Shown piece after piece: positions 1 to 64,000 of a stretch of 64,000 nucleotides of DNA. The DNA lies in the IMG/VR virus record IMGVR_UViG_3300028610_000244, positions 1-64,000 of that record; one strand, written 5' to 3'. Positions within the stretch are counted from its first letter, which is position 1. Every line of letters begins with the position of its first letter. The notes beneath the pieces are model-generated. The model did not search any database and had not been told where the DNA came from. It saw only the letters and a list, made by a program, of their open reading frames with translations. The position numbers and the translations under genes are program-made. This stretch comes from a virus.

Positions 1-136
1 CCCATGAACTCTGCATCAGTGCAGCCCATCCACTTCCACGGGAAGATGTGCGGGATCACCTTTATCGTCGTGGCCCTGAAATGGGCCGCAATGAACTTCG
101 TGTCGATAAAATTGAATTTCTTCGACATGACTCTCA

Positions 137-1177
137 TTACTTCTCTCTCCGGCTCAAGGCGATCTTCAATAGCGAAGCCTCAAACACGGCTCCAGGGATG
201 TCACTCGCTCGGACAACACGGCTCAATGCTTCCAGCTCCAGGAGGATGTCCAGGAGGACTTCCAACTTCTCTGGCTCGTTCAGCCGATTCGGGATCATTT
301 CCTGGAGACTCTGAACTACGGTTGTCACAATGTAGTATTCGCTGAATCCTCGCCGCGTTAACTTACTCATCGCCGCTGAGGTCTTCGCTGCGTTACCACT
401 ACTCAGAGCAGTCAGCACCGCCGCGACGTGGCTGCGTTTGGGCTTGCCGTAGAAGTTCTGGACCGCAGACAGTGTCAGAGTGTCACTCGCTATGTTGATG
501 ACCTGATCCAGCAACGTGATCGCATCCCGTAACGATCCGCCGACCATCTTCGCCAGCTCTAGTGTCACGCCGTCCTCTGCTGCCACGCCCTCTGCTGCCA
601 GCACGCAATCCAGATGTGCAGCAATGGCCTTATCCTTTATGGGATAGAAACGATAGAGCTGGCACCTGGACTGCACCGTGGCCGGGATTGCTCCCAGATC
701 GGTTGTGCATAGGATGAACTTGACGTGGCTGGGCGGCTCCTCTATTGTCTTGAGCAGAGCATTGAACGCCGGCTTCGTCAGCATCTGGACTTCATCAATG
801 ATGTAGATTTTGAATCTGCCGTGCATTCCATAGAATCCAACTTCTTCAATCAGCTTCCTGGCGTTGTCAACTTTGTTATGAGTGGCTCCGTCAATCTCTA
901 TCACCGAAATGTCATCGCCGGTCTGCACAGCCTTGCAGCTTCTACACTTCATGCACGGCTCCACGGATGGTCCTTCGGTCTCCAGACAGTTTAGCGACTT
1001 CGCCAAGACGCGGGCAGTAGATGTTTTGCCGGAGCCTTTAATACCTGAAAAGATGTATCCCTGTCGGACACGATCTTTCAGAATGGCTTGTGTCAACGCG
1101 GTCACCGTCTGATCTTGACCCACGATGTCACTGAGTCGCTTCGGTCTGTATTTGAGTGGTAGGGCTAAGTGGTTCAT
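137..1177 (-). CDS. dnaX: DNA polymerase III gamma/tau-like clamp-loader ATPase
   Basis: LKYRP..DIVGQ, Walker A GIKGSGKT, Cys zinc module, IEIDGA, Walker B IIDEVQML, NALLKTIEEPP, SRC arginine finger, GSLRDA. Confidence 0.93.
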   Translation of the reverse strand: MNHLALPLKYRPKRLSDIVGQDQTVTALTQAILKDRVRQGYIFSGIKGSGKTSTARVLAKSLNCLETEGPSVEPCMKCRSCKAVQTGDDISVIEIDGATHNKVDNARKLIEEVGFYGMHGRFKIYIIDEVQMLTKPAFNALLKTIEEPPSHVKFILCTTDLGAIPATVQSRCQLYRFYPIKDKAIAAHLDCVLAAEGVAAEDGVTLELAKMVGGSLRDAITLLDQVINIASDTLTLSAVQNFYGKPKRSHVAAVLTALSSGNAAKTSAAMSKLTRRGFSEYYIVTTVVQSLQEMIPNRLNEPEKLEVLLDILLELEALSRVVRASDIPGAVFEASLLKIALSRREK

Positions 1178-1545
1178 GGTAGCTCCGGTTTACTGTCTCG
1201 TTTGTGCCTGTATTCCTTGACGATCTTCGCGTGACGCAGGAACATCAGTATCTGAAAGCCGACATGCTCTTCCGGCGTCTGAGCTATATCGGACATCGGA
1301 ATACTGAGCCGCTCAAATCGTCTGGCGATCTTGATCTGAACACAGAGAGCGTCGTCACCAGACATGAAGGTGCGGACTTCACAGTCGGGTATCTCTGTGA
1401 CCAGGGCTTGAGTCTCGTACCAGACCCTGTCCCTGGTCTCATCCCGTCTGGCCTGCTTCTCGGTGCTCAATCGCTCACGGAGCCGACCCAATCTTCTCCG
1501 CCGAAGCAAATCCCGTATCCTGTGTCTGAGACTTGTCCAGGTCAT
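1174..1545 (-). CDS. hypothetical protein
   Basis: ORF coupled by ATGA overlaps to both neighbours. Confidence 0.65.
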   Translation of the reverse strand: MTWTSLRHRIRDLLRRRRLGRLRERLSTEKQARRDETRDRVWYETQALVTEIPDCEVRTFMSGDDALCVQIKIARRFERLSIPMSDIAQTPEEHVGFQILMFLRHAKIVKEYRHKRDSKPELP

Positions 1546-1946
1546 TGAGTCGGCTCCTGCGGATCGAGGCGGGAGATCAGCTTCGAGTGATCCAGCTTGT
1601 CCATGATGAGGACTTCGATGTACTTGTCGGCTTGGCCCAACTCGTCAATCGTGATCTCATGGACCTCATGCTCACTCGCGTTGTTGGGATCGCCGGGAAT
1701 CTTGTGGTTGATGGCGATGATTAGCTTGTCACCCTCTCGGCTGTAGTTGACGCTGAGCCCAGGGATCATCATAATCTGCCACATAATCTTGTTCCAGGTT
1801 TGGTTCACGGCCTGGACTCGCTTGGTGAGCTGCAACACCACGTTCGGCCAATCACGGCAGTGACGTTTGCGGATCACATTCTGGAGAGCCAGCTCATCAA
1901 TTGCTTCGGCCGGACGTGTTGCTTCGATTTCATTCTTCTCGTTCAT
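1542..1946 (-). CDS. hypothetical protein
   Basis: ORF in the packed minus-strand operon; GGAG upstream. Confidence 0.65.
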   Translation of the reverse strand: MNEKNEIEATRPAEAIDELALQNVIRKRHCRDWPNVVLQLTKRVQAVNQTWNKIMWQIMMIPGLSVNYSREGDKLIIAINHKIPGDPNNASEHEVHEITIDELGQADKYIEVLIMDKLDHSKLISRLDPQEPTQ

Positions 1947-1948
1947 TG

Positions 1949-2428
1949 CTAATTCTCCACGTAAATTGCATCGCTAAAATATTCTTCTGTGGGCAGGAAC
2001 ATCTCATAGATTTCCTTCATCTCACAGAAGACACGTTTCCAATAGTTGACTGTCTTACCTCGCAACCCTTTCAATATCTTGTCATCAATGTGGTCCTTCA
2101 TCTCACGCTCTGGGAAGACAACCGCGATGAACTCAGTCATGCAGAGCATATTCGCCACGCGGGCTCGCATCTCGCGGTTCAGGCTGCAATAACACTCATC
2201 CAGGATGACATCGTAGCCGTTCAGCAACAATCTCTCTGCGGCATCGAGTAGTATCTTCTGGACTACATGTTCCGAGGCTTCATCGTGGACGTACTCACCG
2301 CCGTGCAGCATGAATCTGATCTCGTCGCCACCCACGATCATCGTGTTCGGGTGTTCCTTGATGTACTTCCTGGCCCAAGTGGATTTACCGGAACCGATCA
2401 TTCCTATTGGCAAAAGTAGCTTGCTCAT
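1949..2428 (-). CDS. P-loop kinase (AAA_33 / polynucleotide-kinase-like)
   Basis: GMIGSGKSTWA P-loop, DEIR, VILDE; start moved to MSKLL (ATGA overlap with upstream stop). Confidence 0.8.
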   Translation of the reverse strand: MSKLLLPIGMIGSGKSTWARKYIKEHPNTMIVGGDEIRFMLHGGEYVHDEASEHVVQKILLDAAERLLLNGYDVILDECYCSLNREMRARVANMLCMTEFIAVVFPEREMKDHIDDKILKGLRGKTVNYWKRVFCEMKEIYEMFLPTEEYFSDAIYVEN

Positions 2429-2660
2429 TCTCTTGGTCTCCAACCCTTCTTGTCTTGTTCAGTTTTTATACGCCAAGCCTGTTTAAGAACACCGATCCAA
2501 TCCACCAGCCCTTCTCCGGTACTGAAAATTAAATCGCAGTCGTCGGCTGTCACTCTGTCCTCGAAAATCTCTATACGTGTTTCGCAGCCATCGCCGGTGT
2601 CCACGTACAGGTAACGCTCGCTTGGGTTATCATCGTCGGGCCAACAATCTTCTCTTGTCT

Positions 2661-2987
2661 TTAGCATATTAGCATGTCCACCATTGCAGCCAGGATGTCA
2701 CCGTGACACTCTTTCGGGTGACACCAACACCCCAACCGTTTATCTTTCAATTCGTGAAGGCACACCAGCAGATCACGATTAGTGATGAGCCAATTCTCGT
2801 ACTTGGCGATGACTTCTTTGCGAGTTCCATCGCGGCCGATGTGGAATGGGTTAGCCCACTTGCTGCGGTCGAAATACGCACACTGTCGGCCAATGTAGAC
2901 ATCGAATTCCTCTCTGCAATGAACAACGGTTGTCACGGTGTCACTCCCACCAAATATATCAGTCGCGTGATCTTCTTTGGGGGCCAC
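2661..2987 (-). CDS. DUF4326-family protein
   Basis: VYIGR..SKWANPF, LKDKRLGCWCHPKECHGD signature; true start may be downstream. Confidence 0.85.
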   Translation of the reverse strand: MAPKEDHATDIFGGSDTVTTVVHCREEFDVYIGRQCAYFDRSKWANPFHIGRDGTRKEVIAKYENWLITNRDLLVCLHELKDKRLGCWCHPKECHGDILAAMVDMLIC

Positions 2988-3430
2988 TCAAGCTCGACAC
3001 CGATGTTCGCCATTGTCTCGGTAACATTGACACCCATCGCTTCCGGGCATGAGATGAGGGCCAACTTGTTCGCGTGTTCCGGGACGGCCGTCTTCGCTCT
3101 CTGCATCCATCCCGCAGCATTAGTGCGAAGAGCCTTTCGCACGGTGCCCTGCCAGTAACGACAGTTCACGAGTTGACGCCAGTTCCAATCTGGATGCCGC
3201 TTCATCATCCTCTGAGCCTGGGCAGCGATGTCGAACTCCATCCATAAAGCCCAGACCGGCTTGGCGAGATCGAAGTAGTCGTACAGCGTCTCTGACTCCG
3301 GGGGACATATCCGCCGCTGACCGTAGTTCGGGCAACCCTTCGGATGTCCGTGGTAGGGACGCTTGCATAGGTCACGCATTTCTACGTCGATGACCGGATG
3401 CACTATTCTGGCGTGGAAGCTTGTTTTCAT
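2933..3430 (-). CDS. DUF2284-like predicted metal-binding protein
   Basis: LC...GCPNYG...CPP and PEAMGVNV motifs. Confidence 0.7.
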   Translation of the reverse strand: MKTSFHARIVHPVIDVEMRDLCKRPYHGHPKGCPNYGQRRICPPESETLYDYFDLAKPVWALWMEFDIAAQAQRMMKRHPDWNWRQLVNCRYWQGTVRKALRTNAAGWMQRAKTAVPEHANKLALISCPEAMGVNVTETMANIGVELEWPPKKITRLIYLVGVTP

Positions 3431-3797
3431 TCCGGGACTCCGTTGTTGATGGTGATGTGAGCAGCGTTAACCTTGGCTGCTACGATGTGGGACGCCGCCT
3501 CAGTCGCCGCACGTCTGCCGTTCTCCGGGCCAAGGTCGGCCTGGAGGTGCGGCAGCACGGCGTCGTAGATTGCCTTATGTGCTGCTGCGGCTGCGGTTAC
3601 TTCTTCTTTCGTAAACATGTCACTTTCTCCAGTTAGATTGAATAAATGTTTCGCCGGCCTCCAGCTCGCCGACCCACGTCACTCCCACCTCGTCCACAAC
3701 ACCTTCGAGCAAGAGTATTCTGCGGCCCTCACTCAGCGGCGTCACCTTCACAGTTTCGCAGACGTATTTGTTTCCTTTAACTTCGACCACAAACATG

Positions 3798-4490
3798 TCA
3801 CCTTGCTCCTATGAATGTCACCTTGTCTCTGTACTTCTCTTGCATCTGCGTTATGAGTTTGGAGCTGCATCGCTTGGCGATACGTTGCTGCTGCTTCGCG
3901 GGATAGCCTTTGTGCAGCTTCTTTGGCCGTCTGGTACAGCTCAGATAGTCGGATAGTCTGTCGGCACGGTAGCCTTGGCCGAGATCACGCAGGAGCCGCT
4001 GGTCATAGAAGACGAATAGCCCGTACTTCGGATTCAGCTCCTCAATAACCATGTTGGCGTCGTGCATGAGACTGAACGGCACGCAGAAGAGATACTCGTT
4101 GGGGTGGCATTGCCTGTGCTGCTTACCCTGGGCGTAGTTGATGTGCTTGAGCTTCTTCTGTCGCTCACCGTTAACGAGATCGTTCTTGGCTGTCTTGACC
4201 TCGACTTCGATGATCTTCTTGCCGGTGTCCGCAATGACATCGGCTCCCTTGAATTCATCGACGGCGATCCACTGTCGCTCGAATCGGAAGTATTCTAGCA
4301 ACGCAAGTTTTAGCTCGAATGATGTCACCGTCAAGGGATGCGTTTTGCGTTCTACCTGTCCATCACAGGTATGTCCCATGAACCCACCGCCGCCCTTGGA
4401 GTCACACCACTGGTCTTTCGGTAATTTATGGCATGGGTATTCAATCATTCTTTTCCTCGGTAGTTTGGGCAGCTCTTGTTCCCGCCGCAT
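3798..4490 (-). CDS. PD-(D/E)XK nuclease-like protein (MmcB-like)
   Basis: ADVIA...IEVEVKTAKNDL and YLFCVP pattern. Confidence 0.55.
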   Translation of the reverse strand: MRREQELPKLPRKRMIEYPCHKLPKDQWCDSKGGGGFMGHTCDGQVERKTHPLTVTSFELKLALLEYFRFERQWIAVDEFKGADVIADTGKKIIEVEVKTAKNDLVNGERQKKLKHINYAQGKQHRQCHPNEYLFCVPFSLMHDANMVIEELNPKYGLFVFYDQRLLRDLGQGYRADRLSDYLSCTRRPKKLHKGYPAKQQQRIAKRCSSKLITQMQEKYRDKVTFIGAR

Positions 4491-4530
4491 GGGTTATTGC
4501 AGTTACTGTTTTCGCACACGACTCTCTCAC

Positions 4531-4749
4531 TCATTTCTTTCTCCCGGTGCCGCCGCACATCTTGCACTTTTTCAGCTTGCCCTTTAGTACGACACTACCA
4601 TGACCCTCGCACTCTTCGCACAGCCGAGCTATATGGGCTTTGACCACGGCTTCGAGTTCGGCCAGTGACTGATTGTCTTCCGGGAAGCCTGTCTTCTCTA
4701 AGGCACGCTTCAACATTCGTACTTTTCTAGTGATTGCTTCTCCTGCCAT
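4531..4749 (-). CDS. small protein with a DnaJ-type CxxCxGxG zinc finger
   Basis: CEECEGHG...CKMCGGTG. Confidence 0.65.
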   Translation of the reverse strand: MAGEAITRKVRMLKRALEKTGFPEDNQSLAELEAVVKAHIARLCEECEGHGSVVLKGKLKKCKMCGGTGRKK

Positions 4750-4750
4750 G

Positions 4751-5032
4751 TCACTTGCCTTTCAGGTATCTGAGTTTTGTCTCAAGGCTTCTGATCCGGT
4801 GCTTTACTTCCTGAACCATTATTTCCTTGATCGTAGCCCTGGCTTCTGGGTCAGTGATCTTCACCTTGAAGTCACTCAGGTATGTCGGGTGATTCCCAAC
4901 GGCCACAGTGACCCACGGATTCAGGTCTTCGTCGTTCAGGTGTGGCTCTGAGTCATACCTCGCCAGCTCTTTTGTCCAGGAGAGCAACGCCTTCGAGACA
5001 TCCACCAGTTCTTCCAGGTCTTTGCTAGTCAT
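4751..5032 (-). CDS. hypothetical protein
   Basis: ORF coupled to neighbours. Confidence 0.6.
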   Translation of the reverse strand: MTSKDLEELVDVSKALLSWTKELARYDSEPHLNDEDLNPWVTVAVGNHPTYLSDFKVKITDPEARATIKEIMVQEVKHRIRSLETKLRYLKGK

Positions 5033-5741
5033 TGAGATACCTCATGGTTTCATCTGTATGGCGTTCGGCGAGGAGCTGGTGCAAGGCACGGCTCGCCATG
5101 TAGTCGGCGAGGTGTACTGTTCGGACGACAGCGTCCATTTCCAGTATCGCCAACTCCACCTGCGTGACGTCGTTCGTCCAGCGGCCCATGTGCAACCTGA
5201 CGGCTGCAATCACAGGCTCTAGTTCTGGCATGATAGTGTAGTGTCCGGTAAGGAAGTCCGCACAGAATCGGCCGTGGTTCTGGTTGGCCTGCCTGTGTTC
5301 GTCCCAGGTGTCCAGCTCGTCCTCGGTGTGCCCGCGTTTCATCATGTCGTGCAGCAGGACGCCGGCTATTGTCTGCGAGTATTGAGGACTGCTGTCGTCT
5401 ATGCCCAGGGAGTCCAGAAGCTGATCGGCGAATGCAACCGCAAGCTTGACGTGATGCACCAACCCACCACGAGTCCGGCAGATCGGCGGGTGATGTCCCT
5501 TAACGCTCGCCGGGATCGTCCAGAAGTAGTCCGGGCAGCAGTTCTGGAACACCGAGACCACGAAGTTATATATGGTCGATTCTGTGATTAGGCTCAGCTC
5601 TTTACCGAGCACGTTGTGTACTGTTGGTTTCGCTTTCATTTCTCCTCCATCGAACCGGGAACATGTTTCGGTGCGGCCCGCAGCTATCGTGCAGCCTTGC
5701 GATTGTCGGGCACATAGGTCACATAGGTCTTGCTTGCTCAT
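5025..5741 (-). CDS. HD-domain phosphohydrolase (YhaM-like HD subfamily)
   Basis: PAS..HH, GGLVHH, LLHDMMK, HMGRW, VHLADY. Confidence 0.85.
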   Translation of the reverse strand: MSKQDLCDLCARQSQGCTIAAGRTETCSRFDGGEMKAKPTVHNVLGKELSLITESTIYNFVVSVFQNCCPDYFWTIPASVKGHHPPICRTRGGLVHHVKLAVAFADQLLDSLGIDDSSPQYSQTIAGVLLHDMMKRGHTEDELDTWDEHRQANQNHGRFCADFLTGHYTIMPELEPVIAAVRLHMGRWTNDVTQVELAILEMDAVVRTVHLADYMASRALHQLLAERHTDETMRYLND

Positions 5742-5913
5742 TGTATCAGCTCCAAGAACCCCAGGTAGGCGTTTTTCGCCATCGCTACCGCGAGTATGGC
5801 GAAGATGATTGAGAAGACCTTATGCACGCCTTCTCCCTGCCAAGTCTGGGCCGACCTAACCATCGAGTAGATAGTGACAGCGACTGCGATTATGAGGCAC
5901 ATGATTGATTCGG

Positions 5914-6396
5914 TCATGCTAAGTTCTCCGGTCCGAAACTCTTGGGCAGAAGGTCTTTGACGTTCATGCCAGTGGGAGGCAGTGTTGGGTCTTGGCAGAA
6001 AGCCCAGACGATCACTTCCTCGCTGGCTGCGTGTTCGCGGATCAGTTGGCGACAGGCACCGCAGCATGGACACGGCTCGTCGGTGGGTGTCCATACAGTC
6101 ATCTCCATGATGCGTATGTCTGGACCCTCGTGAACGATTGCGTTCGAGATCGCTGTTAGTTCTGCGTGACTCATGCCGTTGTACATCACGTTCTCGACAT
6201 TGCAGCCGCCGTAGATGTTCGCGGTCACTGTGAGCAACGCGGCACCGACATGGAACTTGCTGTAGGGTGCGTAGGCGTTCTTCGCTGCTCGGATCGCTGT
6301 TTCGAGTTGTCGGGCTCGCAGATCGTTGACGTCTTGACCGAAACTACCAGCTCGTCGTGCTTCCCTCACGAAATCTTGTACGTTGATGTCTTTCAT
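5914..6396 (-). CDS. cdd: cytidine deaminase
   Basis: AYAPYSKFHVGAAL, GCNVEN, HAE, PCPCCGACRQ. Confidence 0.93.
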   Translation of the reverse strand: MKDINVQDFVREARRAGSFGQDVNDLRARQLETAIRAAKNAYAPYSKFHVGAALLTVTANIYGGCNVENVMYNGMSHAELTAISNAIVHEGPDIRIMEMTVWTPTDEPCPCCGACRQLIREHAASEEVIVWAFCQDPTLPPTGMNVKDLLPKSFGPENLA

Positions 6397-6415
6397 GTCA
6401 CTATCTCCAGTTCGA

Positions 6416-6748
6416 TTATTGATGGTCCGGGTTATGCTCGGTCTCGTACTCTCTCATCTTCAACGCCTCATCCTCGGTCTTCGCTTCGATGACGATGTGC
6501 TTCTTGTCCACGGTCTTGCCGGCGTCGTTCATAACGTAAACGGTGTAGCCGTGATTGACGTGGATGTATATGCTCGGCGTGCAGGAGACTTCGGTTTCTG
6601 ATTTCCTCAGTTGGTTGACGCTGTTGGTCTTAGTGATTATGGGAAAGACTGCGATGCAGTAGCTGGCTTCGTTCTTCGACCACTTGATATATGAGGCTTC
6701 TACGAGGTACTTGTCTTCGCCGGTTTCATCCACTACTTTGATAATCAT
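6416..6748 (-). CDS. hypothetical protein
   Basis: ORF with GGAG RBS, downstream of the promoter at 6815-6843. Confidence 0.6.
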   Translation of the reverse strand: MIIKVVDETGEDKYLVEASYIKWSKNEASYCIAVFPIITKTNSVNQLRKSETEVSCTPSIYIHVNHGYTVYVMNDAGKTVDKKHIVIEAKTEDEALKMREYETEHNPDHQ

Positions 6749-6802
6749 GCTCTCGGCTCCAGTGTCTGTCTTTCTATTGTGTCGTATCGCACACAGTTCT
6801 AA

Positions 6803-7996
6803 CTATCTGTGTACAGTATAGCACATGGAAAGAATCGTGTCAAGTGATTTTTCCTGCATCACCATATTTTGTAACTCGGCAACGCTTACGTCTTTGGTCA
6901 TTTGTCCTGGCGGCAGCTCGGTGTCGAAGAACGTCTGGGTGAATTGGTTCAGCGTTTCCGGTGTCACGTAGCCCAGGAATAGCTTTAGATCGACGCGGCC
7001 CGGACGCACCAGTGCCGGATCAAGTTTCTCGATGTGGTTCGTCGTCATAATGATGACGCGACCGTGACTCACCGCGATTCCGTCCAGAGTGTTTAGTATT
7101 TCACTGATCCCACCTTTAAGCATCAAGAAATCGCCCTTACTACTCTTATCTTTTTCTGCGTCTCTGTCGCCGGTGGCCTCGTTTGAGTCTACGTCCTCGA
7201 TAACAATGAGTTCCTTGTCTGTACCCAGCTCTGTTATCGTGCTGAGGTTGCTTGCCGGGACTACCGCTACGTCTTGATTCAGGTGTGCCGCTATTGCCCG
7301 GATCAATGATGTCTTGCCGGTTCCGGGAGGGCCATGCAGTAGTATGCCGAGCTGGTACGGGATTCCGTGCAGGATGTACCACTGCTCTTTCTCGCGGAAA
7401 TCCTTGAGCGTCTTTATCAGCTCGTCTTTATCTGCTGCCGGCATCAGGATCGAGTCCAGGTTCCGCTTCGGTTGCTTGATTAGGTTCCAATCTCCGTCGC
7501 CGGAGTGCATCTTTAGCTTCGTCATCTCACAGTTCTCGTCCGGGCACCGCAGATTGTGGAGGATAGCATCAAACAGCTTGTGAGACCGGCCGAGCTTAGA
7601 GAGTGTGATCTCCTCTTTGTCCCGATCCGCGACAGTGTCGATTCTGTCGAGGTCCACCAATATAGGGACATGTCCGTACCACATCAAGTGCTGGCCGTAA
7701 CCCACCGCCTTCGTAGAGAAGTCACCACCCCACCTTCCGTTAACGATCTTGATCCTGCGGAACTTCTTGCTGTATCCTTTACTCTCGAACCAATTCATCA
7801 GGACGTAATAGCTCTCGTTGTTGGACGTCATCGTCATGGATGTGGTCAAGTGCTTCTTCACAAGGGCGGCGACGTTGTATGGCACTTTCCTGAGCAGGTA
7901 CGTGACTATGCCTATCAACCAAGCAGATATGGCTGCGGCCATGAATTCATTTCCGCCCGTGATGTCGTTAATCTTCTGTAGCAGTTGTTCGATCAT
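6803..7996 (-). CDS. BCS1-like membrane-anchored AAA+ ATPase
   Basis: N-terminal TM helix, BCS1_N-like region, GIPYQLGILLHGPPGTGKTS, IEDVD, LNTLDG, MTTNH..LDPALVRPGRVD. Confidence 0.88.
   Translation of the reverse strand: MIEQLLQKINDITGGNEFMAAAISAWLIGIVTYLLRKVPYNVAALVKKHLTTSMTMTSNNESYYVLMNWFESKGYSKKFRRIKIVNGRWGGDFSTKAVGYGQHLMWYGHVPILVDLDRIDTVADRDKEEITLSKLGRSHKLFDAILHNLRCPDENCEMTKLKMHSGDGDWNLIKQPKRNLDSILMPAADKDELIKTLKDFREKEQWYILHGIPYQLGILLHGPPGTGKTSLIRAIAAHLNQDVAVVPASNLSTITELGTDKELIVIEDVDSNEATGDRDAEKDKSSKGDFLMLKGGISEILNTLDGIAVSHGRVIIMTTNHIEKLDPALVRPGRVDLKLFLGYVTPETLNQFTQTFFDTELPPGQMTKDVSVAELQNMVMQEKSLDTILSMCYTVHR
6815..6843 (-). promoter_or_regulatory. sigma70-type promoter
   Basis: TTGACA-17nt-TATACT on the minus strand. 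Confidence 0.75.
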
Positions 7997-8114
7997 TCTT
8001 ACCCTTCCTGCACATCATCTCTATCTGAGTTAGCAACCCATCCTAGTACGTATCCGAAGTATGCAAATCCAAGGCAAAGTAACAGACACCAATTTATACT
8101 AATCATTTGCTCTC

Positions 8115-8411
8115 CTAATAGATTGCGTAGACGATTCTGAATGCGATGTGAAGCAGTTGATCTGTACGGAAGCCGATTCTTTTGTTGGCCTTCCATGTGT
8201 CGATTGTGAAGTGAGCGACGGTTTCGGTTATGCCCAGGAAGAGCGAACCCGTGACGAGATAGACGGCACCGCCGCAGATCAGGGCGTGAGCGGCCATCCA
8301 GATGTACCAATCGCGGTGGTGGCCGGGACACTTTAGGGCGTGCATGGCACCGTTCTGTAGCTGAAAGTCGCAGAGTGCGTGAGCACACATTAGCAGGAAG
8401 AATGTTTTCAT
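8115..8411 (-). CDS. DUF3307-like membrane protein
   Basis: HALCDFQLQ, HFTID, DQLLH. Confidence 0.75.
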   Translation of the reverse strand: MKTFFLLMCAHALCDFQLQNGAMHALKCPGHHRDWYIWMAAHALICGGAVYLVTGSLFLGITETVAHFTIDTWKANKRIGFRTDQLLHIAFRIVYAIY

Positions 8412-8725
8412 TTTCTCGCGTCCATCAATTGTTTAATGAAGTGACTAATATCGTCCAGGCAACCCGCATCGAATACAAGCTTTTCTGCTCGACGCGGCTC
8501 GAATATGTATCGACGCCAGCCTGATTTCCACTCGACGCAACCCAGTAGGATGTGAGAATGGTTCCAGCAGTTGTACACGGATGTCTTCCGCCTGGGGTAT
8601 TGGGCTGTAAGGTCTTGGAACCAAATGTGCTCGTACTTTGTCTTCACGGCTTGATCCCTGCCTTCTTGCAGATGGATCGGTACTTCTTTCGGAGCACTCG
8701 GTCTTTCTTCCTTTGGGTACGCCAT
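8408..8725 (-). CDS. hypothetical protein
   Basis: ATGA-coupled ORF. Confidence 0.6.
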   Translation of the reverse strand: MAYPKEERPSAPKEVPIHLQEGRDQAVKTKYEHIWFQDLTAQYPRRKTSVYNCWNHSHILLGCVEWKSGWRRYIFEPRRAEKLVFDAGCLDDISHFIKQLMDARK

Positions 8726-8964
8726 TGGCGTATGTCACTCGGTGCGTAGCTTAGCTCCTGGATGATCCAATCTTTCATGTTCAGGATGTAATTGATTAGG
8801 GTTCTCATCTCTCCGGTACTCCGTGGTGCCAGGGATGTCCGGGTGCATCCTTCCAGGGGAAGTTACCTTGAGCCGCTGCCGTTTTGTCCGCTTGATACTG
8901 CCAACCGCAGCCGATGAAGCAACCCGCGATGAAGGCAACGAACATCCAACCTATTGTTGATAGT

Positions 8965-9246
8965 TTAACCATCTGTCGTCCTTTCCGGGGCTCCGTGATG
9001 CTCCATGCACCTGATCGCAAGTGCTGCGATCTTCCTGATGACGTGCATTGTTGGTTCTTCGTGTGGGTCGCCGAACGAGGTGGAGTATGTGGCCTGGGCT
9101 CTATTGAGGTACTCTCGCATCAGCACCAGCTCTTCACCCACGGTCATGGTGTCAGTGTTCAGTTTGTCTTGATAGGCACGCTCTTCGTCCATGCGGTCAA
9201 ACACGGTTTCTCTATATACACCTAAGCTACTTGTTTTCTCGCACAT
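8965..9246 (-). CDS. MazG-like all-alpha protein
   Basis: ERAYQDK...IRKIAALAIRCME pattern. Confidence 0.45.
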   Translation of the reverse strand: MCEKTSSLGVYRETVFDRMDEERAYQDKLNTDTMTVGEELVLMREYLNRAQATYSTSFGDPHEEPTMHVIRKIAALAIRCMEHHGAPERTTDG

Positions 9247-9407
9247 TTTCGTCTCCTGTGAATCGGGTCAGGGTAAAATGAAAACACAAAATATGAACTG
9301 ACGTCGTTCTCCTGTGTGTCGGCGTACCCCAGGTTTCATGCTGTATCGCTAATGGGATCGCCCACCAGCTCTTAGTCGTTTCCAAGATAAAAGTTATGTC
9401 CTTGCTC

Positions 9408-10052
9408 TCATAGTGGAACATGCTTGGCTCCTGATCTGGGCAGGTCTTCGTAGTGCCTGGGAGCACAATTACCGTAGCGGTCGATCATCAACACAGCAGC
9501 CTGGGCAATACCACAAGCCTTGACCATGTTGATGCAATAGTCCTGTGCGGACGACCGCATAGCCAGTGACATATAGTGACCGACATAAGCGTGCCAATCG
9601 TTCGCGGTGTTCTTCCGGTCGAACTCATCGCCCCAGAGGTTGTCCTGTCGGGTTCGCTCTTGGATTATGGTGTCTGTGTCTGCTCTTGCTGCAAGCTGGC
9701 ACCATGCCGCGACCATTACCATGTTCTCGCGGAACTTCTCAGTTGAGAATTCTTCATCGCGTCCAGAGTACGTCGCAAGTGAAAGGTGCTTGTGTGCTGC
9801 CGCGAAATAATCTGTGTCCGGTGGGAGCTTGCTGACCTCGTCGGCTACCGTGGTTGCGATTGCGGCAATTAGGTTTTCCGGCCATTCCCCCAATAGATCG
9901 GACAGATTCTTATGTAGGGCTTTTGCTTCTTCGTGGCTGAGATCATATTCTGTTTCCTCAACCTCGAACTCGATATGCAGATTACTCTCGCCCGGTGCGT
10001 CCTCGTCCGGTACTAAAGACCACTCCATATCCATAACTTTGAATCTACTCAT
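9408..10052 (-). CDS. protein with tandem MazG-like helical units
   Basis: ERTRQDNLWG; repeated NMVMVAAW / NMVKACGI; start at MSRFK with GGAGG RBS. Confidence 0.45.
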   Translation of the reverse strand: MSRFKVMDMEWSLVPDEDAPGESNLHIEFEVEETEYDLSHEEAKALHKNLSDLLGEWPENLIAAIATTVADEVSKLPPDTDYFAAAHKHLSLATYSGRDEEFSTEKFRENMVMVAAWCQLAARADTDTIIQERTRQDNLWGDEFDRKNTANDWHAYVGHYMSLAMRSSAQDYCINMVKACGIAQAAVLMIDRYGNCAPRHYEDLPRSGAKHVPL

Positions 10053-10101
10053 TATGAATCCTCCAGTGTATAAATGCACGCACTTCTGAACATCTGTGTA
10101 C

Positions 10102-10130
10102 AGTATAGCACAACTGGGATCAGGTGTCAA
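10102..10130 (-). promoter_or_regulatory. sigma70-type promoter
   Basis: TTGACA-17nt-TATACT; flanks (GTGCTATACTGTACA) identical to the promoter at 6815. Confidence 0.8.
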
Positions 10131-10162
10131 GTGAAAACTGTGTGGTAAATATCTACGCAACA

Positions 10163-10710
10163 TTATCGGATGTTGTATTGGTTTGAACGAATGGCAAGGC
10201 TCCAGGGTTTGAAATCGTTTGAAAAATTTTGAGATTTGAAAAGCTCTTGGCTTGAGGACGTGCGGGTAGGAGCGGCCCGTCCGATAATAGCATGGGGAAA
10301 GGCCCCGTCCCAGCGGTTATTATCGGACGTTGATGCACGATTTTCGCAGCACAATGCACGATGTTATCGGACGTCAGGCAGCACAGGTTATCGGACCAAG
10401 GCAGGGCGGCTCACGTTATCGGACGTAGGTTATCGGACGTCGTTATTATCGGACCACACCACGTCCGATAACTGAGCGTGACATAACAGGGATTATCGGA
10501 CCAACGTTATCGGACCTCTCTAGGCTCTAGTCCGATAATAAAATCCGGGCTCAACAAACGTCCGATAAGAAGCACGTCCGATAATGTTACGAGGTGCTAC
10601 TGAGTGACGTCCGATAACATATCTGGCGATCAGATACGCATGGTCCGATAATGTTTGCGTGTGCATAGGGAGGAGGTCCGATAATCCGGGGCAGAATTAT
10701 CGGACCGATG
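10163..10710. repeat. array of TTATCGGAC 9-mers in both orientations (left array)
   Basis: About 18 copies by eye (e.g. 10320, 10364, 10388, 10416, 10430, 10446, 10493, 10507; reverse at 10463, 10530, 10560, 10576, 10609, 10643, 10676); no credible ORF. Confidence 0.92.
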
Positions 10711-10754
10711 AGATGATAAGCTGGTAGGTTAAGCCAGCGGTAGGTTATAGGACG

Positions 10755-11999
10755 TCAATAGTATTCGCGTCGGTTGCCGTCCGCGTCGTATCCGTTAGCG
10801 TCAAGCCGGACAACGTCGGACATTGCATAGATTGCCGTATCGTCCGGCAACTGGTTTGCGGCAAACGTGTAAAGGATTGCCGCGAATAATTCCGCGTCGG
10901 TTGTATCGCCTTGCCAATTCTTGCCGATGCTGTTTTCATCGGTTGCATTGTCGGCGAATTCGATATCGTTCGCAAGATCGGCGTCGGCATAGACGACAAC
11001 ATTATAAATATTCAAGTGACTAATTACGTCGGCATTTGCGGCAAGCCAATTTAGTGTCCGGCTATATGTCTCTTGCGTTTCATCAGGCAAACCGATTAGA
11101 ATGTTAGGTATTAGCTTGACATTGCATCGCCTAAGCTTTTCGGTTGCCGCGTCGATTGTCTTTTCCGATGCTGGCTTGTGCATCGCGGCAAGTATAGCGT
11201 CGTTATATGTCTCTATTCCCAATTCGACATAACGAATTCCAGACGCGGACAAAAAATCATCGTCAAGTTTTAGCAATTGTGTTGCTGTAGTCTGCACAAT
11301 AAATCCGTCGAATCCGTCCATGTTGTCAACAAAGTATTGAGACAATAGCGGCAACAACCAAAAATTCTCACATTGTCCGAACGTCTTATCGTTTATGTAG
11401 ACAAGCGGACTATTTAGCCGGGCTATTTCGTCCGCTTGCTGATAGACGTCGGCGATTGACGTCTTGACTACGTCGTTCGGCTGTATACAGAATCGGCACT
11501 TGTGCCCGCAACCAGTAGACAACGTCAATCTTGCAATCGTTTTGGCACCAACAAAACTGGAATAGTCAATACCCGTCCGATAATCAGTGCCGAGCTTATC
11601 GCAGCAATCCCGCACAGAATCGCACCAAATAACGTTCGGTAGGTCCGATAAGTTTTCCCGGTCACAATATCCGCCGACAATCACCTTGCCGCTAAAACCG
11701 TCGGCAATCGTTCGGATTAAATGCCAATTGCAATCCAAAGCGGAAAATGCAAGGATATCATAGTCGGCCTGTTTGGCTTGTACGTCGGCGATTGACCGGG
11801 CAAACGTTGTCCGTGCATCGGGAAAATTGCGTTTCATTTCCGCTTGCCAAACAGGAATTTCCCAGACAGGACCGAGGCGATTATATCCCGGCAACGTCCG
11901 ATAAAGTTTATCGTAATATTCGGTTGCCTGTTTGTTCTCGTTTCGGTTTAGCAATCCGCTATAAAATTGCACCAACAGAATTTTCGGTCTTGTTCTCAT
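10755..11999 (-). CDS. radical SAM protein (B12-binding/class B-like architecture)
   Basis: STGCGHKCRFC (CxxxCxxC), YINDKTF, ELGIET, ILIGLPDET, upstream IVGG; start at MRTRPK after the conserved leader. Confidence 0.88.
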   Translation of the reverse strand: MRTRPKILLVQFYSGLLNRNENKQATEYYDKLYRTLPGYNRLGPVWEIPVWQAEMKRNFPDARTTFARSIADVQAKQADYDILAFSALDCNWHLIRTIADGFSGKVIVGGYCDRENLSDLPNVIWCDSVRDCCDKLGTDYRTGIDYSSFVGAKTIARLTLSTGCGHKCRFCIQPNDVVKTSIADVYQQADEIARLNSPLVYINDKTFGQCENFWLLPLLSQYFVDNMDGFDGFIVQTTATQLLKLDDDFLSASGIRYVELGIETYNDAILAAMHKPASEKTIDAATEKLRRCNVKLIPNILIGLPDETQETYSRTLNWLAANADVISHLNIYNVVVYADADLANDIEFADNATDENSIGKNWQGDTTDAELFAAILYTFAANQLPDDTAIYAMSDVVRLDANGYDADGNRREYY

Positions 12000-12429
12000 T
12001 TCTCTTGTCCCCGTTTTGCTCTTGTTCGGTTTACGTTTTGCGTTATGGCGTCCGTCTGGTCTCGTGTTGGACATTCACAAGACGCCATAACACAAACGGT
12101 AAACTTGTGGGGACAAGTTAGCTATTCTTGTCTGCCGGTTTGCGTTTGTTTCCTTTTGCCGTCAATCCGTTTTGGTTTTTCGCCGTTATGTTTCCGTATC
12201 CGTCTTTTGTTGCATTTGCCGCGTCGAAATTTCTGTTTTGCTTGTCCATTTTGGTTTGTCCCCGTAAATTGTTTCGGTTTGCTAAGCTAACAAAGTGCGA
12301 CGTATGCCGCAATACTGATAATAATTACCGGATACCATTTTGTTTTCCAAGCTTTATACTTTTCGATTAGAGTATACATTTTTGTTTTCCCCGTTTGTTC
12401 TTGCCGTTTGCTTGTCCCTCACTACTTAA

Positions 12430-12457
12430 AGTATACACTATATCCGGCAAGATGCAA
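12430..12457 (-). promoter_or_regulatory. phage repeated promoter (TTTGCAT class)
   Basis: TTGCAT-16nt-TATACTTTAAG with AT-rich upstream element. Confidence 0.8.
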
Positions 12458-12471
12458 ATAGAAAATAAAAT

Positions 12472-13104
12472 TTATTCTTGCATAAAGGCAAAACAAGGCG
12501 TTTCACAAAAGATCGACCTGTATACCGACACAAAGCTTTTCGGATTCTTGCCGGATTCTCGCCGTATCGCATACCATAGTAAAGCCTGATAATTTGCTGG
12601 CTTTAAGCCTTGCCGTTTGGCGTCGGCCTGTATTCGCTTTTCTAGTCGGTTGTATAGCCTTGCCGTCAATTTCTTTTCTGGTATGCCATACGCTTGCAAA
12701 ATCCATGTGTCAATTGTGACCGCGTCAAGATTGCCTTTTAGATTCTCGGCAAACCGCGAAACCTTGGGACCGCTTATCGGACGTCCTTGTAGCGACCGAA
12801 TAACGTTTGTTAAATGTGCGGGCATACACTTAGCCAACAGATCGGCGAAACGGTCCGGGTTTAGTTTCCTGTCGATATACGCTTGCAATAGCCTTGCCGA
12901 TTGACGCCAATTGCGTTTGACGGATTGACGCGGCGATGTTGACGCCAAAATGTCAACAAACAGACGCCAATTGTCCCCGTATAATTCTTGTATCAAGTTT
13001 TTGGCGTCTGTATACCATTGCAAGGCTTTTCTATCCGCGACGTCTGGCTTGACGCGGCAGCGTAGTCTTATGTTATCGGACGTCGTTTTCGTTTTGGTTC
13101 TCAT
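12472..13104 (-). CDS. HhH DNA-glycosylase-fold-like phage protein
   Basis: WY...LASTSPRQSVKRN, GPKVSRFAENL, VTIDTW, QALLW pattern; start at MRTKTK after the conserved leader. Confidence 0.55.
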   Translation of the reverse strand: MRTKTKTTSDNIRLRCRVKPDVADRKALQWYTDAKNLIQELYGDNWRLFVDILASTSPRQSVKRNWRQSARLLQAYIDRKLNPDRFADLLAKCMPAHLTNVIRSLQGRPISGPKVSRFAENLKGNLDAVTIDTWILQAYGIPEKKLTARLYNRLEKRIQADAKRQGLKPANYQALLWYAIRRESGKNPKSFVSVYRSIFCETPCFAFMQE

Positions 13105-13372
13105 TGTCGTTTGTCCCCGTCCCCGTTTTGTCGTCGAAATGTTGCTGTATTGTGTCCCAAAGATTTTCGAGAAATTCGTTTTTGTCCGCGTCGTATTGCT
13201 CGTAACCGTTATCGGACCCGTGTTCGACGTCTGGATATAGCGGCAAAATCTCGGCATTATAGCGTTTGTACTCATCGGCCAAAAATGCCATTAAATCGGA
13301 TTGACGTTTTCCCTTGTTTGTATGGTCAATTGGATTGCCGAGTTTAACATCGGCGTAGTTTTTGTCAGACAT
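13073..13372 (-). CDS. hypothetical acidic protein
   Basis: Island ORF; shares the island codon bias. Confidence 0.6.
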   Translation of the reverse strand: MSDKNYADVKLGNPIDHTNKGKRQSDLMAFLADEYKRYNAEILPLYPDVEHGSDNGYEQYDADKNEFLENLWDTIQQHFDDKTGTGTNDNENQNENDVR

Positions 13373-13382
13373 TATCGGCCCC

Positions 13383-13532
13383 TTAATTGTCCTGCATTAC
13401 ACGAATTGCATCGGCAAAATTCTTTTCGGTTTGCTGGCTTACTTTGTTGGCGAATTTGACCGCTTGCGATACCAAAACCAGATAAAAAATTACAATCAAC
13501 ATGCCGCCGATTAGATAAGATTTAATGCTCAT
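13383..13532 (-). CDS. small single-TM protein
   Basis: MSIKSYLIGGMLIVIFYLVLV hydrophobic stretch; follows promoter and conserved leader. Confidence 0.6.
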   Translation of the reverse strand: MSIKSYLIGGMLIVIFYLVLVSQAVKFANKVSQQTEKNFADAIRVMQDN

Positions 13533-13584
13533 TTTTCTTGTCCCCGTTTTGCTCTTGTTCGTTTGCTTGTCCCTCACTACTTAA

Positions 13585-13612
13585 AGTATACGCTATAATT
13601 CCGCCGATGCAA
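13585..13612 (-). promoter_or_regulatory. phage repeated promoter (TTTGCAT class)
   Basis: TTGCAT-16nt-TATACTTTAAG. Confidence 0.8.
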
Positions 13613-13615
13613 ATT

Positions 13616-13789
13616 TTATTTCCAAGGAAATAATCTTTTTTCGTGTTTCTTCCATGCAAACAACAAAGCAAACCTTTTCCGGCTAAAATCGGTTTGTGGT
13701 GAAACACCTAAACTTTCTATATCGGTGCCGAGTTGCCTGATTCTCTTGTCTATTCTTGCCGCTATTTTTTCCGCTTTCTTGATTCTCAT
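13616..13789 (-). CDS. small basic protein (57 aa, not in ORF track)
   Basis: MRIKKAEKIAARIDKR... directly follows the conserved ACGGGGACAAGAAAA leader. Confidence 0.55.
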   Translation of the reverse strand: MRIKKAEKIAARIDKRIRQLGTDIESLGVSPQTDFSRKRFALLFAWKKHEKRLFPWK

Positions 13790-13982
13790 TTTTCTTGTCC
13801 CCGTTTTGCTTTACTTAAATATTCCGGCACTGGCTTTTGAATTCCGCAATTTTGTTGGCTTTGTGGTACGCAAAATCCGCATTGCATCGGCAAAACCTTT
13901 TGCAGAGCTGGTAGATTTTGACGAACCACATGTTAGCAGCATCGACAACAAGCTTTTCTTACGTCCCATAATATCCTCCGCA

Positions 13983-14312
13983 CTATATGTTTTCCGTTAT
14001 GCAAATAGAATCTGGCATAATTACGCAATTCTCGGCATAAAATTTGACTTGATCGGCAGCGTCCGATAATGTTTCAAACGTGTGCGTTTCCGCTTGTCCA
14101 TTTACTGCAATAATCAATTCGTATGTTTTCCGCCGTTTTAATGGTATGGTCAATCGGCGTTTTGATTCGCAAGCCAATACTTTCAGACGTCCGCCGTGCA
14201 TTTTCTCAAAACGTCCGATAACTGTTATCGGGTCTTTTTCCCTTGTGCAATATGTTGTTGTGCCGGTCGTTCGGCGTTTGTCGTTTCTCTCATAATCTAT
14301 TTTGTATCTCAT
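13983..14312 (-). CDS. hypothetical protein (first gene of the island)
   Basis: Follows promoter 14355-14382 and the conserved leader. Confidence 0.65.
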   Translation of the reverse strand: MRYKIDYERNDKRRTTGTTTYCTREKDPITVIGRFEKMHGGRLKVLACESKRRLTIPLKRRKTYELIIAVNGQAETHTFETLSDAADQVKFYAENCVIMPDSICITENI

Positions 14313-14354
14313 TTGCCTTGTCCCCGTTTTGCTCTTGTTCGTTTCACTACTGAA

Positions 14355-14382
14355 AGTATACGCTACAATTCAGCCGATGCAA
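14355..14382 (-). promoter_or_regulatory. phage repeated promoter (TTTGCAT class)
   Basis: TTGCAT-16nt-TATACTTTCAG. Confidence 0.78.
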
Positions 14383-14470
14383 ATAGAAAATAAAATTTAT
14401 TTTGCGTTTGGCGTCGGCGGTTTTGTGTCGTATGCTTTGCGTATACGATGATATTTTGTGGACGCTTTAC

Positions 14471-14918
14471 GTCCGATAATAATCGGCGGGCTTTTTCCCG
14501 CGACGTCCGATAAGGACCACGTCCGATAAGGAGGGCGGTCTACCTACTCGGAATTCGTCCGATAACGGCACGAGGTCCAGGTCCGATAAAAAATATATTA
14601 TCGGCGGAACTGCCGGGTCCGATAAGTGTCTAAAGTAATGGCACTGGAGGCAAAAGCATGTGACTTATCGGCGTGGTCCGATAATATCGAGATCGCGGAA
14701 TTCTGCGGCGGCGGTTATTATCGGACGAGGCCAATAATGTCGCGGGTTCTGCGTCGTGAGGCCAGGGATTACCGGACGTGTCCGATAATATCGAAACTGG
14801 TCTCTGAACCGGAATTGGATATTATCGGCAGCGTCCGGTAATGTGTCCAGGCTGGTTATCGGACGCTGTGGAGAAAATCAGTTATCGGACGTGTGGGAGC
14901 TGGTTAGTTTTATCGGAC
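14471..14918. repeat. array of TTATCGGAC 9-mers in both orientations (right array)
   Basis: About 12 perfect plus about 5 near-perfect copies by eye; non-coding. Confidence 0.92.
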
Positions 14919-14926
14919 CAAAGGTC

Positions 14927-15063
14927 CAACCCACCGTTTACTTTTGGGCACGAAAAAGGCAACCCACCGTTTAGTTTTGGTCGAAAAAGGCAACCCACCC
15001 TTTGATTTTTGCCTCGAAAAAGGCAACCCACCGTTCATTTATTTTCCTTGAGTCCAACCCACC
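14927..15063 (+). repeat. five phased CAACCCACC direct repeats (iteron-like)
   Basis: Copies at 14927, 14960, 14991, 15024, 15055 (spacing 33/31/33/31) separated by A/T tracts; AT-rich stretch follows at about 15280-15520. Confidence 0.88.
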
Positions 15064-15555
15064 CTTTGTTTCAAGGTAATGTCACTAGGCCCCAGGTCAA
15101 GCAAATGTCACTCTATATGTCACCACCTTCGCCCAGGATTCAAGTGCTCTGAGTTTTTGAGACAGCGGCCAAAGTATAGGGCGGCGGGAGATTTCGACCC
15201 TCTTTGTCATGCCCTCGGACAATGCCCAGGAAAGTTGCTGGCACCGGCCATAAGTTGTAAAAGGTGTCGATGAGTAAGTCCTGGTTATTACTACCCTTAG
15301 TATTCTTTTCATATTATACATATTAAATTTATAGTTTGAGTCTAAAGAAATTTGACTATCTGTGACGTCCTGGGTATGAGAAATGTTAAGAATATGGTGA
15401 AACACTATGTTCTTCATGTTATTAAACCTAAGCCCAATGTCACTCAACACTTGTATGGTAGCACCTTTTACCAGTTCAAAACCGTATGAATATGTTCCTG
15501 AATATCTAACTCTAGTCCTCATAGTGACTTGCTCCCAGACGTCGCCAACAACTTT

Positions 15556-16191
15556 TTAATAGTAATTCTCCATCACAGTTGCCTCTCCGGCTGCGTTTCC
15601 TGCCACCATCACGAGCCGCTGTTGTCTCCAAGACCGTCGCTCTTTTCTGTTTTCTTGCCTCGCCAAGACTTTTTCACTCCGTTTCCATGCAGCCTCGACG
15701 TCACCGGCTCGGGCATACCACACCCGACCAGACACCGGATAGCTCCAGTACCATGCCTCAGTTTGGTGCCGTAAAGCGTACCCTTTTTCGACCCTGTACG
15801 CAATCATTTCGCCCATTGTTTTACCCTGTTCCTGCACCAATTCCAGGGCCTTAATTGAGATGCCCAGCTCGGTCAAGACGCCAGAACATTTCAACGCAGT
15901 CACGACTCGGCTACGGTCGCTGTAAGGCATGTAGTATTTCCCACAGACCCCACACATCCGGCATACCCGCATACCCGCAGACACTCCGGCCAGCTTCTCG
16001 GCAGCAGTGAGTATCCGCTTGCATCCGTGTGGCATGTCACGCTTTCTCGGCACTCGTCGCTTCACTACGGCCTCACCGTGTCGCGGTATCCTGTTGCCGT
16101 TAGGCTCCTCGTAGTCGGTCCCAGGCGTGAATCCAACCCTCTTGGTGAATACAAATGGCTCCTTGCTCTCCTTAAACCTTATCCACCACAT
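15556..16191 (-). CDS. hypothetical basic protein with CxxCxxC
   Basis: Last ORF of the accessory operon; GGAGG RBS. Confidence 0.6.
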   Translation of the reverse strand: MWWIRFKESKEPFVFTKRVGFTPGTDYEEPNGNRIPRHGEAVVKRRVPRKRDMPHGCKRILTAAEKLAGVSAGMRVCRMCGVCGKYYMPYSDRSRVVTALKCSGVLTELGISIKALELVQEQGKTMGEMIAYRVEKGYALRHQTEAWYWSYPVSGRVWYARAGDVEAAWKRSEKVLARQENRKERRSWRQQRLVMVAGNAAGEATVMENYY

Positions 16192-16511
16192 GTCACGACC
16201 TCCGCACCCAGTTTAACGAACGCTGAAACAGTCCTGTCCTCGATCACGGCCTCCAGCTCCGATTCCTCACAGAATATCTTGACACCGCCACAGGAGTCAC
16301 CGTACAGCCGCAGATAGACCATGCCAAGCAAGAACTTATCCAGTGTCCAGATGTGAACCTCGTCGGCGTCAACGATCAGACGGGCAAACTCCGGGTACTC
16401 ACACAGAGCGTTCACGGGCAACGCAACCGTGTGCCCCGCCTTCCGCAACGCAGCAACCGCAGCAGCCTGTTCCTTATAGGCGTCACTGTTTCCGATATGC
16501 ACTATCTTCAT
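16179..16511 (-). CDS. nucleoside-deoxyribosyltransferase/TIR-like fold protein (paralog A)
   Basis: MKIVHIG...LRKAGHTV...RLIVDADEVH...FLLGMVY. Confidence 0.45.
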   Translation of the reverse strand: MKIVHIGNSDAYKEQAAAVAALRKAGHTVALPVNALCEYPEFARLIVDADEVHIWTLDKFLLGMVYLRLYGDSCGGVKIFCEESELEAVIEDRTVSAFVKLGAEVVTCGG

Positions 16512-17116
16512 TTCCGGCACCTCACACACCAGCCTTTGTCGCTGAGTATATTTCTGCCGCACTTCTCACACTGATATATTCCATTACCGGCACCGTGAGG
16601 GTCAGCCTTCGCCTCGATCCTGACCGCATCATCTTTCGATAACTCTTTCAACGCGATCCGGTACTTCTCTTTGAGCCTAATCTGATCCCGCAACGGCAAA
16701 TACTTCTGCCGGCGATGACTGAGGTTGTGTTCGATGTCACGGTACTTCACCCGCAACGCCATAGGATTCGCCCGGACCCGCTTATAGTACGCGGTCAGCT
16801 CCTCACCCTTCTGCTTCGTGACAGCCAGGACAGCCGTGACCAAATCAGGATGAATCCCGACCCGCAGCAGGTCCGTCACTGTCACGAGGGTATCCTCCAG
16901 GATGTCATGGAGCACAGCCACGATTCGCTCTTCAAGCTCATGCAGCTCAAACGCATCCATGACCGCGAAAGGATGCAGTATGTAAGGCATACCGATCTTA
17001 TCAAGTTGGCCGTCATGGGCGTCAACCGCAATCTTGATAGCAATCATCAGTTGATCCTTCAACCCAGCGTCACCGCCCTGCGTTCTCCTGCATTCGTACT
17101 CGCTTATTGTACCCAT
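16508..17116 (-). CDS. RelA/SpoT-type HD hydrolase (small alarmone hydrolase-like)
   Basis: AHDGQLDKIGMPYILHP, AVLHDILEDT, VK..DIEHN; C-terminal zinc ribbon. Confidence 0.85.
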   Translation of the reverse strand: MGTISEYECRRTQGGDAGLKDQLMIAIKIAVDAHDGQLDKIGMPYILHPFAVMDAFELHELEERIVAVLHDILEDTLVTVTDLLRVGIHPDLVTAVLAVTKQKGEELTAYYKRVRANPMALRVKYRDIEHNLSHRRQKYLPLRDQIRLKEKYRIALKELSKDDAVRIEAKADPHGAGNGIYQCEKCGRNILSDKGWCVRCRK

Positions 17117-17559
17117 GATGTCACCGCCTCCCAATTGTTGCTCAGAATCCAAACAAACTCGGTAACGATGACGCCGAGCACGAAGCTACAGAACGCCCAG
17201 AAGCCACAATCGCAAGCAGGAGCAGGAGCAGGCGGAGACTCAATAATGCACATCGCCTTCGGCAAGGCACGAGTACATCCCGGCCACGTCGCAGGCCCTT
17301 CTCCGAAATCAACACCTTGAGCAGGTTTAACTCGCTGTACAGGGAACCGTGCGGGTTCGTAAGGTGTATCTACCTGAACATCGCCGTTAGGGAGCATTCG
17401 TGCTGTCAACTGACCAGCCATGTACTCGCTAAGGTCATGCAGTGAAGCGATATGCCGGCCCATAGCCAGGAACTGTTCTGACCCAGGAACGCAGCCCACC
17501 TTCTTAACCAGCAGCCACTCATCAATCACGCCTTTACTGACAACCACTCGTCTTATCAT
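17104..17559 (-). CDS. hypothetical protein with C-terminal TM helix
   Basis: Coupled ORF; hydrophobic C-terminus. Confidence 0.55.
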   Translation of the reverse strand: MIRRVVVSKGVIDEWLLVKKVGCVPGSEQFLAMGRHIASLHDLSEYMAGQLTARMLPNGDVQVDTPYEPARFPVQRVKPAQGVDFGEGPATWPGCTRALPKAMCIIESPPAPAPACDCGFWAFCSFVLGVIVTEFVWILSNNWEAVTSWVQ

Positions 17560-17769
17560 GGTTGCACCTCGACATCAAAGTCGCCGGCACGGTTCTCAAC
17601 AGCCACTAGATCGCTGGGAGCACACTTCATACTCCGGGCCGCGATTAACCGAGCCATAGCCGCCTCTTGCGTATCACCAGGAGCGACTCCAGACATGTGA
17701 CTCACGGACAGCATCTGCTTCACAACCAATTTCTTTACAATCATAATTTCTCCTCGCAGTACATATATC

Positions 17770-17798
17770 ATTATACCAGACGGACAGCCTGGTGTCAA
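17770..17798 (-). promoter_or_regulatory. consensus sigma70 promoter
   Basis: TTGACA-17nt-TATAAT. Confidence 0.85.
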
Positions 17799-17803
17799 GT
17801 AAA

Positions 17804-18364
17804 TTACTGCCTCCGCCCACTAAATGCACATATCTTGCATCCTTCTGTATACAGGCACGCTTTACAGACAGCACAGCCGCAGCCTCCACAGGTGAACAGC
17901 TCCTGCTTCGCCATGCACGAGACGCAACGCTTGTTAGTGTCCGGCGTGCCCTGCTCGGCTACAAACTTGTCACGGTGCCTGAGCATGAATTCCTTCTCGC
18001 ATTCAGGTTTGAAATGAAACAGCTCAACAGCCACCTGATAGTGTAGATAGATTGCCAGATTCTTCACACCACGGTCCGGGTGATGATACGCCAGCACCGC
18101 GAACGAATCCGCCAAATGATGCACGTAATGCACGGGCAGATATTCGGCCTCATCCATTGCCGCATCAATCACGTCGGATGTCATCTCGATATCCTTCATG
18201 TATGACTGCTTCGCCGGGTCCGCGTTGATCTGGCACTGAGCCCGCAGCCATCGCACACATTTCTTAACCGCCACAGTGTTTTGGTCCGGTGCTCGAAAGC
18301 CCGACAACAGAATCGACTGCATCTTGCAGCCCACGTCACGTACCCATTCTTGTAGCACAAACAT
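17804..18364 (-). CDS. hypothetical protein with Cys-rich C-terminal zinc finger
   Basis: CxxC...CxxC...CxxC...CxxC tail. Confidence 0.65.
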   Translation of the reverse strand: MFVLQEWVRDVGCKMQSILLSGFRAPDQNTVAVKKCVRWLRAQCQINADPAKQSYMKDIEMTSDVIDAAMDEAEYLPVHYVHHLADSFAVLAYHHPDRGVKNLAIYLHYQVAVELFHFKPECEKEFMLRHRDKFVAEQGTPDTNKRCVSCMAKQELFTCGGCGCAVCKACLYTEGCKICAFSGRRQ

Positions 18365-18723
18365 TATAGCGTCCCCTGATTGTCTTTAATGTATTCACGT
18401 ATGTCACGCAGTCTCAGCAGGCTCACGATCTCCCGCTGTCCGCTAAAGGTTTCCAGGCACCAGAACGGGGCGACCCGGCGGATTCGGTATGCTCTCCCGG
18501 TTGGGCCGTTCCAATGATACCGGCCACGGCGTCTACGAAGCACAACGACAGCCTTGCAGCCGCTCATCGCAACGTGTGTCACTGACTCGCTCTTCAACGG
18601 ACAGTCAAAGTGATGCTCAAGCCGGGACATCCAGCCCTTTGCACCGCAACAGGCACAGAAGCCAGCCTGATGTCCGCCGTGGTCGCTAGTGGTAATCAAC
18701 ATCTCTTGCCTGCTTCGCATCAT
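18364..18723 (-). CDS. CxxC-HxxxC zinc-finger paralog 1
   Basis: CACC...HHFDCPL; HWNGPTGRAY. Confidence 0.65.
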   Translation of the reverse strand: MMRSRQEMLITTSDHGGHQAGFCACCGAKGWMSRLEHHFDCPLKSESVTHVAMSGCKAVVVLRRRRGRYHWNGPTGRAYRIRRVAPFWCLETFSGQREIVSLLRLRDIREYIKDNQGTL

Positions 18724-19408
18724 GTCACTGTCCTCCTCGAAAGTATTCGATCAGCAGCTTGTAGAAGAATTCCTTGTCCAGTTCATCCCGGTCAATGGCC
18801 GCAGGATACCAGACCCTCATGCCGCAGGCTCGGCAAACAAGCACGGACCACAACGCTGAGACACGATGCCAATCAACGCAGCCATTGCAGACGTCGTGGA
18901 CACCGACGCCAGTGTAGCCAGCGTTTGTATCCAGAGTCACGGTCCCTTCTCGCTCACCTACTGCTATCGTGTGCCTACTCATGTCACGTCCTCCGTCCTC
19001 AGTCATTGAAGCATTTCACAACATGGTACGTCGTCAAACGTTTGCCGTGCCAGTGTATCGCCGTCACGCCTTTATTGCTCTGTCCCTCAAGCCTCACGAC
19101 ACCGACATCGGCGTACCTAAGATCAGGGAAGTCCCGCTGAGCAATCCTAAACAGGTGCAGAACGTGTTCGATATTGCTTCCATAACTATCCTCGTACAGC
19201 AAGCACTGCTCACCATTGTGTCGTCTGGTTATCATGTCACTCGTCCCCCAACAAGGATGTGCCACGGCCACGGATAGCCAGGGCCAGGATCACGGCGGCG
19301 ATTACGATAGCCTTCGCAATGTACCTGCATCCCGACAGAAGCGGAATACCTGTGTTGATGTCTTCATCAATTATCTTGAATGCTTCACGTAGTTCTGTAT
19401 GCTTCATG

Positions 19409-19780
19409 TCACTTCCTCCTCAATCTTGCCTGCAACATGCAGAGTTTCTGTTTCCACTTCGGCCAGCCGGAGATAATCCGCTTCGCGTGTGCCGCCGAGC
19501 AGCTTGCTGTGTGCCCTACCTTGACAACGCCGGGATCAGGCGGATAGGTAAACTTCGTCGGCTTCCATAGGACCAGCACGTTTCCGTCCAACATCGTCTC
19601 CGCGTGCAGCTCTTCGGGCTTGACAGCATCTATGCAGTGCATGTACTCGGCTGCGTTCATCAGCTCGGCCGCGATAACACGAGCTGTCCCCAGGAACTGA
19701 GTCCCGGCGTCGTCGGCGATGTCACTGACTCGCTCACCTGTGTTGAGTCTTGCAATGATAACGTCTGCGTTAATCTTCAT
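19409..19780 (-). CDS. hypothetical protein
   Basis: Coupled ORF. Confidence 0.55.
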   Translation of the reverse strand: MKINADVIIARLNTGERVSDIADDAGTQFLGTARVIAAELMNAAEYMHCIDAVKPEELHAETMLDGNVLVLWKPTKFTYPPDPGVVKVGHTASCSAAHAKRIISGWPKWKQKLCMLQARLRRK

Positions 19781-20265
19781 TAGAATCTCCCTTCATGCAA
19801 GAGAAGATGATTCCAGATTGCGTCCAGGTGCTTCCGCACCAGCATTGAATTGCCGGCAGCATCAAACATCTCGACCCTGTTGGGCAGCAGCTCGACATGG
19901 TATTCCTTACCACTGGGAGCAGTCCACCAGAAGCGATTCTGTCTCCACTCAATCGCCAGATCACCCGTAGGCTCCGGCTTGAGTCCTGAACCCTTACACC
20001 TATCGCAGGTGATGATCTCGCTTTCATCTTGTATAGTCCAGCGAACTTTGCCGTCACCCTTACACTTCGTGCAGATTTTCGCTGGATCAAGCCGGACCGA
20101 CACAGTGACACTCAGCACAAGGTCACTGGCTAGAGGACAATCCTCGGTGTGCGGGATGTTACCGAATTCGCCCCGCTTATAGCATAAGGAACACCGGCCA
20201 GTCGGGACGCCCATGATCCTGGAGCTAGTCGTAAGCTCTGCCCGTGTAAATTCTCTTTTATACAT
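19780..20265 (-). CDS. CxxC-HxxxC zinc-finger paralog 2 with inserted DnaJ-type finger
   Basis: CSLC...HTEDCPL; CTKCKGDG...CDRCKGSG; WWTAPSGKEYHVE. Confidence 0.7.
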   Translation of the reverse strand: MYKREFTRAELTTSSRIMGVPTGRCSLCYKRGEFGNIPHTEDCPLASDLVLSVTVSVRLDPAKICTKCKGDGKVRWTIQDESEIITCDRCKGSGLKPEPTGDLAIEWRQNRFWWTAPSGKEYHVELLPNRVEMFDAAGNSMLVRKHLDAIWNHLLLHEGRF

Positions 20266-20266
20266 G

Positions 20267-20650
20267 TCATAGGCTCCCTTGATTTAATCCTATCCAATGC
20301 CTGATCTGAGTCAGACTCGTTCTCGACACAATCATACCACCAGGGTCGTCAAACATGCCGTAACAACCTAATGGCCGTCCCACAGTCGCCGCCAGCTTCT
20401 CAACATGGTACTCGGCACCACTCGGGCTCCGCCACCACCACCATCCGTCATGGAACCGGAAGACGACGCCGTTAGGTCTGTGAGCAGCTACCGTCACGCC
20501 GGACACCGCAAGGTCAGCCAGCACGCAATTCGCGTCGTGTGTGATCTCGTCAGCCTCCAGGCCCATGCAGCGGCACAGCACGCATTCCCACGGTTGCGGC
20601 CCGGCCGCTGCCTTCCGGATCAAATCTCTTCGTTCATATTGTCTTATCAT
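20267..20650 (-). CDS. CxxC-HxxxC zinc-finger paralog 3
   Basis: CVLC...HDANCVL; WWRSPSGAEYHVE. Confidence 0.7.
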   Translation of the reverse strand: MIRQYERRDLIRKAAAGPQPWECVLCRCMGLEADEITHDANCVLADLAVSGVTVAAHRPNGVVFRFHDGWWWWRSPSGAEYHVEKLAATVGRPLGCYGMFDDPGGMIVSRTSLTQIRHWIGLNQGSL

Positions 20651-21063
20651 TGCATCGCCTTCGCAATCTTCGCCTTGACCTGCTTCTGGACTTCATGGAA
20701 GGACATGTCTTGGACTAACCGCCTGACTCGCTCCTCAATCGCCTCCGGTGTCGCAGCAGCCTCTACAGCCTCGGCCACAAGTCCTCGAACAGTTGCCTCA
20801 GCCTCTCTCGCAACCGCCAGCTTTATCACGTCACGGTAGTCGGACGACAGCTTTGTCCTGGCTCCCCACTTCTTCTCCTCAAAGAGCATATCATTGACAC
20901 GAGCAGCCACTATCGCTTCAATGCGTGCCTCGATGCGGGGCAGGACGTGCTTTACCTCATACTCTTTGAGCACAGAACGTCTGATCTCGACGGCCACGTC
21001 ACCTTCTGCTTCCAGCAGGTGCATCAACGCCGGCAATGAATTGATCTGTATTTTAGTTGACAT
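20647..21063 (-). CDS. hypothetical helical protein
   Basis: Start MSTKIQ with GGGAG RBS. Confidence 0.6.
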   Translation of the reverse strand: MSTKIQINSLPALMHLLEAEGDVAVEIRRSVLKEYEVKHVLPRIEARIEAIVAARVNDMLFEEKKWGARTKLSSDYRDVIKLAVAREAEATVRGLVAEAVEAAATPEAIEERVRRLVQDMSFHEVQKQVKAKIAKAMQ

Positions 21064-21359
21064 CGTCGTCTCCCTCACTTACTTTCGGCTCGAACATATA
21101 TTCTAACGCCTCGGTGTCCCCGAACGCCTTCGCAATCTGTCCTGTGTCAAACAGTTGCTCAAGCCGCAGTGACATCTCCAGGCCCATACGCATCGGGAAT
21201 TCAGCGGTCAGCATACCAATACACATCTGACGTGCCTCCTCGTTTTCATCGTTGTCGAACGGGCACAAGAAGTAGACCCTGAGCAGACCGGCCCAGGCGT
21301 CGAACTTCTGGTCCGGCGTGTATTCTGTTGAGCACATGATCTTGCGGAACCCGTGCCAC

Positions 21360-21764
21360 TCAGTCAAAAAGTAATCGTGTGTGATTTTCACGGTTTCCTC
21401 CAAATGGTATAATGATAACTGGTTTCTTTGCCACAATAGCTTTGTTGATTGTGTCGGCGGTCCCTGTTGAGCAGCCGTCCCAGAAGGCCAACACAGTGTC
21501 TGCCCGCTTCACGATCTTCGCGTTGCGGATCATCCCAGCTCTTTTACCATAGCTCTCCCAATCAGCCGGGAACTCTACGTAAGGAAGCCTGTTATCGAAC
21601 GCATATTTTGCCGCCATCCTATCAGCACCACGGGCACCGCCCGACACGATCTCAATACCCGCAGGCATCACGCCGTGCAGGCAGAACTCAATCCAGGTTG
21701 CCAGCATGGCTTCATTCCTGAACGACCTCGACCCGACCACGGCTAATGATAGTTTCGCTTTCAT
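21360..21764 (-). CDS. SLOG/YspA-like (DUF2493) protein
   Basis: VVGSRSF, IVSGGARGAD, PADW..YGKRAGMIRN, AFWDG.STGT. Confidence 0.88.
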   Translation of the reverse strand: MKAKLSLAVVGSRSFRNEAMLATWIEFCLHGVMPAGIEIVSGGARGADRMAAKYAFDNRLPYVEFPADWESYGKRAGMIRNAKIVKRADTVLAFWDGCSTGTADTINKAIVAKKPVIIIPFGGNRENHTRLLFD

Positions 21765-21947
21765 GTCGTCCTCAACAATTGCACAAGGTTCTCGCCCTCA
21801 AGCAGTTTCTCCAGGCAAGTGACTTCGCACGTCAACAGCCGGTGCTGCACAACCACAGCCGCGTGCTGTGCTGGCCTGCCGGAAGAGACATAGTTCTCCA
21901 GGGCGTTCAGCTTACGATTCGCCACAAATATCTGCACCTTAATTGAG

Positions 21948-22289
21948 TCACTTTGCATTGACATCGGGTATCCTATCATTCTCTACTGAATATCGTCCGC
22001 ACTTCGACACCAGCGTCTCATGCGATTCCAGGCTCCAATCCGGCACGACACAAGGCCGATCCACGGCCGGACAATCGCCACAGATGACATCCCTGGGTGC
22101 AGTCATAGTAAGGCCCTGAATCGCCAGCACGGCAGGGTCCGCAAACGGGCAACTAGGCTCATGCTGAATCATGTCGCCGTCTACAAGGCTTTCACCGCCG
22201 CACAGGTTACATACCTGGACAACGTAGCCGGTATGGTCTTCATCGGCCCTGGTCAAATCCTCACGGGTATAAATCTTCTTGGTATCCAT
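21948..22289 (-). CDS. CxxC-HxxxC zinc-finger paralog 4
   Basis: YTREDL...CNLC...HEPSCPF; probably leaderless. Confidence 0.7.
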   Translation of the reverse strand: MDTKKIYTREDLTRADEDHTGYVVQVCNLCGGESLVDGDMIQHEPSCPFADPAVLAIQGLTMTAPRDVICGDCPAVDRPCVVPDWSLESHETLVSKCGRYSVENDRIPDVNAK

Positions 22290-22295
22290 AGTTAA

Positions 22296-22323
22296 AGTAT
22301 ACGGTATATTTGCTGGGATGCAA
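22296..22323 (-). promoter_or_regulatory. phage repeated promoter (TTTGCAT class)
   Basis: TTGCAT-16nt-TATACTTTAAC. Confidence 0.78.
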
Positions 22324-22549
22324 ATTATTTCTTAAAAATTATTGTCGATGTGCCTCCAAGTCCTTCCTGATTCTCTTCTCCAGTATCCGCAGAGCTTTCA
22401 GCTCGGCCTCATCCTGCAAACGCATGACACGCATGACCGCAGCCTTTGTGGGGCTCGCACCCATCCCACCACCGGGAACGAAGTCCTTCACAGCCTTGAT
22501 CCTGGCTTCCAGACTGTAAATCCTGAGCGTAATTCCACCTAACATCATA

Positions 22550-22885
22550 TCACTGCCTCCCGCTTTGAACATCATATCGTCCGCACGACACCAACAATGA
22601 TTCGTGCGTGGCTTCTTTCCAGCCACCTGTACTGGCAACCATACAACCCTCACCGCCTTCGGCAGGGCACGTCTGACAGATCGCAGCCCTGGGCTTCGTC
22701 AAACGTGTCACCATGACGCCCAAGGTGTCTGAGCAGTGCAGCGGGCAGTCGGTATCATGTGCAATCTCAAAGCCGTGGTCCAGGCTCTCGTTACCACAGA
22801 GAGAACAAACCTGACGGACACCGCCGTAGGTTCCCTCATCCTCATGTGTCAGATCGTCCCTGGTGTAAGATCGTTTAGTCGCCAT
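22550..22885 (-). CDS. CxxC-HxxxC zinc-finger paralog 5
   Basis: YTRDDL...CSLC...HDTDCPL; colinear with 21948-22289. Confidence 0.7.
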   Translation of the reverse strand: MATKRSYTRDDLTHEDEGTYGGVRQVCSLCGNESLDHGFEIAHDTDCPLHCSDTLGVMVTRLTKPRAAICQTCPAEGGEGCMVASTGGWKEATHESLLVSCGRYDVQSGRQ

Positions 22886-23325
22886 CAGTGGCTTCCTCCG
22901 TTTTCGCATTGCCCGCAGCTACCGTGACATCCGCAGGCACAAGCCTCCGTGATCGGATTCGACTTAACCATCTTGGGCACAGGTACGAACTCGATGTCCA
23001 TCAGCTTCGGTCCAGACTCAGCTTCCGGGCCTTCACCCTGTGCGAACATCCGCAACATGTCACCATCGAAGCCGAATATCTTTATCATCCAGTGCAGCTT
23101 GTAGTGTCTGGCATGGATACTAAAGAAGTACACCATGCCCAGCTCGAACGAATCGTCCGGCGTGACATGGAATAGATGAACCTCGTCAGCGTCAATGATT
23201 CGACGCACCATCTGCTCGCCGCACTCGACCTCGCCTACATACACTTCGTCACCTGATTCGCGGTGCTTGCCGATATGCTCAACCGCAGCCGTCGTTTCCG
23301 CATCTCCAATAAATACAATATTCAT
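22885..23325 (-). CDS. nucleoside-deoxyribosyltransferase/TIR-like fold protein (paralog B)
   Basis: MNIVFIG...RRIIDADEVH...SFELGMVY. Confidence 0.5.
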   Translation of the reverse strand: MNIVFIGDAETTAAVEHIGKHRESGDEVYVGEVECGEQMVRRIIDADEVHLFHVTPDDSFELGMVYFFSIHARHYKLHWMIKIFGFDGDMLRMFAQGEGPEAESGPKLMDIEFVPVPKMVKSNPITEACACGCHGSCGQCENGGSH

Positions 23326-23869
23326 GTCACTACCCCCTCGTAATTGATGTCGTCAATGGATTCTTTGATCTCGCCAAAGCCACGGGTATGAATCTCTTTG
23401 GCCGCGTCGTCCATTGCCCGTGCGTAATCTGCACTCCTGTCCAGGTCCAGAGCAATAGGCACCTCGACGCCGAACGAACACGTTACTGTCACTGTCTTGG
23501 TTTCTCCACTCGCACTCATGTCACTGTCTCCTCATGTCTGAATGTCCATTTCCCACGAACGCCACGGCGTATTAGCTTTCCGTTCTTGAACACCGCCCAC
23601 TGGTGTCCGCAGGCCGTACACCAACGAATAGCTTTATGCCACCTCGTCTTGCCGTGCTTGCAGTATTCACAGAAGCCCGCGAAGTCACTCATGTCACCCA
23701 CTCCTTAATTGTGATGACAATAAACCAGCCGAGCATCACAGGCCAGATCAGCCCAGCTATCAACGGTACGTAGATTTTCGGCCAGAGCCCGATGTTGTCG
23801 TACTTCTTGGGCCGCATCAGTTCAAAGATTATGCCGAACGCAGCCGCTATATAAAGATACCACATGTCA

Positions 23870-24532
23870 CTATCTCCTCTTGAGTCTTGTCAAAAACTTT
23901 GTTTCCAAACGCCCGTAGTCGTAGGCGAAACAATCGAAGTCGAAATACTCGTGATGCAGCGGCTCCCAGCCGTAGTGGTACAGGATCGCGTTCACTTGTG
24001 CCATGCAGATCGAGAAATTGATTCGCTCGAAAGGATGACCGGCGACGAAATACTGGATGTAGTTCGCCAACAGCTCGGCACAGAACGTGTCACGCAGCAC
24101 GAACATGCAGTCCTGCATCTCAGACAAGAACGCAAATACATGATCCTCGTGCGGCAGATGCAGCTCGTAACCTGTCGGCAGATTGACAAGATGAAGAGTC
24201 CCGGTCAATCGCTCTGCTCGGAAAACAGGCACGATCTTCTCGGTGTTTGGCAAACCCTTGAACCAACCCTTCTTGAGAAGTGGTCGCCAAGAGTCTTTGG
24301 TCACGCCTCGAAATTGGCTCGTGGTTGCGACGTAGGGTCCATCGGTGTTTGTGAATCCGGTGTAGCCGCCAGCACTGACCAGCTTGTGCATGGACATCAG
24401 CATATCACAGAAGCGAGCCTCATGCCGGCCAGAGAACCAAGACTGAAAGTAGTGCGTGGCGTCTTCCATGTTCTTCAAGTATTGAGGATCAACATGATCC
24501 TGCTCGAATCTTGTAAACCAGCTCTTATTCAT
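23870..24532 (-). CDS. Fic/Fido-domain-like protein with variant active-site motif
   Basis: MHKLV...QFR...HPFERINFSICM. Confidence 0.55.
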   Translation of the reverse strand: MNKSWFTRFEQDHVDPQYLKNMEDATHYFQSWFSGRHEARFCDMLMSMHKLVSAGGYTGFTNTDGPYVATTSQFRGVTKDSWRPLLKKGWFKGLPNTEKIVPVFRAERLTGTLHLVNLPTGYELHLPHEDHVFAFLSEMQDCMFVLRDTFCAELLANYIQYFVAGHPFERINFSICMAQVNAILYHYGWEPLHHEYFDFDCFAYDYGRLETKFLTRLKRR

Positions 24533-24993
24533 GTGTCACTTCCTCCAACACAATTCGCTCGATAGAGTACCAGCCACCATAGCCTCGACACATCTTGAAG
24601 TGGATGTCGTTCTGGATGCAGTGCTCGATGATTACACCCACGGTCATGCCCATGCTGCTATGCACGCTGACCCCACCAACCTCGAACATCGCAATCACGC
24701 GGGCTTTCGCTGCGTTCGTCAGCCGGTAAGGAAACACCGAGCCCGTCGCTATTCGTCTGCCATCTAACTTAGCCATTATCTAGTCCTCGATAAAATTTCG
24801 GCAAAGTGTCGCCGCACAATAGTCGTGTATGTCACTGACGTCACCTCCCAGTGCGGATCAAGGCACACCGGCTGGCCCATGAGGAAGTTGAACGCATTGG
24901 GCTCGTTGCTGAATCCGTCCAAGGCGTTGAGCTTCATGTTGGGCTCGCCCTGAAAGAGAAAGAAGCCATTGACTGCGATGTCACCGAACATGC

Positions 24994-25242
24994 TCATAGA
25001 AAATCCTTTATAGTTTTGCCAACACTACGATGGTTCTCAACTGCCTTGCGTATCAGCATTGCCACTTTCGTTTCCAGGTCGTCAAGGAACTCACCGCTCA
25101 CTCGTGTCGGGAGCCAACCGAGACGCTTGGCACCGTACCGCAAAGCCATCTTGCGGCACTCGCTCCTGTTGAGCACCGAAGGCGTATGGAACTTCTCTAC
25201 CTTCTCAACTCCGTCGTATTCAGTTCTCGTCGCTGTCATCAA
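24994..25242 (-). CDS. histone-fold protein (prokaryotic histone-like)
   Basis: RVSGEFLDDLETKVAMLIRKAV...GKTIK matches the L1-alpha2-L2 pattern of HMf-type/bacterial histones. Confidence 0.6.
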   Translation of the reverse strand: MMTATRTEYDGVEKVEKFHTPSVLNRSECRKMALRYGAKRLGWLPTRVSGEFLDDLETKVAMLIRKAVENHRSVGKTIKDFL

Positions 25243-25377
25243 GCTCTTCCTTTATTGTCTGCATCAGTTGGTTCAGCACCGTGAAGCACGTAATGATTCC
25301 GTTCAGGGTTCGCTCGTGTTTCATCAATCGCCAGAGCAAGAGCCCCAGGAGCAGCCATTGTAGTATTTCATTGTAGA

Positions 25378-25797
25378 TCATAGCACCAGCTCTCCGTTCA
25401 ACATCGTTCCGCTTGTCGGGTCATACCAGTGACGGTCCCCGCTATGGCGTGCCCCACAGTCCTCGCAGCAGGCCGGAGATTGGTCATCTGGATAGATTAC
25501 GTTCTCGTGGCTGCACGCCATCTGCTTGATGAGACGGTCGCGGTGCGGCCAGACATACCAGCAGCCGCCGCGAGCACAGAACAGCTCCCGCTCAAAGGCG
25601 TCCGGTGACATCTGCGACATTTTTACCGAGATAACAATCTTCATTTGTCCGGGCCAAGCCTCGACAAGTGCTCTTGCCTGCTCGATACTCAGCACCAGGG
25701 CATGATCTTCGTCGCCCCAACAATTGCCGCTATGATTGCTCGGCTCGTGGCCGATGTAGTAATTACTGTTGTGTGCTTGTACATTGAATGTTATCAT
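25378..25797 (-). CDS. hypothetical protein with zinc ribbon
   Basis: Start MITFNV at a GTGACATG junction; CSH...CEDCG. Confidence 0.55.
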   Translation of the reverse strand: MITFNVQAHNSNYYIGHEPSNHSGNCWGDEDHALVLSIEQARALVEAWPGQMKIVISVKMSQMSPDAFERELFCARGGCWYVWPHRDRLIKQMACSHENVIYPDDQSPACCEDCGARHSGDRHWYDPTSGTMLNGELVL

Positions 25798-25798
25798 G

Positions 25799-26164
25799 TC
25801 ACTCTGTGCCTCCAGATTTAAGCTGACGGAATTTCGAGCGGAGCAGGTCGCCGGACACGTTCCAGAACTGTCCTCGGAACTTCTTGCCGCCACGGTTTCG
25901 GCTGTACGTGCCCTGCCATAGATAGACGTGACCATCTTCTTCGCCGTTGTCGCCGATGAAGTCGTGGATGTCCTCGTACAACCAGGGCGAAGAATCCAGG
26001 CCACCGAAGTCCGACTGAATCACAACCAAGTCACCATATTCGCCCAAGGTGTAGAGGATGAATCCCTCGTAACTGGTATGGTCTTTCGGCTTCAAATGTC
26101 CCCATGTATCTTGCCGGACATCTGCTGCCTTGCGTGCCGCGTATGCGTCTACTATTTCAGCCAT
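25799..26164 (-). CDS. hypothetical protein
   Basis: GGAGG RBS and GTGACATG start. Confidence 0.6.
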   Translation of the reverse strand: MAEIVDAYAARKAADVRQDTWGHLKPKDHTSYEGFILYTLGEYGDLVVIQSDFGGLDSSPWLYEDIHDFIGDNGEEDGHVYLWQGTYSRNRGGKKFRGQFWNVSGDLLRSKFRQLKSGGTE

Positions 26165-27353
26165 GTCACTACCTCCTCTATTTGCTTAGGTCATGGAACG
26201 CTATGGTCCCGGCAAGCACAATTCCGATTGCCGCCAGCACAAGCATCGCTTTCACAAATCCCGCCGTCGTCGCCAACACTAACATGTCACCTCCTCGAAT
26301 TCAACATCCGGATAGATATCTTCCAACATATCACGGGCGTAGTCTCTGTCACTCTCTTCACGGAACACAGCAATCAGAAGCCCATCGGCCTGGAGTCCTG
26401 GCCCCATCTCACATCGGGTCTTGATGCTTTCCGCTGTCGCTCTCGGTATGTACGCACGAGACTGCCTGCCGTCCTGGATGAATGTCACCTCTACGTTGCC
26501 ATCGCAATCAAAATCTTTCTTAGCTATATCAACTTGCATGTCACATCTCCGGTTCGTCTTGATACTCTACGGTTTCGATCTCAAAGCCCATGTGCTCGGC
26601 CCTCTGCTCTATGGCAACTCGGATGTCGGTGCGGGTGCGTCCCCACTCCCAGATCGTCGGGTCGCCTTTGACCCATGCCTTGAAGCCGGGGTTTGCTGGC
26701 TGATCCAGAAGTATTAGTCCGCGTCCCGGCACTAACGCCGTTTGCTGGGGCTGCTTTGGTGCAATGATTATTGTCACCTTATCCATCTGTCACCGTCTCC
26801 ACCTTAGTCGTCACTATCACCCGGATCGCAGTGCCAACCATGCTCTCCGGTTTCGTCTCGAATCTGTGTGCTTCCTGGATGTCATAGGTGCCGCCAGCAT
26901 AGGGTGCCAGCAGGTAGTAAGCCGAGCTGCGAATCTCATCAAACTGCAACACCCAGGCTTCCGTCCTGGTCCCCGACAGCAACGCCATGACCAGCTCGTG
27001 TCGGCCGTAGAAGCAGTCATCGCAAGAGCAGTCGATTCCGGGCTCTCGGCCCTCAGCAGCTTCCGCATCGAAGTACGGACTCCTGGGATCATTGACGCAC
27101 AGATGTTCAAATAGCTCTTTGTCGGTCATGTCACTTACCATCCCGTCCTGCAAGAGATTTCGCTGCGTCGTCAAGCCACTTGATACCCAGGCCCAGGCCC
27201 TCGACCACTAAAACCAGCGGCCAAACAATCACGACCAGAAACGGTATATTGTTCTTGATCTTGAACATATAGTTTAGGACCAGAGTAAGCCAACCCATTG
27301 CCAAATACAGAACAATGAATACTGTTATCCATAGAATCAAATGTAGTGACATG

Positions 27354-27602
27354 TCACTTCCTCCACTTTTTGTTCTCGTGAACACAGAAGCCAGCCCACT
27401 CTGCATCGAACTCATCACTCTCGACGTCACTCAGTCGGCGAGCCGGACTATCAAACCACATCTGCACAGCGTCCAGGCTCTTGAACTTCTTTTCCTTCAA
27501 GTCCTTGGCGGTGCCGTTGTTCGTGACCAGCCAGCCTTTGCCGTCTTCCAGCAGCAGCAGGCCGGCGTCACTTAGTTGTTTTCTCAGCTTCAAAAGTTTC
27601 AT
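27354..27602 (-). CDS. hypothetical protein
   Basis: First ORF after promoter 27663-27690. Confidence 0.55.
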   Translation of the reverse strand: MKLLKLRKQLSDAGLLLLEDGKGWLVTNNGTAKDLKEKKFKSLDAVQMWFDSPARRLSDVESDEFDAEWAGFCVHENKKWRK

Positions 27603-27662
27603 CAGTTTTCCTTCGTGTGAAACAGTGTCGGCACATTCCGTTCTCCAATACCTTACACTTAA

Positions 27663-27690
27663 AGTATAACACAGATTTCCCAGGATGCAA
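27663..27690 (-). promoter_or_regulatory. phage repeated promoter (TTTGCAT class)
   Basis: TTGCAT-16nt-TATACTTTAAG. Confidence 0.8.
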
Positions 27691-27929
27691 ATTATTTCTT
27701 ATATAAAATCGTCACTATCACATAGTCGGATTTATGCCGCCACCTGGATGAATGGCTTGTTGTCTTGACGTCCACTATGTCAAGACCGGCAGTTTTCTTC
27801 TCAATTTGCATATTCAAGCTGTCGGGGTGCATCGCATCGCCGATTATAATCATCGTCTGCATTATCGGTCCTTTCAAAGGGTTGGCCGAGCCCGTGGGGA
27901 CAGGCTCGGCCGGTTTAGGGAGGATGATG

Positions 27930-28499
27930 TCATTCATATTTGTCGCCGTCTACTGTGAATTCCCACTCATTCGCCTCGATGGTTTCCTGGACAGCCTCGT
28001 CGCTGAGCATATAGTCGTGCTGCTTTGAGAGCATGGTCCCATAATCACCGCACAGGTCTTTCAGGAATTCGTCGCACATCTCTTTGTATTGGTCTGACTC
28101 AGTGAACTCCTCATAGTCAGGATCGAAATCATCCTGGGCCTCAAAGATCGAGCCCTGTACGCTGATAGCGTTCTGGAACTCCCAGGCGGTCTTGTACGTC
28201 TCACAGGCACCCTCTTGGGGCTCACAGCCTGCTACGTGTGGCTTACAGCCGCAGCCGTGGTTCTCCAGGACCAGAGCCGCAGCTTCCTCGGCACCTTCGA
28301 TCCATTTGCCGTTGGCGTAGATCGGATTAAGCCCGAACGCTACGAGCTTGAGTCCGATATTCTTGGCGTCCTCGAAGTCGCCGTCCCACCATTCATCGTG
28401 AACGTTGATGTCACTGTATGCCAGGATAGCAGTCTCTTTTGCCTCGTCCGATAATTCGTCAAACTCATAAACTTTGGTTGTTACTGTGTACTCTTTCAT
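27930..28499 (-). CDS. highly acidic conserved phage/MGE protein
   Basis: VYEFDELSDEAKE...WWD...DYMLSDEAVQETIEANEWEFT.DG; start MKEYTV after own promoter. Confidence 0.7.
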   Translation of the reverse strand: MKEYTVTTKVYEFDELSDEAKETAILAYSDINVHDEWWDGDFEDAKNIGLKLVAFGLNPIYANGKWIEGAEEAAALVLENHGCGCKPHVAGCEPQEGACETYKTAWEFQNAISVQGSIFEAQDDFDPDYEEFTESDQYKEMCDEFLKDLCGDYGTMLSKQHDYMLSDEAVQETIEANEWEFTVDGDKYE

Positions 28500-28531
28500 G
28501 GTCTGGTCTCCAGTGTTCTGCTTACACTTAA

Positions 28532-28559
28532 AGTATAAGACATTTTCACCAGGATGCAA
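28532..28559 (-). promoter_or_regulatory. phage repeated promoter (TTTGCAT class)
   Basis: TTGCAT-16nt-TATACTTTAAG. Confidence 0.8.
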
Positions 28560-28562
28560 ATT

Positions 28563-28955
28563 CTATTTTGAAATAATTATTGTGCTTCCTGCTTTGGTCT
28601 GGAAACCCCAATGCAGGGCCGACTCGTCAAACGTCAGCGGCAAGATGTCGGCGAAGGCACAGTGAACGTCGGCGATAACATACTCTTTCGACTTGACCAC
28701 CAGCGGCCCCGTTTTCGGGAACTGCGGCAAGAATTGTGTCCGTGTGCCCGCCGAGATTGTGGGGCCGGTAACAGTGACGATGATGTCGGCGTCGGGGTGC
28801 TTCTTGTTGTACGCCTTTGCCTGGGCGTTCCAATCCTTGATGATGGCGTCCCGAGCTGCACGAACAGCCTCTGAGTCCACCATACCTTTGAAGGCGATGG
28901 TGGCCGTGTCAGCGGCCCCGAGTAGCTCGATGATTGCTTTCTTGGTCTTTGCCAT
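28563..28955 (-). CDS. hypothetical protein
   Basis: Single-gene cassette between two repeated promoters; GGAG RBS. Confidence 0.7.
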   Translation of the reverse strand: MAKTKKAIIELLGAADTATIAFKGMVDSEAVRAARDAIIKDWNAQAKAYNKKHPDADIIVTVTGPTISAGTRTQFLPQFPKTGPLVVKSKEYVIADVHCAFADILPLTFDESALHWGFQTKAGSTIIISK

Positions 28956-28989
28956 TTTCGTTCTCCAGTGCGTTTCACTTTACACTTAA

Positions 28990-29017
28990 AGTATAACCCA
29001 CCTTCACCAGGATGCAA
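28990..29017 (-). promoter_or_regulatory. phage repeated promoter (TTTGCAT class)
   Basis: TTGCAT-16nt-TATACTTTAAG. Confidence 0.8.
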
Positions 29018-29026
29018 ATAGAAAAT

Positions 29027-29068
29027 AAAAAAAAGCTGGCCCACGGTGCTTATCAAGAGGGCCAGCTT
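29027..29068 (-). terminator. intrinsic terminator
   Basis: AAGCTGGCCC/GGGCCAGCTT stem followed by a T run on the minus strand. Confidence 0.7.
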
Positions 29069-29386
29069 GTATGCCATATTTAAGTCGTGGGTGCCCGCCG
29101 ACGCGGGGATCGTAACCCGTTCACCCCCAACCGCAGATGCAGCTCGCTACACCGCTCTGCCGACATGCGGGATTGTGGGTGGTTTCAGTTCTATCGGCCC
29201 CTGTTGTCGGACAGGGCACAATGCGATTGAAGATCAGTCTACAGAATATTATGATCCAAGGAAACATGAGGCACAGGCAGAAGGGGTTCGACTGCCCGGC
29301 CCAATATTTCCGGGAATGGGCTAAACTACGAATGCTTCATATTGACCTCCACGATAAATAATATTGTTTTGCCTTGTCCTTCATCT
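29069..29386 (-). ncRNA. candidate structured non-coding RNA
   Basis: About 320-nt unit with own promoter and terminator; no minus-strand ORF of 60 aa or more confined to it; several stems. Confidence 0.45.
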
Positions 29387-29392
29387 ACTTAA

Positions 29393-29420
29393 AGTATAAT
29401 ACATTTTCACCAGGATGCAA
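29393..29420 (-). promoter_or_regulatory. phage repeated promoter (TTTGCAT class)
   Basis: TTGCAT-16nt-TATACTTTAAG. Confidence 0.8.
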
Positions 29421-30445
29421 ATCAAAAATCAAATTCTTTCAAATATTCTGGCCCCTGCACGCCTTTCTTAAACCGATCCCACCGCCAACTATTCTGGTAC
29501 GGTCCGGTCACTGAGTTGGCGAAGTCATCCTCTCGGCGAGCCATGTCGAACCGAGCCCCACCTGTCTGAGGCGTCTTGAGCCACACCGTGCGGAACACAC
29601 GATACCAAGTGTGCCGAACAATCCCACCATCATCAGGCAACGGCAATGCACGTCGTATTCGTTTCATGTCACTGATACTTCCTCCGCTTTGGCATACAAG
29701 GCGGTCTGACGACACTGTGTTCATCCCACCCTACGTTGCCGGTGTCACGCATCCAAGTGCATCCCTCCACGGACTCCCGGCCGTGTTCGCAGCCACCGCA
29801 CTCGGACTCAACAGCCGTCCTAATCTGTTCTTCGATCTCGATGTCACTCAACATGTCACGACCTCCTAATCTTTCGGCTAACCCACACACTGAGTCGCAT
29901 CCGCCACCCAGGCCGATAGAACGCACACTGCCCATCCCAGTTCAGTTGCGAGCAGGGCTTCGTCCAACCTATAGCCCACCGTCGAACCCAGGATTCGCCC
30001 GGCACATGTATCGAGCCGTGGCAGTAATGTGTCTTGCGAAACCGCCGAGTCTTCATCCACTTGCAGTCTATACAGTAAGTCTTTATCATGTCACTCGACC
30101 CCCAAGGCTATGACCGCGTCCAGCTCACCGAGCAGCTTGTCTTGCTCTTTGTAGCCGGAGATATGTTCTTGCGGCAGCGTATTGCGTACCAGATACCTGA
30201 CGGCCTTGAACAGCGTCTCAACCTGCGTGTCCTCTGGGTCTGTCTCAGACCTCACTGTCACCGCTTCTCTCGCAGCAGCAGCCGCCCTGTCTTTCTCCAC
30301 TATCACGCGGTCCTGCTCTGCGTTCGTCGCCGTGTCCCAGGTCAACGAGCACGTCACACAAAGTTTCAGGGTCGTAAGACTGTTCACTCTTGAGCGTTCT
30401 GTTGTCGCGGGTTCGCCGCAGAACTTACATTTGTGTTCGCTCATG

Positions 30446-30901
30446 TCACGCACCCACCTTTCCATCGACTTCGACACCTCGCATGTAGAAGCCCGGCTTG
30501 TGTGTTTCATCCCGGAGCTTATGCACCATCGCTTCCAGACGCTTGATAGCGGCGAGCTGATCCTTGAAGTATGCGGTGTTGATCTCCCAATCCTTGATCT
30601 GTTCGCGGTCGATACCGCCGTCACCGTCCTGGAAGTCGCCGATGCTCTTTGCGTCCTGTTCCTTGAGCCCGGCGTAGGCCGACAACGACGCAGACGTCAG
30701 TATGGTGTCAAACATTCGCAGCTCGACAACGACCTCATCGCTGATCCAATCCGAGCCAAGCTTGATAGCGTGCTTGTCGTCAATAATCGCCATGACTTCC
30801 TCGACACCTTCGCCGGTCAGATCATCGACGTTGTGGATGTCACTACCTGGATGTAGTCTCCCGTACATCTCTAATATGAAATCGTCACTTGCCATAATCA
30901 A
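30446..30901 (-). CDS. hypothetical acidic protein
   Basis: Coupled ORF. Confidence 0.6.
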   Translation of the reverse strand: MIMASDDFILEMYGRLHPGSDIHNVDDLTGEGVEEVMAIIDDKHAIKLGSDWISDEVVVELRMFDTILTSASLSAYAGLKEQDAKSIGDFQDGDGGIDREQIKDWEINTAYFKDQLAAIKRLEAMVHKLRDETHKPGFYMRGVEVDGKVGA

Positions 30902-32744
30902 ACCCTCACAACGTTCAACTCTTTCACCAAATACGTTTCCAGTGCCAGGACCGCGTTGATGTACGGGTCGCCGGCCTTCCAGTGGTTTGCACAGATGTCG
31001 TCTATGCGAAACCTGCTATAGGTGGGCAGGCTTGCCACACCAAGTATGTCGTACTTCTTCCACAGCCACTGGATTGCCTTGCTTCTGTATTCTGAATAGG
31101 TCATGTCATCCTCCACCATCTAAAGTTTTTGCACCAGCGTGTATCATTTTGCCGCCGATCCAAACCCAGAGCAACGGGACGAATACCAACCACACGGCTA
31201 TGGAAGCCTGCTCGAAGTTTCCAACCACGAGTCCCACAGCAAACACCACGGCGTACTTAAACCAGTTCTCATTCATCGTCATGCCACCTCTCATGTCACT
31301 ATGAATTTCTCCGCACCTTCGCTGATGGTCTCGGCTTCCTCCTCCACGGCGTCGTCCAGCTCAAACTGGTTCTCCTCGCTCGGCCAAAGGCTCAACGCCT
31401 TATCCATTGCCTCATCCCAGGACGCGAAGACACCGACGCCGTTAGGTTCTAGTTTGGTCTTACCCACCCAATAGTCACCGAATACTGATCTCATTACTGC
31501 GTAGTTCATGTCACCACCTTTCATCTTGTTGTATCCATTTGGCCCACTGCTTAAATCCCCATGTCCCAGATGAGACCATAGGCACGCCACACTTGTAATC
31601 ACCAAAGACATCCAGCAGCACCGTGCCGATCTTCACGTTCTGTTCCGGCGTGAACAAACAGCCGCCGAAGTATTCGTCCCGTGTCAATTTACTCTTGGCG
31701 TAAACTCGTGCCTTCGCTATGTCAACAGGTATTGCAAGCATGTCACTCGCTCCAGAAGAATTCTTCGCGTCCCCACTCATAGCCGTCAATAATACACTGC
31801 GTCACTATGCCGACCGCAGCACCCAGGGCAAAGTAGGGTATGCAACAAAACATCTTTATCTTTTTTAACATGTCACTACCTCAAAGAGATAATCTCATAT
31901 TCGTGGCCGTTGGTGCTAAACTTTGCTCCAGCCACGCACCGATGCCACGGCAGGCGATGTGCTGCCACAGGACGCATGGTTCCATTCACATCGCCCATCT
32001 CGTTCCACTGCGATCCCAGGTTAGGGCCTCGCCATGTCACTAACTTCAACGTCTTTGTCACTCCGTCGATGTTCACAAGCATGTCACTGTCTCCGGTATA
32101 AAGCTTCGCCGTGCAGCCGATCATATCGTAGCCGGTGCCTTGATGCACACCATCAACGACCGGCAGGCCGCGTCTACATCCATCACACTGATTCATTGCA
32201 TCGCCTCAATTCTGATACGGTCCAGCGTCACCAAACTTGCTTCCCTCATCGGCCTCGGTCGCTGGTCGCTGAGAGTCGTTGACCAAACTTTTCAGGTCGT
32301 CCGTCATGCTCTCTGAATCATAACCGGCTTCGCTAAGAATTTTCCGCAGCTCGGTCAGCGTCTCGCGGCACTTGTGTTTGCGGTCAGCGGGCTCGATGTG
32401 GTGGGCCTGTACCCAGGTGCCGTGGTCCGGGAGGCCGGGTCCGGTTAAGCGAAAAATACTGCCTTGTGTCTCGGAAATTGTCGCTATCTGTCCGAGCAAG
32501 GCCGAGTCCGCCGCAACGTACTCCAGCTCTGTCGCGTCCGCAGTGACTCGGACCTCATCGCCTATTTTATATTGACGCTCGCTCATTTTTGGCTCCAGTT
32601 CAAATTCGTTCGAGAGAACCCGTGAACAAAGCAGACCGGGCATTTGCCTGTCTCAAAAGCTTTGCCACATATCGGGCACACATAATAGATCAGTGTTGTA
32701 ATCCCTTTTGGTGTCTTCTGTTTCTTCTTTGCTCCCATACTTAA

Positions 32745-32772
32745 AGTATAAGCCATAAACGTCAGGATGCAA
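32745..32772 (-). promoter_or_regulatory. phage repeated promoter (TTTGCAT class)
   Basis: TTGCAT-16nt-TATACTTTAAG; ATG at 32738 suggests a leaderless mRNA. Confidence 0.78.
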
Positions 32773-32786
32773 ATCAAAAATATTAT

Positions 32787-33089
32787 TTATTTGCCGCTAT
32801 GCTTTTCCTGCTTCCCGATGTAGTGGACATTATCAGCCACGGCCTCGACCACCATAACCACTTCCTGCTTGTTCGCTGTCTTGATCTTGGAAGCTGCACG
32901 CAACACTTGATCTTTGTCAGCTTCTCGGCCGACCACTTCGATCACTACGCACTTCTCGCGGTGCCCAAGCCAGTAGCCGGTGCCGGTTGTAATCGTGAAG
33001 CCGGTCCCGAATAATAGGTAGTCCAGACAGATTCGCTCGATTCGCTCCCTATTCACATCCTCGGTATAGATTTTGAAAAGTATCATCAA
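32787..33089 (-). CDS. putative SAM lyase (T3 SAMase-like, PII-like fold)
   Basis: GFTITTGTGYW.G.RE.CVVIEV...IK..NKQEVVMV. Confidence 0.6.
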   Translation of the reverse strand: MMILFKIYTEDVNRERIERICLDYLLFGTGFTITTGTGYWLGHREKCVVIEVVGREADKDQVLRAASKIKTANKQEVVMVVEAVADNVHYIGKQEKHSGK

Positions 33090-33520
33090 AATATCTCCAT
33101 CTTATTCAAGTAGTCACCGAGTTTCTTATCGGTCTCTGTCGGATTCGGGTAGCCGCCGTAGAAGCTTTCGCCCTGGATGTCGCCGACTGTCAGCTTGACG
33201 TTCAGGTATTCATACATGCCCTGAATGTGGCTGATGCTCGCGGCCCGCTTCATGCCCCAGGCAACGACCGCAGGGACGCCGCCAGGGTCAAGGTCAGCGT
33301 TCATGTTCGAGGCCCAGAAGCATTGCTTCACCAAGTCCATCTTGCCGGCCTCACAAGCCGCCAGGAGCTTCTTGGCGAATTCCGGCCAGACGTAGCCGTT
33401 CTCATTCTTCTGGAAGCCAGACAGCCATTTGGATGCGTAGGCATTATATTCTGGGTCCGCCTTCTTGGCAGCGGCGTCGGCCTTATGGTGCGACTCGAAT
33501 AATTCAAGCATCTTACTCAT
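33086..33520 (-). CDS. hypothetical protein
   Basis: ATGA-coupled ORF. Confidence 0.65.
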   Translation of the reverse strand: MSKMLELFESHHKADAAAKKADPEYNAYASKWLSGFQKNENGYVWPEFAKKLLAACEAGKMDLVKQCFWASNMNADLDPGGVPAVVAWGMKRAASISHIQGMYEYLNVKLTVGDIQGESFYGGYPNPTETDKKLGDYLNKMEIF

Positions 33521-33879
33521 ATCTTCGTCTCAAAGGCTTCACACCAGTTTGTGTCTGCGTTGCAGTCTTGATCCCACTTGCAGGCCGAACACGTCGGTTT
33601 GTTATCGGACAACACCTCATGCAGCGTGTCTAAGGGACACCATAGAACCGTCGCCGTAAATATCAGCATGATCCTGAATAGGCCAGAATTCCCCATAGCA
33701 GTCGGTTTTATGAAGCTCGCCATCAAGGCCGATCTTCTCGAATGCAAACTTGCCGCCGTTCATCTGTATCTGAATCCCGAGAGGCGGTTCTGCCTGCATC
33801 GCTTGGCACAGCGTTTCTTCTGCCATCATTGTGTTCTTTGCATCCATTTCGTTCTCCTCAAGTCATTGCTTATACTTAA

Positions 33880-33906
33880 AGTATAACACAGAACTCTGAG
33901 AATCAA
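33880..33906 (-). promoter_or_regulatory. phage repeated promoter, degenerate -35
   Basis: TATACTTTAAG conserved; TTGATT in the -35 region. Confidence 0.6.
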
Positions 33907-34182
33907 AATGGGTTCTAAAAATTTTTGCTATTTATTTTCTGGCGTTTTCAATTTGGTTCGTATTTCAACGCAGCCGTAATCAATCCATGCTCGGCGTGAA
34001 GCTGTACTTGTATCAATGCTAACGGTGCGTTAATCTGTACGCTGGCAGGCTTGGCCTTGAACCGGCTGTCTGCTTCGATCTCTTTCTTCTTTGCTTCCAA
34101 GTATTCTCGAATCGTCATCGTCTTTCTCCACTCTTGACAGATGTCACTCGCCCTCGTCGGGGCCTCCGTGCCCATCTCGCCG

Positions 34183-35766
34183 TCAGTCGATCAGCTTGGC
34201 TGTCCTGCTTGCAGGATCAACCCAATACTTCTGCCCGCAGAAACTGCACTTGATATTCAAGCAGTTCCCGGCCTCTGGTCCCCGGAGAAACCCGCGAGCC
34301 GGTGTCCGTTCACATTCAGCACAGTAGTCCGCGTCGATCTGCTCCCACAAACCACGGCCTTCGATCTTATCGTTCTCGGCCGCTGCTGCTTCGACGTGGC
34401 CTCGAATCATCGAACCCACCGCGTCACGAACCCGCTCCCACCAACCCACTTTCTTCACGACTTCCCAATCCATGACTGTTTCAGTGGTGCCGAGCTTCGC
34501 GGTGTAGCCACCGAAGACTCTGACGACAGGTTGGATTGTCACCCTAATGGTATCGACCTCAATGATCTTGGCTAACCCACCGTCTTTCCATGTCACCATG
34601 TCTCCGACCTCGAACTCCGAAACAAACTCGTCGGGGTCAATGACGTACTCGTCGTGCAATTCTCTTGTAATCCCTGGACGACTCAGCAACAAAGCGTCAG
34701 CCTTGGCGAACTCCTGGGCAGAGAGTAGCCCCTGCATCCACCGCATCTTGGCAGTGAGTTGGTCGTCAGCAATCGCCCAGACGCCGTGCAGCCAAGCCCG
34801 TTGCTGTTGCTTGTACCTGTCAGCTTCTTTAAGAATCTCCGCGATCCGCTTCGCACCTTCACCGCCCATCGCCTTCTCCAAGACTTCCGCGTTATCGACT
34901 GTGTTCACAATAGTCACAGTGACAGGTTCGCCGACACGGTGACATCTGTCCTCAGCCTGTGAGAATGTCCGCTCGTTTCTTTGTGTGACCTGAGCCATGA
35001 TCCGCTTTTCCAACTCAGCATAGTCTGTCTTGGTAGGGTGTAAGATTGTCTCGCCAGCGGTCTCGGCACCCACAGGACTGTACATCCTCCGTAGCTGCTC
35101 CCGCTTCTGGGCCTGCGTCCTGGGCCAAATCTGCACGCCGGTATGGTCGTCAACGATCTTCTTCCAGCCGAGCCCGTATATCTTTCGGATGTCTATTGTC
35201 ACACCTGAGCCGTGATAGGTCCGTGCCGCTCGCCCTGTTGGTGACTTGCCGAAATCCTTGTCCGCGATGTCGCGGTACTCGTGACGTCGGTGCATGTACA
35301 TCTTCCTGAAATGATCTGACCCGCCGCTCGGATTACCCATGACGATCATCTTATCAATCATCCGTTTCTGGTGACTATACAGTCCGGCATATCCATGCAC
35401 CGGCCCGCCAGTGTGCCCGAAGAAGCTTCCGCCGACGTTGGAGAACGCCTCACTACATAGACGGTGCCGCAAGCGGAATTCCTTCCAGAACGCGGTCGTT
35501 TCTCTCTTGCTGAAATAGGTGCTGGAGAGAGCCCGCTCAAAGGCCATCTTGCAGCCCTCGTAACTGCTGTCGGTGTCTTGCTTACCAAGGGTAGTGACAC
35601 CCTTACTCACAAGTGTTGGCCCGCTGGCTTCCGTCAACAAGAAAATCTTGCAGGTCGTGACAGTCTGGGGCCTGCCCTTGTTCGGACCTTTCTTGAACTT
35701 CTTGAACCTGTCTTGCTTGAAGCCCACATGGTAACGGCGTGTTTCTGATTTAATCTCTACGTTCAT
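34183..35766 (-). CDS. mosaic protein carrying short terminase/helicase/PolA signature motifs
   Basis: Intact 527-aa ORF with GGAG RBS; motifs listed in findings; KOW-like segment and C-terminal zinc ribbon. Confidence 0.75.
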   Translation of the reverse strand: MNVEIKSETRRYHVGFKQDRFKKFKKGPNKGRPQTVTTCKIFLLTEASGPTLVSKGVTTLGKQDTDSSYEGCKMAFERALSSTYFSKRETTAFWKEFRLRHRLCSEAFSNVGGSFFGHTGGPVHGYAGLYSHQKRMIDKMIVMGNPSGGSDHFRKMYMHRRHEYRDIADKDFGKSPTGRAARTYHGSGVTIDIRKIYGLGWKKIVDDHTGVQIWPRTQAQKREQLRRMYSPVGAETAGETILHPTKTDYAELEKRIMAQVTQRNERTFSQAEDRCHRVGEPVTVTIVNTVDNAEVLEKAMGGEGAKRIAEILKEADRYKQQQRAWLHGVWAIADDQLTAKMRWMQGLLSAQEFAKADALLLSRPGITRELHDEYVIDPDEFVSEFEVGDMVTWKDGGLAKIIEVDTIRVTIQPVVRVFGGYTAKLGTTETVMDWEVVKKVGWWERVRDAVGSMIRGHVEAAAAENDKIEGRGLWEQIDADYCAECERTPARGFLRGPEAGNCLNIKCSFCGQKYWVDPASRTAKLID

Positions 35767-35964
35767 ATCGTTTCTCCAGGTACAATTCGTGTCATTTATT
35801 CATCACTGCTCTAACACAGGCGGCAATAATGATAGCAGTGGCAACATAGGCCAGCCCGCGTTCGGTTGGGTCCGAGATGGTTAGGAACTCGTCCTTGATC
35901 GGATTCAACTCATCACATCCCGCCAGCAATAAAAGCGGCAGGCACGCCCACATCCACATACGTC

Positions 35965-36249
35965 TTAACATGTCACTTCCTCCTCGAACGGTTGCTGGCA
36001 ACCAGGACACCACGTATTATTTTCGAGTCCACGTCGCCCACAGGCTGTGCAAATCTTCGCCTTCTTATGCTTCTCACAGGTGTCACCGACGACCAGAAGA
36101 TTATGCAGCTCCTGCTCATCCATGTCTTCATGCTCATGGTTGAATCGGTCCAGCTCACACCTCACCTGAAATTGAACAGACAGATGGTAGTCATAGTGCT
36201 CAGTCCCGAAGCTGAAATCAAAATATACACAGGTCAAACAGCACTTCAT
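35965..36249 (-). CDS. Cys-rich hypothetical protein
   Basis: Multiple CxxC; GTGACATG start. Confidence 0.6.
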   Translation of the reverse strand: MKCCLTCVYFDFSFGTEHYDYHLSVQFQVRCELDRFNHEHEDMDEQELHNLLVVGDTCEKHKKAKICTACGRRGLENNTWCPGCQQPFEEEVTC

Positions 36250-36310
36250 GTCACTTCCTTTTTACTATATCTATATAGTAATATCCACCGAAATTACTAC
36301 ATATATGTTG

Positions 36311-37015
36311 TTATTTGCGGTGCCACCATCGCTTCTTTTTCTTGGTTTCGATCCTGTCAAGTCGCGGCTCAATAGGCTCCGGGGGGATGTACTCCGGCTC
36401 GACCGGGGAGATTGTGTACTGCAACCAAAGGGGGCCTTTCGACCAACCGAGACCGCACAGCACCGGCCCTGGCTCCGCGTGGCCTGTCACCTTCATCTTA
36501 AATGATTTTATCTCTGAGAGGTTCTCGTGAATAACGACGTCAGGGCCAATCTTCTGGGCCTCAGTAATAACCTTTCCCACCTCAATGGATGACGCAACGG
36601 CCTCCTCCGGCGTTTCGACCTGCATCTCAACCTGGACATCGTCCAGCGTGGGCTCAAAAGGTGGTAAGAGTATCGGGATGTGTTCAGTCTCAGGCTTCGC
36701 AGGTATTGGATAGTCCTCGAAGAACACTTGCCAGAACTCAGTCTTCCCAGGTTTGCCAATCGGTGAAGACTTGAGAGCACGAGCCAGTGATGTTTTGCGG
36801 CAAGCATGGTCGCAATGCTCATCCTGCCAGCTCTGCCACGTCCAACCGTAGCCTCTAACCTCTTCGCCGAGATCGTTCAGCTCGATAATCTCGCACACAG
36901 TAAACACTCGTGGTTGCCGACGCCTCGGGCCTTTCTTGAACACCAATGTATCTTTGTCCACGGTCCAGAGCACTTTATATCTGGCGTTGTTTAATGTGGT
37001 TCGCAGTATCAACAT
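36311..37015 (-). CDS. hypothetical protein, N-terminal domain paralogous to 34183-35766
   Basis: RY.V...FKKGP..R.P...T.C.I...QD.....K..L.RAL...T.FW..F shared. Confidence 0.7.
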   Translation of the reverse strand: MLILRTTLNNARYKVLWTVDKDTLVFKKGPRRRQPRVFTVCEIIELNDLGEEVRGYGWTWQSWQDEHCDHACRKTSLARALKSSPIGKPGKTEFWQVFFEDYPIPAKPETEHIPILLPPFEPTLDDVQVEMQVETPEEAVASSIEVGKVITEAQKIGPDVVIHENLSEIKSFKMKVTGHAEPGPVLCGLGWSKGPLWLQYTISPVEPEYIPPEPIEPRLDRIETKKKKRWWHRK

Positions 37016-37173
37016 ATCGTCTCCTCAATGTTCGGCCGGGAAGCCGGTCCACTTTAACTCCTCAGATTCGACGGTTAGTAGGCTAAGGCCAACGGCTATA
37101 ACTTGTTACGTGTCAGTCGGCAGGTGCCGGCCGATGTCACTACGTAGTGACATCGCTCGTCAGTTCCCGGTCG

Positions 37174-37515
37174 TTATTGCATGTCCCTCAGTATGTCACT
37201 ACCTAGTGTCAAATCAGCTTCCTGAGCTTCACATAGAATCGCAAGACCCAGGTCCAGATCAGTAATGCCAGTGGCTGCACCGTGAACACTTGACGCCACA
37301 GCTCGGCGGCAGTTCATCGGGACTTCACACTGCAAGCAAAACGGGCGTTCGTCGCCGCCGTGGTGGATTGTCAGCTTGCCGCAATCACAGAACCAAGCTG
37401 ACGGGGCAATCGAAGTCCCGAAAACGTGACCGCAGTGGCTACAATACGGTTCTGATTCGCTTGTGAGTTTCGGGCTCTGGGGGATTTCTTCGTGGCACCT
37501 CTCGCACTTACTCAT
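37174..37515 (-). CDS. multi-zinc-ribbon protein
   Basis: Three CxxC plus one CxC; start MSKCERC with GAGGAG RBS after promoter. Confidence 0.65.
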   Translation of the reverse strand: MSKCERCHEEIPQSPKLTSESEPYCSHCGHVFGTSIAPSAWFCDCGKLTIHHGGDERPFCLQCEVPMNCRRAVASSVHGAATGITDLDLGLAILCEAQEADLTLGSDILRDMQ

Positions 37516-37640
37516 TGTTTGCTCTCCTCGTCTCGTTCCAGTTAAAAGAACTGGCCGACTCGGCTTGATCCTATTCCGCAGCGATCCGGGCGTCCTGGTC
37601 TGCATTGCCGCCGCTACTGGCCGAGTCTGCCAACACTTAA

Positions 37641-37668
37641 AGTATAACACATTTCTGAGAAGATGCAA
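37641..37668 (-). promoter_or_regulatory. phage repeated promoter (TTTGCAT class)
   Basis: TTGCAT-16nt-TATACTTTAAG. Confidence 0.8.
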
Positions 37669-37715
37669 ATATTTTGTAAGAAAAAAGTGGTAGTTTTTCT
37701 TACAAAATTATCGGA

Positions 37716-37955
37716 CTATCTGGACCGTGTAGGCAGAGCGACTTCATCCATGTTGTCGATTTCCGTTTCCTTCTCAGCCACGGTCATCTTGTCCGGTCGC
37801 TTGTCAGTCTCCCGTGTGATAACGTCGTCCATCCGTCGCCTTGCTTTGTTCGCCACCATGTTGTCAAGCCAAGCCTGGACACCAGCGGTGTCGATCATCT
37901 CGTCTTTCAACACGCGGTCCTGTGCGTCTGATACTGTCACTGTGTATGTTGCCAT
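37716..37955 (-). CDS. small fibre-associated hypothetical protein
   Basis: AAGGAG RBS; last gene of the fibre operon. Confidence 0.6.
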   Translation of the reverse strand: MATYTVTVSDAQDRVLKDEMIDTAGVQAWLDNMVANKARRRMDDVITRETDKRPDKMTVAEKETEIDNMDEVALPTRSR

Positions 37956-37975
37956 GTCACTCGCTCCTTGTTATG

Positions 37976-38443
37976 TTATGCGATTCGTTCAAAAGTACAA
38001 TAGTCAGTGAGTACGCTAAGTTTAGCACTGGCATTATTATGCCAAAAATAAACTTCGATATAATCACCGGCAGTCAGACTGAGAGTTGTTGTCTGCATCG
38101 CCGGAGCATGATTATCAGAAGAGGCTAAAGCGTGTCCAGCAGGACCACGCTCACTTTGAGAAGCACCATTCTTATAGAGCCGAGTAATAGTTCCGAAGCC
38201 TGCGGCAGAAGACTGACCCTCAAGAGTTGCCACCGCTGTTATTTTATAGATACCAGTCGCTTCGGCCGTCCATCGTTTATTTGTCACGGTATCGACTTCA
38301 TTCAAATTGTCATAGTCTACCGAAGTAAACGGGAGCTTAGTCCACGTAGAGGGGTTAACTGTCGTAGCCGGCATTCCTGTCTTAGCATACGACTCGAAAC
38401 CACCACCACCACCACCGCCGCCTTTAATTCCTGATGCAAACAT
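37976..38443 (-). CDS. C1q-like domain protein (fibre tip)
   Basis: KLPFTSVDYDN...GIYKIT...LYKNG...LTAGDYIEVY; start MFASGIKGGGG. Confidence 0.72.
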   Translation of the reverse strand: MFASGIKGGGGGGGGFESYAKTGMPATTVNPSTWTKLPFTSVDYDNLNEVDTVTNKRWTAEATGIYKITAVATLEGQSSAAGFGTITRLYKNGASQSERGPAGHALASSDNHAPAMQTTTLSLTAGDYIEVYFWHNNASAKLSVLTDYCTFERIA

Positions 38444-38444
38444 G

Positions 38445-38717
38445 TTATTCTCCTGCGATAAAGTCTTGAAAAGCTTTCCTTGCGTGCGTTGCAATTTTGG
38501 AGGCTGGCAGAAAGACACACCGCTCGACCTCAGCAACCTGTGCAGGGCTCAGCTCAACGGCCTCGCCTCGGTTGATCTTGATAGCGATCTCCACGAAATC
38601 CACAGACGCCGCCTGGGTGTAGAGTACATTCGCCACCGTCTTATGGAACGTGCAGTTCTTGACCGGAGTCCCATCAATATCTTTGAGCACGATGTCACTA
38701 AAATTCAATGTTCTCAT
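38445..38717 (-). CDS. fibre-associated small protein (chaperone-like), paralog of 41558-41893
   Basis: Follows a fibre gene; shared LN...K.(I/L)...VEL pattern. Confidence 0.55.
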   Translation of the reverse strand: MRTLNFSDIVLKDIDGTPVKNCTFHKTVANVLYTQAASVDFVEIAIKINRGEAVELSPAQVAEVERCVFLPASKIATHARKAFQDFIAGE

Positions 38718-38726
38718 AGTTCTCCT

Positions 38727-40274
38727 CTATGCGTCCGTAATATAGAAAATGTTGAACGTCACTGGACCCGTGTCTACAAGCGTGGTGAAGTCCTGTGCAT
38801 TGGCATCTTGGTACATAAACATTCGTATATCATTGGCTACGATATTCAGGTCCACTTGCAGGGTATCATCGCCGGAAGCATTGACTCGAATACTAGCTAT
38901 TCCAGCAACCGCATTTCCAGTTAGATCAGAAGCTTTTATATAGAGTACATCACCGCCCGAAGATAGTTGAAAACCACCAGTGGTGTCACCTTTTCCAAGA
39001 TTATCTACTTCTGAAATAATATCACCATTCCAGATGTCTTCTGTTTTGACTTTCAAGGTCGTTGCATTTGTGCCATCCTGTACAATTAGGCGAAGAAATC
39101 TAAGCACTCTACCAGCAGTACCATCCCCAACCAAGTCGGGGGTTATGGTGACATAGTCTCCGTTGTCAGTATAGGTCAGTCCGGCACCTGTACGCAACGC
39201 ACCATCACTACTGGCTGCACCAAGATAGTCCGGTGTCGCACCTGAGTCAACCCCTACTTTCCCCATGAGGGAGTGACTTGAGCCATCAGCGGAAACATGT
39301 GTTGCCGCTGCATCCCAACCCGTCAACTTACCTGTCGGCATCAAACCATTCTGGGCGTTAGTAGCGTCCCGCGTAGCTGCGGTATGCTGTGCCGATGTCA
39401 TGTGATAGTATTCGTCAGTGGTCCCGCCCTGCAATCCTGCCGTGTTGTTGTGTGTAATTGTTGAGCCAAACTGAACCCAGGAGGCTCCGTTCCAGACATA
39501 GTTTCTGTCCTCGTCTTCGACCCAACAGGCTCCGCCTTCGTCACCAAAAGCGGTGTAGGCCACAAACCAAACGCTGCCATCGAATTCAACGATATCGTTG
39601 ACGGCGGCACCGTCCCAGTTGGCATGGGGTCCGCCCCCGGTTGCATCTAACAGGAATCTTTCACCCGTAACTTCTGACGGAGGAACCGCTGTATTATCCA
39701 CGATGTCAATGACACTATTCTGCCAATCAAGCCCAATCAGCAAGCCATCGACATAATCTTTTCTGGTCACATGCGTTCCGTCCGTTGGGGGGTTTGAAGA
39801 AATGATCGTGGCATGTGTCACTGTATCAGCGGTCCCAAGACCTAATTCGGCGGCGGTGACTACATGGGGATTGCCACTCGTCAGTCCTCGGTGTGTAGCG
39901 TTGAGACCGACTATGCTGTGACTCGACCCATCACTTGAGGCATGAGCAGTCCCTGCATCCACGGCCCATGTCGTGCCGTCCCATACGTAGTTTGCGTCTA
40001 CATCTTCGACCCAGCAAGCTCCGCCTTCATCACCTGCTGCGGTGTAGGTGACTGCCCAGGTAGTGCCATTGAATTCAACTACATCGTTGACAGCGGCTCC
40101 ATCCCAGTTGGCATGGACTCCGCCCCCGGTGGGGTCTAACAAGTATCTGTCACCATCAACTTCTGTCGGAGGGGCAGCGGTGTTATCTGCAATCGCCAGA
40201 ACACTATTCTGCCAATCAAGGTCTGACAGTGCCAGACCACCACCAGCTCCGCTTTTAATTCCTGATGCAAACAT
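38727..40274 (-). CDS. tail-fibre-like protein with a duplicated domain
   Basis: Two copies of LDWQNSV..I.DNTA.PP.EV.G.R.LLD.TGGG.HANWDGAAVND.VEF.G..W...DEGGACWVED. Confidence 0.72.
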   Translation of the reverse strand: MFASGIKSGAGGGLALSDLDWQNSVLAIADNTAAPPTEVDGDRYLLDPTGGGVHANWDGAAVNDVVEFNGTTWAVTYTAAGDEGGACWVEDVDANYVWDGTTWAVDAGTAHASSDGSSHSIVGLNATHRGLTSGNPHVVTAAELGLGTADTVTHATIISSNPPTDGTHVTRKDYVDGLLIGLDWQNSVIDIVDNTAVPPSEVTGERFLLDATGGGPHANWDGAAVNDIVEFDGSVWFVAYTAFGDEGGACWVEDEDRNYVWNGASWVQFGSTITHNNTAGLQGGTTDEYYHMTSAQHTAATRDATNAQNGLMPTGKLTGWDAAATHVSADGSSHSLMGKVGVDSGATPDYLGAASSDGALRTGAGLTYTDNGDYVTITPDLVGDGTAGRVLRFLRLIVQDGTNATTLKVKTEDIWNGDIISEVDNLGKGDTTGGFQLSSGGDVLYIKASDLTGNAVAGIASIRVNASGDDTLQVDLNIVANDIRMFMYQDANAQDFTTLVDTGPVTFNIFYITDA

Positions 40275-40283
40275 GTCACTCCC

Positions 40284-40637
40284 TTATGCGTAGGCCACGA
40301 CTAGCTTTTCGCCATCAACAACTACGAGCATTTGTAGCTCGTCCAGATTGTCAACGTTAAATGAAAAGACTTCACCAGCCGCTAACGGCCACGAGTTAGT
40401 GACTGCCGCAACGTCGCCAGTTCTCACCCACACCTTGCCGGTGTTGTCCGGGTGTCCCATGACGAGAAGCTCATTGCAGACGGCATCGCTGCCTTGTACT
40501 TCATCGTTTGCCCCGCTCCCAGTGAAGTGCAGAACATCTTGCATCACTGTACCTTTGCGGCCGTGAATTTCGCGGCCCTTGCTCGTTGCTTTTCCGAGGT
40601 ATCCGATTATTGATGCTGCTGTGTCGCCTAGTGCCAT
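40284..40637 (-). CDS. putative virion protein (GYLGKA family)
   Basis: IIGYLGKATSKGREI; beta-rich. Confidence 0.6.
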   Translation of the reverse strand: MALGDTAASIIGYLGKATSKGREIHGRKGTVMQDVLHFTGSGANDEVQGSDAVCNELLVMGHPDNTGKVWVRTGDVAAVTNSWPLAAGEVFSFNVDNLDELQMLVVVDGEKLVVAYA

Positions 40638-40650
40638 TTTGTTCTCCTTG

Positions 40651-41496
40651 TTAGTCTGTTACCACATGTCCCTGTGCCATCATTCTGAAAGATTCCAATC
40701 CGCTGAGATTATCTTGGATCAATACTTCGAGCATTTCACCACCCATAAGCCGTAGCGTCACGCCATGCTTTGATGGACCCGCGTATGTATTTCTGAATCT
40801 GTATCCGAAAGAGCCCGCAGGTGCTTTATCCGTGTAGGCGGCGTCAAAACATAAGAGGCCGATGTCACCGTTGCTCTTGATATTCCACACGTTATCAATT
40901 ACTTCATTGTTTACCCGAAGGACTACGCCGTTGGTTAATGCGGCGAGGTTGCCGAACAAAGCATCATCCATCGCGGAACCACTCTGAATATATCCTGTGA
41001 TCCTTGTAATATCTACTTCAAGATCGCGGGGGACACCAACAGGACCAATCTGGAATATTTCAGTCGTGACAGAACCGTTCACAGCCAGTTCATCGGTTGC
41101 AGTGATAACCGCCGAGAGTGCGGTCGTGAATTTTTTATCAATAGGCGTGTCCAATGTCACTACCTGTCCAGCCGGAGCCCCGATCTGTTTGCCAAAATAG
41201 AAAAACCCTTCACCAGAAAAGATGCCGACCACGTTGCCGGCGTCAAAGCCGGTCGTGTCTGCGATAGTGATTGTCATGTCTTCCAGTGCAGTTTCTACCG
41301 TAAGTGTGGTAGGGACTCCTGCCGCCTGGATGAAGTCAAGGTCCAGTGCCCGCGTGTGCTGATCCTGGACGTTGACCGGAATGCCACCGTTGTCCTCACC
41401 TGGAACCCAAAGCTCACGGCCCCATTGAGTAGCTTTACCCAGGTAGCCCATTAACCGGGCTGCACCTACCTCTTCACCATATTGCTCATGTGCCAT
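40651..41496 (-). CDS. putative virion protein (GYLGKA family)
   Basis: LMGYLGKATQWGREL; beta-rich. Confidence 0.6.
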   Translation of the reverse strand: MAHEQYGEEVGAARLMGYLGKATQWGRELWVPGEDNGGIPVNVQDQHTRALDLDFIQAAGVPTTLTVETALEDMTITIADTTGFDAGNVVGIFSGEGFFYFGKQIGAPAGQVVTLDTPIDKKFTTALSAVITATDELAVNGSVTTEIFQIGPVGVPRDLEVDITRITGYIQSGSAMDDALFGNLAALTNGVVLRVNNEVIDNVWNIKSNGDIGLLCFDAAYTDKAPAGSFGYRFRNTYAGPSKHGVTLRLMGGEMLEVLIQDNLSGLESFRMMAQGHVVTD

Positions 41497-41526
41497 TTAG
41501 TATAGTTCCTTTAGCATTATAGGACC

Positions 41527-41555
41527 ATACTACCATAAATGCAGGCTAAATGCAA
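41527..41555 (-). promoter_or_regulatory. probable promoter
   Basis: TTGCAT-17nt-TAGTAT with TG extension; TGGTAG.ATGGTC shared with 46448. Confidence 0.5.
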
Positions 41556-41557
41556 GC

Positions 41558-41893
41558 TTATTCTGTCTCCAATCCGGTAGGTTTATCCTCGATCATCGCC
41601 AACGCCTGCCCGTGCATCAGCGGAAGAAATCCAGGCTGCTTGCCCTCAATGGCCTTCTTGATCTGATTCAGCTCATCCAGGGTCAGCTCGACCTCGTCCT
41701 CGGCCTTGGAGAGCTTCACAGATAGCTCGAACCGCTGCTTCTTATACTCTGAGGCTTCTGGGGCCTCATCACCCGCCACCTGCCCGAGTAGCGTATCCAG
41801 GAGCACGGTCTTGAGAGTCAGTGGACCCTTATCCTTCACCACCATGTCTACGCGGTCAAGTCCTTTGAATGCTTGTGTCAGGTTCAATTTCAT
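41558..41893 (-). CDS. fibre-associated small protein (chaperone-like)
   Basis: Directly follows the 1266-aa fibre gene; AAGGAG RBS. Confidence 0.6.
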   Translation of the reverse strand: MKLNLTQAFKGLDRVDMVVKDKGPLTLKTVLLDTLLGQVAGDEAPEASEYKKQRFELSVKLSKAEDEVELTLDELNQIKKAIEGKQPGFLPLMHGQALAMIEDKPTGLETE

Positions 41894-41912
41894 TTCAGTT
41901 CTCCTTGCTTGA

Positions 41913-44900
41913 TTATTTTGTCACCCATGCACCGGCTTCGTAGAAATTGAAGACGGCTGTTGTCGTGTTATAAATCACCATGCCATTGACCGCAGTCAAG
42001 GCGTTACGCTGTGTCGTAGTCATCTGTGCTGTTTCAAGAGCACCGCTCAACTTGGTACTACCGGCAGCACGACATCGAAGAATTTCTTTTATTCCCGAAG
42101 CGACAGTTTGGACCTGAATCACGAAATCAAAATCAAGATTACCTGATGTCGAATTCGCCTTATGGGCTCCGATCTCAGCACACAATACCGGAACGTCAGC
42201 GGCGTCAGTGTGATGCCCAGTGAATCCCATACCGCCACCTGAGCCTAGTTCCTGTGGTGTTGAGTCGTGAAAATTTGCTTGCATGTTGTCGGCGGACACG
42301 ACTTCGAGCGGCAACGTGTATGTAGCAGTTGCTTGAGTTGGGTCGCCTATCACGAGTTGTTCTGTGTGAATCCTACCCTCAACTCTGATTCCCATATCAA
42401 ATTCCAGGATACCATCAACGCCAACGTCGTTGTCGGTGACATACATCTTTGTACCGTCAGGACTGAATGTTATCGAGTTCGGCACGGTTGCAATCGTTGT
42501 CAGGTCCAGCGATCTTGAAAGTATGCCGGTTGTTATGTCCCATGCCGTTGACAGATCGTACTCGTGAATGTCATCTTCCGCCGAGCCATCCACTACATAC
42601 AAACGCCGGCCATCTGGGCTAAATGAGAAGCCCTCAATGTTGTCCATAGAGGCGTCGAACTTCGTCGTGTATGTTGCGGTAGTGACATCCCAGGCCGTAG
42701 TCAGTGTCCAGAGCTGGACTTCATTTAGTGTCCCATCACTGATGAACATCTTGAGACCATCGGGCTTGAAGCGGATACCTATCGGAGTCGTAGAGCTGGT
42801 AGATACGTCCTTTAGGTTCGTCGCGGATGCCGTCGATAACGTCCAAGCAGTTGAGAGCGTATACATGTTGACTTCATCACCGGCAGAACCGACAATGTAC
42901 ATCTTGGTTCCATCAAGGTTGAAGCAGACACCCATCGGATTGGCTTCCTCGGTGGTCGTGCTCATCGTAGATGTCCAGGTCATTGAGGACACATCCCACG
43001 GAGTTGAGAGAGCAAACTCATTGATCTCATCATCCACATTACAGACGATGAAGACCTTCTTGCCATCAGGGCTAAACGCCGAATCGTGCGGCCCAGTGCC
43101 CCAGGTGGCTAACGCAAACGTCTGCTTATATATTGCTGTCGTGGTGTTCCATAAATTATGATGACTGCCCTGAGTCTCACCATTAGTGTAGGTGGTGACA
43201 CCGTCGTTGATAAGCCCAGTGATCTCGACGTCTTGGAGTAGCTGGATGCCGTCAGTGCTGAATCGAGCCAGTACAGTTGTTTGCTGGTTGATTTCAGTCT
43301 CATTATAGCTCTGGACAGTGAGAGGCCCGCTCTGTTCTTTCTTGATGAAGTTGCTTGTGCCACCGACAAAGACGAACGCTGTTTCTCCAGGTGAATCAAA
43401 TCCACTTGGACCCTCTACGAGTATATTGTTACGAATATATGTGTAGCCGTCACTGTCTATGGAGGCAACCGTGACATCAGCACTGTCTTTGACATAAACT
43501 TTCTTGGCTCCGGCAGCATCACCAACCCGGAGAACCACATCCTCTGTAACCGACCTAATCCCCATCTCTGTCTGGCCCTGCATGTAGAGACCACCGACAG
43601 GGCTCCCATGAATGTAGGCTCGTCTGGCGGCGTTGATAAAGAGCCGGATATAGTCGTCGCCTTCGTCGGCCTTACGATAGATATAGAGCTTTTTGCCATC
43701 ACTAACATCACTAACATCGGTGTCACCGAAGCAAACAATGTCACCAGTGACATCAGGTTGGACCTTTAGGTCTCCTGTACTCCATATCTCAGGAGCCCTT
43801 ACTCCGCCAACCACTTTCAGCCAACCACCATACTCAAACCGAGCCACCTCTGTGCCGCTGTAGCCCATAGAGTAGATGGTCGTTACATCATTGCTGGCAA
43901 TCCGCAACTCATCACCGGCCTCGACCCCGATTGCGAAAGTAGTCAAATACATATTGAGCTTTGGTCCGGTCTCGTTGGGGAACTGAACCAAGTTCGGCTT
44001 GACAGTGCCAACGACCGTGAGAACGCCACCCGCATACGTGAAGTTATTACTGCCCACTAAGCCCGCACCCACCGAATTTCCGTAAGCGACTTGGCCTACA
44101 GTGAATCCCTGCAAGTCTGCACCGAAGTAAGAATGGTCAGTGACTTGTGCCGTCGTGATCGTGATGCCCGTACTCTTATCCCATGCAGTGAAAACAGGAT
44201 CGGTTTCGACCAACAGATAAGCCTGCAAGTCGGTGATCTGTGCCTCAGTGATTGTGATACCTGTACTCCGGTCCCAAGCCATGAAGACAGGATCGGTCTC
44301 ATCGCCGGTAACGAAATGATTCAGGTCTGTGATCTGCGACTCGGTGATCGTGATACCAGTCGATCTATCCCAAGCCATGAAGACAGGATCGGTTTCATCG
44401 GCGGTGACGAAATGATCGAGGTCGCTGATCTGTGACTCGGTAATTACGATGCCGGTGCTTTTGTCCCAGGCCGAGAAGACAGGATCGGTTTCTGTCACCA
44501 ATACATCTTGTCCGCCAGACTGCAAGCCAAAGGGTGCATTGACCACCCCGGCTGGAGATATGAAGAGTCGATAAGAACTGGTGTCAGCGATTGAAAAACC
44601 ACCTGCGGGAGTAGGTGTCCCGGTGGCCCCTGCTCTCAAGAACCATCGGTCCCCACCTGGAGCCGTGTTATTGATTTCAATACATGCGTTTTGCCCGCCA
44701 ACGGACTCGGAGCCCTTCACAACGAGTCTATTATTTATCACCGGGATAGTAGCTGTGCCCGTGACCACCAAGTCACCAATCGCTACGTCGTCGCCGGTGA
44801 CAGTAGGTGACACCGTTGTTCCGACTCGCTTCCAGTGCTCACCATGCAGAACATTAGCACCGAACTCTTCCCACTTGTCGGCGTTTGCCGCGAATGTCCC

Positions 44901-45713
44901 TGTCTGTGCTCCGGTGACATTGCAAACGTAGATCATCCTATTGTCTATAAAGTATTCGCCCTGAGTCCAAGTTGCTCCGTCAACCCACTCTTGGGTCTGG
45001 AGAAGATTGTCCTCGGTTAGCGAAGAGATATCAATTTTGTAATACGGAAACGTTACCGCCGCATTTGTTTTTAGTGAGAATGTGTTGTCGCTGCTAAACC
45101 TGGAGAAGACGGTGGTCCCTTCTTCGTACTCCATGTGCCCGTCCAGGATCAGGGCCGCATCTGAGAGAGCTGCGAACACATCCGTTGGATAGCTTTGATC
45201 GAAGAGTAAAAGTCCGGTGTCGTCGGCTCCCAACCATATCTGGAACCTAACAGGGCTCGAAGCCGCAACAGCTCCTGTCTTCATGGTGAGCTTCTGGAGC
45301 AACGTGTGTGCAGTCACCGGATTAGAGTATTCGTAAACGGTGCCCGACCACTCACCGGATTGATCCGGTTGGGCTTCTAAATCCGCCTGGAATGAAAACG
45401 CCCGCATGATCTTGGCGTCAGTGACACTTGCTTCTCCATCGAACATGCTGTGGCCCAGGAAGTGAAGCGTGCCATCGGCTCGCTCTGTGGCGACATGGTT
45501 TCCGATAGCAGCAACACCGACACTTTTCCCAAGCCATAACGACCTGGGGCCTGTTTCAAAATCGGCCGGTTGCCAGACACCATTGATCCTGCTCTGAATT
45601 TCGGTGTAGCCGGTGTCACTGTCTACAGTGAATCGCAGACTATTGTCCAGGTCTTCACGACCTGCTAGGTAGATTGTTTCTTTATCATTTTCTATTGCAG
45701 GAGTATACGACAT
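41913..45713 (-). CDS. long tail-fibre/adhesin with internal repeats and a beta-propeller
   Basis: Thr/Gly/Ser-rich; 4x ETDPVF.AWD(K/R)STGI.IT..Q..D; repeated F.PDG.K...LSTAWD blades; MTTTQRNAL..VNGMVIYNTT C-terminus. Confidence 0.75.
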   Translation of the reverse strand: MSYTPAIENDKETIYLAGREDLDNSLRFTVDSDTGYTEIQSRINGVWQPADFETGPRSLWLGKSVGVAAIGNHVATERADGTLHFLGHSMFDGEASVTDAKIMRAFSFQADLEAQPDQSGEWSGTVYEYSNPVTAHTLLQKLTMKTGAVAASSPVRFQIWLGADDTGLLLFDQSYPTDVFAALSDAALILDGHMEYEEGTTVFSRFSSDNTFSLKTNAAVTFPYYKIDISSLTEDNLLQTQEWVDGATWTQGEYFIDNRMIYVCNVTGAQTGTFAANADKWEEFGANVLHGEHWKRVGTTVSPTVTGDDVAIGDLVVTGTATIPVINNRLVVKGSESVGGQNACIEINNTAPGGDRWFLRAGATGTPTPAGGFSIADTSSYRLFISPAGVVNAPFGLQSGGQDVLVTETDPVFSAWDKSTGIVITESQISDLDHFVTADETDPVFMAWDRSTGITITESQITDLNHFVTGDETDPVFMAWDRSTGITITEAQITDLQAYLLVETDPVFTAWDKSTGITITTAQVTDHSYFGADLQGFTVGQVAYGNSVGAGLVGSNNFTYAGGVLTVVGTVKPNLVQFPNETGPKLNMYLTTFAIGVEAGDELRIASNDVTTIYSMGYSGTEVARFEYGGWLKVVGGVRAPEIWSTGDLKVQPDVTGDIVCFGDTDVSDVSDGKKLYIYRKADEGDDYIRLFINAARRAYIHGSPVGGLYMQGQTEMGIRSVTEDVVLRVGDAAGAKKVYVKDSADVTVASIDSDGYTYIRNNILVEGPSGFDSPGETAFVFVGGTSNFIKKEQSGPLTVQSYNETEINQQTTVLARFSTDGIQLLQDVEITGLINDGVTTYTNGETQGSHHNLWNTTTAIYKQTFALATWGTGPHDSAFSPDGKKVFIVCNVDDEINEFALSTPWDVSSMTWTSTMSTTTEEANPMGVCFNLDGTKMYIVGSAGDEVNMYTLSTAWTLSTASATNLKDVSTSSTTPIGIRFKPDGLKMFISDGTLNEVQLWTLTTAWDVTTATYTTKFDASMDNIEGFSFSPDGRRLYVVDGSAEDDIHEYDLSTAWDITTGILSRSLDLTTIATVPNSITFSPDGTKMYVTDNDVGVDGILEFDMGIRVEGRIHTEQLVIGDPTQATATYTLPLEVVSADNMQANFHDSTPQELGSGGGMGFTGHHTDAADVPVLCAEIGAHKANSTSGNLDFDFVIQVQTVASGIKEILRCRAAGSTKLSGALETAQMTTTQRNALTAVNGMVIYNTTTAVFNFYEAGAWVTK
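44140..44495 (-). repeat. four tandem coding repeats of about 31 aa
   Basis: ETDPVF(S/M/T)AWD(K/R)STGI unit repeated at about 90-95 nt intervals. Confidence 0.85.
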
Positions 45714-46037
45714 TTATATTACCCACCAATTAAGTCCATCTGATCGGATTGTTTTTGATTCATATAGGCCAAGTACGATGAGGGCCGCTGAGCCGTCAAC
45801 GGTGTCAGGAACCGTTGCGATGAAGCCACACTGGTAGGTTGCGTCGATACACTTAATAGTGAAGGTTTGTTTCTTACAGTACACCACTGGAGGCAATGTC
45901 GCCGTTACAGTATTGCTCAATCCATTAAGCAAGATAAGTGATCTTGAACCTGTTGGTCCCTCAAGGATGTCACCGTCATTGATGAATGTTGCTACTCTAT
46001 CGAGCCCAATGTTGGATGGTTTGTACTCAAGAACCAT
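45714..46037 (-). CDS. fibre-associated beta domain protein
   Basis: TVTATLP...FTIK..D...TVDG...SDGLNWWV. Confidence 0.6.
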   Translation of the reverse strand: MVLEYKPSNIGLDRVATFINDGDILEGPTGSRSLILLNGLSNTVTATLPPVVYCKKQTFTIKCIDATYQCGFIATVPDTVDGSAALIVLGLYESKTIRSDGLNWWVI

Positions 46038-46414
46038 TAGACTATCTCAGCCTCAGACATCGGTCCATCGGCGGGAACCTTTATAATGTGGATCGTGTCG
46101 CCGGTCGTGATAAACTTGAGATGAATGTCAGAGAATCTGATCCCACCGAGCCGCACAGAATCTTTGGCGTTGAGTGGTATGAAGTTCGCAGCACCTACTA
46201 CGTTGTATAGACTGAATTGAATAACATCAACGTTATCCGGTCCCGCTATAACAAGCACCTCAGCCAGCTCGCCATCATCAGTGCCTTGCCAGACCTCAGC
46301 ATCGCCGGTAGATGTGTGGACCGTGAACGGATCAGGAGCCACTATGCGAGTAATGACTTCTCGCCCAGTAGGGCACGCCTTACCTAAATAACCTGCTAAA
46401 TTTTCACTGGTCAT
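46037..46414 (-). CDS. putative virion protein (GYLGKA family)
   Basis: LAGYLGKACPTGREV; resembles 40284-40637. Confidence 0.6.
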   Translation of the reverse strand: MTSENLAGYLGKACPTGREVITRIVAPDPFTVHTSTGDAEVWQGTDDGELAEVLVIAGPDNVDVIQFSLYNVVGAANFIPLNAKDSVRLGGIRFSDIHLKFITTGDTIHIIKVPADGPMSEAEIV

Positions 46415-46447
46415 AGTGTTTCCTTCCGCGAAACTTAACCTATGACC

Positions 46448-46476
46448 ATGCTACCACAAACTGAACGTCTTGTCAA
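46448..46476 (-). promoter_or_regulatory. probable promoter of the fibre operon
   Basis: TTGACA-17nt-TAGCAT with TG extension. Confidence 0.55.
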
Positions 46477-47261
46477 GCATTTTTTCTGGAGTCTGTTACT
46501 CGACTTTCAACCAATTTAATAACTATGACCGTGTGATCTGAGAACTTGGAGTTGACCAACCCCGCTTTCCTGGCCGTCTTCCACGCTTTCTCGATCCCTT
46601 GTGGTGAATTGTAGAGCCACGAACCGCCCTCGCATACTTGCCAGAGTCGGCCCGTGGTCCCGTGTCTTAACGCATATTGTTTGTCAGTTGGTAGGTCGCT
46701 CATCTATGACATCACTGCGAAGCAGATGTAAGCACCAAGAGCCAGTGCAGTGAACACCGAGCCAATCCACACATTGAATGTGATCGCGTGGCCGGTGTGG
46801 ATGTCACTCCGGGTCTTGAGAGCCCGACTAATTTCTTTGTAGCATGGATCGCAAAGATCACCGAGCTTGAAGTCACAGGTGCTTCCTCTGTGACCTTTGA
46901 TCTCGTTGCTTCCATCGGTGTGTTCCTTCCCACACCACTCGCACTTGTATGTAATCGTATAGGTCATGTCACTCTCTTCCCATAGATTCTAAATCCGCCG
47001 ACAGATCATGGAAGCAGTTCATTGCTTTCTCCCTGTCTGCAAACTCTTCACTCATTTGAGCCAGCTTGTTCTCGTGCTCCACATACCCTTTCGGGTCTGT
47101 CTCAACTATAACGACTTGTACCCTGAACGCCATGTCACTCACCGTCCTCTCGGCACCATGTCCGACTCTTCTCTTTCTTCTTGTCCTCATGGACCCTCGT
47201 CCCTGGCGGCATCTGCCTACGCGGAAGTCGCGGTTTCAATTTCTTCTTAGCCGCCATGTCA

Positions 47262-48461
47262 CTACCTCCGCCTTCTTGACTTTGCTTTGATTGAGAGGAC
47301 CGGCGTCAAGCTGTACTCGACGTTGCAGAGATCAGCCTGATTACGCATGACATCTTCGATATCCTTATAGGCTCCAGGTGCCTCATCCAAATCTGTTTTG
47401 GATGTTAGGTCATGCAAGACACCGAGATCATCAAGTAGCCGCCTCTGGGCTTCCAGGTCCAGCGTCTTCTTGGCGGCAGTGCGTGACATCGGTCGGCCGG
47501 CACCGTGGGATGTGGATAAGAACGACATCTTCTCGCCAGTGTGCGAGACAATGAACGACCTCGTGCCCATGCTTCCAGGGATGATTCCTCTGGCGTCACC
47601 GAAGTAAGGACCAGCAGCACCCTTGCGATGCACGAGCACATTCCGGCCGAGGTGGTTCTCCATCTTTGCGTGGTTGTGACATATATCAACGTGGCTAGTG
47701 ACACAGGTGCCGGGCCAGATCGCTCGGAACGCTTTCAAAATATTCAGCATCATCTTCGCTCTGCTCTTCTTGGCGAAGTCGATGCAGTAAGCCATCTCCC
47801 GCATGTACTCATCATAGCCCTTATGGCCGCGACGAAAGAACGCCAAATCACTGTCAGGTGTCACCTGTGAGAAATTCTTTTCATTTTCTTGCTTCGCCCA
47901 ATTATTATAGAAGTCTGCAACTTGTTTACCGAGGTTCCTGGAACCGCTGTGAATCATCACCCAGATGTCACCGTGTTGGTCAACCTGGACTTCGATGAAG
48001 TGATTGCCGCCGCCAAGTGTACCGAGCTGCTTGAGAGCCCGCTCGTATTGCTTGTTGACCACCTGCCCCATCAAATCAAGGTCCGGCATTTCGTGAACAC
48101 CGCACGGCTTGTCGTGCCACTTGTGCCCAACAGGTACGGCCTGCTGGATCAGTGCTCGGAGATTCTCCTGGTGATCTCGCATCGCACCGATTACCATACC
48201 GCCCAACCGGCACGCTATCATCCCGCAGCCGATGTCAACACCTACGGCGTTTGGGACCACGACATCCTGGGTCGCCAAGATACCACCGATGGGCATACCA
48301 TAACCGACGTGCATGTCAGGCATAGCTGCAAGGTGATGGACTGCGAACGGCAGACGTCTCAGGTTTCTGAGCTGCTTCCAGCAGTCTTCACTCAGCGACT
48401 TTGGGTTCACCCAGAACTTCACAGGCAGGTGCCCGTCCTCAAGGTTCCATTCAGCTTTCAT
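47262..48461 (-). CDS. rtcB: RtcB RNA ligase
   Basis: MPDMHVGYGMPIG, VGVDIGCG, LGTLGGGNHFIE, HSGSR, HNH, HRKGA, PGSMG, SHGAGR, DEAP.AYK. Confidence 0.95.
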   Translation of the reverse strand: MKAEWNLEDGHLPVKFWVNPKSLSEDCWKQLRNLRRLPFAVHHLAAMPDMHVGYGMPIGGILATQDVVVPNAVGVDIGCGMIACRLGGMVIGAMRDHQENLRALIQQAVPVGHKWHDKPCGVHEMPDLDLMGQVVNKQYERALKQLGTLGGGNHFIEVQVDQHGDIWVMIHSGSRNLGKQVADFYNNWAKQENEKNFSQVTPDSDLAFFRRGHKGYDEYMREMAYCIDFAKKSRAKMMLNILKAFRAIWPGTCVTSHVDICHNHAKMENHLGRNVLVHRKGAAGPYFGDARGIIPGSMGTRSFIVSHTGEKMSFLSTSHGAGRPMSRTAAKKTLDLEAQRRLLDDLGVLHDLTSKTDLDEAPGAYKDIEDVMRNQADLCNVEYSLTPVLSIKAKSRRRR

Positions 48462-49263
48462 TTTGTCCTCCTGGTATTGTGCTTTGGTATCTGCGAACAG
48501 TGCAGTCCGGTTGTCCACAATATTTGCAGCCGTCACCGGCTCCTACACAATTCTTCATCTGACCTGGGGCCTGCAAGACATACCCTTCGCCTCCGCATCT
48601 TGTGCAGTTCGGGTCTGGCTCAGGAAGGATCGACGCCACATCCTCTTTCGGACCCGTGTTGAATTTCGTATCCAGGCAATCACAGTACGGCGGGTCATCC
48701 AGGGCGAGTACACCTTTGGCCCACTCGATGTAATACTCCTGTGCCTCTGGTGACAAGTCTTCCAGTGACTCGCCGGTCAATGATCCCAGCTCAGGATTCA
48801 TGTCCGGGTGTTCCAGGAACAGCTTCCATGCCTTGTCCTTGATCTCGATGCAGTAGCCGTCGTCTTGTCGCTTGATGTTCTTCGTCAGCTTACTTGAGTA
48901 CATGCCGCAAACCATCTCCGGTGTCATGCCCAGAGCTTGAGCGAAGCTGATCCAGAAATGCAGCATGTCAATTATTTCTTTGCGACAAGACTCGATATCT
49001 TTGATCTCGTAACGTCTGCCTTCCTGGGCTTCTTGACACCAGTGCTTCCAGTAGGTGCAGTTTCGCAGCTCTTCCATCTCACTGCTCATTGCCTTAATGA
49101 AGTTGTCGATCCAGACGCCGGCGTCAAGCTTGGCTCCCTGGTAATCTCGGAAATCTGTTTGCTGTCCGGCTACCGAGAACGTCTTGGCAAACCGTGCGGC
49201 GTCAAAACCTATACGCTCATTGAACGTCTCTTGCATCTTAAACAGATCGGCTATTGTGAACAT
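48451..49263 (-). CDS. dimeric (all-alpha) dUTPase with C-terminal zinc finger
   Basis: MQ..FN, E..EL....WKHW, EIIDMLHF, K..KN..RQ..GY. Confidence 0.82.
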   Translation of the reverse strand: MFTIADLFKMQETFNERIGFDAARFAKTFSVAGQQTDFRDYQGAKLDAGVWIDNFIKAMSSEMEELRNCTYWKHWCQEAQEGRRYEIKDIESCRKEIIDMLHFWISFAQALGMTPEMVCGMYSSKLTKNIKRQDDGYCIEIKDKAWKLFLEHPDMNPELGSLTGESLEDLSPEAQEYYIEWAKGVLALDDPPYCDCLDTKFNTGPKEDVASILPEPDPNCTRCGGEGYVLQAPGQMKNCVGAGDGCKYCGQPDCTVRRYQSTIPGGQNES

Positions 49264-49738
49264 GTCGCCTCCACTCTCTTAATTGTTCTGCGTATGTGGG
49301 TACACCCGCGTCATTGAACTTGCACTGGCACACCTTGATCGGATCAGCTCCGCCTTCTCGCTCAGCACCAAAGTGATACTTGAAGCCAGCGACGTACATA
49401 CGGTGACATCTGATCCAGCACCAGAAGCTCCGCCGCTTCGGCCAAGGCTCGTAATGGCAGCTACCGTCGCCGGTGGCACACTCACCAAATGAGCGTAGGT
49501 GTTTGCAGTCGGTTTCGGCTCCAGGTTCTGCGTGACATAGATAGGCTTTACTCATGGGCTTCTTCGCTCCACAATAATATTTCTGAACCTCAGCAGCGGA
49601 CACTTCACCGGGTACGAGAAGTCATGCGTCGGGGTGACGTCCTCCGCAGCCCCGCAATGCGACTCCTGGGTAAACGGACAGTTCATACACCCTTCATCAA
49701 TCTGGATGGTGAACGTGTCACCTGATGTAGTTGTGGTC

Positions 49739-50215
49739 TTAGCCATCGTTGTTGATCCTCCCATGCTCGTAAGGTATGTCACAGCATATCAACTCGGCTT
49801 GCAGGTTTGCTAACGCCTCAGTGATCGGCTTGACCAGCTCCATTGCTTCATCGGCAGTCCACTCATAGGTGTAGGCAGTGACACCGTCTCCCTTCCGCTT
49901 GTAGCGTGACGTCAAGTGCTCCAGCTTACGGATCGCCTCCAGGGCTTGCCCTTGTCGCTTCTTGCCGATCCTGGCAAACTTCTCTCGTCTGGTCTCAGTC
50001 TGTTTCAGGACAGGCACGGTCTTGACAGATTCTTTAGCCGCCGTTGACACATGTACGAGCGGCGACGGTATCAACTCTACCCCTGGCACTTCCTTTGTCG
50101 AACCTGGGACCGTTCGATCCCAGTTAATCGGCGTCCAATCTACACAGGCTTCGTCTCTGCCCGTACACTCATCGCGGTAGGTGTCACAAGCTAAGCATCT
50201 TTTGTCAACTGCCAT
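49739..50215 (-). CDS. hypothetical protein
   Basis: KFARIGKKR..ALEAIR.L..L...YEWT pattern. Confidence 0.6.
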   Translation of the reverse strand: MAVDKRCLACDTYRDECTGRDEACVDWTPINWDRTVPGSTKEVPGVELIPSPLVHVSTAAKESVKTVPVLKQTETRREKFARIGKKRQGQALEAIRKLEHLTSRYKRKGDGVTAYTYEWTADEAMELVKPITEALANLQAELICCDIPYEHGRINNDG

Positions 50216-50768
50216 TAGACTTCCTCCACGTTCATAATTTCGCCTTCGCCCAGGTCTGTCTCGCTGATAAGGTCTTCCAGCTCAAAGGGATCATGGAAAG
50301 CACCTGGGACCATGAGCGTAACCCGAACGGTGACATCGGCTGTCACTTCATGGCATTGACCCTTCGCCATCGAAACATGGATGTCATGCTCTGCGTCTCT
50401 TGCGTCTTCGTCACACATCTTTCTTCTCCTCGATGTACGGATAGGTCACGTAACGTCCCGGCAGGTTCGGGTGCTCGACCGCCATCATTCGGCACCTGCA
50501 ATCATCAATAGGTTCGCCGCAGTTGTGGCAGACGCCGTCACTCATTTCTTCCTCGTCTGCTTGTGAATCTTGATTGAGGCCCAGAACATTGCCTCGACCG
50601 AGACGATCACGTACAGGTCTCCAGGCTCTTCGTCCAGCTTCGCCCTGATCCACTCCTCAGCGGCGGCAGTGTCGTCAAACTGTTCAGGCACGATGTCCGG
50701 CTTCCACTCCTCGAAGAAGCTGTTGGACAGCACCATCACTTTTCCTTTTGGTGGACATTCTGGCTGTT

Positions 50769-51581
50769 TCATTCGTAGTTCCTCACTGTTTCAGCAATCG
50801 GAAATTGTGGCACGCCTGAATCGTAGAAGTCCCAGCAATGGATCGTCAGCATCTGTCCAATGACTTCTTCACGCTCGGCCCACATCTCGTATCGGTCAGC
50901 GTAAGGACCGTCTGGGCTCGCACCAAAGGTCGTCTTGTCGTTGATCGGCTCACCTGGGAAATGCCCAGGTCGCCACAGCCGGTACACCGGCGTGCCGGCA
51001 GCTTTGCCTTTGCCTTCCCAGACCGCCGCAATCATAAACTCAGCGTGCTTGAGGGGCTTGCGTTTCATCAATCGGCCAAGAGCAGAGCCCCAACGATACG
51101 GTGTGTTGGATCGGAAGATCAGGCCCTCATAACCTTGTTCCAGCCACTGCTCGTAGTAGGCGTCAACTTCTTCGATACATGTCACTTGCCTCGTGAGACA
51201 GTCACCACCTACTATTTCGTAGCGATCCACGAAGTCCATCGCAGGGCTCGCCTTGCAGAGACCATCGAAGACCGGGAAGATCAAGTCTTTGCTTAATGGC
51301 TTCTCTTTCTTCACTGCTCCGTTGGTCCGCTGGATGCTGATGCCCATCTCAATTGGGAAGCAGGCTTCGCCGTCTCGCGTCCAACCTTGCGGCACCGGAC
51401 CTAACTGCTCGCGGATCATTCTCTGAATATGAGGCTTGTGTTCGTTGCCTTCTCGTGTCAAGACAGTGACACCGTCATCCATGAAACGGATACCGTTGTG
51501 TTTCGGCTGCACGAACGCCGGGAAGATAGCTCGCTTCGCTTCCCACACTGTCGCCTTCATATAGATTTTTGACTTACTCAT
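50769..51581 (-). CDS. ATP-dependent DNA ligase
   Basis: QPKHNGIR (KxD/NG), DGE, VFD, EGLIFR, LMKRK, GVPQFP; start MSKSK with GAGGAG RBS. Confidence 0.88.
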   Translation of the reverse strand: MSKSKIYMKATVWEAKRAIFPAFVQPKHNGIRFMDDGVTVLTREGNEHKPHIQRMIREQLGPVPQGWTRDGEACFPIEMGISIQRTNGAVKKEKPLSKDLIFPVFDGLCKASPAMDFVDRYEIVGGDCLTRQVTCIEEVDAYYEQWLEQGYEGLIFRSNTPYRWGSALGRLMKRKPLKHAEFMIAAVWEGKGKAAGTPVYRLWRPGHFPGEPINDKTTFGASPDGPYADRYEMWAEREEVIGQMLTIHCWDFYDSGVPQFPIAETVRNYE

Positions 51582-51601
51582 TTTTCTCTCCTCAGTAGTT
51601 A

Positions 51602-51673
51602 AAGCCCTGCTACGAATCGAACGTAAGTTGCCGGGGTCAAATCCCGGTGTAATAGCCACTATACGACAGGGCC
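51602..51673 (-). tRNA. tRNA-Gln (TTG)
   Basis: GGCCCTG/CAGGGCT acceptor, CCGGG-ATTTGAC-CCCGG anticodon arm, TTCGATT T-loop; no encoded CCA. Confidence 0.82.
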
Positions 51674-51791
51674 GGTATAATTGCGTGACACAGTCGATGA
51701 ACGTGGCCTTTGTTCATTCGGCAGGCACCTGCGTCAGGCGTTAGTCCTGTTTCAGTTGCGGGTGTCACTTGCCCGCAACGTCAGAATATAC

Positions 51792-51865
51792 TGGGAACAC
51801 CTGGAGTCGAACCAGGAGTCTCTCGGTTATCGGCCGAGTGCTTTAGCCAGTTAAGCTATGCTCCC
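51792..51865 (-). tRNA. tRNA-Ile (GAT)
   Basis: GGGAGCA/TGTTCCC acceptor, CTCGG-CCGATAA-CCGAG anticodon arm, TTCGACT T-loop. Confidence 0.88.
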
Positions 51866-52140
51866 TTATGATAGCGTGCGTAGTACACCGAGTCGTTACC
51901 GTCCCGATGCCGGGCACCTACGCTGCGTTTCCTGAGTCGCTCGACGCGGTAGCATAAAGCTTCTCAGTTCCCCCGTTTGGTATAATAGCGTGAGAGCCAT
52001 ACAGGGATCAAACCTGCGTCTCCCGAACCCGACCGTGGATGTACGGTCTACAGCCACCTGTCCAATTGCTCAGTGTACGGCCTCGCAATATGAGGACTTG
52101 GTTCGGACGCATCATCTAAATGCTAATGGCCCATCAGTAC

Positions 52141-52222
52141 AGCCGTTGCAGGGCAGCGGGCAGGGCCACGCTTGTGTCCCATCAGTTAGTAAGCACTTGT
52201 CCTCACTGCCCTGCAACGGTTG
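52141..52222 (-). ncRNA. long hairpin / candidate small RNA
   Basis: 14-bp perfect inverted repeat CCGTTGCAGGGCAG...CTGCCCTGCAACGG. Confidence 0.5.
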
Positions 52223-52230
52223 GTATTTTG

Positions 52231-52242
52231 TTTTCAAAGAGC
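52231..52242 (-). promoter_or_regulatory. boxA-like antitermination element
   Basis: GCTCTTTGAAAA just downstream of the tRNA-operon promoter. Confidence 0.55.
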
Positions 52243-52261
52243 TTCGTTCCTCACTGCTTAA

Positions 52262-52289
52262 AGTATAACATATAATTGAATATATGCAA
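52262..52289 (-). promoter_or_regulatory. phage repeated promoter (TTTGCAT class) driving the tRNA operon
   Basis: TTGCAT-16nt-TATACTTTAAG. Confidence 0.8.
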
Positions 52290-52318
52290 ATGAAAACTTT
52301 GAGAATTTGAAGATTCTA

Positions 52319-52864
52319 TTATCGGACTAACTGGACTCCGTTGATCCCAAATTGCCGCCGCAGTTCTTTTCCGGCCACGACGCCCATGTAGTGTGTCACG
52401 GTCTGCAACAGTGCCGAGCAATAGATCGGCCCATGACCTTGACGGTGAGTCGGTACGTGCATCAGCTCATGCAGAGCCGTGATGCGGTGGTTCATGCAGC
52501 CGTTGCCTGGGAATTTCAGCGTGACATCAAACGCCAGGGTCTGCCCGTACACACTTATCTGCTTACGGTTACAGACCGCCGTCTGTTTGCGGCGTCTGCT
52601 AAACTGCACCTTGAACTTCACCTTACCGAATCGGTCAACGAACCACTTATCCGTAGAGACCTTCCGCAAGAAACCCAGCATCGCTGGATTGCTCATCCGT
52701 TCCTCGGGCAGCACCTTCTTCATCTCCCACTCAGACCTATACTCACGACGCTGCTGACTGTCACGACCTAGTGCCTTGTACTTGTATGGTTCCCAATGAG
52801 GCGTCGATGGATGCTTACCAAAACCATCATTCGACACGGGTGTCATCTCAATAGTCATATCCAT
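52319..52864 (-). CDS. zincin/SprT-like metallopeptidase
   Basis: ALHELMH...HGPIY (HExxH plus third His). Confidence 0.7.
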   Translation of the reverse strand: MDMTIEMTPVSNDGFGKHPSTPHWEPYKYKALGRDSQQRREYRSEWEMKKVLPEERMSNPAMLGFLRKVSTDKWFVDRFGKVKFKVQFSRRRKQTAVCNRKQISVYGQTLAFDVTLKFPGNGCMNHRITALHELMHVPTHRQGHGPIYCSALLQTVTHYMGVVAGKELRRQFGINGVQLVR

Positions 52865-52865
52865 A

Positions 52866-53144
52866 TCAGTCCTCCACCAATGTCACCATGTAGGGAAGGC
52901 TTTGGCTCTCGGAGCCATCTTCCCATGCGATCTGTAGACCACAGACCGGACCCACCAGGATGCCGGTAACGATGCCGGTCTGCTTCCCGTACTTAGCCTT
53001 ATGGGCTTTGGTCAGCATCCCCAAGTCGGCGGACTTGACTCTCTTGTTCATGTACTCTGCTTTCAGGTCTGTCACCTGGGCCAGTTGGCTCTCCGCCTGA
53101 TCGTGCTGCTCTTGCTGCATCTGATATAGTCTTGTCTGATCCAT
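52866..53144 (-). CDS. hypothetical protein (SH3-like C-terminus)
   Basis: Start MDQTRL with AGGAG RBS. Confidence 0.55.
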   Translation of the reverse strand: MDQTRLYQMQQEQHDQAESQLAQVTDLKAEYMNKRVKSADLGMLTKAHKAKYGKQTGIVTGILVGPVCGLQIAWEDGSESQSLPYMVTLVED

Positions 53145-53199
53145 TGCGTTCTCCTGTTTGTCTATCTTTACGTGGACTTTTCTCAACTTTTGTCTATGT

Positions 53200-53550
53200 T
53201 TATATGGACTTTTGGGGGTAGTAGTGACCCCAATACCATTGGTCAATCGTGTCCAGGGTGCCGTATGCGTGTCCCTTATGGATGACGCCATAGCCTTTGA
53301 TCCCAAAGACTTCGCCGGTTGCCTTGACGACCATAAGCTTACCAGAGCCGCCCACGTCGATCTTGTCGTACTTCTTGCCGAATTTGATCCAGGTTGTGTG
53401 GTTGACTCGGTTGGGCTCGCAGTCTACGTTGTCAAGCACGAGCTGTGCCAGTTGATCTGCTTCGAGCTTCTGGGCAAGAGCCAGGAGCTTGTCGGCGTAT
53501 TCCTGTTCTGCTATACTTACGAAGTCACGTTTCTCTGCGAATCCAGCCAT
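53200..53550 (-). CDS. hypothetical phage protein
   Basis: First gene after promoter; GAGGAG RBS; GKKYDKI...TGEVF pattern. Confidence 0.65.
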   Translation of the reverse strand: MAGFAEKRDFVSIAEQEYADKLLALAQKLEADQLAQLVLDNVDCEPNRVNHTTWIKFGKKYDKIDVGGSGKLMVVKATGEVFGIKGYGVIHKGHAYGTLDTIDQWYWGHYYPQKSI

Positions 53551-53590
53551 GTCATTCTCCTCGATACTCGGTTGCGTCCTCACTGCTTAA

Positions 53591-53619
53591 AGTATACTAC
53601 ACAGATTGATTCTATGCAA
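53591..53619 (-). promoter_or_regulatory. phage repeated promoter (TTTGCAT class)
   Basis: TTGCAT-17nt-TATACTTTAAG. Confidence 0.8.
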
Positions 53620-53683
53620 ATAGAAAATAAAATTTATTTATGTTTTGCATTCCATGAATATTGGCGTAGACTTTGAAGAGACT

Positions 53684-53715
53684 ATAAAAATAGCCAGGGT
53701 CCGAAGACCCCGGCG
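53684..53715 (-). terminator. intrinsic terminator
   Basis: GCCGGGGTC-TTCG-GACCCTGGC hairpin followed by TATTTTT. Confidence 0.7.
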
Positions 53716-53746
53716 TACTGGAGGAGAGGAGTGAGAGGTGAAGTGC

Positions 53747-54547
53747 TTATTGAAAGATGCGAATACGTAGCTCCGCATCAAGTCTGTTGAGTGGCGTGGC
53801 AAAGCCCATAGAGGCTGTGCTGTTTAGTCGGGCTATTATGATGCCGGCGACCTTTCCATCTACTATGGCAGGTCCGCCGCTGCATCCACCCCAAGCAAAA
53901 CCGTCGTAGACAAATTTATTTTTCCAGTTTTCACTTGACACGCGAGCCCAAGTTATGATAAGCTGGGGCTCGTCGCCGAATGGCGTGCCTATGCAAATGA
54001 CCTCAGCACCAAGAACAGGAGACGGACCCATATCCAACCACGGCCCACATCGGCCTTCTATAATGACCAGGGCTAGATCGTCATTGAAGTCCTCAAGAAC
54101 CTCTACGGCTCTATACTCTACGCCGTCAGGTCCGGTAACGAAGACGGTCTCATCCGCTATTCGGTCATCCACTACGTGCTTCGCAGTAAGCAGCTTATTA
54201 TCGGACACAAAGACGCCGGTGCCCCGTGTCGGTCCACGGAATACAGTTATCGGACCATTTTGTCTCGGCTTCTGCATGACCCGGAGAGTGGCCGAGCTTG
54301 ACCGTAATCGTAGAAGGTCCAACCCACCGTTTGCAGAACCCAACCCACCGTCTGTTAGGTCCAACCCACCCTCCGTAGAACCCAACCCACCCTTGAGCTG
54401 AGCGATCCTGTTGTGCAGAGAATCCAACCCACCCTCTTGCATGTGGTTCCAATGTCGCAGGCTGACTAAGTCACTCTCTTGGCGGTTGCACAAGAAGACT
54501 GTTAATCCAAGTGTCACGGTAAGCAAGATGTTTGTCAGTGTCTTCAT
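53747..54547 (-). CDS. trypsin-like serine protease with N-terminal TM/signal
   Basis: GTGVFV, LTAKHVV, DLALV, GCSGGP; start MKTLTN. Confidence 0.88.
   Translation of the reverse strand: MKTLTNILLTVTLGLTVFLCNRQESDLVSLRHWNHMQEGGLDSLHNRIAQLKGGLGSTEGGLDLTDGGLGSANGGLDLLRLRSSSATLRVMQKPRQNGPITVFRGPTRGTGVFVSDNKLLTAKHVVDDRIADETVFVTGPDGVEYRAVEVLEDFNDDLALVIIEGRCGPWLDMGPSPVLGAEVICIGTPFGDEPQLIITWARVSSENWKNKFVYDGFAWGGCSGGPAIVDGKVAGIIIARLNSTASMGFATPLNRLDAELRIRIFQ
54320..54433 (+). repeat. five phased CAACCCACC repeats inside the protease gene
   Basis: Copies at 54320, 54341, 54362, 54383, 54425 (spacing 21/21/21/42); encode GGL. Confidence 0.88.
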
Positions 54548-54558
54548 AGTTCTCCCTA

Positions 54559-54888
54559 TTAAGCGGATGGGTCTTGTGTAAATGTGGGGCATTCCCAAAC
54601 TGGTGACACTACGCAGTGCCTGACGCAATTCCCATAAATCTGTTGAGCCTTGGGACAATTACCCTGCTCGCCAGGATGAAATCGCTTGCAGTCAAAACAA
54701 AGACAATACTGTCGATGTTTGCCCATGAGATCGGCTCGGACCCACACTCGCTGGCCGTGATGCTCGTACTGCGTGAATCGTTTTGCAGGTCTACGGATGC
54801 CTCGGACCACGGCTCGGCCAACCCAGACGAAGCAGGCCAGTAAGAAGGCCATCCCTGCCGCCACCATTGTGCCTACGATATATTCCAT
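54559..54888 (-). CDS. membrane-anchored Cys-rich protein
   Basis: N-terminal TM helix, six Cys in the soluble part. Confidence 0.6.
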   Translation of the reverse strand: MEYIVGTMVAAGMAFLLACFVWVGRAVVRGIRRPAKRFTQYEHHGQRVWVRADLMGKHRQYCLCFDCKRFHPGEQGNCPKAQQIYGNCVRHCVVSPVWECPTFTQDPSA

Positions 54889-54961
54889 TTCGATTCTCCC
54901 AAGGAGAGGCCGACCGGGCGATGTCTATAACACCGATCCCGATCTCCTGGCCCCGTTAAGG

Positions 54962-55618
54962 TTAAAGTAGTGCCAACGCCTGCTTCACCGCTTTGCGGGT
55001 TTCAGGTGTTTGGCTGGCTTTCAGGATTGACTTGATGTCCAGACCACCATCGCTTTCCTTTGCCGTGACTAACACATTTTTCATAGAGGCGACGAGATTG
55101 ACAATCGTCCTATCCCGCTCATCGACTTCACCTTTGACACCGCCTAGAGCAAGTTCCATATCTTCGGGTGTAATGTCCTGGGGACGTTTACGCATTAAGC
55201 CCAGGTAGCCGCCACCAGCGATGCCGATAAGTCCGAGACCCATAGCAAGCACGCCGGTCGTCGGATTAAAGATGAAGTCCTCACGGGCAACTGCGATCTC
55301 GACGTCACCGTCTACTGTGCCTTTCAGGATGTCATCATTCAGTTTCTTCTTCTCAATCATGTGCTGCAACTCTTGGTCCGTGAGTATAACGGCAGCGTTA
55401 AAGTCGGTCTGTAGTCGTAGCACCGATGCCAAGCTCGGATAGCCGAACAAGCCCCTGTAGTCGTCGGGATCGCCGACACCGGCCTCTGCATTGTAAGCCT
55501 TGACGTCTTTATCAACGCGGCCCGGCGACAGTTCCTGGGACAACGTACCAATACAGCCGCCACCGATCACCACTATTGCCAACACAAGGTAAGCAAGTGT
55601 TCTCTTAATTCTTCTCAT
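54962..55618 (-). CDS. predicted lipoprotein/membrane protein
   Basis: Basic N-terminus, hydrophobic helix, GGGC lipobox-like, second TM helix. Confidence 0.6.
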   Translation of the reverse strand: MRRIKRTLAYLVLAIVVIGGGCIGTLSQELSPGRVDKDVKAYNAEAGVGDPDDYRGLFGYPSLASVLRLQTDFNAAVILTDQELQHMIEKKKLNDDILKGTVDGDVEIAVAREDFIFNPTTGVLAMGLGLIGIAGGGYLGLMRKRPQDITPEDMELALGGVKGEVDERDRTIVNLVASMKNVLVTAKESDGGLDIKSILKASQTPETRKAVKQALALL

Positions 55619-56094
55619 TTCTCGTATCTCCTAATAACTCCATCTACTAACGCTTCGACTGCGGAAATATACGATGATTTCCGCTTTAAGAATTCTCTAT
55701 GCAAATCCACCCTGACGTCCAGGTCCGGGATGTTATTGATGACGAGACTTGCGGCTTTGAATCGCTCATCCAACTCAACTTCTTGTTTCATCAATTCCGT
55801 GTAGACGAGGATGTGGGTGACGCTACAGTCTGTGATCTCCTCAATGTAGTCGGCCTTCGCTACGTCGGTCTTCGCTATATGGCAAAGGATGCTGGCCCCA
55901 CTCCCCAGGGATAGCCGGACTTCTTGAAGCTCAGGCGTCTCCTCAAGGTGGCCGATGTCACTGTATTGGACGTCCATGATCTCTGGAGGTCTCGTGGTCA
56001 AGATCGACTCCTGGAACGCGGCAGGGTTTGTGGAGTAGACTGTGATCGACTCTCTGGATTGGAAGACGAGGGTTATTGGTGTCATGCCACACAC
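55615..56094 (-). CDS. hypothetical protein
   Basis: Coupled ORF. Confidence 0.6.
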   Translation of the reverse strand: MCGMTPITLVFQSRESITVYSTNPAAFQESILTTRPPEIMDVQYSDIGHLEETPELQEVRLSLGSGASILCHIAKTDVAKADYIEEITDCSVTHILVYTELMKQEVELDERFKAASLVINNIPDLDVRVDLHREFLKRKSSYISAVEALVDGVIRRYEK

Positions 56095-56312
56095 TCCTCC
56101 AATTCGGGGAACAAGACTTCGACGTCGCCACCATGAATCTCGCTGAACGCTTGTAACAAAGTTTGTCGGCAGGCGTCCAGTTCTCTTCCGCTATCCTGGT
56201 CCTCGGCAGGACACGCTACGAGGCATTCACTCTCGATGGTGGTGAATACAATGCCGTTTATGTATATAATTGCAGTCGTAATATTCATTCTGTTCTCCAA
56301 TCCAATATCACC

Positions 56313-56341
56313 AGTATATCAACATCAAAGCTCTTTGTCAA
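56313..56341 (-). promoter_or_regulatory. sigma70-type promoter
   Basis: TTGACA-17nt-TATACT. Confidence 0.7.
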
Positions 56342-56618
56342 CCATTTTCAGGATTATTTTCATCTTTTGGTTCGGCAGCTCCTGGACATAGCCCACCCAC
56401 AATTGGACGCACTCTGGGCACCTACGCAGAATAGCCCCATGCCGGTTGAGTACGATCCCGTACAGTACAACCTTATCACGAGCCACGATCACGGGCTTGC
56501 CTAACGCACTCTCACACTTCCTACAATATATCTTTGGATACTGCTCTTGTCTCGGTGTTCCCATTAGTTGCCTTCCTAGAATGGTGGTTGGTCGTCGTTC
56601 TCGGGTACGTCTTGCCAT
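56325..56618 (-). CDS. zinc-ribbon protein
   Basis: CRKC...CPEC. Confidence 0.55.
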   Translation of the reverse strand: MARRTRERRPTTILGRQLMGTPRQEQYPKIYCRKCESALGKPVIVARDKVVLYGIVLNRHGAILRRCPECVQLWVGYVQELPNQKMKIILKMVDKEL

Positions 56619-58951
56619 GCTGTTTTGAATCCTGCTACCTTGTTCCAGGAGTCACGGCACTCCTCAAGTGATGGGATAACATAGCATCTTGGATTGGTGC
56701 AGAATGAGAGCCCAGTGGCGTATGAAGCTCCCGGTTGCGGGCTGACCTTCACTGTCCTTATGGCAGGATGTCCACTAGGTAGAATGCGTGTAAGGAATTT
56801 GGTTAAACGGATCATAGAGCATCGGTTCATGTAGGTGCCGGCGTATTGCTTTACGAAGTTGATGAAGTCGAGGAGCATCTCTTGTTTTGGTAACGCAGTC
56901 ACCCAGGTTTCGTGACGTGCAAACACTCGGCCCTCATGTAGCTTATCATACCACCACGATTCCTCGGGGCTGAGGTTGAGTTGTTTCTGTTCGTTCAGGG
57001 CGTCAGTGGCGGGGGCCTCACGGAGATTTACGGCCGTAAGGTCCAATGTCATCAAGTGATGCAGCAACGCCTCATAGCCGCCGTTGTCCAGCTCGGCTGC
57101 GATCTCACCAAAATATTTTGTATCATTGCGATGATCTTCTGCGGTATCGAGGATGAAAAATCGACGGTCGTCCATTGCAACAGGTACAACCCACTCACTG
57201 TTCGAGGCCATCATAAGGTGAATATAGTTCGGAGAAGCTTCGGAGTCGATACCTTTCTGCTCGACAACGATGTGCTCCTCTGTGATGATAGCTTTGAGGG
57301 TGCCTTCGGCCTTCTTGTCACCAGCAAAGAACGCTTCGTCAGCGAAGAGCATGACTGTGTCTCGCAGGTGTGCGTTGAACGAACCCACCAGATGCTTTGA
57401 TTGTGAGATTTGTAGGAAGTGCTGTCCCCATAGCTTGCCGATGGCTTTGGCAAAGAACGACTTGCCTGTTCCCTGCTTACCCCTCATCACCACTGCGGTG
57501 CCACCGGGGTGATTCGGGTTCTGTACTGCATCCGCCAACCATGTCATCAGATAGGTGTAGTGCCCTTCATTGCCGAGACAGATGTTGGTCTTGATGTGCT
57601 CAAGGAACTTTTCGCAGCTTCCAGGTATGGCCTCACATGTGAACCCACGCCATAGATTGTAGGCTCCGGCCACTTCCTGTCCGGGCACGAATACAATTGC
57701 ATCGAATTGCCTGCGGTTATTGTTCTGTAGCCACCACTTACCCATCGGCATGAACTGGTCAGCACCATTTTTATCCTCACCACATTTAACTTTGCGGTGC
57801 ATGTATCGGTTCGTGAAGTCCGCGAAGGTCTGCATCTCCAGCTTCGGTCTATCAAATGCGTAGTCGTGCTCCTCGGAAATGACTCGGCACTTGCCGCCGA
57901 CCGAGGCGATGACTGCGTGACGTGCGTTCAGCTCTTTGAGGGCAGGATCAATAGCCCATTCCTTCGACCGTTCGATCTGTCGCAAGGCGTAATACTCAGC
58001 ACGCGATCCAAGAGAGATCACTGATTCAGAGATGGCGAAGTCTGGGTCTGTGATGATGGAGAAGATCACGTCATCGGATATACCCGCACGGTGCAGCTCA
58101 CAACAAACGCAGAACAGCGTCTCTGATCTGGAGTCAAACCGATTCGGATCGTCTGGGTCTCGCCCCACGTTGATGAGTACCTTAACCCACCCCTTGACAA
58201 CCTTTGTGCCCAGCTTGTCCAGCTCATCGAGATCACCTATCCGGGCAACGTTGGATGTATTGACGTTGGGAGTCAGCTCTGACTTACCTCCGCTAAACCC
58301 AGAAGAGGCGGACGTCTGGACTGCTTGTGCAGCGGTGAAGTCTGCTACCGGATATGATGCCGTGGCGTCGAAATGAATCAGCTCGGCCATGACCTCCTCA
58401 CGGCCCTTCTTACGCTTCTTCGCATTCGGCCGGTTCATGGTCCCAGGCAGTCGCATGATCCTGCTGATGTCGTGACAGTTGTCACCACCGAGCAATATCT
58501 CAAGCTGCATGTTGTACCGCTTGGCATCTTCGGCCTTGGCGACGTCACCATCTATCTGTATCGGTTCTTCGAGTCGCCAGAAGGCTTGGTAGCCGCCACC
58601 CGAGAAGATGACACATGTCGGCACAGGCTTGAACCCACGAATCTTCTCAAGGATTCTCGGCTGTTCGTCAGAGAGCGGTTCACCGGCACGGGGATCAACA
58701 TCGACGTGTAAATACTCAACTGTTGCAATGTCTTGGCGTGAAGCTTTCTTGGTGACGGCTGCTGTCGTGGGATTGACTGAGAAGTAAATGTTATGGCCGG
58801 GACCATTCTTGGTGAGCCAAGCGTTAACTTTCTTTTCTGCTTTGGCCTCGAAGGTTACAGTGTTGAGCTTTCCGCCCTCTACTGGAATCGCCGTCAGCAC
58901 CCACGGTCCGTTCGGCCTGAATTGTTTCAAGAAGTCAAGAGGTAGTGACAT
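56576..58951 (-). CDS. primase-helicase (RepB/AEP-like primase plus NrS-1-type SF3 helicase)
   Basis: HVDVD, SGGGYQAFW, RIMRLPGT; GKQGTGKS, FADE, MASN, DDRRF. Confidence 0.9.
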   Translation of the reverse strand: MSLPLDFLKQFRPNGPWVLTAIPVEGGKLNTVTFEAKAEKKVNAWLTKNGPGHNIYFSVNPTTAAVTKKASRQDIATVEYLHVDVDPRAGEPLSDEQPRILEKIRGFKPVPTCVIFSGGGYQAFWRLEEPIQIDGDVAKAEDAKRYNMQLEILLGGDNCHDISRIMRLPGTMNRPNAKKRKKGREEVMAELIHFDATASYPVADFTAAQAVQTSASSGFSGGKSELTPNVNTSNVARIGDLDELDKLGTKVVKGWVKVLINVGRDPDDPNRFDSRSETLFCVCCELHRAGISDDVIFSIITDPDFAISESVISLGSRAEYYALRQIERSKEWAIDPALKELNARHAVIASVGGKCRVISEEHDYAFDRPKLEMQTFADFTNRYMHRKVKCGEDKNGADQFMPMGKWWLQNNNRRQFDAIVFVPGQEVAGAYNLWRGFTCEAIPGSCEKFLEHIKTNICLGNEGHYTYLMTWLADAVQNPNHPGGTAVVMRGKQGTGKSFFAKAIGKLWGQHFLQISQSKHLVGSFNAHLRDTVMLFADEAFFAGDKKAEGTLKAIITEEHIVVEQKGIDSEASPNYIHLMMASNSEWVVPVAMDDRRFFILDTAEDHRNDTKYFGEIAAELDNGGYEALLHHLMTLDLTAVNLREAPATDALNEQKQLNLSPEESWWYDKLHEGRVFARHETWVTALPKQEMLLDFINFVKQYAGTYMNRCSMIRLTKFLTRILPSGHPAIRTVKVSPQPGASYATGLSFCTNPRCYVIPSLEECRDSWNKVAGFKTAWQDVPENDDQPPF

Positions 58952-59363
58952 AGTTGATTATTTCCTGTAAGTCTTTCGTCGTCAGTAGTGCCCACTCGCG
59001 GAGCTTCGCTTGGGTGGCTCCGTCCTTCGCCACTTTGCGTGCTGCGGTCTTGGCGTCGAACAGCAGGTGCTCTCTGGTCTCAGCTACGTACAGAAGCAGA
59101 TAGGCGATACCATGATCGGTTCCGCGTTCCCGACACGCCATGTGTCGCCGCATAAGCCAAACCCGCTGTTGCGGTGAGAAGTGTTTGATCTGGACAGTTG
59201 TATCCGCTCGCTTCGGCCACTCTTCCCGGAACTTCAACTCAAGCCAGCCGTCGATGTGCTGGACATCTGGTGTCCCTGGACAAGCTGGATTCTCGACACT
59301 GGTTGCATCGAATCCCAGCTTGTTCATCGCCTTAACAAGAACTTGTCTTTGATTCTGTTCCAT
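58935..59363 (-). CDS. VRR-NUC / Holliday-junction-resolvase-like nuclease
   Basis: VEN...GTPDV...WLELK...SPQQRVW. Confidence 0.75.
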   Translation of the reverse strand: MEQNQRQVLVKAMNKLGFDATSVENPACPGTPDVQHIDGWLELKFREEWPKRADTTVQIKHFSPQQRVWLMRRHMACRERGTDHGIAYLLLYVAETREHLLFDAKTAARKVAKDGATQAKLREWALLTTKDLQEIINYVTTS

Positions 59364-59366
59364 GAA

Positions 59367-59819
59367 CTACTCTAGCTCCGCTGGACGACGTTCTCCATTA
59401 TCTGCCACCGGCTCGTACATCACCAGTGTCACCAGCTCATGTTGTAGGAAGCCGTCATAGACTCGCCGCATTGTCGCATGGAGGCCGTGATAGGTCTGAC
59501 ACTTCGGGTCATGCTCCAGCTTGAGCAGCGTGCCGTAGTTCATCAGGTCCGCGAAGGACATGACCTTGACGTCGTAGATCGTGGCGAGCTGATCTTCATA
59601 CAGCGGCGGCATTGAGGCCCCACCTGGAGGCGTCCCATCATTGGTGTAATCGTGCGTGTCAGCCGCAGTGTCTCGAAGATTGACAGTGTCGCCAACCTTG
59701 AGATCGCTCCACTTGAGGCCCTTACGAACAGTCAGGTTGATAGCCCTGGGCTTCTCTTCGCCGGGTATCTCAACCTTCTCGGTATTATGCACGTTGACTT
59801 TGAATAGTAGTGTTCTCAT
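59367..59819 (-). CDS. ASCH/PUA-like domain protein
   Basis: TVRKG...LKVGDTV...V..F.DL...MRRVY...VTLV. Confidence 0.55.
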   Translation of the reverse strand: MRTLLFKVNVHNTEKVEIPGEEKPRAINLTVRKGLKWSDLKVGDTVNLRDTAADTHDYTNDGTPPGGASMPPLYEDQLATIYDVKVMSFADLMNYGTLLKLEHDPKCQTYHGLHATMRRVYDGFLQHELVTLVMYEPVADNGERRPAELE

Positions 59820-61768
59820 TACATCGAGTCTCCCCAACTCCTGCCGATCTCTATGTCCACTTTGGACGGTACGACCAGCGGTACACAGTCTGTCATTATT
59901 TGAGCCATGTCCTTGGCTGTCTTATCCTCATATACAGTTGTACACAATTCGTCATGTATTTGCAACTGAATTCTGATATCCGCCTCATCTATAAGCACCA
60001 TCGCCAGCTTCGTCTGATCGGCGGCACTGCCTTGGATCAGGTTGTTCAGGGCCTTACGCTCCATTCCGGCACCGGGCGGGTAATGAATATGCCGGCCTAA
60101 AATTGTTATAATATATTTTCGATTCCAAGCCACCTTCTCGGCCATGTCCTTGATCTCGCCAAGGAAAGGCACCTTCGCGTTAAACTCCGCCAAGAACGCT
60201 CGGCCTTCTGGACCCGCCACTTCTCGCTCAGCTCCACGGATGTTAACCCACTCTGTAGCGAACCCGCAGGACTTGCACATCTTGGCCTGTCCCATACCGT
60301 AGGTTAGGCCCAGGAATACGGCCTTGGCTCGCTTCCTGAGCTTGTCGAACTTCTCTGGATCATTAGCCTTAATGATGCCGAACGCCATTTCGGTTGTCAT
60401 GTCGTGCCAATCAAAGCCCTTAAAGAAGCCGTCTACAGCGGCCTGTGTGCCTGCACAGTCTGCGATATGTGCGTAGTGGACGAACAGCCGGGGCTCTTGC
60501 TGCGAGTAGTCACAGGAGGCCCAGCGGCCTCCCTCGTCCGGCAGGTAGATCGACCGCCACATCTTACCGAGGACCGGGTGCCTGCTAGGCTGCTGCTGTA
60601 GGTTTGGGGCACTGCTGGATAAACGCCCAGGGCCGGCACCTTTGACGTCGTCGGAGTTGTCCTGCTGCGTGCGGAGCTGGTTAAACGTCGTGTGAATCCT
60701 ACCCTTGACCTCGTGTTTGCGGACTGACTTCACGAATGTGTTCCGGACCTTGTTATAGGATCGGGCTTCAAGGATCGCGTTCACCAGCGGCATGTCTTGG
60801 TTCGGTTCCAGGAATTCTTTCTTGACACTCGCTTGACCTTCCGGAAACTTTCCGGACGGCTCTGTGCGGCCGTAAGGAATTTGCTGGACATCCAGGGCCG
60901 CTTGTACGAGCTTAGTCTTGTTGATCTGGTCTACCTTAATCCTGATACCTGACTCAGCGTAGATGATGTCCAGAAACTCTTGCTCCTTAACAATCGTCAA
61001 GGCTTCGACCTTGTCAAGCTGATCGAAATCAATCCTGATTCCGCGTCGTCGCATCTTCAAGAGCACCGGCAATACTCTACACTCCAGATTGTAGATGCCC
61101 CAGATGTCCTGGTCATCAATGATCCGCTCTTGCTTCCTGAGAATCTTTAACGGTAATATTGCATCCTCGGTGGCGTAAGGTCCGACAAACTTCGCCGGCA
61201 ACCGCCACATGTTTTTCTTCATGTCTTTGTCGGACCAACCATAGGCGGCGGCAGCGTCGGCAAGTAGTGTTTCATCTTTGCCGAGGAAGCCATATTTCTT
61301 CGCCTGCGTCTCAAGGCCATAGGATAGTTGGTTCTCATCAATCAACGGCTCGGCAATCTGAATGTCCTTGAACGTGGCGTGACGGAATATGATGCCTCGC
61401 TCTGCAAGGTAGTCCAAGTCATACTGTAGGTTGGCACCGCAGATTGCTCCGGTAAAGACCGCCGCCTGATCCTTCATGTACTGCTCAACATGCTTCGGGT
61501 CAAGGTTGCCGCCGCCCTCGTGACGTGTTGGCAGATAGAACGCCGGCCCATCTTCGATAGCAAAACTGATCCCACACGTATACCCATCCCGCCGAACTCC
61601 TGGGCCTAACGTCGTTAGTGTGGGATCACACCCTTCTGTATCCAGACCGATCCGCGAGATGCCCTGCCAGGACGGAAGATCGTTCAAATTGGGTGCTGTC
61701 CAATCGCTCTCCGGGGAGAACATCGGTTGCTGACCAACATAGTCTATGTATTTTCCTCTACGAGCCAT
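59819..61768 (-). CDS. polA: family A DNA polymerase with 3'-5' exonuclease
   Basis: DTE, NLQYD, YATED exonuclease motifs; GRLSS, DYSQQEPR, K...LGLTYGMG, NNLIQGSAAD, IHDE. Confidence 0.95.
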   Translation of the reverse strand: MARRGKYIDYVGQQPMFSPESDWTAPNLNDLPSWQGISRIGLDTEGCDPTLTTLGPGVRRDGYTCGISFAIEDGPAFYLPTRHEGGGNLDPKHVEQYMKDQAAVFTGAICGANLQYDLDYLAERGIIFRHATFKDIQIAEPLIDENQLSYGLETQAKKYGFLGKDETLLADAAAAYGWSDKDMKKNMWRLPAKFVGPYATEDAILPLKILRKQERIIDDQDIWGIYNLECRVLPVLLKMRRRGIRIDFDQLDKVEALTIVKEQEFLDIIYAESGIRIKVDQINKTKLVQAALDVQQIPYGRTEPSGKFPEGQASVKKEFLEPNQDMPLVNAILEARSYNKVRNTFVKSVRKHEVKGRIHTTFNQLRTQQDNSDDVKGAGPGRLSSSAPNLQQQPSRHPVLGKMWRSIYLPDEGGRWASCDYSQQEPRLFVHYAHIADCAGTQAAVDGFFKGFDWHDMTTEMAFGIIKANDPEKFDKLRKRAKAVFLGLTYGMGQAKMCKSCGFATEWVNIRGAEREVAGPEGRAFLAEFNAKVPFLGEIKDMAEKVAWNRKYIITILGRHIHYPPGAGMERKALNNLIQGSAADQTKLAMVLIDEADIRIQLQIHDELCTTVYEDKTAKDMAQIMTDCVPLVVPSKVDIEIGRSWGDSM

Positions 61769-62210
61769 ACTTGTCAAGGTTCCTTTGTTTGACACCCGTG
61801 ACGTAGCCAAACCTATCTGCACGCTTGGCAATCCGTCCGACTATGGTGGCCCAGCCTTTATCTGCTCCGTGGAACTCAACGCCCAGAGCGTGCATTATGT
61901 CAAGCACACCAGCGAACGCGGACATCAGCGGATCAAATGTGAAGCACTCCGGCATCTGCGTCGGCATCCGCTTGCCGAGGATTAGTTCATTCTCATCGTC
62001 CAGGTTACAGCTTATTACACCATAATCCGTTTCCTGGTAGAAGCAGCACTGGCGGCAAGTGAACAGCACTTGCTTATTCTGCCAGCGGATCGCATCCCGG
62101 ATCATCTTTCGGAGCGTGTGTTTCAGCTCCGGCCCGGACATCGGCTCGAAGTCCTGATCCTCGTCATCAACCTCTCTAATTGAAACCTCAACTTTCTTCT
62201 TCCGTGTCAT
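61758..62210 (-). CDS. hypothetical Cys-containing protein
   Basis: ATGA-coupled ORF. Confidence 0.6.
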   Translation of the reverse strand: MTRKKKVEVSIREVDDEDQDFEPMSGPELKHTLRKMIRDAIRWQNKQVLFTCRQCCFYQETDYGVISCNLDDENELILGKRMPTQMPECFTFDPLMSAFAGVLDIMHALGVEFHGADKGWATIVGRIAKRADRFGYVTGVKQRNLDKYGS

Positions 62211-62599
62211 CTGATCTCCATGACGCTAATTACTCTTACCTTGAATTCTTCTGACTTGAACCCCACAGACCCCAATGTCCCAATCTTCTTGGTAGGATCG
62301 ACACCCGCCGTCCGCTCGATCTGGAGAATGTCACCTACGTCGGGCACGAGACTAACATCCTCGGTACTCCAACTGATCTCACGTAGAGATGCTTCCCACA
62401 ACTTCCGCTGTGAGTCACCAAGGTAGATCGCTTGGAGACCGAATGGTATCTCCTGGCATGTCACTCGGTAGTGTGTGTTGGCCTCTTTCGGTTCCGGTTT
62501 GGGAGTCGCCGCATGGCGAATCAGTCCGGTGCCTAGACCTATTCCCGCACCTGTTGCCACGACAGCCGATCTGAATAGAAAGTTTCTTCTCGTTATCAT
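62207..62599 (-). CDS. protein with a twin-arginine (Tat) signal
   Basis: MITRRNFL followed by a hydrophobic stretch. Confidence 0.6.
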   Translation of the reverse strand: MITRRNFLFRSAVVATGAGIGLGTGLIRHAATPKPEPKEANTHYRVTCQEIPFGLQAIYLGDSQRKLWEASLREISWSTEDVSLVPDVGDILQIERTAGVDPTKKIGTLGSVGFKSEEFKVRVISVMEIR

Positions 62600-63762
62600 C
62601 GTGTCACCACCTTTACTTCTTTGGCCGCTCGTGTCACCGCTGTGTACAGCCACTTGTTTCCGTCTGTGCCGAAGGCTGCTGATTCATCGAAGATCAGCAC
62701 CTTGTCCCACTCCGAACCCTGGCTCTTATGTACGGTCAACGCATAACCGTAATCAAACTCCTGGGCTTCCTTCCTGATCCAGAAAGGTATCTGCGTTGGC
62801 TCATCTGACATGAAGTGGTGCCGGTGAGCCTCGACGGCTGTATAGTTTGCCTTGCAGTCTGGGTCAAAGATTATTAGGTCCAGGAACTCATCACCGTCAA
62901 AACAAGATTCTGTTTCCCAGATCGCTCCGTTGAGAAGCCCGACTTCGTGATCGTTTCGCAGACACACCAGCCGGTCGCCCTCTTCGGGTGTCGGTGACTT
63001 TCTGCCCAGTAAGGTTCTGATCTTTCGGTTCGTGGCTTTGCGAGTAGCGTTGCGGCCCACGAGTATTTGGTCGAAGCCCATGACGTCGTCAGGTGTCACT
63101 GAACCCCACTCCACAACCATGTCACCGTCCGGCCTGATCCACTCACCCTGCCTGATTCGGGTAGCGAGCTGGATGATCGGATTGCCTTGAGCCTGTCGGT
63201 GAATCTCATCGAGCATAAAGTCGGGCTCTGCTTGGATGAACCATCCGGCTCCGAACACTGGTGGCAACTGAGCAGGATCGCCCAGCACGAGTATCTTGGT
63301 GCCGAAGCTCATCAAGTCCATTGCCATCTGCTCGTTAACCATAGAACATTCATCGACAATGATTAGGTCCGCCGTCTTGACAGGTGAATCTTCGTTCAGG
63401 ACAAAGTTCGGTGAGTTGAGCTTCTTGGTCTCGAACGCGATCTTTTGCTCCAGGTCTGCGATCACCACCGGGTCGTCGGTGTTGGCTAACGAAACCTCCA
63501 GGTCTTTCAGCTTCTTTTGGCTGCGGTCTTTGGGGCAGTAGATGAGCTGATGAATCGTAAAGGCTTCGCAACCTTTCTGTCTCAAGACGTAGGCTGCTTT
63601 ACCAGTGAACGCACAGAACAACGTGGCTCCCGAGGCGGCATACTTGGCAATGGTTGTCTTGCCCGAGCCTGCAAAGCCGAAGAGGCGGAACACCTGTTGG
63701 TCCGAGTGCATCCATCGGCCGATGGCGTCTATTGCCTGCTGTTGTTGTCCCGATAACTTCAT
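62596..63762 (-). CDS. Dda/RecD-like SF1B helicase
   Basis: GFAGSGKT, AFTGKAA, TIH, VDECSMV, GDPAQLPPV, YALTVHKSQGSEW, LYTAVTRA. Confidence 0.93.
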   Translation of the reverse strand: MKLSGQQQQAIDAIGRWMHSDQQVFRLFGFAGSGKTTIAKYAASGATLFCAFTGKAAYVLRQKGCEAFTIHQLIYCPKDRSQKKLKDLEVSLANTDDPVVIADLEQKIAFETKKLNSPNFVLNEDSPVKTADLIIVDECSMVNEQMAMDLMSFGTKILVLGDPAQLPPVFGAGWFIQAEPDFMLDEIHRQAQGNPIIQLATRIRQGEWIRPDGDMVVEWGSVTPDDVMGFDQILVGRNATRKATNRKIRTLLGRKSPTPEEGDRLVCLRNDHEVGLLNGAIWETESCFDGDEFLDLIIFDPDCKANYTAVEAHRHHFMSDEPTQIPFWIRKEAQEFDYGYALTVHKSQGSEWDKVLIFDESAAFGTDGNKWLYTAVTRAAKEVKVVTR

Positions 63763-64000
63763 GCCGGCCTCTCTACAACAAGTAAATCATAAGGATCGAC
63801 TAGACCACAGTTACAGCAGATAAAGTGCAGCTCATCATCACTTATGATATTCCTGCCTATTTCTCCGCAGTTTGGACACTGAGTTGTTAGTTCACGATCT
63901 TCCATTTCTTCACCATGAAAACACAAGGTCTATGATGTACCCATCACCTAGTCCCGCTGCAATGAGAGCGGCGTCAATGACTTTTCGTTTCTCCTCACCA

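What the first reader, a model, noticed from the sequence alone, without database searches (positions are those of the whole stretch)
10745..14460. 3.7-kb island purged of GAAG/GAGG so strictly that protein sequence is reshaped
Seen: by eye I find one CTTC/GAAG (13649) in about 3.7 kb, where about 29 are expected for a random 4-mer on two strands. I find only about 4 CCTC/GAGG (three outside coding sequence), no CCWGG and no TGTCAC, although all are abundant in the flanks. In six island proteins, none of about 44 internal Glu residues is followed by A, D, E, G or V, the pairs that force GAAG or GAGG. If about 30% of codons start with G, the chance is roughly 1e-7. The radical SAM protein also has far more Asp than Glu. 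Depletion on both strands points to selection at the DNA level. Established: T5 first-step-transfer DNA and T7 early-entering DNA carry anti-defence genes that are expressed before the rest of the genome enters. Inference: this is first-injected or terminal-repeat DNA evading asymmetric-site restriction (type IIS/IIG/III, BREX, DISARM) until its products protect the genome.
Basis: partly seen in the sequence, partly recalled or inferred. Interest (0 to 1): 0.85.

Follow-up and report, generated by a model that had tools for sequence, protein, structure and literature searches.

The report
Phage early-gene island purged of GAAG
A 4.5-kb cassette of early genes in an uncultured 98-kb phage has been kept almost free of the four-letter DNA word GAAG (and GGAG) on both strands, at the cost of changed codons, protein sequences and ribosome-binding sites. 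The likeliest reason is that this stretch must survive a DNA-cutting enzyme without protection.

Summary
Between 10570 and 15126 there is one GAAG/CTTC, against 22-56 expected. The best-fitting purged word is GRAG: 2 copies in 10673-14529, against 30 (Markov) to 73 (genome density). No other window of that size holds fewer than 53.

The purge covers both strands, non-coding DNA, synonymous codons, amino-acid order (0 of 47 Glu followed by A/D/E/G/V) and ribosome-binding sites.

It is not recent horizontal transfer. A relative (L075) carries the island at the same place with similarly diverged flanks. More than 100 homologues of two island proteins share the Glu-pair depletion.

The genome has no detectable DNA methyltransferase. 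It lacks GCGC, CTGAAG and 41 of 64 palindromic hexamers outright, so site avoidance is its general defence.

The island has three consensus sigma-70 promoters, island-only GGGGACAA leaders, and a radical SAM enzyme with a DNA-glycosylase-fold protein. Arrays of TTATCGGAC boxes bracket it, and such arrays recur in unrelated phages.

The T5 A1-like operon lies 55 kb away and is not purged.

Verdict: a real feature under DNA-level selection, and a new variant of leading-region or early-region site avoidance. The selecting agent is unknown.

The parts
10570..15126 (.). Zone with a single GAAG/CTTC (at 13649). It also contains the CCWGG-free (10202-14577) and TGTCAC-free (10478-15080) stretches, has G+C of 0.44 against 0.52, and a low AG/CT dinucleotide ratio (0.62).
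10673..14529 (.). Core zone with only 2 GRAG/CTYC: 13649 in gene g3, and 13976, which is the GGAGG ribosome-binding site of g2.
14927..15054 (.). Four to five direct repeats (about 31-33 bp period, CAACCCACC core) at the upstream edge of the island.
14471..14918 (.). Upstream (right) array of about 12 TTATCGGAC boxes in both orientations. Some form units spaced 51-53 bp apart.
14355..14383 (-). Promoter P1 (TTGCAT, 16-17 nt spacer, TATACT) with an A/T-rich upstream tract.
13983..14312 (-). g1, 109 aa, no family match. Preceded by a GGGGACAA leader.
13811..13969 (-). g2, 52 aa, basic. The only island gene that keeps a GGAGG ribosome-binding site. It has a homologue in L075.
13616..13789 (-). 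g3, 57 aa. Holds the single surviving GAAG (sense strand, Trp-Lys-Lys).
13585..13613 (-). Promoter P2, same class as P1.
13383..13532 (-). g4, 49 aa, hydrophobic (probably a membrane protein). Homologues in L075 and L208.
13073..13372 (-). g5, 99 aa, strongly acidic (about 22 Asp+Glu against 10 Lys+Arg, counted from the translation). No family match.
12472..13104 (-). g6, 210 aa, DUF7178. The predicted fold is that of HhH-GPD DNA glycosylases.
12430..12458 (-). Promoter P3, same class as P1.
12287..12379 (-). g7, 30 aa, hydrophobic.
12118..12249 (-). g8, 43 aa. 79% identical in L074 and L075.
10755..11999 (-). g9, 414 aa radical SAM enzyme: an N-terminal Rossmann-like domain plus the radical SAM core with a CxxxCxxC motif. 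It is the last gene of the island.
10271..10705 (.). Downstream (left) array of about 17 TTATCGGAC boxes. Eight further boxes lie inside the island's coding sequence.
10102..10130 (-). Strong promoter (11 of 12 consensus positions, TG-extended) that restarts transcription of the conserved genes downstream of the island.

Best explanation
The island is a conserved but cargo-variable early-gene cassette of a virulent-type siphovirus. This phage defends its DNA by lacking cutting sites rather than by modifying them.

Six-letter sites, and the four-letter site GCGC, have been removed from the whole 98-kb genome. A frequent asymmetric four-letter word such as GAAG/GGAG (about 18 per kb) cannot be removed genome-wide, so it has been removed only from the stretch where a cut is fatal.

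That stretch is read at once by the host RNA polymerase from three consensus promoters. It is exposed to a nuclease that recognises this short word (a type III, IIS or IIG restriction enzyme, or another defence with a short asymmetric site) before the phage's countermeasures act.

The box arrays at both borders are protein-binding sites, probably for a host factor because unrelated phages carry the same 9-mer. They mark off the cassette and may hold or pause it, as the DnaA-box arrays are proposed to do at the T5 injection stop.

Shown: the purge, its DNA-level nature, its age, the promoters, the arrays and the genome-wide avoidance. Inferred: that a nuclease is the selecting agent, that the island is exposed earlier or longer than the rest, and what the arrays do.
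For: 1. The purge is extreme and local: 2 GRAG against 30-73 expected, and every other window of the same size has at least 53.

2. It acts on DNA. Both strands, 1.37 kb of non-coding DNA (0 against 10.6), synonymous sites (1 against 14.0 +/- 3.2) and amino-acid order (0 of 47 Glu pairs) are affected. Ribosome-binding sites are affected too: GGGGACAA occurs 8 times in the 64-kb window, all in the island, and 6 of them lie just upstream of start codons. So are promoters: copies of the TTGCAT class outside the island carry CCTGG after the -35 element, and the island copies do not.

3. The phage uses site avoidance everywhere. GCGC is 0 against 251, CTGAAG 0 against 52, and 41 of 64 palindromic hexamers are absent. 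No methyltransferase, TGT/DpdA or ThyA homologue was found.

4. It is not recent transfer. L075 has the island at the same place, with flanks 52-80% identical and the island's radical SAM enzyme 70% identical.

5. Selection is long-lasting. Radical SAM homologues of the 17-member clade have 17 Glu-[ADEGV] pairs against about 92 expected, apart from two separate leaves that regained normal levels. About 104 DUF7178 homologues have 66 against 210.

6. Relatives show partial GAAG depletion in their islands: L075 15 against 25 (Markov), G002 9 against 20, and a 5.5-kb zone in L076.

7. The cargo varies between relatives while the flanks are conserved, as the literature describes for leading or anti-defence regions (PMC12455610).

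8. Published precedents: T5 is restricted by EcoRI, and hit by CRISPR, only through sites in its first-step-transfer DNA, which also carries untranslated arrays of host DnaA boxes (bioRxiv 10.1101/866236). A Type I motif in the leading region alone decides the sensitivity of Autographiviridae (PMC12455610).
Against: - There is no evidence on which DNA enters first.
- The 144-bp end overlap lies beside the terminase genes, 10-15 kb from the island. DNA between that point and the island has normal GAAG density.
- The T5 A1-like operon (69.3-72.3 kb) is neither in the island nor purged.
- Nine other promoters of the same class drive genes with normal GAAG density, so early transcription alone does not explain the purge.
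- The same word is avoided across a clade diverged to 55-70% protein identity. That is unusually stable for host restriction specificities, although the genome-wide avoided set is equally stable.
- I know of no restriction enzyme with the site GAAG or GRAG (from memory, not checked).
- Islands bracketed by the same boxes in other phages are not generally purged.
Confidence: 0.42

Rival explanations
1. Self-immunity. The avoided word is the target of the phage's own early DNA-acting enzyme. Candidates are the island's glycosylase-fold protein with the radical SAM enzyme, or the A1-like nuclease, used to wreck or mark host DNA. The cassette that is present and active while the enzyme works must not carry the target. 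This is what Davison proposed for T5 first-step-transfer DNA and A1.
For: - The avoided word is constant across a large clade that also keeps the two enzymes.
- DUF7178 has a DNA-glycosylase fold: Z 11.8 to the Thermotoga Ogg, and Z 6-8 to many HhH-GPD enzymes.
- DUF7178 recurs next to the radical SAM gene in 18 of 160 loci.
- GRAG density in the radical SAM gene relative to distal flanks has a median of 0.67 in loci with DUF7178 and 0.95 overall.
- L075 has a truncated DUF7178 and a relaxed purge.
- Davison's hypothesis for T5 is the direct analogue.
Against: - The other 1,790 GRAG sites of the phage genome would be hit too. No modification system was found and two-step entry is unproven.
- HhH-GPD glycosylases recognise damaged bases, not four-letter words (established knowledge).
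- The A1 operon itself is full of GAAG.
- One homologue pair contradicts the link: radical SAM homologue P0016 has normal Glu pairs although DUF7178 is present on its contig.
- G002 has DUF7178 but only a partial purge.
Confidence: 0.2
2. RNA-level or translation-level selection. The island's messengers avoid GGAG, GAAG and GAGG because these resemble ribosome-binding sites or are cut by a sequence-specific endoribonuclease, as T4 RegB cuts GGAG in early messages. The DNA-level appearance would then be secondary.
For: - Most of the expected sites are on the sense strand: 2 observed against 23 (Markov) or 50 (density).
- The surviving GGAG is a ribosome-binding site, and the other genes use a GGGG-type leader.
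- In relatives, in-frame Glu pairs are the best-kept part of the bias.
- RegB specificity for GGAG is established knowledge, cited from memory.
Against: - The antisense strand has 0 sites against 6.2-24 expected.
- Non-coding DNA inside the zone, much of it the box arrays outside the genes, has 0 GAAG/CTTC against 10.6.
- CCWGG and other unrelated words are missing as well.
- GAAG is not complementary to the anti-Shine-Dalgarno sequence.
Confidence: 0.1
3. A composition relic. The island was acquired from a donor with a different oligonucleotide signature, or it is shaped by a local mutational bias, and the missing word is a by-product.
For: The island has lower G+C (0.44 against 0.52), very different codon usage (for example Phe TTT 77% against 27%), and altered dinucleotide ratios (AG/CT 0.62, CG 1.55).
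Against: - The island is syntenic and as diverged as its flanks in L075.
- The trinucleotides GAA and AAG are nearly normal (0.84, 0.89) while GAAG is absent.
- Shuffles that keep the island's own codon usage still give 14 +/- 3.2 against 1 observed.
- Two lineages regained normal Glu pairs within the same divergence while the others did not.
Confidence: 0.04

Closest known systems
Phage T5 first-step-transfer (pre-early) DNA and its insensitivity to restriction (Davison; bioRxiv 10.1101/866236)
   Same: - A few kb of early genes read by host polymerase from strong promoters.
- Large untranslated arrays of repeated protein-binding boxes at the borders.
- Restriction sites (EcoRI) and CRISPR targets matter only inside this segment, which naturally lacks them.
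- This phage also has a homologue of T5 A1 (phrog_1745, E 1e-159).
   Different: - The A1/dmp-like operon is 55 kb from the island and is not purged.
- The boxes are TTATCGGAC, not DnaA boxes.
- No long terminal repeat or two-step entry is shown.
- The head and packaging genes resemble PaMx11/YuA-type Pseudomonas phages, not T5.
- The avoided word has four letters, so proteins had to change.
Leading-region motif avoidance in Autographiviridae (Murciavirus against Type I system Mme2I; PMC12455610) and the T7 early region
   Same: - Presence or absence of a restriction motif in the first-injected, highly variable, anti-defence-rich region alone decides the outcome.
- The cargo varies between relatives.
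   Different: - Those cases involve one or a few bipartite Type I sites in a known leading end.
- Here a frequent four-letter word is missing from 4.5 kb whose entry order is unknown.
Genome-wide restriction-site (palindrome) avoidance in phages
   Same: The same genome shows it in extreme form: GCGC, CTGAAG and 41 of 64 palindromic hexamers are absent.
   Different: The GAAG/GRAG purge is confined to 4.6% of the genome and concerns an asymmetric word.
T4 RegB endoribonuclease, which inactivates early messages at GGAG (from memory)
   Same: A purine-rich four-letter word tied to early genes and ribosome-binding sites.
   Different: RegB acts on RNA. Here the antisense strand and non-coding DNA are purged too.

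Membership tests
T5-type first-step-transfer / leading DNA | The segment is at a physical end of virion DNA and enters the cell first. | not testable with these tools
Only a 144-bp end overlap of the assembly is known.
T5-type first-step-transfer / leading DNA | Restriction-type words that are common elsewhere in the genome are missing locally. | tested here: met
   GRAG 2 against 30-73; CCWGG 0 in 4.4 kb.
T5-type first-step-transfer / leading DNA | The segment carries the A1/A2/dmp pre-early genes. | tested here: not met
   The A1 homologue lies at 69295-70905, with a dmp-like nucleotidase beside it. None is in the island.
T5-type first-step-transfer / leading DNA | Untranslated arrays of host-factor boxes at the border (injection stop signal). 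| tested here: inconclusive
   Dense box arrays exist at both borders and the same 9-mer recurs in unrelated phages. The binding protein is unknown, and these are not DnaA boxes.
Radical SAM superfamily (PF04055) | Pfam score above the curated cut-off, and a CxxxCxxC cluster motif. | tested here: met
   41.3 bits against 29.5. C163, C167 and C170 are invariant in 26 homologues. Fold matches to AprD4, MgmA, MiaB, RimO and TsrM at E 1e-15 to 1e-12.
Methylthiotransferases (MiaB/RimO) | A second N-terminal cluster domain and a C-terminal TRAM domain. | not tested
   Only overall fold similarity was seen. Domain-specific motifs were not examined.
DUF7178 (PF23802) | Pfam score above the curated cut-off. 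| tested here: met
   51.4 bits against 27; phrog_3842 at 3e-15.
HhH-GPD DNA glycosylases | The two-domain helical fold with a helix-hairpin-helix. | tested here: met
   Model pLDDT 86.8. VIA Z 11.8, 163 residues, rmsd 3.6 to 3n0u, followed by a long run of glycosylases at Z 6-8. Foldseek E-values are weak, about 0.1.
HhH-GPD DNA glycosylases | The catalytic Asp (and Lys in bifunctional enzymes) in the GPD loop. | not tested
   Residue-level superposition was not done. Invariant D132 and K114 are candidates only.
Recently transferred genomic island | Absent from the same site in relatives, or much less diverged than its flanks. | tested here: not met
   L075 is syntenic through the island and both flanks.

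The most novel reading that the evidence does not exclude
The island marks a widespread, undescribed phage device. An early cassette is fenced by arrays of one host-factor box (TTATCGGAC). It is held apart from the rest of the chromosome, by paused entry or by a nucleoprotein coat, while a four-letter-specific DNA-acting enzyme is at work. That enzyme could be a new kind of host defence or the phage's own weapon, built from a glycosylase-fold protein and a radical SAM enzyme. If so, the purge directly reveals the specificity (GRAG) of an enzyme nobody has characterised.
Probability: 0.2. Interest if true: 0.85.

Novelty: new variant of a known kind. Interest (0 to 1): 0.66.

Why it matters
Region-limited site avoidance is known from only a few model phages and a few sites. 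Here it is strong enough to rewrite codons, protein sequence, promoters and ribosome-binding sites, and it has held across more than 100 metagenomic relatives.

It gives three testable handles:
- It predicts a nuclease or defence that recognises a short asymmetric word (GAAG/GRAG).
- It marks which 4.5 kb of an uncultured phage is the vulnerable part.
- It points to a conserved enzyme pair (radical SAM plus glycosylase fold) and a conserved 9-bp box as parts of an early counter-defence or takeover module.

The same genome is also one of the most extreme cases of palindrome avoidance I know of (from memory, not checked against the literature).

Tried and rejected
- Nucleotide search of the island in GenBank phages found no match. 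A protein search for the radical SAM enzyme there also found none.
- A single-protein search of viral contigs for the radical SAM enzyme found nothing. An alignment-based search was needed.
Only L074, L075 and L077 gave close DNA.
- I tested whether radical SAM genes in other phages generally lie in 4-mer gaps. Seven of about 17 top gaps overlap the gene, against about 5 expected. This is not significant and I dropped it.
- I tested whether the gene lies near contig ends. There is mild enrichment on both sides, explained by short contigs.
- Thymidine hypermodification was considered, because the structural neighbours include PaMx11 gp46. There are no homologues of PaMx11 gp46-gp53 and no ThyA family hit.
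- CRISPR PAM avoidance was rejected: AAG and TTC trinucleotides are near normal.
- A general link between box-bracketed islands and GAAG loss was tested. CTTC ranks 8th to 117th among depleted 4-mers in 19 loci, so it is not general. In the unrelated phage G001 the drop is mostly compositional: 19 against 31.6 by Markov.
- An Rfam scan of the island found nothing.
- PHROG and Pfam scans of the small genes found nothing.
- A literature search for PaMx11 genome ends was uninformative, and a search for DUF7178 found no paper.

Full report
**What the window is.** The window is the first 64 kb of a 97,868-bp IMG/VR virus record. The record has a 144-bp end overlap and is rated complete.

Almost all genes lie on the minus strand. 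In transcription order (descending coordinates) the genome runs as follows:
- terminase, portal, scaffold, capsid and tail genes (96 to 72.6 kb);
- an operon with a homologue of the T5 A1 'DNA transfer protein', a dmp-like nucleotidase and a pyrophosphohydrolase (72.3 to 69.3 kb);
- helicases, DNA polymerase A and primase (67.6 to 56.6 kb);
- RtcB, ligase and many small genes (54 to 16 kb);
- the island (15.1 to 10.2 kb);
- AAA ATPases and a clamp-loader-like protein (8 to 0.1 kb).

Terminase and primase are about 50% identical to the PaMx11/Ab18/YuA group of Pseudomonas siphoviruses. No cultured phage matches at the DNA level.

**The observation.** GAAG/CTTC occurs 1,152 times in the genome, about one per 85 bp. 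Between 10569 and 15127 it occurs once, at 13649. This is the highest-scoring 4-mer gap in the genome, and the next-ranked gaps (GGAG, GGTG, GTGG) fall in the same place.

For these 4,557 nt the expected counts are 22 (Markov, from the island's own trinucleotides), 36 (base composition) and 56 (rest-of-genome density). GAA and AAG themselves are nearly normal (0.84 and 0.89 of the genome frequency).

A scan with degenerate words shows that GRAG/CTYC fits best (score 56). Nearly all top word-gaps of the genome lie in the island. In 10673-14529 only two GRAG remain: one in g3 and the GGAGG ribosome-binding site of g2. The Markov expectation is 29.6 (P 7e-11). No other window of that size holds fewer than 53.

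**Level of selection.** The nine island genes hold one site. Shuffling synonymous codons, which keeps the proteins and the island's own codon usage, gives 14.0 +/- 3.2. Shuffling codon order gives 24.0 +/- 4.2. Back-translation with the genome's codon usage gives 31.4 +/- 4.9. So both codon choice and amino-acid order have been shaped. None of 47 Glu residues is followed by A, D, E, G or V, against 34% elsewhere.

The antisense strand has 0 sites, against 6.2 (Markov) or 24 (density). The 1.37 kb of non-coding DNA has 0 GAAG/CTTC against 10.6.

Translation signals were re-tooled. GGGGACAA occurs eight times in the 64-kb window, all in the island. Six of these lie just upstream of start codons, in place of GGAG/GAGG-type sites.

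Promoters were re-tooled as well. Twelve promoters of one class (TTGCAT, 16-17 nt, TATACT) lie between 12.4 and 53.6 kb. Five of the nine outside the island carry CCTGG right after the -35 element, and the three island copies do not. This matches the absence of CCWGG from 10202-14577.

Taken together, the evidence indicates that the target of selection is the double-stranded DNA word. A purely RNA-level reading is weakened most by the antisense and non-coding results.

**Not a recent import.** Metagenome contig L075 carries a radical SAM enzyme 70% identical to that of the window. It is collinear with the window through the upstream repeats, right box array, island, left box array and 10 kb of downstream genes. 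The flanks are 52-80% identical at protein level. L075 has the same 9-bp boxes, the same leader and the same low G+C. The island is therefore ancestral to the lineage.

Its cargo varies. g1, g3, g5 and g7 have no counterpart in L075, which has other small genes and a truncated DUF7178.

**Age of the bias.** Among radical SAM homologues, the 17-member clade around the window (59-72% identity) has 17 Glu-[ADEGV] pairs against about 92 expected. Two leaves in different sub-clades (P0007, P0016) have normal numbers. The sister clade is mostly normal. About 104 DUF7178 homologues (56-83% identity) have 66 pairs against 210 expected. Because two lineages re-equilibrated within the same divergence, I infer that the bias is actively maintained in the others.

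At the DNA level the relatives are only partly depleted:
- L075: 15 GAAG against 25 (Markov) or 43 (flank density), mostly out of frame.
- G002/L208: 9 against 20.
- L076: a 5.5-kb zone with about three-fold fewer sites.

The window's phage is the strict extreme of a clade-wide tendency.

**Genome-wide context.** The whole genome has no GCGC (251 expected), no CTGAAG (52) and no AGATCC/GGATCT (44). CTAG is three-fold low, and 41 of the 64 palindromic hexamers have no copy at all. The same set is depleted in L074 and L075.

No N6/N4, C5 or Dam-type methyltransferase, TGT/DpdA or thymidylate-synthase homologue was found. The same search did find the radical SAM gene. The phage therefore relies on not having sites. 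A word present 18 times per kb cannot be purged from 98 kb, so a purge confined to 4.5 kb implies that only this stretch is at risk.

**Anatomy and cargo.** From the upstream side the island contains:
- four to five 31-33-bp direct repeats;
- about a dozen TTATCGGAC boxes;
- promoter P1 with g1-g3;
- P2 with g4 (hydrophobic), g5 (99 aa, strongly acidic) and g6;
- P3 with g7, g8 and g9;
- about 17 more boxes;
- a strong promoter for the conserved downstream genes.

Eight further boxes sit inside coding sequence. Thirty-seven of the genome's 44 boxes lie between 10.2 and 14.9 kb.

g9 is a radical SAM enzyme with an N-terminal Rossmann-like domain. Its nearest structures are AprD4, MgmA, MiaB/RimO, TsrM and CysS.

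g6 (DUF7178) is predicted with confidence (pLDDT 87) to have the HhH-GPD DNA-glycosylase fold. VIA gives Z 11.8 to the Thermotoga Ogg, followed by Mag1, OGG1, AGOG, EndoIII, MutY and AlkA at Z 6-8. g6 accompanies the radical SAM gene in 18 of 160 loci. In cluster-A mycobacteriophages it lies 1-2 kb from the right genome end on the leftward strand. This pair probably acts on nucleic acid, but its function is unknown.

**The boxes elsewhere.** A scan of viral contigs for two boxes close together returned at least 117 stretches, and 57 of them hold four or more boxes. Several have two arrays 2.4-6 kb apart.

One is a complete 55-kb phage (G001). It shares only two small genes with this genome. 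Its arrays bracket a low-G+C block that opens with a near-consensus promoter. An identical 9-mer in unrelated phages suggests a host-encoded binding protein (inference).

GAAG loss is not a general property of such islands.

**Interpretation.** The best-supported reading is region-limited avoidance of a short asymmetric nuclease site in a cassette that is exposed without protection. This is the logic shown for T5 first-step-transfer DNA and for the leading region of Autographiviridae.

What I could not show is that the island enters first. The T5-like A1 operon lies elsewhere and is not purged. The only end signal lies 10-15 kb away. Other early promoters drive unpurged genes.

The constancy of the word across the clade keeps a second reading alive: that the island must be immune to a phage-encoded enzyme, as Davison proposed for T5 A1. 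The RNA-level and composition-relic readings are weak.

**Limits.** I had DNA from only a few close relatives and no read evidence. The statements about known restriction specificities and about RegB come from memory.

Noticed in passing
whole genome (window 1-64000 plus L161, L162): Extreme site avoidance. GCGC is 0 (251 expected), CTGAAG/CTTCAG 0 (52) and AGATCC/GGATCT 0 (44). CTAG is three-fold low, and 41 of 64 palindromic hexamers have no copy. The same set is depleted in relatives L074 and L075. No DNA methyltransferase was detected.
   Followed up: partly
L165-L281 (viral contigs); G001 12484-12573 and 18287-18532; G002 5045-5474 and 7889-8081: Arrays of the same 9-bp box (TTATCGGAC) occur in many viral contigs, some of them unrelated; 57 loci have four or more boxes. 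The arrays often come in pairs 2.4-6 kb apart that bracket a low-G+C block opening with a consensus promoter. This suggests a host-factor binding site.
   Followed up: partly
window 12005-14325: GGGGACAA occurs 8 times in the 64-kb window, all in the island. Six of them lie just upstream of start codons, so this looks like an island-specific ribosome-binding leader free of GGAG/GAGG.
   Followed up: partly
window 12430-53619, minus strand: A family of 12 promoters (TTGCAT, 16-17 nt spacer, TATACT). Five copies outside the island read TTGCATCCTGG, and the three island copies lack the CCTGG.
   Followed up: partly
window and rest of genome: TGTCAC/GTGACA is over-represented (219 against 144 by Markov; 125 on the plus strand of the window) but absent from 10478-15080.
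   Followed up: no
L161 5295-8268 (genome 69295-72268): An operon directly after the tail genes, behind its own promoter. It holds a T5 A1-like 'DNA transfer protein' (phrog_1745, 1e-159), a 5'-3' deoxyribonucleotidase-like protein and a dATP/dGTP pyrophosphohydrolase-like protein. Two of its small genes are the only genes shared with the unrelated phage G001.
   Followed up: partly
window 14927-15054 and about 54198-54433: CAACCCACC-core direct repeats next to TTATCGGAC boxes occur twice in the genome. The boxes at 54198 and 54247 were confirmed. The second copy lies inside a protease-like gene.
   Followed up: partly
window 13073-13372, minus strand: g5 is a 99-aa protein with about 22 acidic and 10 basic residues and no family match. 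Its size and charge recall DNA-mimic anti-restriction proteins. This was not tested.
   Followed up: no
Mycobacterium cluster-A phages (e.g. NC_042036 45565-46086): Distant DUF7178 homologues lie 1-2 kb from the right genome end on the leftward strand. Some records annotate them as 'glycosylase'.
   Followed up: no

What the first reader, a model, noticed from the sequence alone, without database searches (positions are those of the whole stretch)
10755..13104. Radical SAM enzyme plus glycosylase-fold protein as the cargo of the protected island
Seen: the only two enzyme-like genes in the island are a B12/class-B-like radical SAM protein and a protein with an HhH-glycosylase-like VTIDxW motif. 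Both are downstream of strong promoters. Established: phage DNA hypermodification pathways use radical SAM enzymes and glycosylase-fold enzymes. Inference: they may form an immediate-early DNA-modifying or host-modification-removing pair, or a SAM/nucleotide-sabotaging anti-defence module.
Basis: inference. Interest (0 to 1): 0.7.

Follow-up and report, generated by a model that had tools for sequence, protein, structure and literature searches.

The report
Stand-alone phage radical SAM and glycosylase-like genes
Two early genes of an uncultured 98-kb phage encode a radical SAM enzyme with a vitamin-B12-type domain layout and a protein with a DNA-glycosylase fold. In most other phages these same two modules sit inside giant multi-enzyme "polyvalent" proteins, so they are probably infection-start effectors, and what they act on is unknown.

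Summary
Gene 10755-11999 (-) encodes a 414-aa radical SAM enzyme with an intact CX3CX2C motif. Its two-domain model (Rossmann-like N-domain plus barrel) matches AprD4, MgmA, CysS, MiaB and TsrM at Z 20-25. Gene 12472-13104 (-) encodes a 210-aa DUF7178 protein. Its model matches only HhH-GPD glycosylases at the top (Thermotoga Ogg, Z 12.5), and it keeps an invariant Lys...18...Asp pair. No other island ORF hits Pfam.

The radical SAM family is almost confined to uncultured viruses. In about 80% of its representatives it is an internal domain of 1,000-5,100-aa proteins that carry ART-PolyVal, LPD23/38 and InPase, the marks of phage polyvalent proteins. About half of these giants also carry a DUF7178-like domain, usually C-terminal to the radical SAM domain, and about ten loci have the two as neighbouring solo genes. 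The link is not obligate: complete relatives of this phage keep DUF7178 in the same box-flanked island without the radical SAM gene.

The known thymidine-hypermodification route is not supported: no thymidylate-synthase homologue, and no similarity to M6 gp51 or gp53.

The scan met this module before on other DNA (e1-5795979). This window adds the split, promoter-driven form. Substrates remain unknown.

The parts
10755..11999 (-). Radical SAM gene, 414 aa (P0003). It has a Rossmann-like (B12-binding-like) N-domain, a CX3CX2C radical SAM barrel and a short helical C-terminus. The longest ORF extends to 12074, but the leader and the source's gene call favour the ATG at 11999.
12472..13104 (-). 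DUF7178 gene, 210 aa (P0065). Ogg2-like HhH-GPD fold with invariant Lys114 and Asp132 (SGPKV...VTIDTW).
12375..12480 (-). Promoter-plus-leader cassette of the unit that ends with the radical SAM gene (TTTGCA-17-TATACT at 12458-12430).
13528..13633 (-). Promoter-plus-leader cassette of the unit that ends with the DUF7178 gene (hexamers at 13613-13585).
14305..14410 (-). First copy of the same promoter cassette, at the head of the island (hexamers at 14383-14355).
12287..12379 (-). 30-aa hydrophobic ORF, first in the radical SAM unit. No family match was sought because of its size.
12118..12249 (-). 43-aa ORF, second in the radical SAM unit. No Pfam match.
13383..13532 (-). 49-aa hydrophobic ORF, first in the DUF7178 unit. 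No Pfam match.
13073..13372 (-). 99-aa acidic ORF, second in the DUF7178 unit; it overlaps the DUF7178 start. No Pfam match.
14471..14918 (.). Upstream array of 12 TATCGGAC/GTCCGATA boxes bordering the island.
   Evidence: the same bracketing is seen in relatives L082, L083 and L085; in the partial locus L086 the boxes lie within and downstream of the gene
10279..10705 (.). Downstream array of 17 TATCGGAC/GTCCGATA boxes, just past the radical SAM stop codon.

Best explanation
The two genes are stand-alone copies of two enzyme modules from the effector repertoire that many tailed phages string together in giant 'polyvalent' proteins. In this phage they are made as separate proteins from a repeated sigma-70-type promoter cassette. 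They lie in a 4-kb island flanked by box arrays and depleted of GAAG/GAGG.

DUF7178 is a distant HhH-GPD (Ogg2-like) enzyme. It keeps the Lys and Asp of bifunctional glycosylase/AP-lyases at the canonical 18-residue spacing. It most likely flips a base out of DNA and cuts or exchanges it. In this phage lineage it is the conserved cargo of the island.

The radical SAM protein has the class-B-like layout: a B12-binding-like domain plus a [4Fe-4S]/SAM barrel. It most likely carries out a radical methylation or another C-H functionalisation on a host or phage macromolecule. In this lineage it is an accessory addition to the island.

Shown here: the folds, the motifs, the polyvalent-protein context, and the frequent but non-obligate linkage of the two modules.

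Inferred: early timing, a nucleic-acid target, a host-takeover or counter-defence role, and that the two act independently or only loosely together.
For: Folds and motifs:
- Searches give the radical SAM architecture. All 73 viral copies keep CX3CX2C.
- Searches give the HhH-GPD fold.
- The only PDB sequence hit of the DUF7178 profile is MjOgg (E 0.15), and it aligns tiDvW with IIDRH.
- A K...D-x-[W/H] pattern is kept in 66 of 69 diverse domains.

Polyvalent-protein context:
- 48 of 73 IMG/VR copies lie in stop-free frames of 1,000 aa or more. 120 of the 150 best cluster representatives are 1,000-5,102 aa.
- Pfam finds ART-PolyVal, LPD23, LPD38, InPase, GNAT, His_Phos_1 and DUF6782 in these giants.
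- BFVD places the DUF7178 fold in ART-PolyVal and LPD proteins.

Linkage:
- Searches show the two domains fused in one protein.
- Searches show them as neighbouring solo genes.

Lineage:
- Relatives L082, L083 and L085 share many genes with this phage and keep DUF7178 between the same box arrays; all of L082-L086 lack the radical SAM gene in the stretches examined.

Virus restriction of the radical SAM family:
- 8 hits in 185,579 prokaryote species genomes.
- None in 50,697 GenBank phage records.

Early position elsewhere:
- DUF7178 is the third gene from the right end of cluster-A mycobacteriophages, and some records annotate it 'glycosylase'.
Against: - There is no biochemical evidence for either activity.
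- Sequence-level membership in HhH-GPD is not detectable: no Pfam HhH-GPD hit, and hhalign against four EndoIII sequences found nothing.
- Z 12.5 for an all-helical protein lies near the range the tool warns may reflect a common arrangement.
- Cobalamin binding is untested, and Pfam B12-binding does not hit.
- Recurrent adjacency, including overlapping solo genes in L065 and L074, and the preferred order (radical SAM before DUF7178 in 49 of 56 giants) could mean real cooperation rather than independence.
- I could not measure how often DUF7178 occurs in polyvalent proteins that lack the radical SAM domain, so the specificity of the link is unquantified.
- Expression timing is inferred from promoter-like repeats only.
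Confidence: 0.55

Rival explanations
1. Coupled DNA base-editing pair. The HhH-GPD-like protein flips a target base in duplex DNA (incoming phage DNA or host DNA). The radical SAM enzyme then performs radical chemistry on that base or on the product. The result would be a post-replicative DNA modification, or the removal of one, that protects the phage or cripples the host.
For: - Fusion in one protein in about half of the giants, mostly with the radical SAM domain first.
- Immediately adjacent or overlapping solo genes in L064, L065 and L074, and close neighbours in L009, L069, L073, L077 and L126.
- A precedent exists in phage M6: an amino-acid:DNA transferase followed by a radical SAM isomerase acting on DNA (PMC11472151).
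- The transferase structure 8z2m is a weak structural neighbour of DUF7178 (Z 6.0).
Against: - Each module occurs without the other in complete genomes.
- Spacing varies from 46 to 1,342 residues, and 7 of 56 giants have the reverse order.
- No similarity to M6 gp53 or gp51.
- No thymidylate-synthase or ThyX homologue and no TGT in the complete genome; a 5-hmdU kinase search was inconclusive because its control did not ring.
Confidence: 0.2
2. RNA-directed retooling. The radical SAM enzyme modifies host tRNA or rRNA, as its structural neighbours MiaB, MtaB, RimO and Elp3 do, to bias translation. DUF7178 acts on a nucleotide or on RNA rather than on DNA, as the nucleotide glycosylase QNG1 does.
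For: - MiaB, MtaB and RimO are among the best structural matches (Z about 22).
- QNG1/DUF2419 appears among the DUF7178 matches (Z 6.9).
- The phage carries RtcB. An unchecked first-reader note (e1-6007280) also describes tRNAs there. Both point to an RNA-centred conflict.
Against: - The N-domain has no conserved cysteines, so it lacks the auxiliary cluster that defines methylthiotransferases, and there is no TRAM domain.
- The best DUF7178 matches are DNA glycosylases with an HhH DNA-binding hairpin.
Confidence: 0.1
3. Phage DNA repair module. An Ogg-like glycosylase removes oxidised bases, and a radical SAM enzyme reverses photodamage by direct repair, like spore photoproduct lyase.
For: - The best structural matches of DUF7178 are 8-oxoguanine glycosylases.
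- Spore photoproduct lyase appears as a marginal sequence match to the cluster-binding region (E about 0.8).
Against: - The context is conflict effectors (ART-PolyVal, LPD and InPase in the same proteins), not repair genes.
- The radical SAM architecture (B12-like N-domain) differs from that of spore photoproduct lyase.
- Placement behind early-type promoters in a motif-purged island argues for a takeover role.
Confidence: 0.07
4. Metabolite sabotage. The radical SAM enzyme depletes SAM by uncoupled cleavage, and DUF7178 hydrolyses a nucleotide signal or cofactor. Together they would starve SAM-dependent restriction or BREX, or block nucleotide-signalling defences.
For: - Polyvalent proteins are proposed to carry signal-degrading enzymes (PMC7824862).
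- InPase and His_Phos_1 domains occur in the same giants.
Against: - Radical SAM enzymes turn over slowly and need a reductant, so they are poor SAM sinks compared with known phage SAM lyases (general knowledge).
- Strong conservation of a large two-domain substrate-binding architecture argues for a specific substrate.
Confidence: 0.05

Closest known systems
Two-domain radical SAM enzymes with a B12-binding-like N-domain: class B enzymes TsrM, OxsB, TokK, CysS and MgmA, and the cobalamin-free AprD4
   Same: CX3CX2C cluster motif. Rossmann-like N-domain followed by a partial TIM barrel. Full-length structural alignment at Z 20-25. The nearest named language-model cluster carries Pfam B12-binding.
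   Different: Only 13-16% identity. Pfam B12-binding does not hit. All NCBIfam matches are far below their cut-offs. The family is virus-restricted, is mostly embedded in giant proteins, and its substrate and cofactor are unknown.
Ogg2-type HhH-GPD DNA glycosylase/AP-lyases (Thermotoga Tm1821, M. jannaschii and Sulfolobus Ogg)
   Same: Same fold over about 166 of 210 residues (Z 12.5). A helix-hairpin-helix is followed by a conserved Asp, with a conserved Lys 18 residues upstream. The D-x-W/H motif is aligned with IIDRH.
   Different: No significant sequence similarity (E 0.15 at best). It has its own conserved motifs (LLAATSPR, QAxxW). It is a phage early gene or a polyvalent-protein domain. 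Its substrate base is unknown.
Phage polyvalent proteins (Iyer, Burroughs, Anand, de Souza, Aravind 2017, PMC5512222)
   Same: Homologues of both proteins are domains of 1,000-5,100-aa phage proteins that carry ART-PolyVal, LPD23, LPD38 and InPase.
   Different: In this window the modules are separate genes behind their own promoters. The 2017 survey text contains neither 'radical' nor 'glycosylase', so these two modules appear not to have been described there.
Thymidine hypermodification cluster of phage M6 (gp51 amino-acid:DNA transferase, gp52 PLP enzyme, gp53 radical SAM isomerase)
   Same: It combines a base-flipping helical enzyme with a radical SAM enzyme that acts on DNA (PMC11472151). 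The PaMx11 homologue of gp51 is a weak fold neighbour of DUF7178 (Z 6.0).
   Different: No sequence similarity to gp53 or gp51. gp53 is a photolyase/SplB-type radical SAM enzyme without a B12-like domain (by its annotation). This genome has no thymidylate-synthase homologue; a 5-hmdU kinase search found nothing but was uncontrolled.

Membership tests
Radical SAM superfamily | CX3CX2C motif binding the [4Fe-4S] cluster, and a partial TIM barrel | tested here: met
   GCGHKCRFC is present, and C164, C168 and C171 are invariant in 26 homologues. Pfam PF04055 scores 41.3 bits against a cut-off of 29.5. The barrel matches at Z 14-25.
Class B (cobalamin-dependent) radical SAM enzymes | N-terminal Rossmann-like cobalamin-binding domain | tested here: inconclusive
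   The fold is present and aligns with TsrM, OxsB, TokK, CysS and MgmA. It aligns equally well with cobalamin-free AprD4 and with MiaB. Pfam B12-binding does not hit at E <= 1.
Class B (cobalamin-dependent) radical SAM enzymes | Bound cobalamin used in catalysis | not testable with these tools
   Needs cofactor analysis of purified protein.
Methylthiotransferases (MiaB/RimO/MtaB) | Three conserved Cys in the N-domain for the auxiliary cluster, and a C-terminal TRAM domain | tested here: not met
   There is no conserved Cys before residue 164 in alignment A1, and no TRAM domain. NCBIfam scores of 23-34 bits compare with cut-offs of 251-357.
HhH-GPD DNA glycosylase superfamily | Two-lobed helical fold with a helix-hairpin-helix | tested here: met
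   Z 12.5 (rmsd 3.7, 166 residues aligned) to 3n0u. All 23 matches with Z >= 5 belong to this superfamily. The Atlas's own model gives TM 0.61 to an Ogg-HhH cluster.
HhH-GPD DNA glycosylase superfamily | Catalytic Asp about 20 residues after the hairpin; a Lys nucleophile in bifunctional members | tested here: met
   K114 and D132 are invariant in A2 and 18 residues apart. D132 aligns with the Asp of IIDRH in MjOgg. The pattern is kept in 66 of 69 diverse domains. Catalytic use is not shown.
HhH-GPD DNA glycosylase superfamily | Detectable sequence homology (Pfam PF00730 or PF22175) | tested here: not met
   No Pfam hit at E <= 1. The profile against PDB sequences gives only MjOgg at E 0.15. 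hhalign against four EndoIII sequences gives probability about 0.
Phage polyvalent proteins | A single giant multi-domain protein that combines several effector domains | tested here: not met
   In this window the two are separate genes of 414 and 210 aa, and no other ORF of the genome matches the giants. Homologues elsewhere do meet the feature.
Thymidine hypermodification pathway (5-hmdU kinase / amino-acid:DNA transferase / radical SAM isomerase) | dUMP hydroxymethylase (thymidylate-synthase homologue) in the genome | tested here: not met
   No PF00303 or PF02511 match in the complete 97,868-bp genome, and the controls rang.
Thymidine hypermodification pathway (5-hmdU kinase / amino-acid:DNA transferase / radical SAM isomerase) | 5-hmdU DNA kinase | tested here: inconclusive
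   No PF18723 match, but nothing rang in the controls either.
Thymidine hypermodification pathway (5-hmdU kinase / amino-acid:DNA transferase / radical SAM isomerase) | Homology to M6 gp51 (transferase) and gp53 (radical SAM isomerase) | tested here: not met
   BLASTP of P0003 against gp53 gives E 0.12, and the alignment does not run through the cluster motif. hhalign of A2 against gp51 gives probability 0.2. tblastn of P0003 against all GenBank phages finds nothing.

The most novel reading that the evidence does not exclude
The radical SAM module and the HhH-GPD-like module together form a DNA base-editing device that is either delivered with the genome or made first. The glycosylase-fold domain flips a specific base in duplex DNA, and the radical SAM domain modifies it by radical chemistry. 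This would be a post-replicative DNA modification, or the erasure of a host mark, that needs no modified nucleotide pool, in a virus-only enzyme family never studied at the bench.
Probability: 0.18. Interest if true: 0.85.

Novelty: new variant of a known kind. Interest (0 to 1): 0.6.

Why it matters
If the reading is right, two uncharacterised enzyme families join the set of tools phages use at the very start of infection.

The first is a virus-restricted radical SAM clade of about 360 clusters at 50% identity (E <= 1e-30). The second is an Ogg-like glycosylase-fold family that is widespread in phage early regions.

A radical SAM enzyme inside proteins thought to travel in the virion is unexpected, because these enzymes depend on an oxygen-sensitive iron-sulfur cluster and a reductant.

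The stand-alone copies in this phage are small and separately expressed. They are a much easier entry point for biochemistry than the 3,000-5,000-residue giants. DUF7178 also has homologues in cultured cluster-A mycobacteriophages, where knockouts are routine.

Either enzyme could turn out to be a new DNA or RNA modifying or demodifying activity.

Tried and rejected
- Near-identical DNA in GenBank phages: none.
- Single-sequence scans of IMG/VR with either protein found nothing. Profile scans worked.
The closest homologue contigs (65-72% identity), on which both genes appear to co-reside judging by shared contig lengths, could therefore not be read.
- PHROGs has no family for the radical SAM protein.
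- hhalign of DUF7178 against a small EndoIII alignment, and against M6 gp51, found nothing.
- A Pfam Ogg-HhH search of five bacterial genomes, meant to supply Ogg2 sequences for a profile comparison, found none.
- A conserved accessory domain next to the radical SAM module in the giants was sought and not found. The flanks fall into many small clusters.
- Other ORFs of this genome do not match the giant proteins, so the island is not a fragmented polyvalent gene.
- I considered and set aside the methylthiotransferase reading (no N-domain cysteines), the M6-type hypermodification reading (no pathway genes, no homology) and the 7-deazaguanine reading (no TGT/DpdA).
- Full-text searches found no paper that describes a radical SAM or glycosylase-fold domain in polyvalent proteins, and none that mentions DUF7178. 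That is absence from the searchable library only.
Full report
**What the window is.** The window is the first 64 kb of a complete 97,868-bp uncultured virus record. IMG/VR classes it as having direct terminal repeats. The exact repeat is 144 bp. Most genes run on the - strand. The genome encodes a family-A DNA polymerase, a primase, a Dda-like helicase, clamp-loader proteins and RtcB. No near relative exists among 50,697 GenBank phage records.

**Check of the observation: the radical SAM gene.**
- The longest ORF is 10755-12074.
- The ATG at 11999 is preceded by the leader AAAACGGGGACAAG that also precedes six other starts in the island. It is also the start of the 414-aa gene call held in the protein collection.
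- The protein hits Pfam Radical_SAM (E 2.3e-10) and carries CX3CX2C.
- In an alignment of 26 homologues, the three cysteines and a set of SAM-barrel motifs are invariant (YINDKTFGQ, GFIxQTT, ELGIETxN, IPNxxxGLPxE). The N-terminal 150 residues have their own invariant motifs (WExPxW, FSxLDxN, GGY) but no conserved cysteine.
- The AlphaFold model (pLDDT 88.5) is a Rossmann-like domain followed by the barrel.
- It aligns over 320-360 residues with AprD4 (Z 25.2), MgmA (24.9), CysS (23.6), MiaB/RimO/MtaB (about 22), OxsB (21) and TsrM (20).
- 'Class-B-like' is therefore correct as architecture. Whether it binds cobalamin cannot be told, because AprD4 has the same layout without cobalamin.

**Check of the observation: the DUF7178 gene.**
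- The gene at 12472-13104 gives 210 aa and hits Pfam DUF7178 and phrog_3842.
- Its model (pLDDT 88, all helical) finds only HhH-GPD enzymes at the top:
  - Foldseek ranks Ogg2, OGG1 and AGOG first (E 0.02, TM 0.54).
  - The exhaustive aligner gives Z 12.5 to Thermotoga Ogg, and the next 22 matches (Z 5.5-8.2) are Mag1, OGG1, AGOG, MagIII, EndoIII, AlkA, MutY, NTHL1, ROS1, the queuine-salvage glycosylase QNG1 and the PaMx11 amino-acid:DNA transferase.
  - The Atlas's independent model gives TM 0.61 to an Ogg-HhH cluster.
- Lys114 and Asp132 are invariant in 20 homologues and lie 18 residues apart (SGPKVxRFAxNLxG...VTIDxW). From memory, this is the spacing of the catalytic pair in EndoIII and Ogg2.
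- The only PDB sequence hit of the family profile is MjOgg (E 0.15), with tiDvW aligned to IIDRH.
- Across 69 diverse DUF7178-like domains the Asp is followed by W or H at +2 (IDxW, IDRH, IDTH), and the Lys is kept in 66.
- Sequence-level homology is otherwise undetectable. I call it a distant HhH-GPD member with about 85% confidence.

**Check of the observation: the rest of the island.**
- None of ten further ORFs in and beside the island hits Pfam.
- Three near-identical promoter-plus-leader cassettes start three short units.
- Each enzyme gene is the third ORF of its unit, after a hydrophobic mini-ORF and a small hydrophilic ORF.

**The main new point: both proteins are modules of polyvalent proteins.**
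- A profile scan of IMG/VR gave 73 loci with the radical SAM family. In 48 of them the domain lies inside a stop-free frame of 1,000 to nearly 5,000 codons.
- An exhaustive profile search of 1.84 billion cluster representatives gave 363 proteins at E <= 1e-30. Of the best 150, 120 are 1,000-5,102 aa with the domain internal.
- Pfam finds ART-PolyVal, LPD23, LPD38, InPase, GNAT, His_Phos_1 and a DUF6782 metallopeptidase in these giants. These are the signature of the phage polyvalent proteins of Iyer et al. 2017, which are proposed to be injected with the DNA (PMC5512222; PMC7824862).
- The text of that survey contains neither 'radical' nor 'glycosylase'. I found no paper on DUF7178 or on a radical SAM domain in such proteins.
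- The family is almost absent from cellular genomes (8 loci in 185,579 species) and from cultured phages.
- The flanks of the domain in the giants are not conserved, so it is a self-contained, shuffled module.

**How tightly the two are linked: evidence for linkage.**
- With an iterated DUF7178 profile, 34 of 73 radical SAM loci carry the domain within 8 kb, mostly in the same giant. Six more carry it elsewhere on the contig.
- In the unbiased representative set, 56 of 120 giants have both. DUF7178 lies after the radical SAM domain in 49 and before it in 7, at distances of 46 to 1,342 residues.
- Among solo forms, about ten loci from distant phages (28-54% identity) have the two genes within 3 kb. 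They are overlapping or adjacent in L064, L065 and L074.

**How tightly the two are linked: evidence against an obligate pair.**
- None of 42 DUF7178 loci found independently has the radical SAM gene nearby.
- Three complete genomes with a 45-60% identical DUF7178 lack the radical SAM gene altogether.
- About half of the near-complete radical SAM phages show no DUF7178.
- DUF7178 also occurs in giants without the radical SAM domain (L098, L119, L122; BFVD).
- The link is real but facultative.

**The lineage of this phage.**
- Loci L082-L086 come from relatives that share many genes at 40-73% identity.
- In L082, L083 and L085, DUF7178 sits between two arrays of the same TATCGGAC boxes that flank the island here. 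None of L082-L086 shows a radical SAM gene.
- DUF7178 is therefore the conserved cargo of a conserved island. The radical SAM gene is an addition in this phage and its closest metagenomic kin (65-72% identity).
- The added gene has nevertheless been brought under the island's sequence constraint. It has one GAAG/GAGG/CTTC/CCTC site in 1,245 bp, against a median of 16 per kb in 72 homologous segments.

**What is excluded.**
- The complete genome has no thymidylate-synthase or ThyX homologue and no TGT/DpdA.
- A 5-hmdU kinase search found nothing, but it lacked a working control.
- The radical SAM protein shows no similarity to M6 gp53, and DUF7178 shows none to M6 gp51.
- The characterised thymidine and 7-deazaguanine hypermodification routes therefore do not apply.
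- The lack of N-domain cysteines rules out a methylthiotransferase.

**Most likely mechanism.** I read the two as infection-start effectors taken from the polyvalent-protein repertoire.
- DUF7178 is a base-flipping glycosylase/AP-lyase-type or base-exchange enzyme acting on DNA.
- The radical SAM protein is a radical methylase or another C-H-functionalising enzyme with an unknown macromolecular substrate.
- They are loosely associated rather than an obligate pair (confidence about 0.55).
- The coupled base-editing reading stays open at about 0.2. RNA retooling, DNA repair and metabolite sabotage are less likely.

**Earlier notes from this scan.**
- A follow-up on another genome (e1-5795979) reached the same view of the giant-protein module and its link to a glycosylase-like domain. 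I arrived at it independently before reading that note.
- Notes e1-6007262 and e1-6007263 describe the motif purge and the boxes in this same stretch. I re-measured both.

**Verdict.** These are stand-alone members of two uncharacterised, largely phage-specific enzyme families in a known kind of system. The biochemistry is open, and clear bench tests are available.

Noticed in passing
window 10745-14460: GAAG, GAGG, CTTC and CCTC together occur 5 times, against 33 expected from the local dinucleotide content (ratio 0.15). The flanks are at 1.1-1.2. Both strands are purged, and GGAG/CTCC are purged too. The DUF7178 regions of relatives show a weaker dip: 0.31 in L085, 0.36 in L086 and 0.55 in L082.
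   Followed up: partly
window 10279-10705 and 14471-14918; L082, L083, L085, L086: 37 of the window's 45 TATCGGAC/GTCCGATA boxes lie in or around the island. 17 follow the radical SAM stop codon, 12 lie before the first promoter, and 8 are inside the island. Arrays of the same box bracket the DUF7178 gene in L082, L083 and L085, so the island structure is conserved; L086 (a partial locus) has boxes within and downstream of the gene.
   Followed up: partly
window 12005-14318: The leader ACGGGGACAA occurs 7 times in the 98-kb genome. All 7 are in the island on the - strand; six lie just before start codons, and one (12971) is inside the DUF7178 coding sequence. It stands in for a GGAG-type ribosome-binding site.
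   Followed up: partly
window 14930-15070: Four tandem copies of AAACGGTGGGTTGCCTTTTTCG-like units lie just upstream of the box array. Their role is unknown.
   Followed up: no
L009, L010, L039, L062-L065 versus the giant-protein loci: Solo copies of the radical SAM gene have the lowest density of GAAG/GAGG/CTTC/CCTC among homologues (3-8 per kb, against a median of 16). This was not corrected for base composition.
   Followed up: no
L144 (Tunturiibacter phage Tunturi_3, PP885686.1) 5893-6489: The 198-aa gene annotated 'portal protein' (gp111) is a DUF7178 homologue (31.5% identity over 72% of the query). The annotation is probably wrong.
   Followed up: no
L145 (Mycobacterium phage MK4) 1655-2230, and about 44 other mycobacteriophage records: DUF7178 homologues are the third gene from the right genome end in cluster-A mycobacteriophages. 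A few records call the gene 'glycosylase'. These are cultured phages in which the family could be tested.
   Followed up: partly
L058 2673-14363: In this giant the radical SAM domain matches in two pieces (profile positions 4-307 and 303-385) separated by about 140 residues. This suggests an insertion in the barrel.
   Followed up: no
L017 4242-14312; L024 3423-15083: Giants that carry the radical SAM domain also carry a histidine-phosphatase plus GNAT pair (L017) or an inorganic pyrophosphatase plus ART-PolyVal (L024). This shows how varied the companion effectors are.
   Followed up: no
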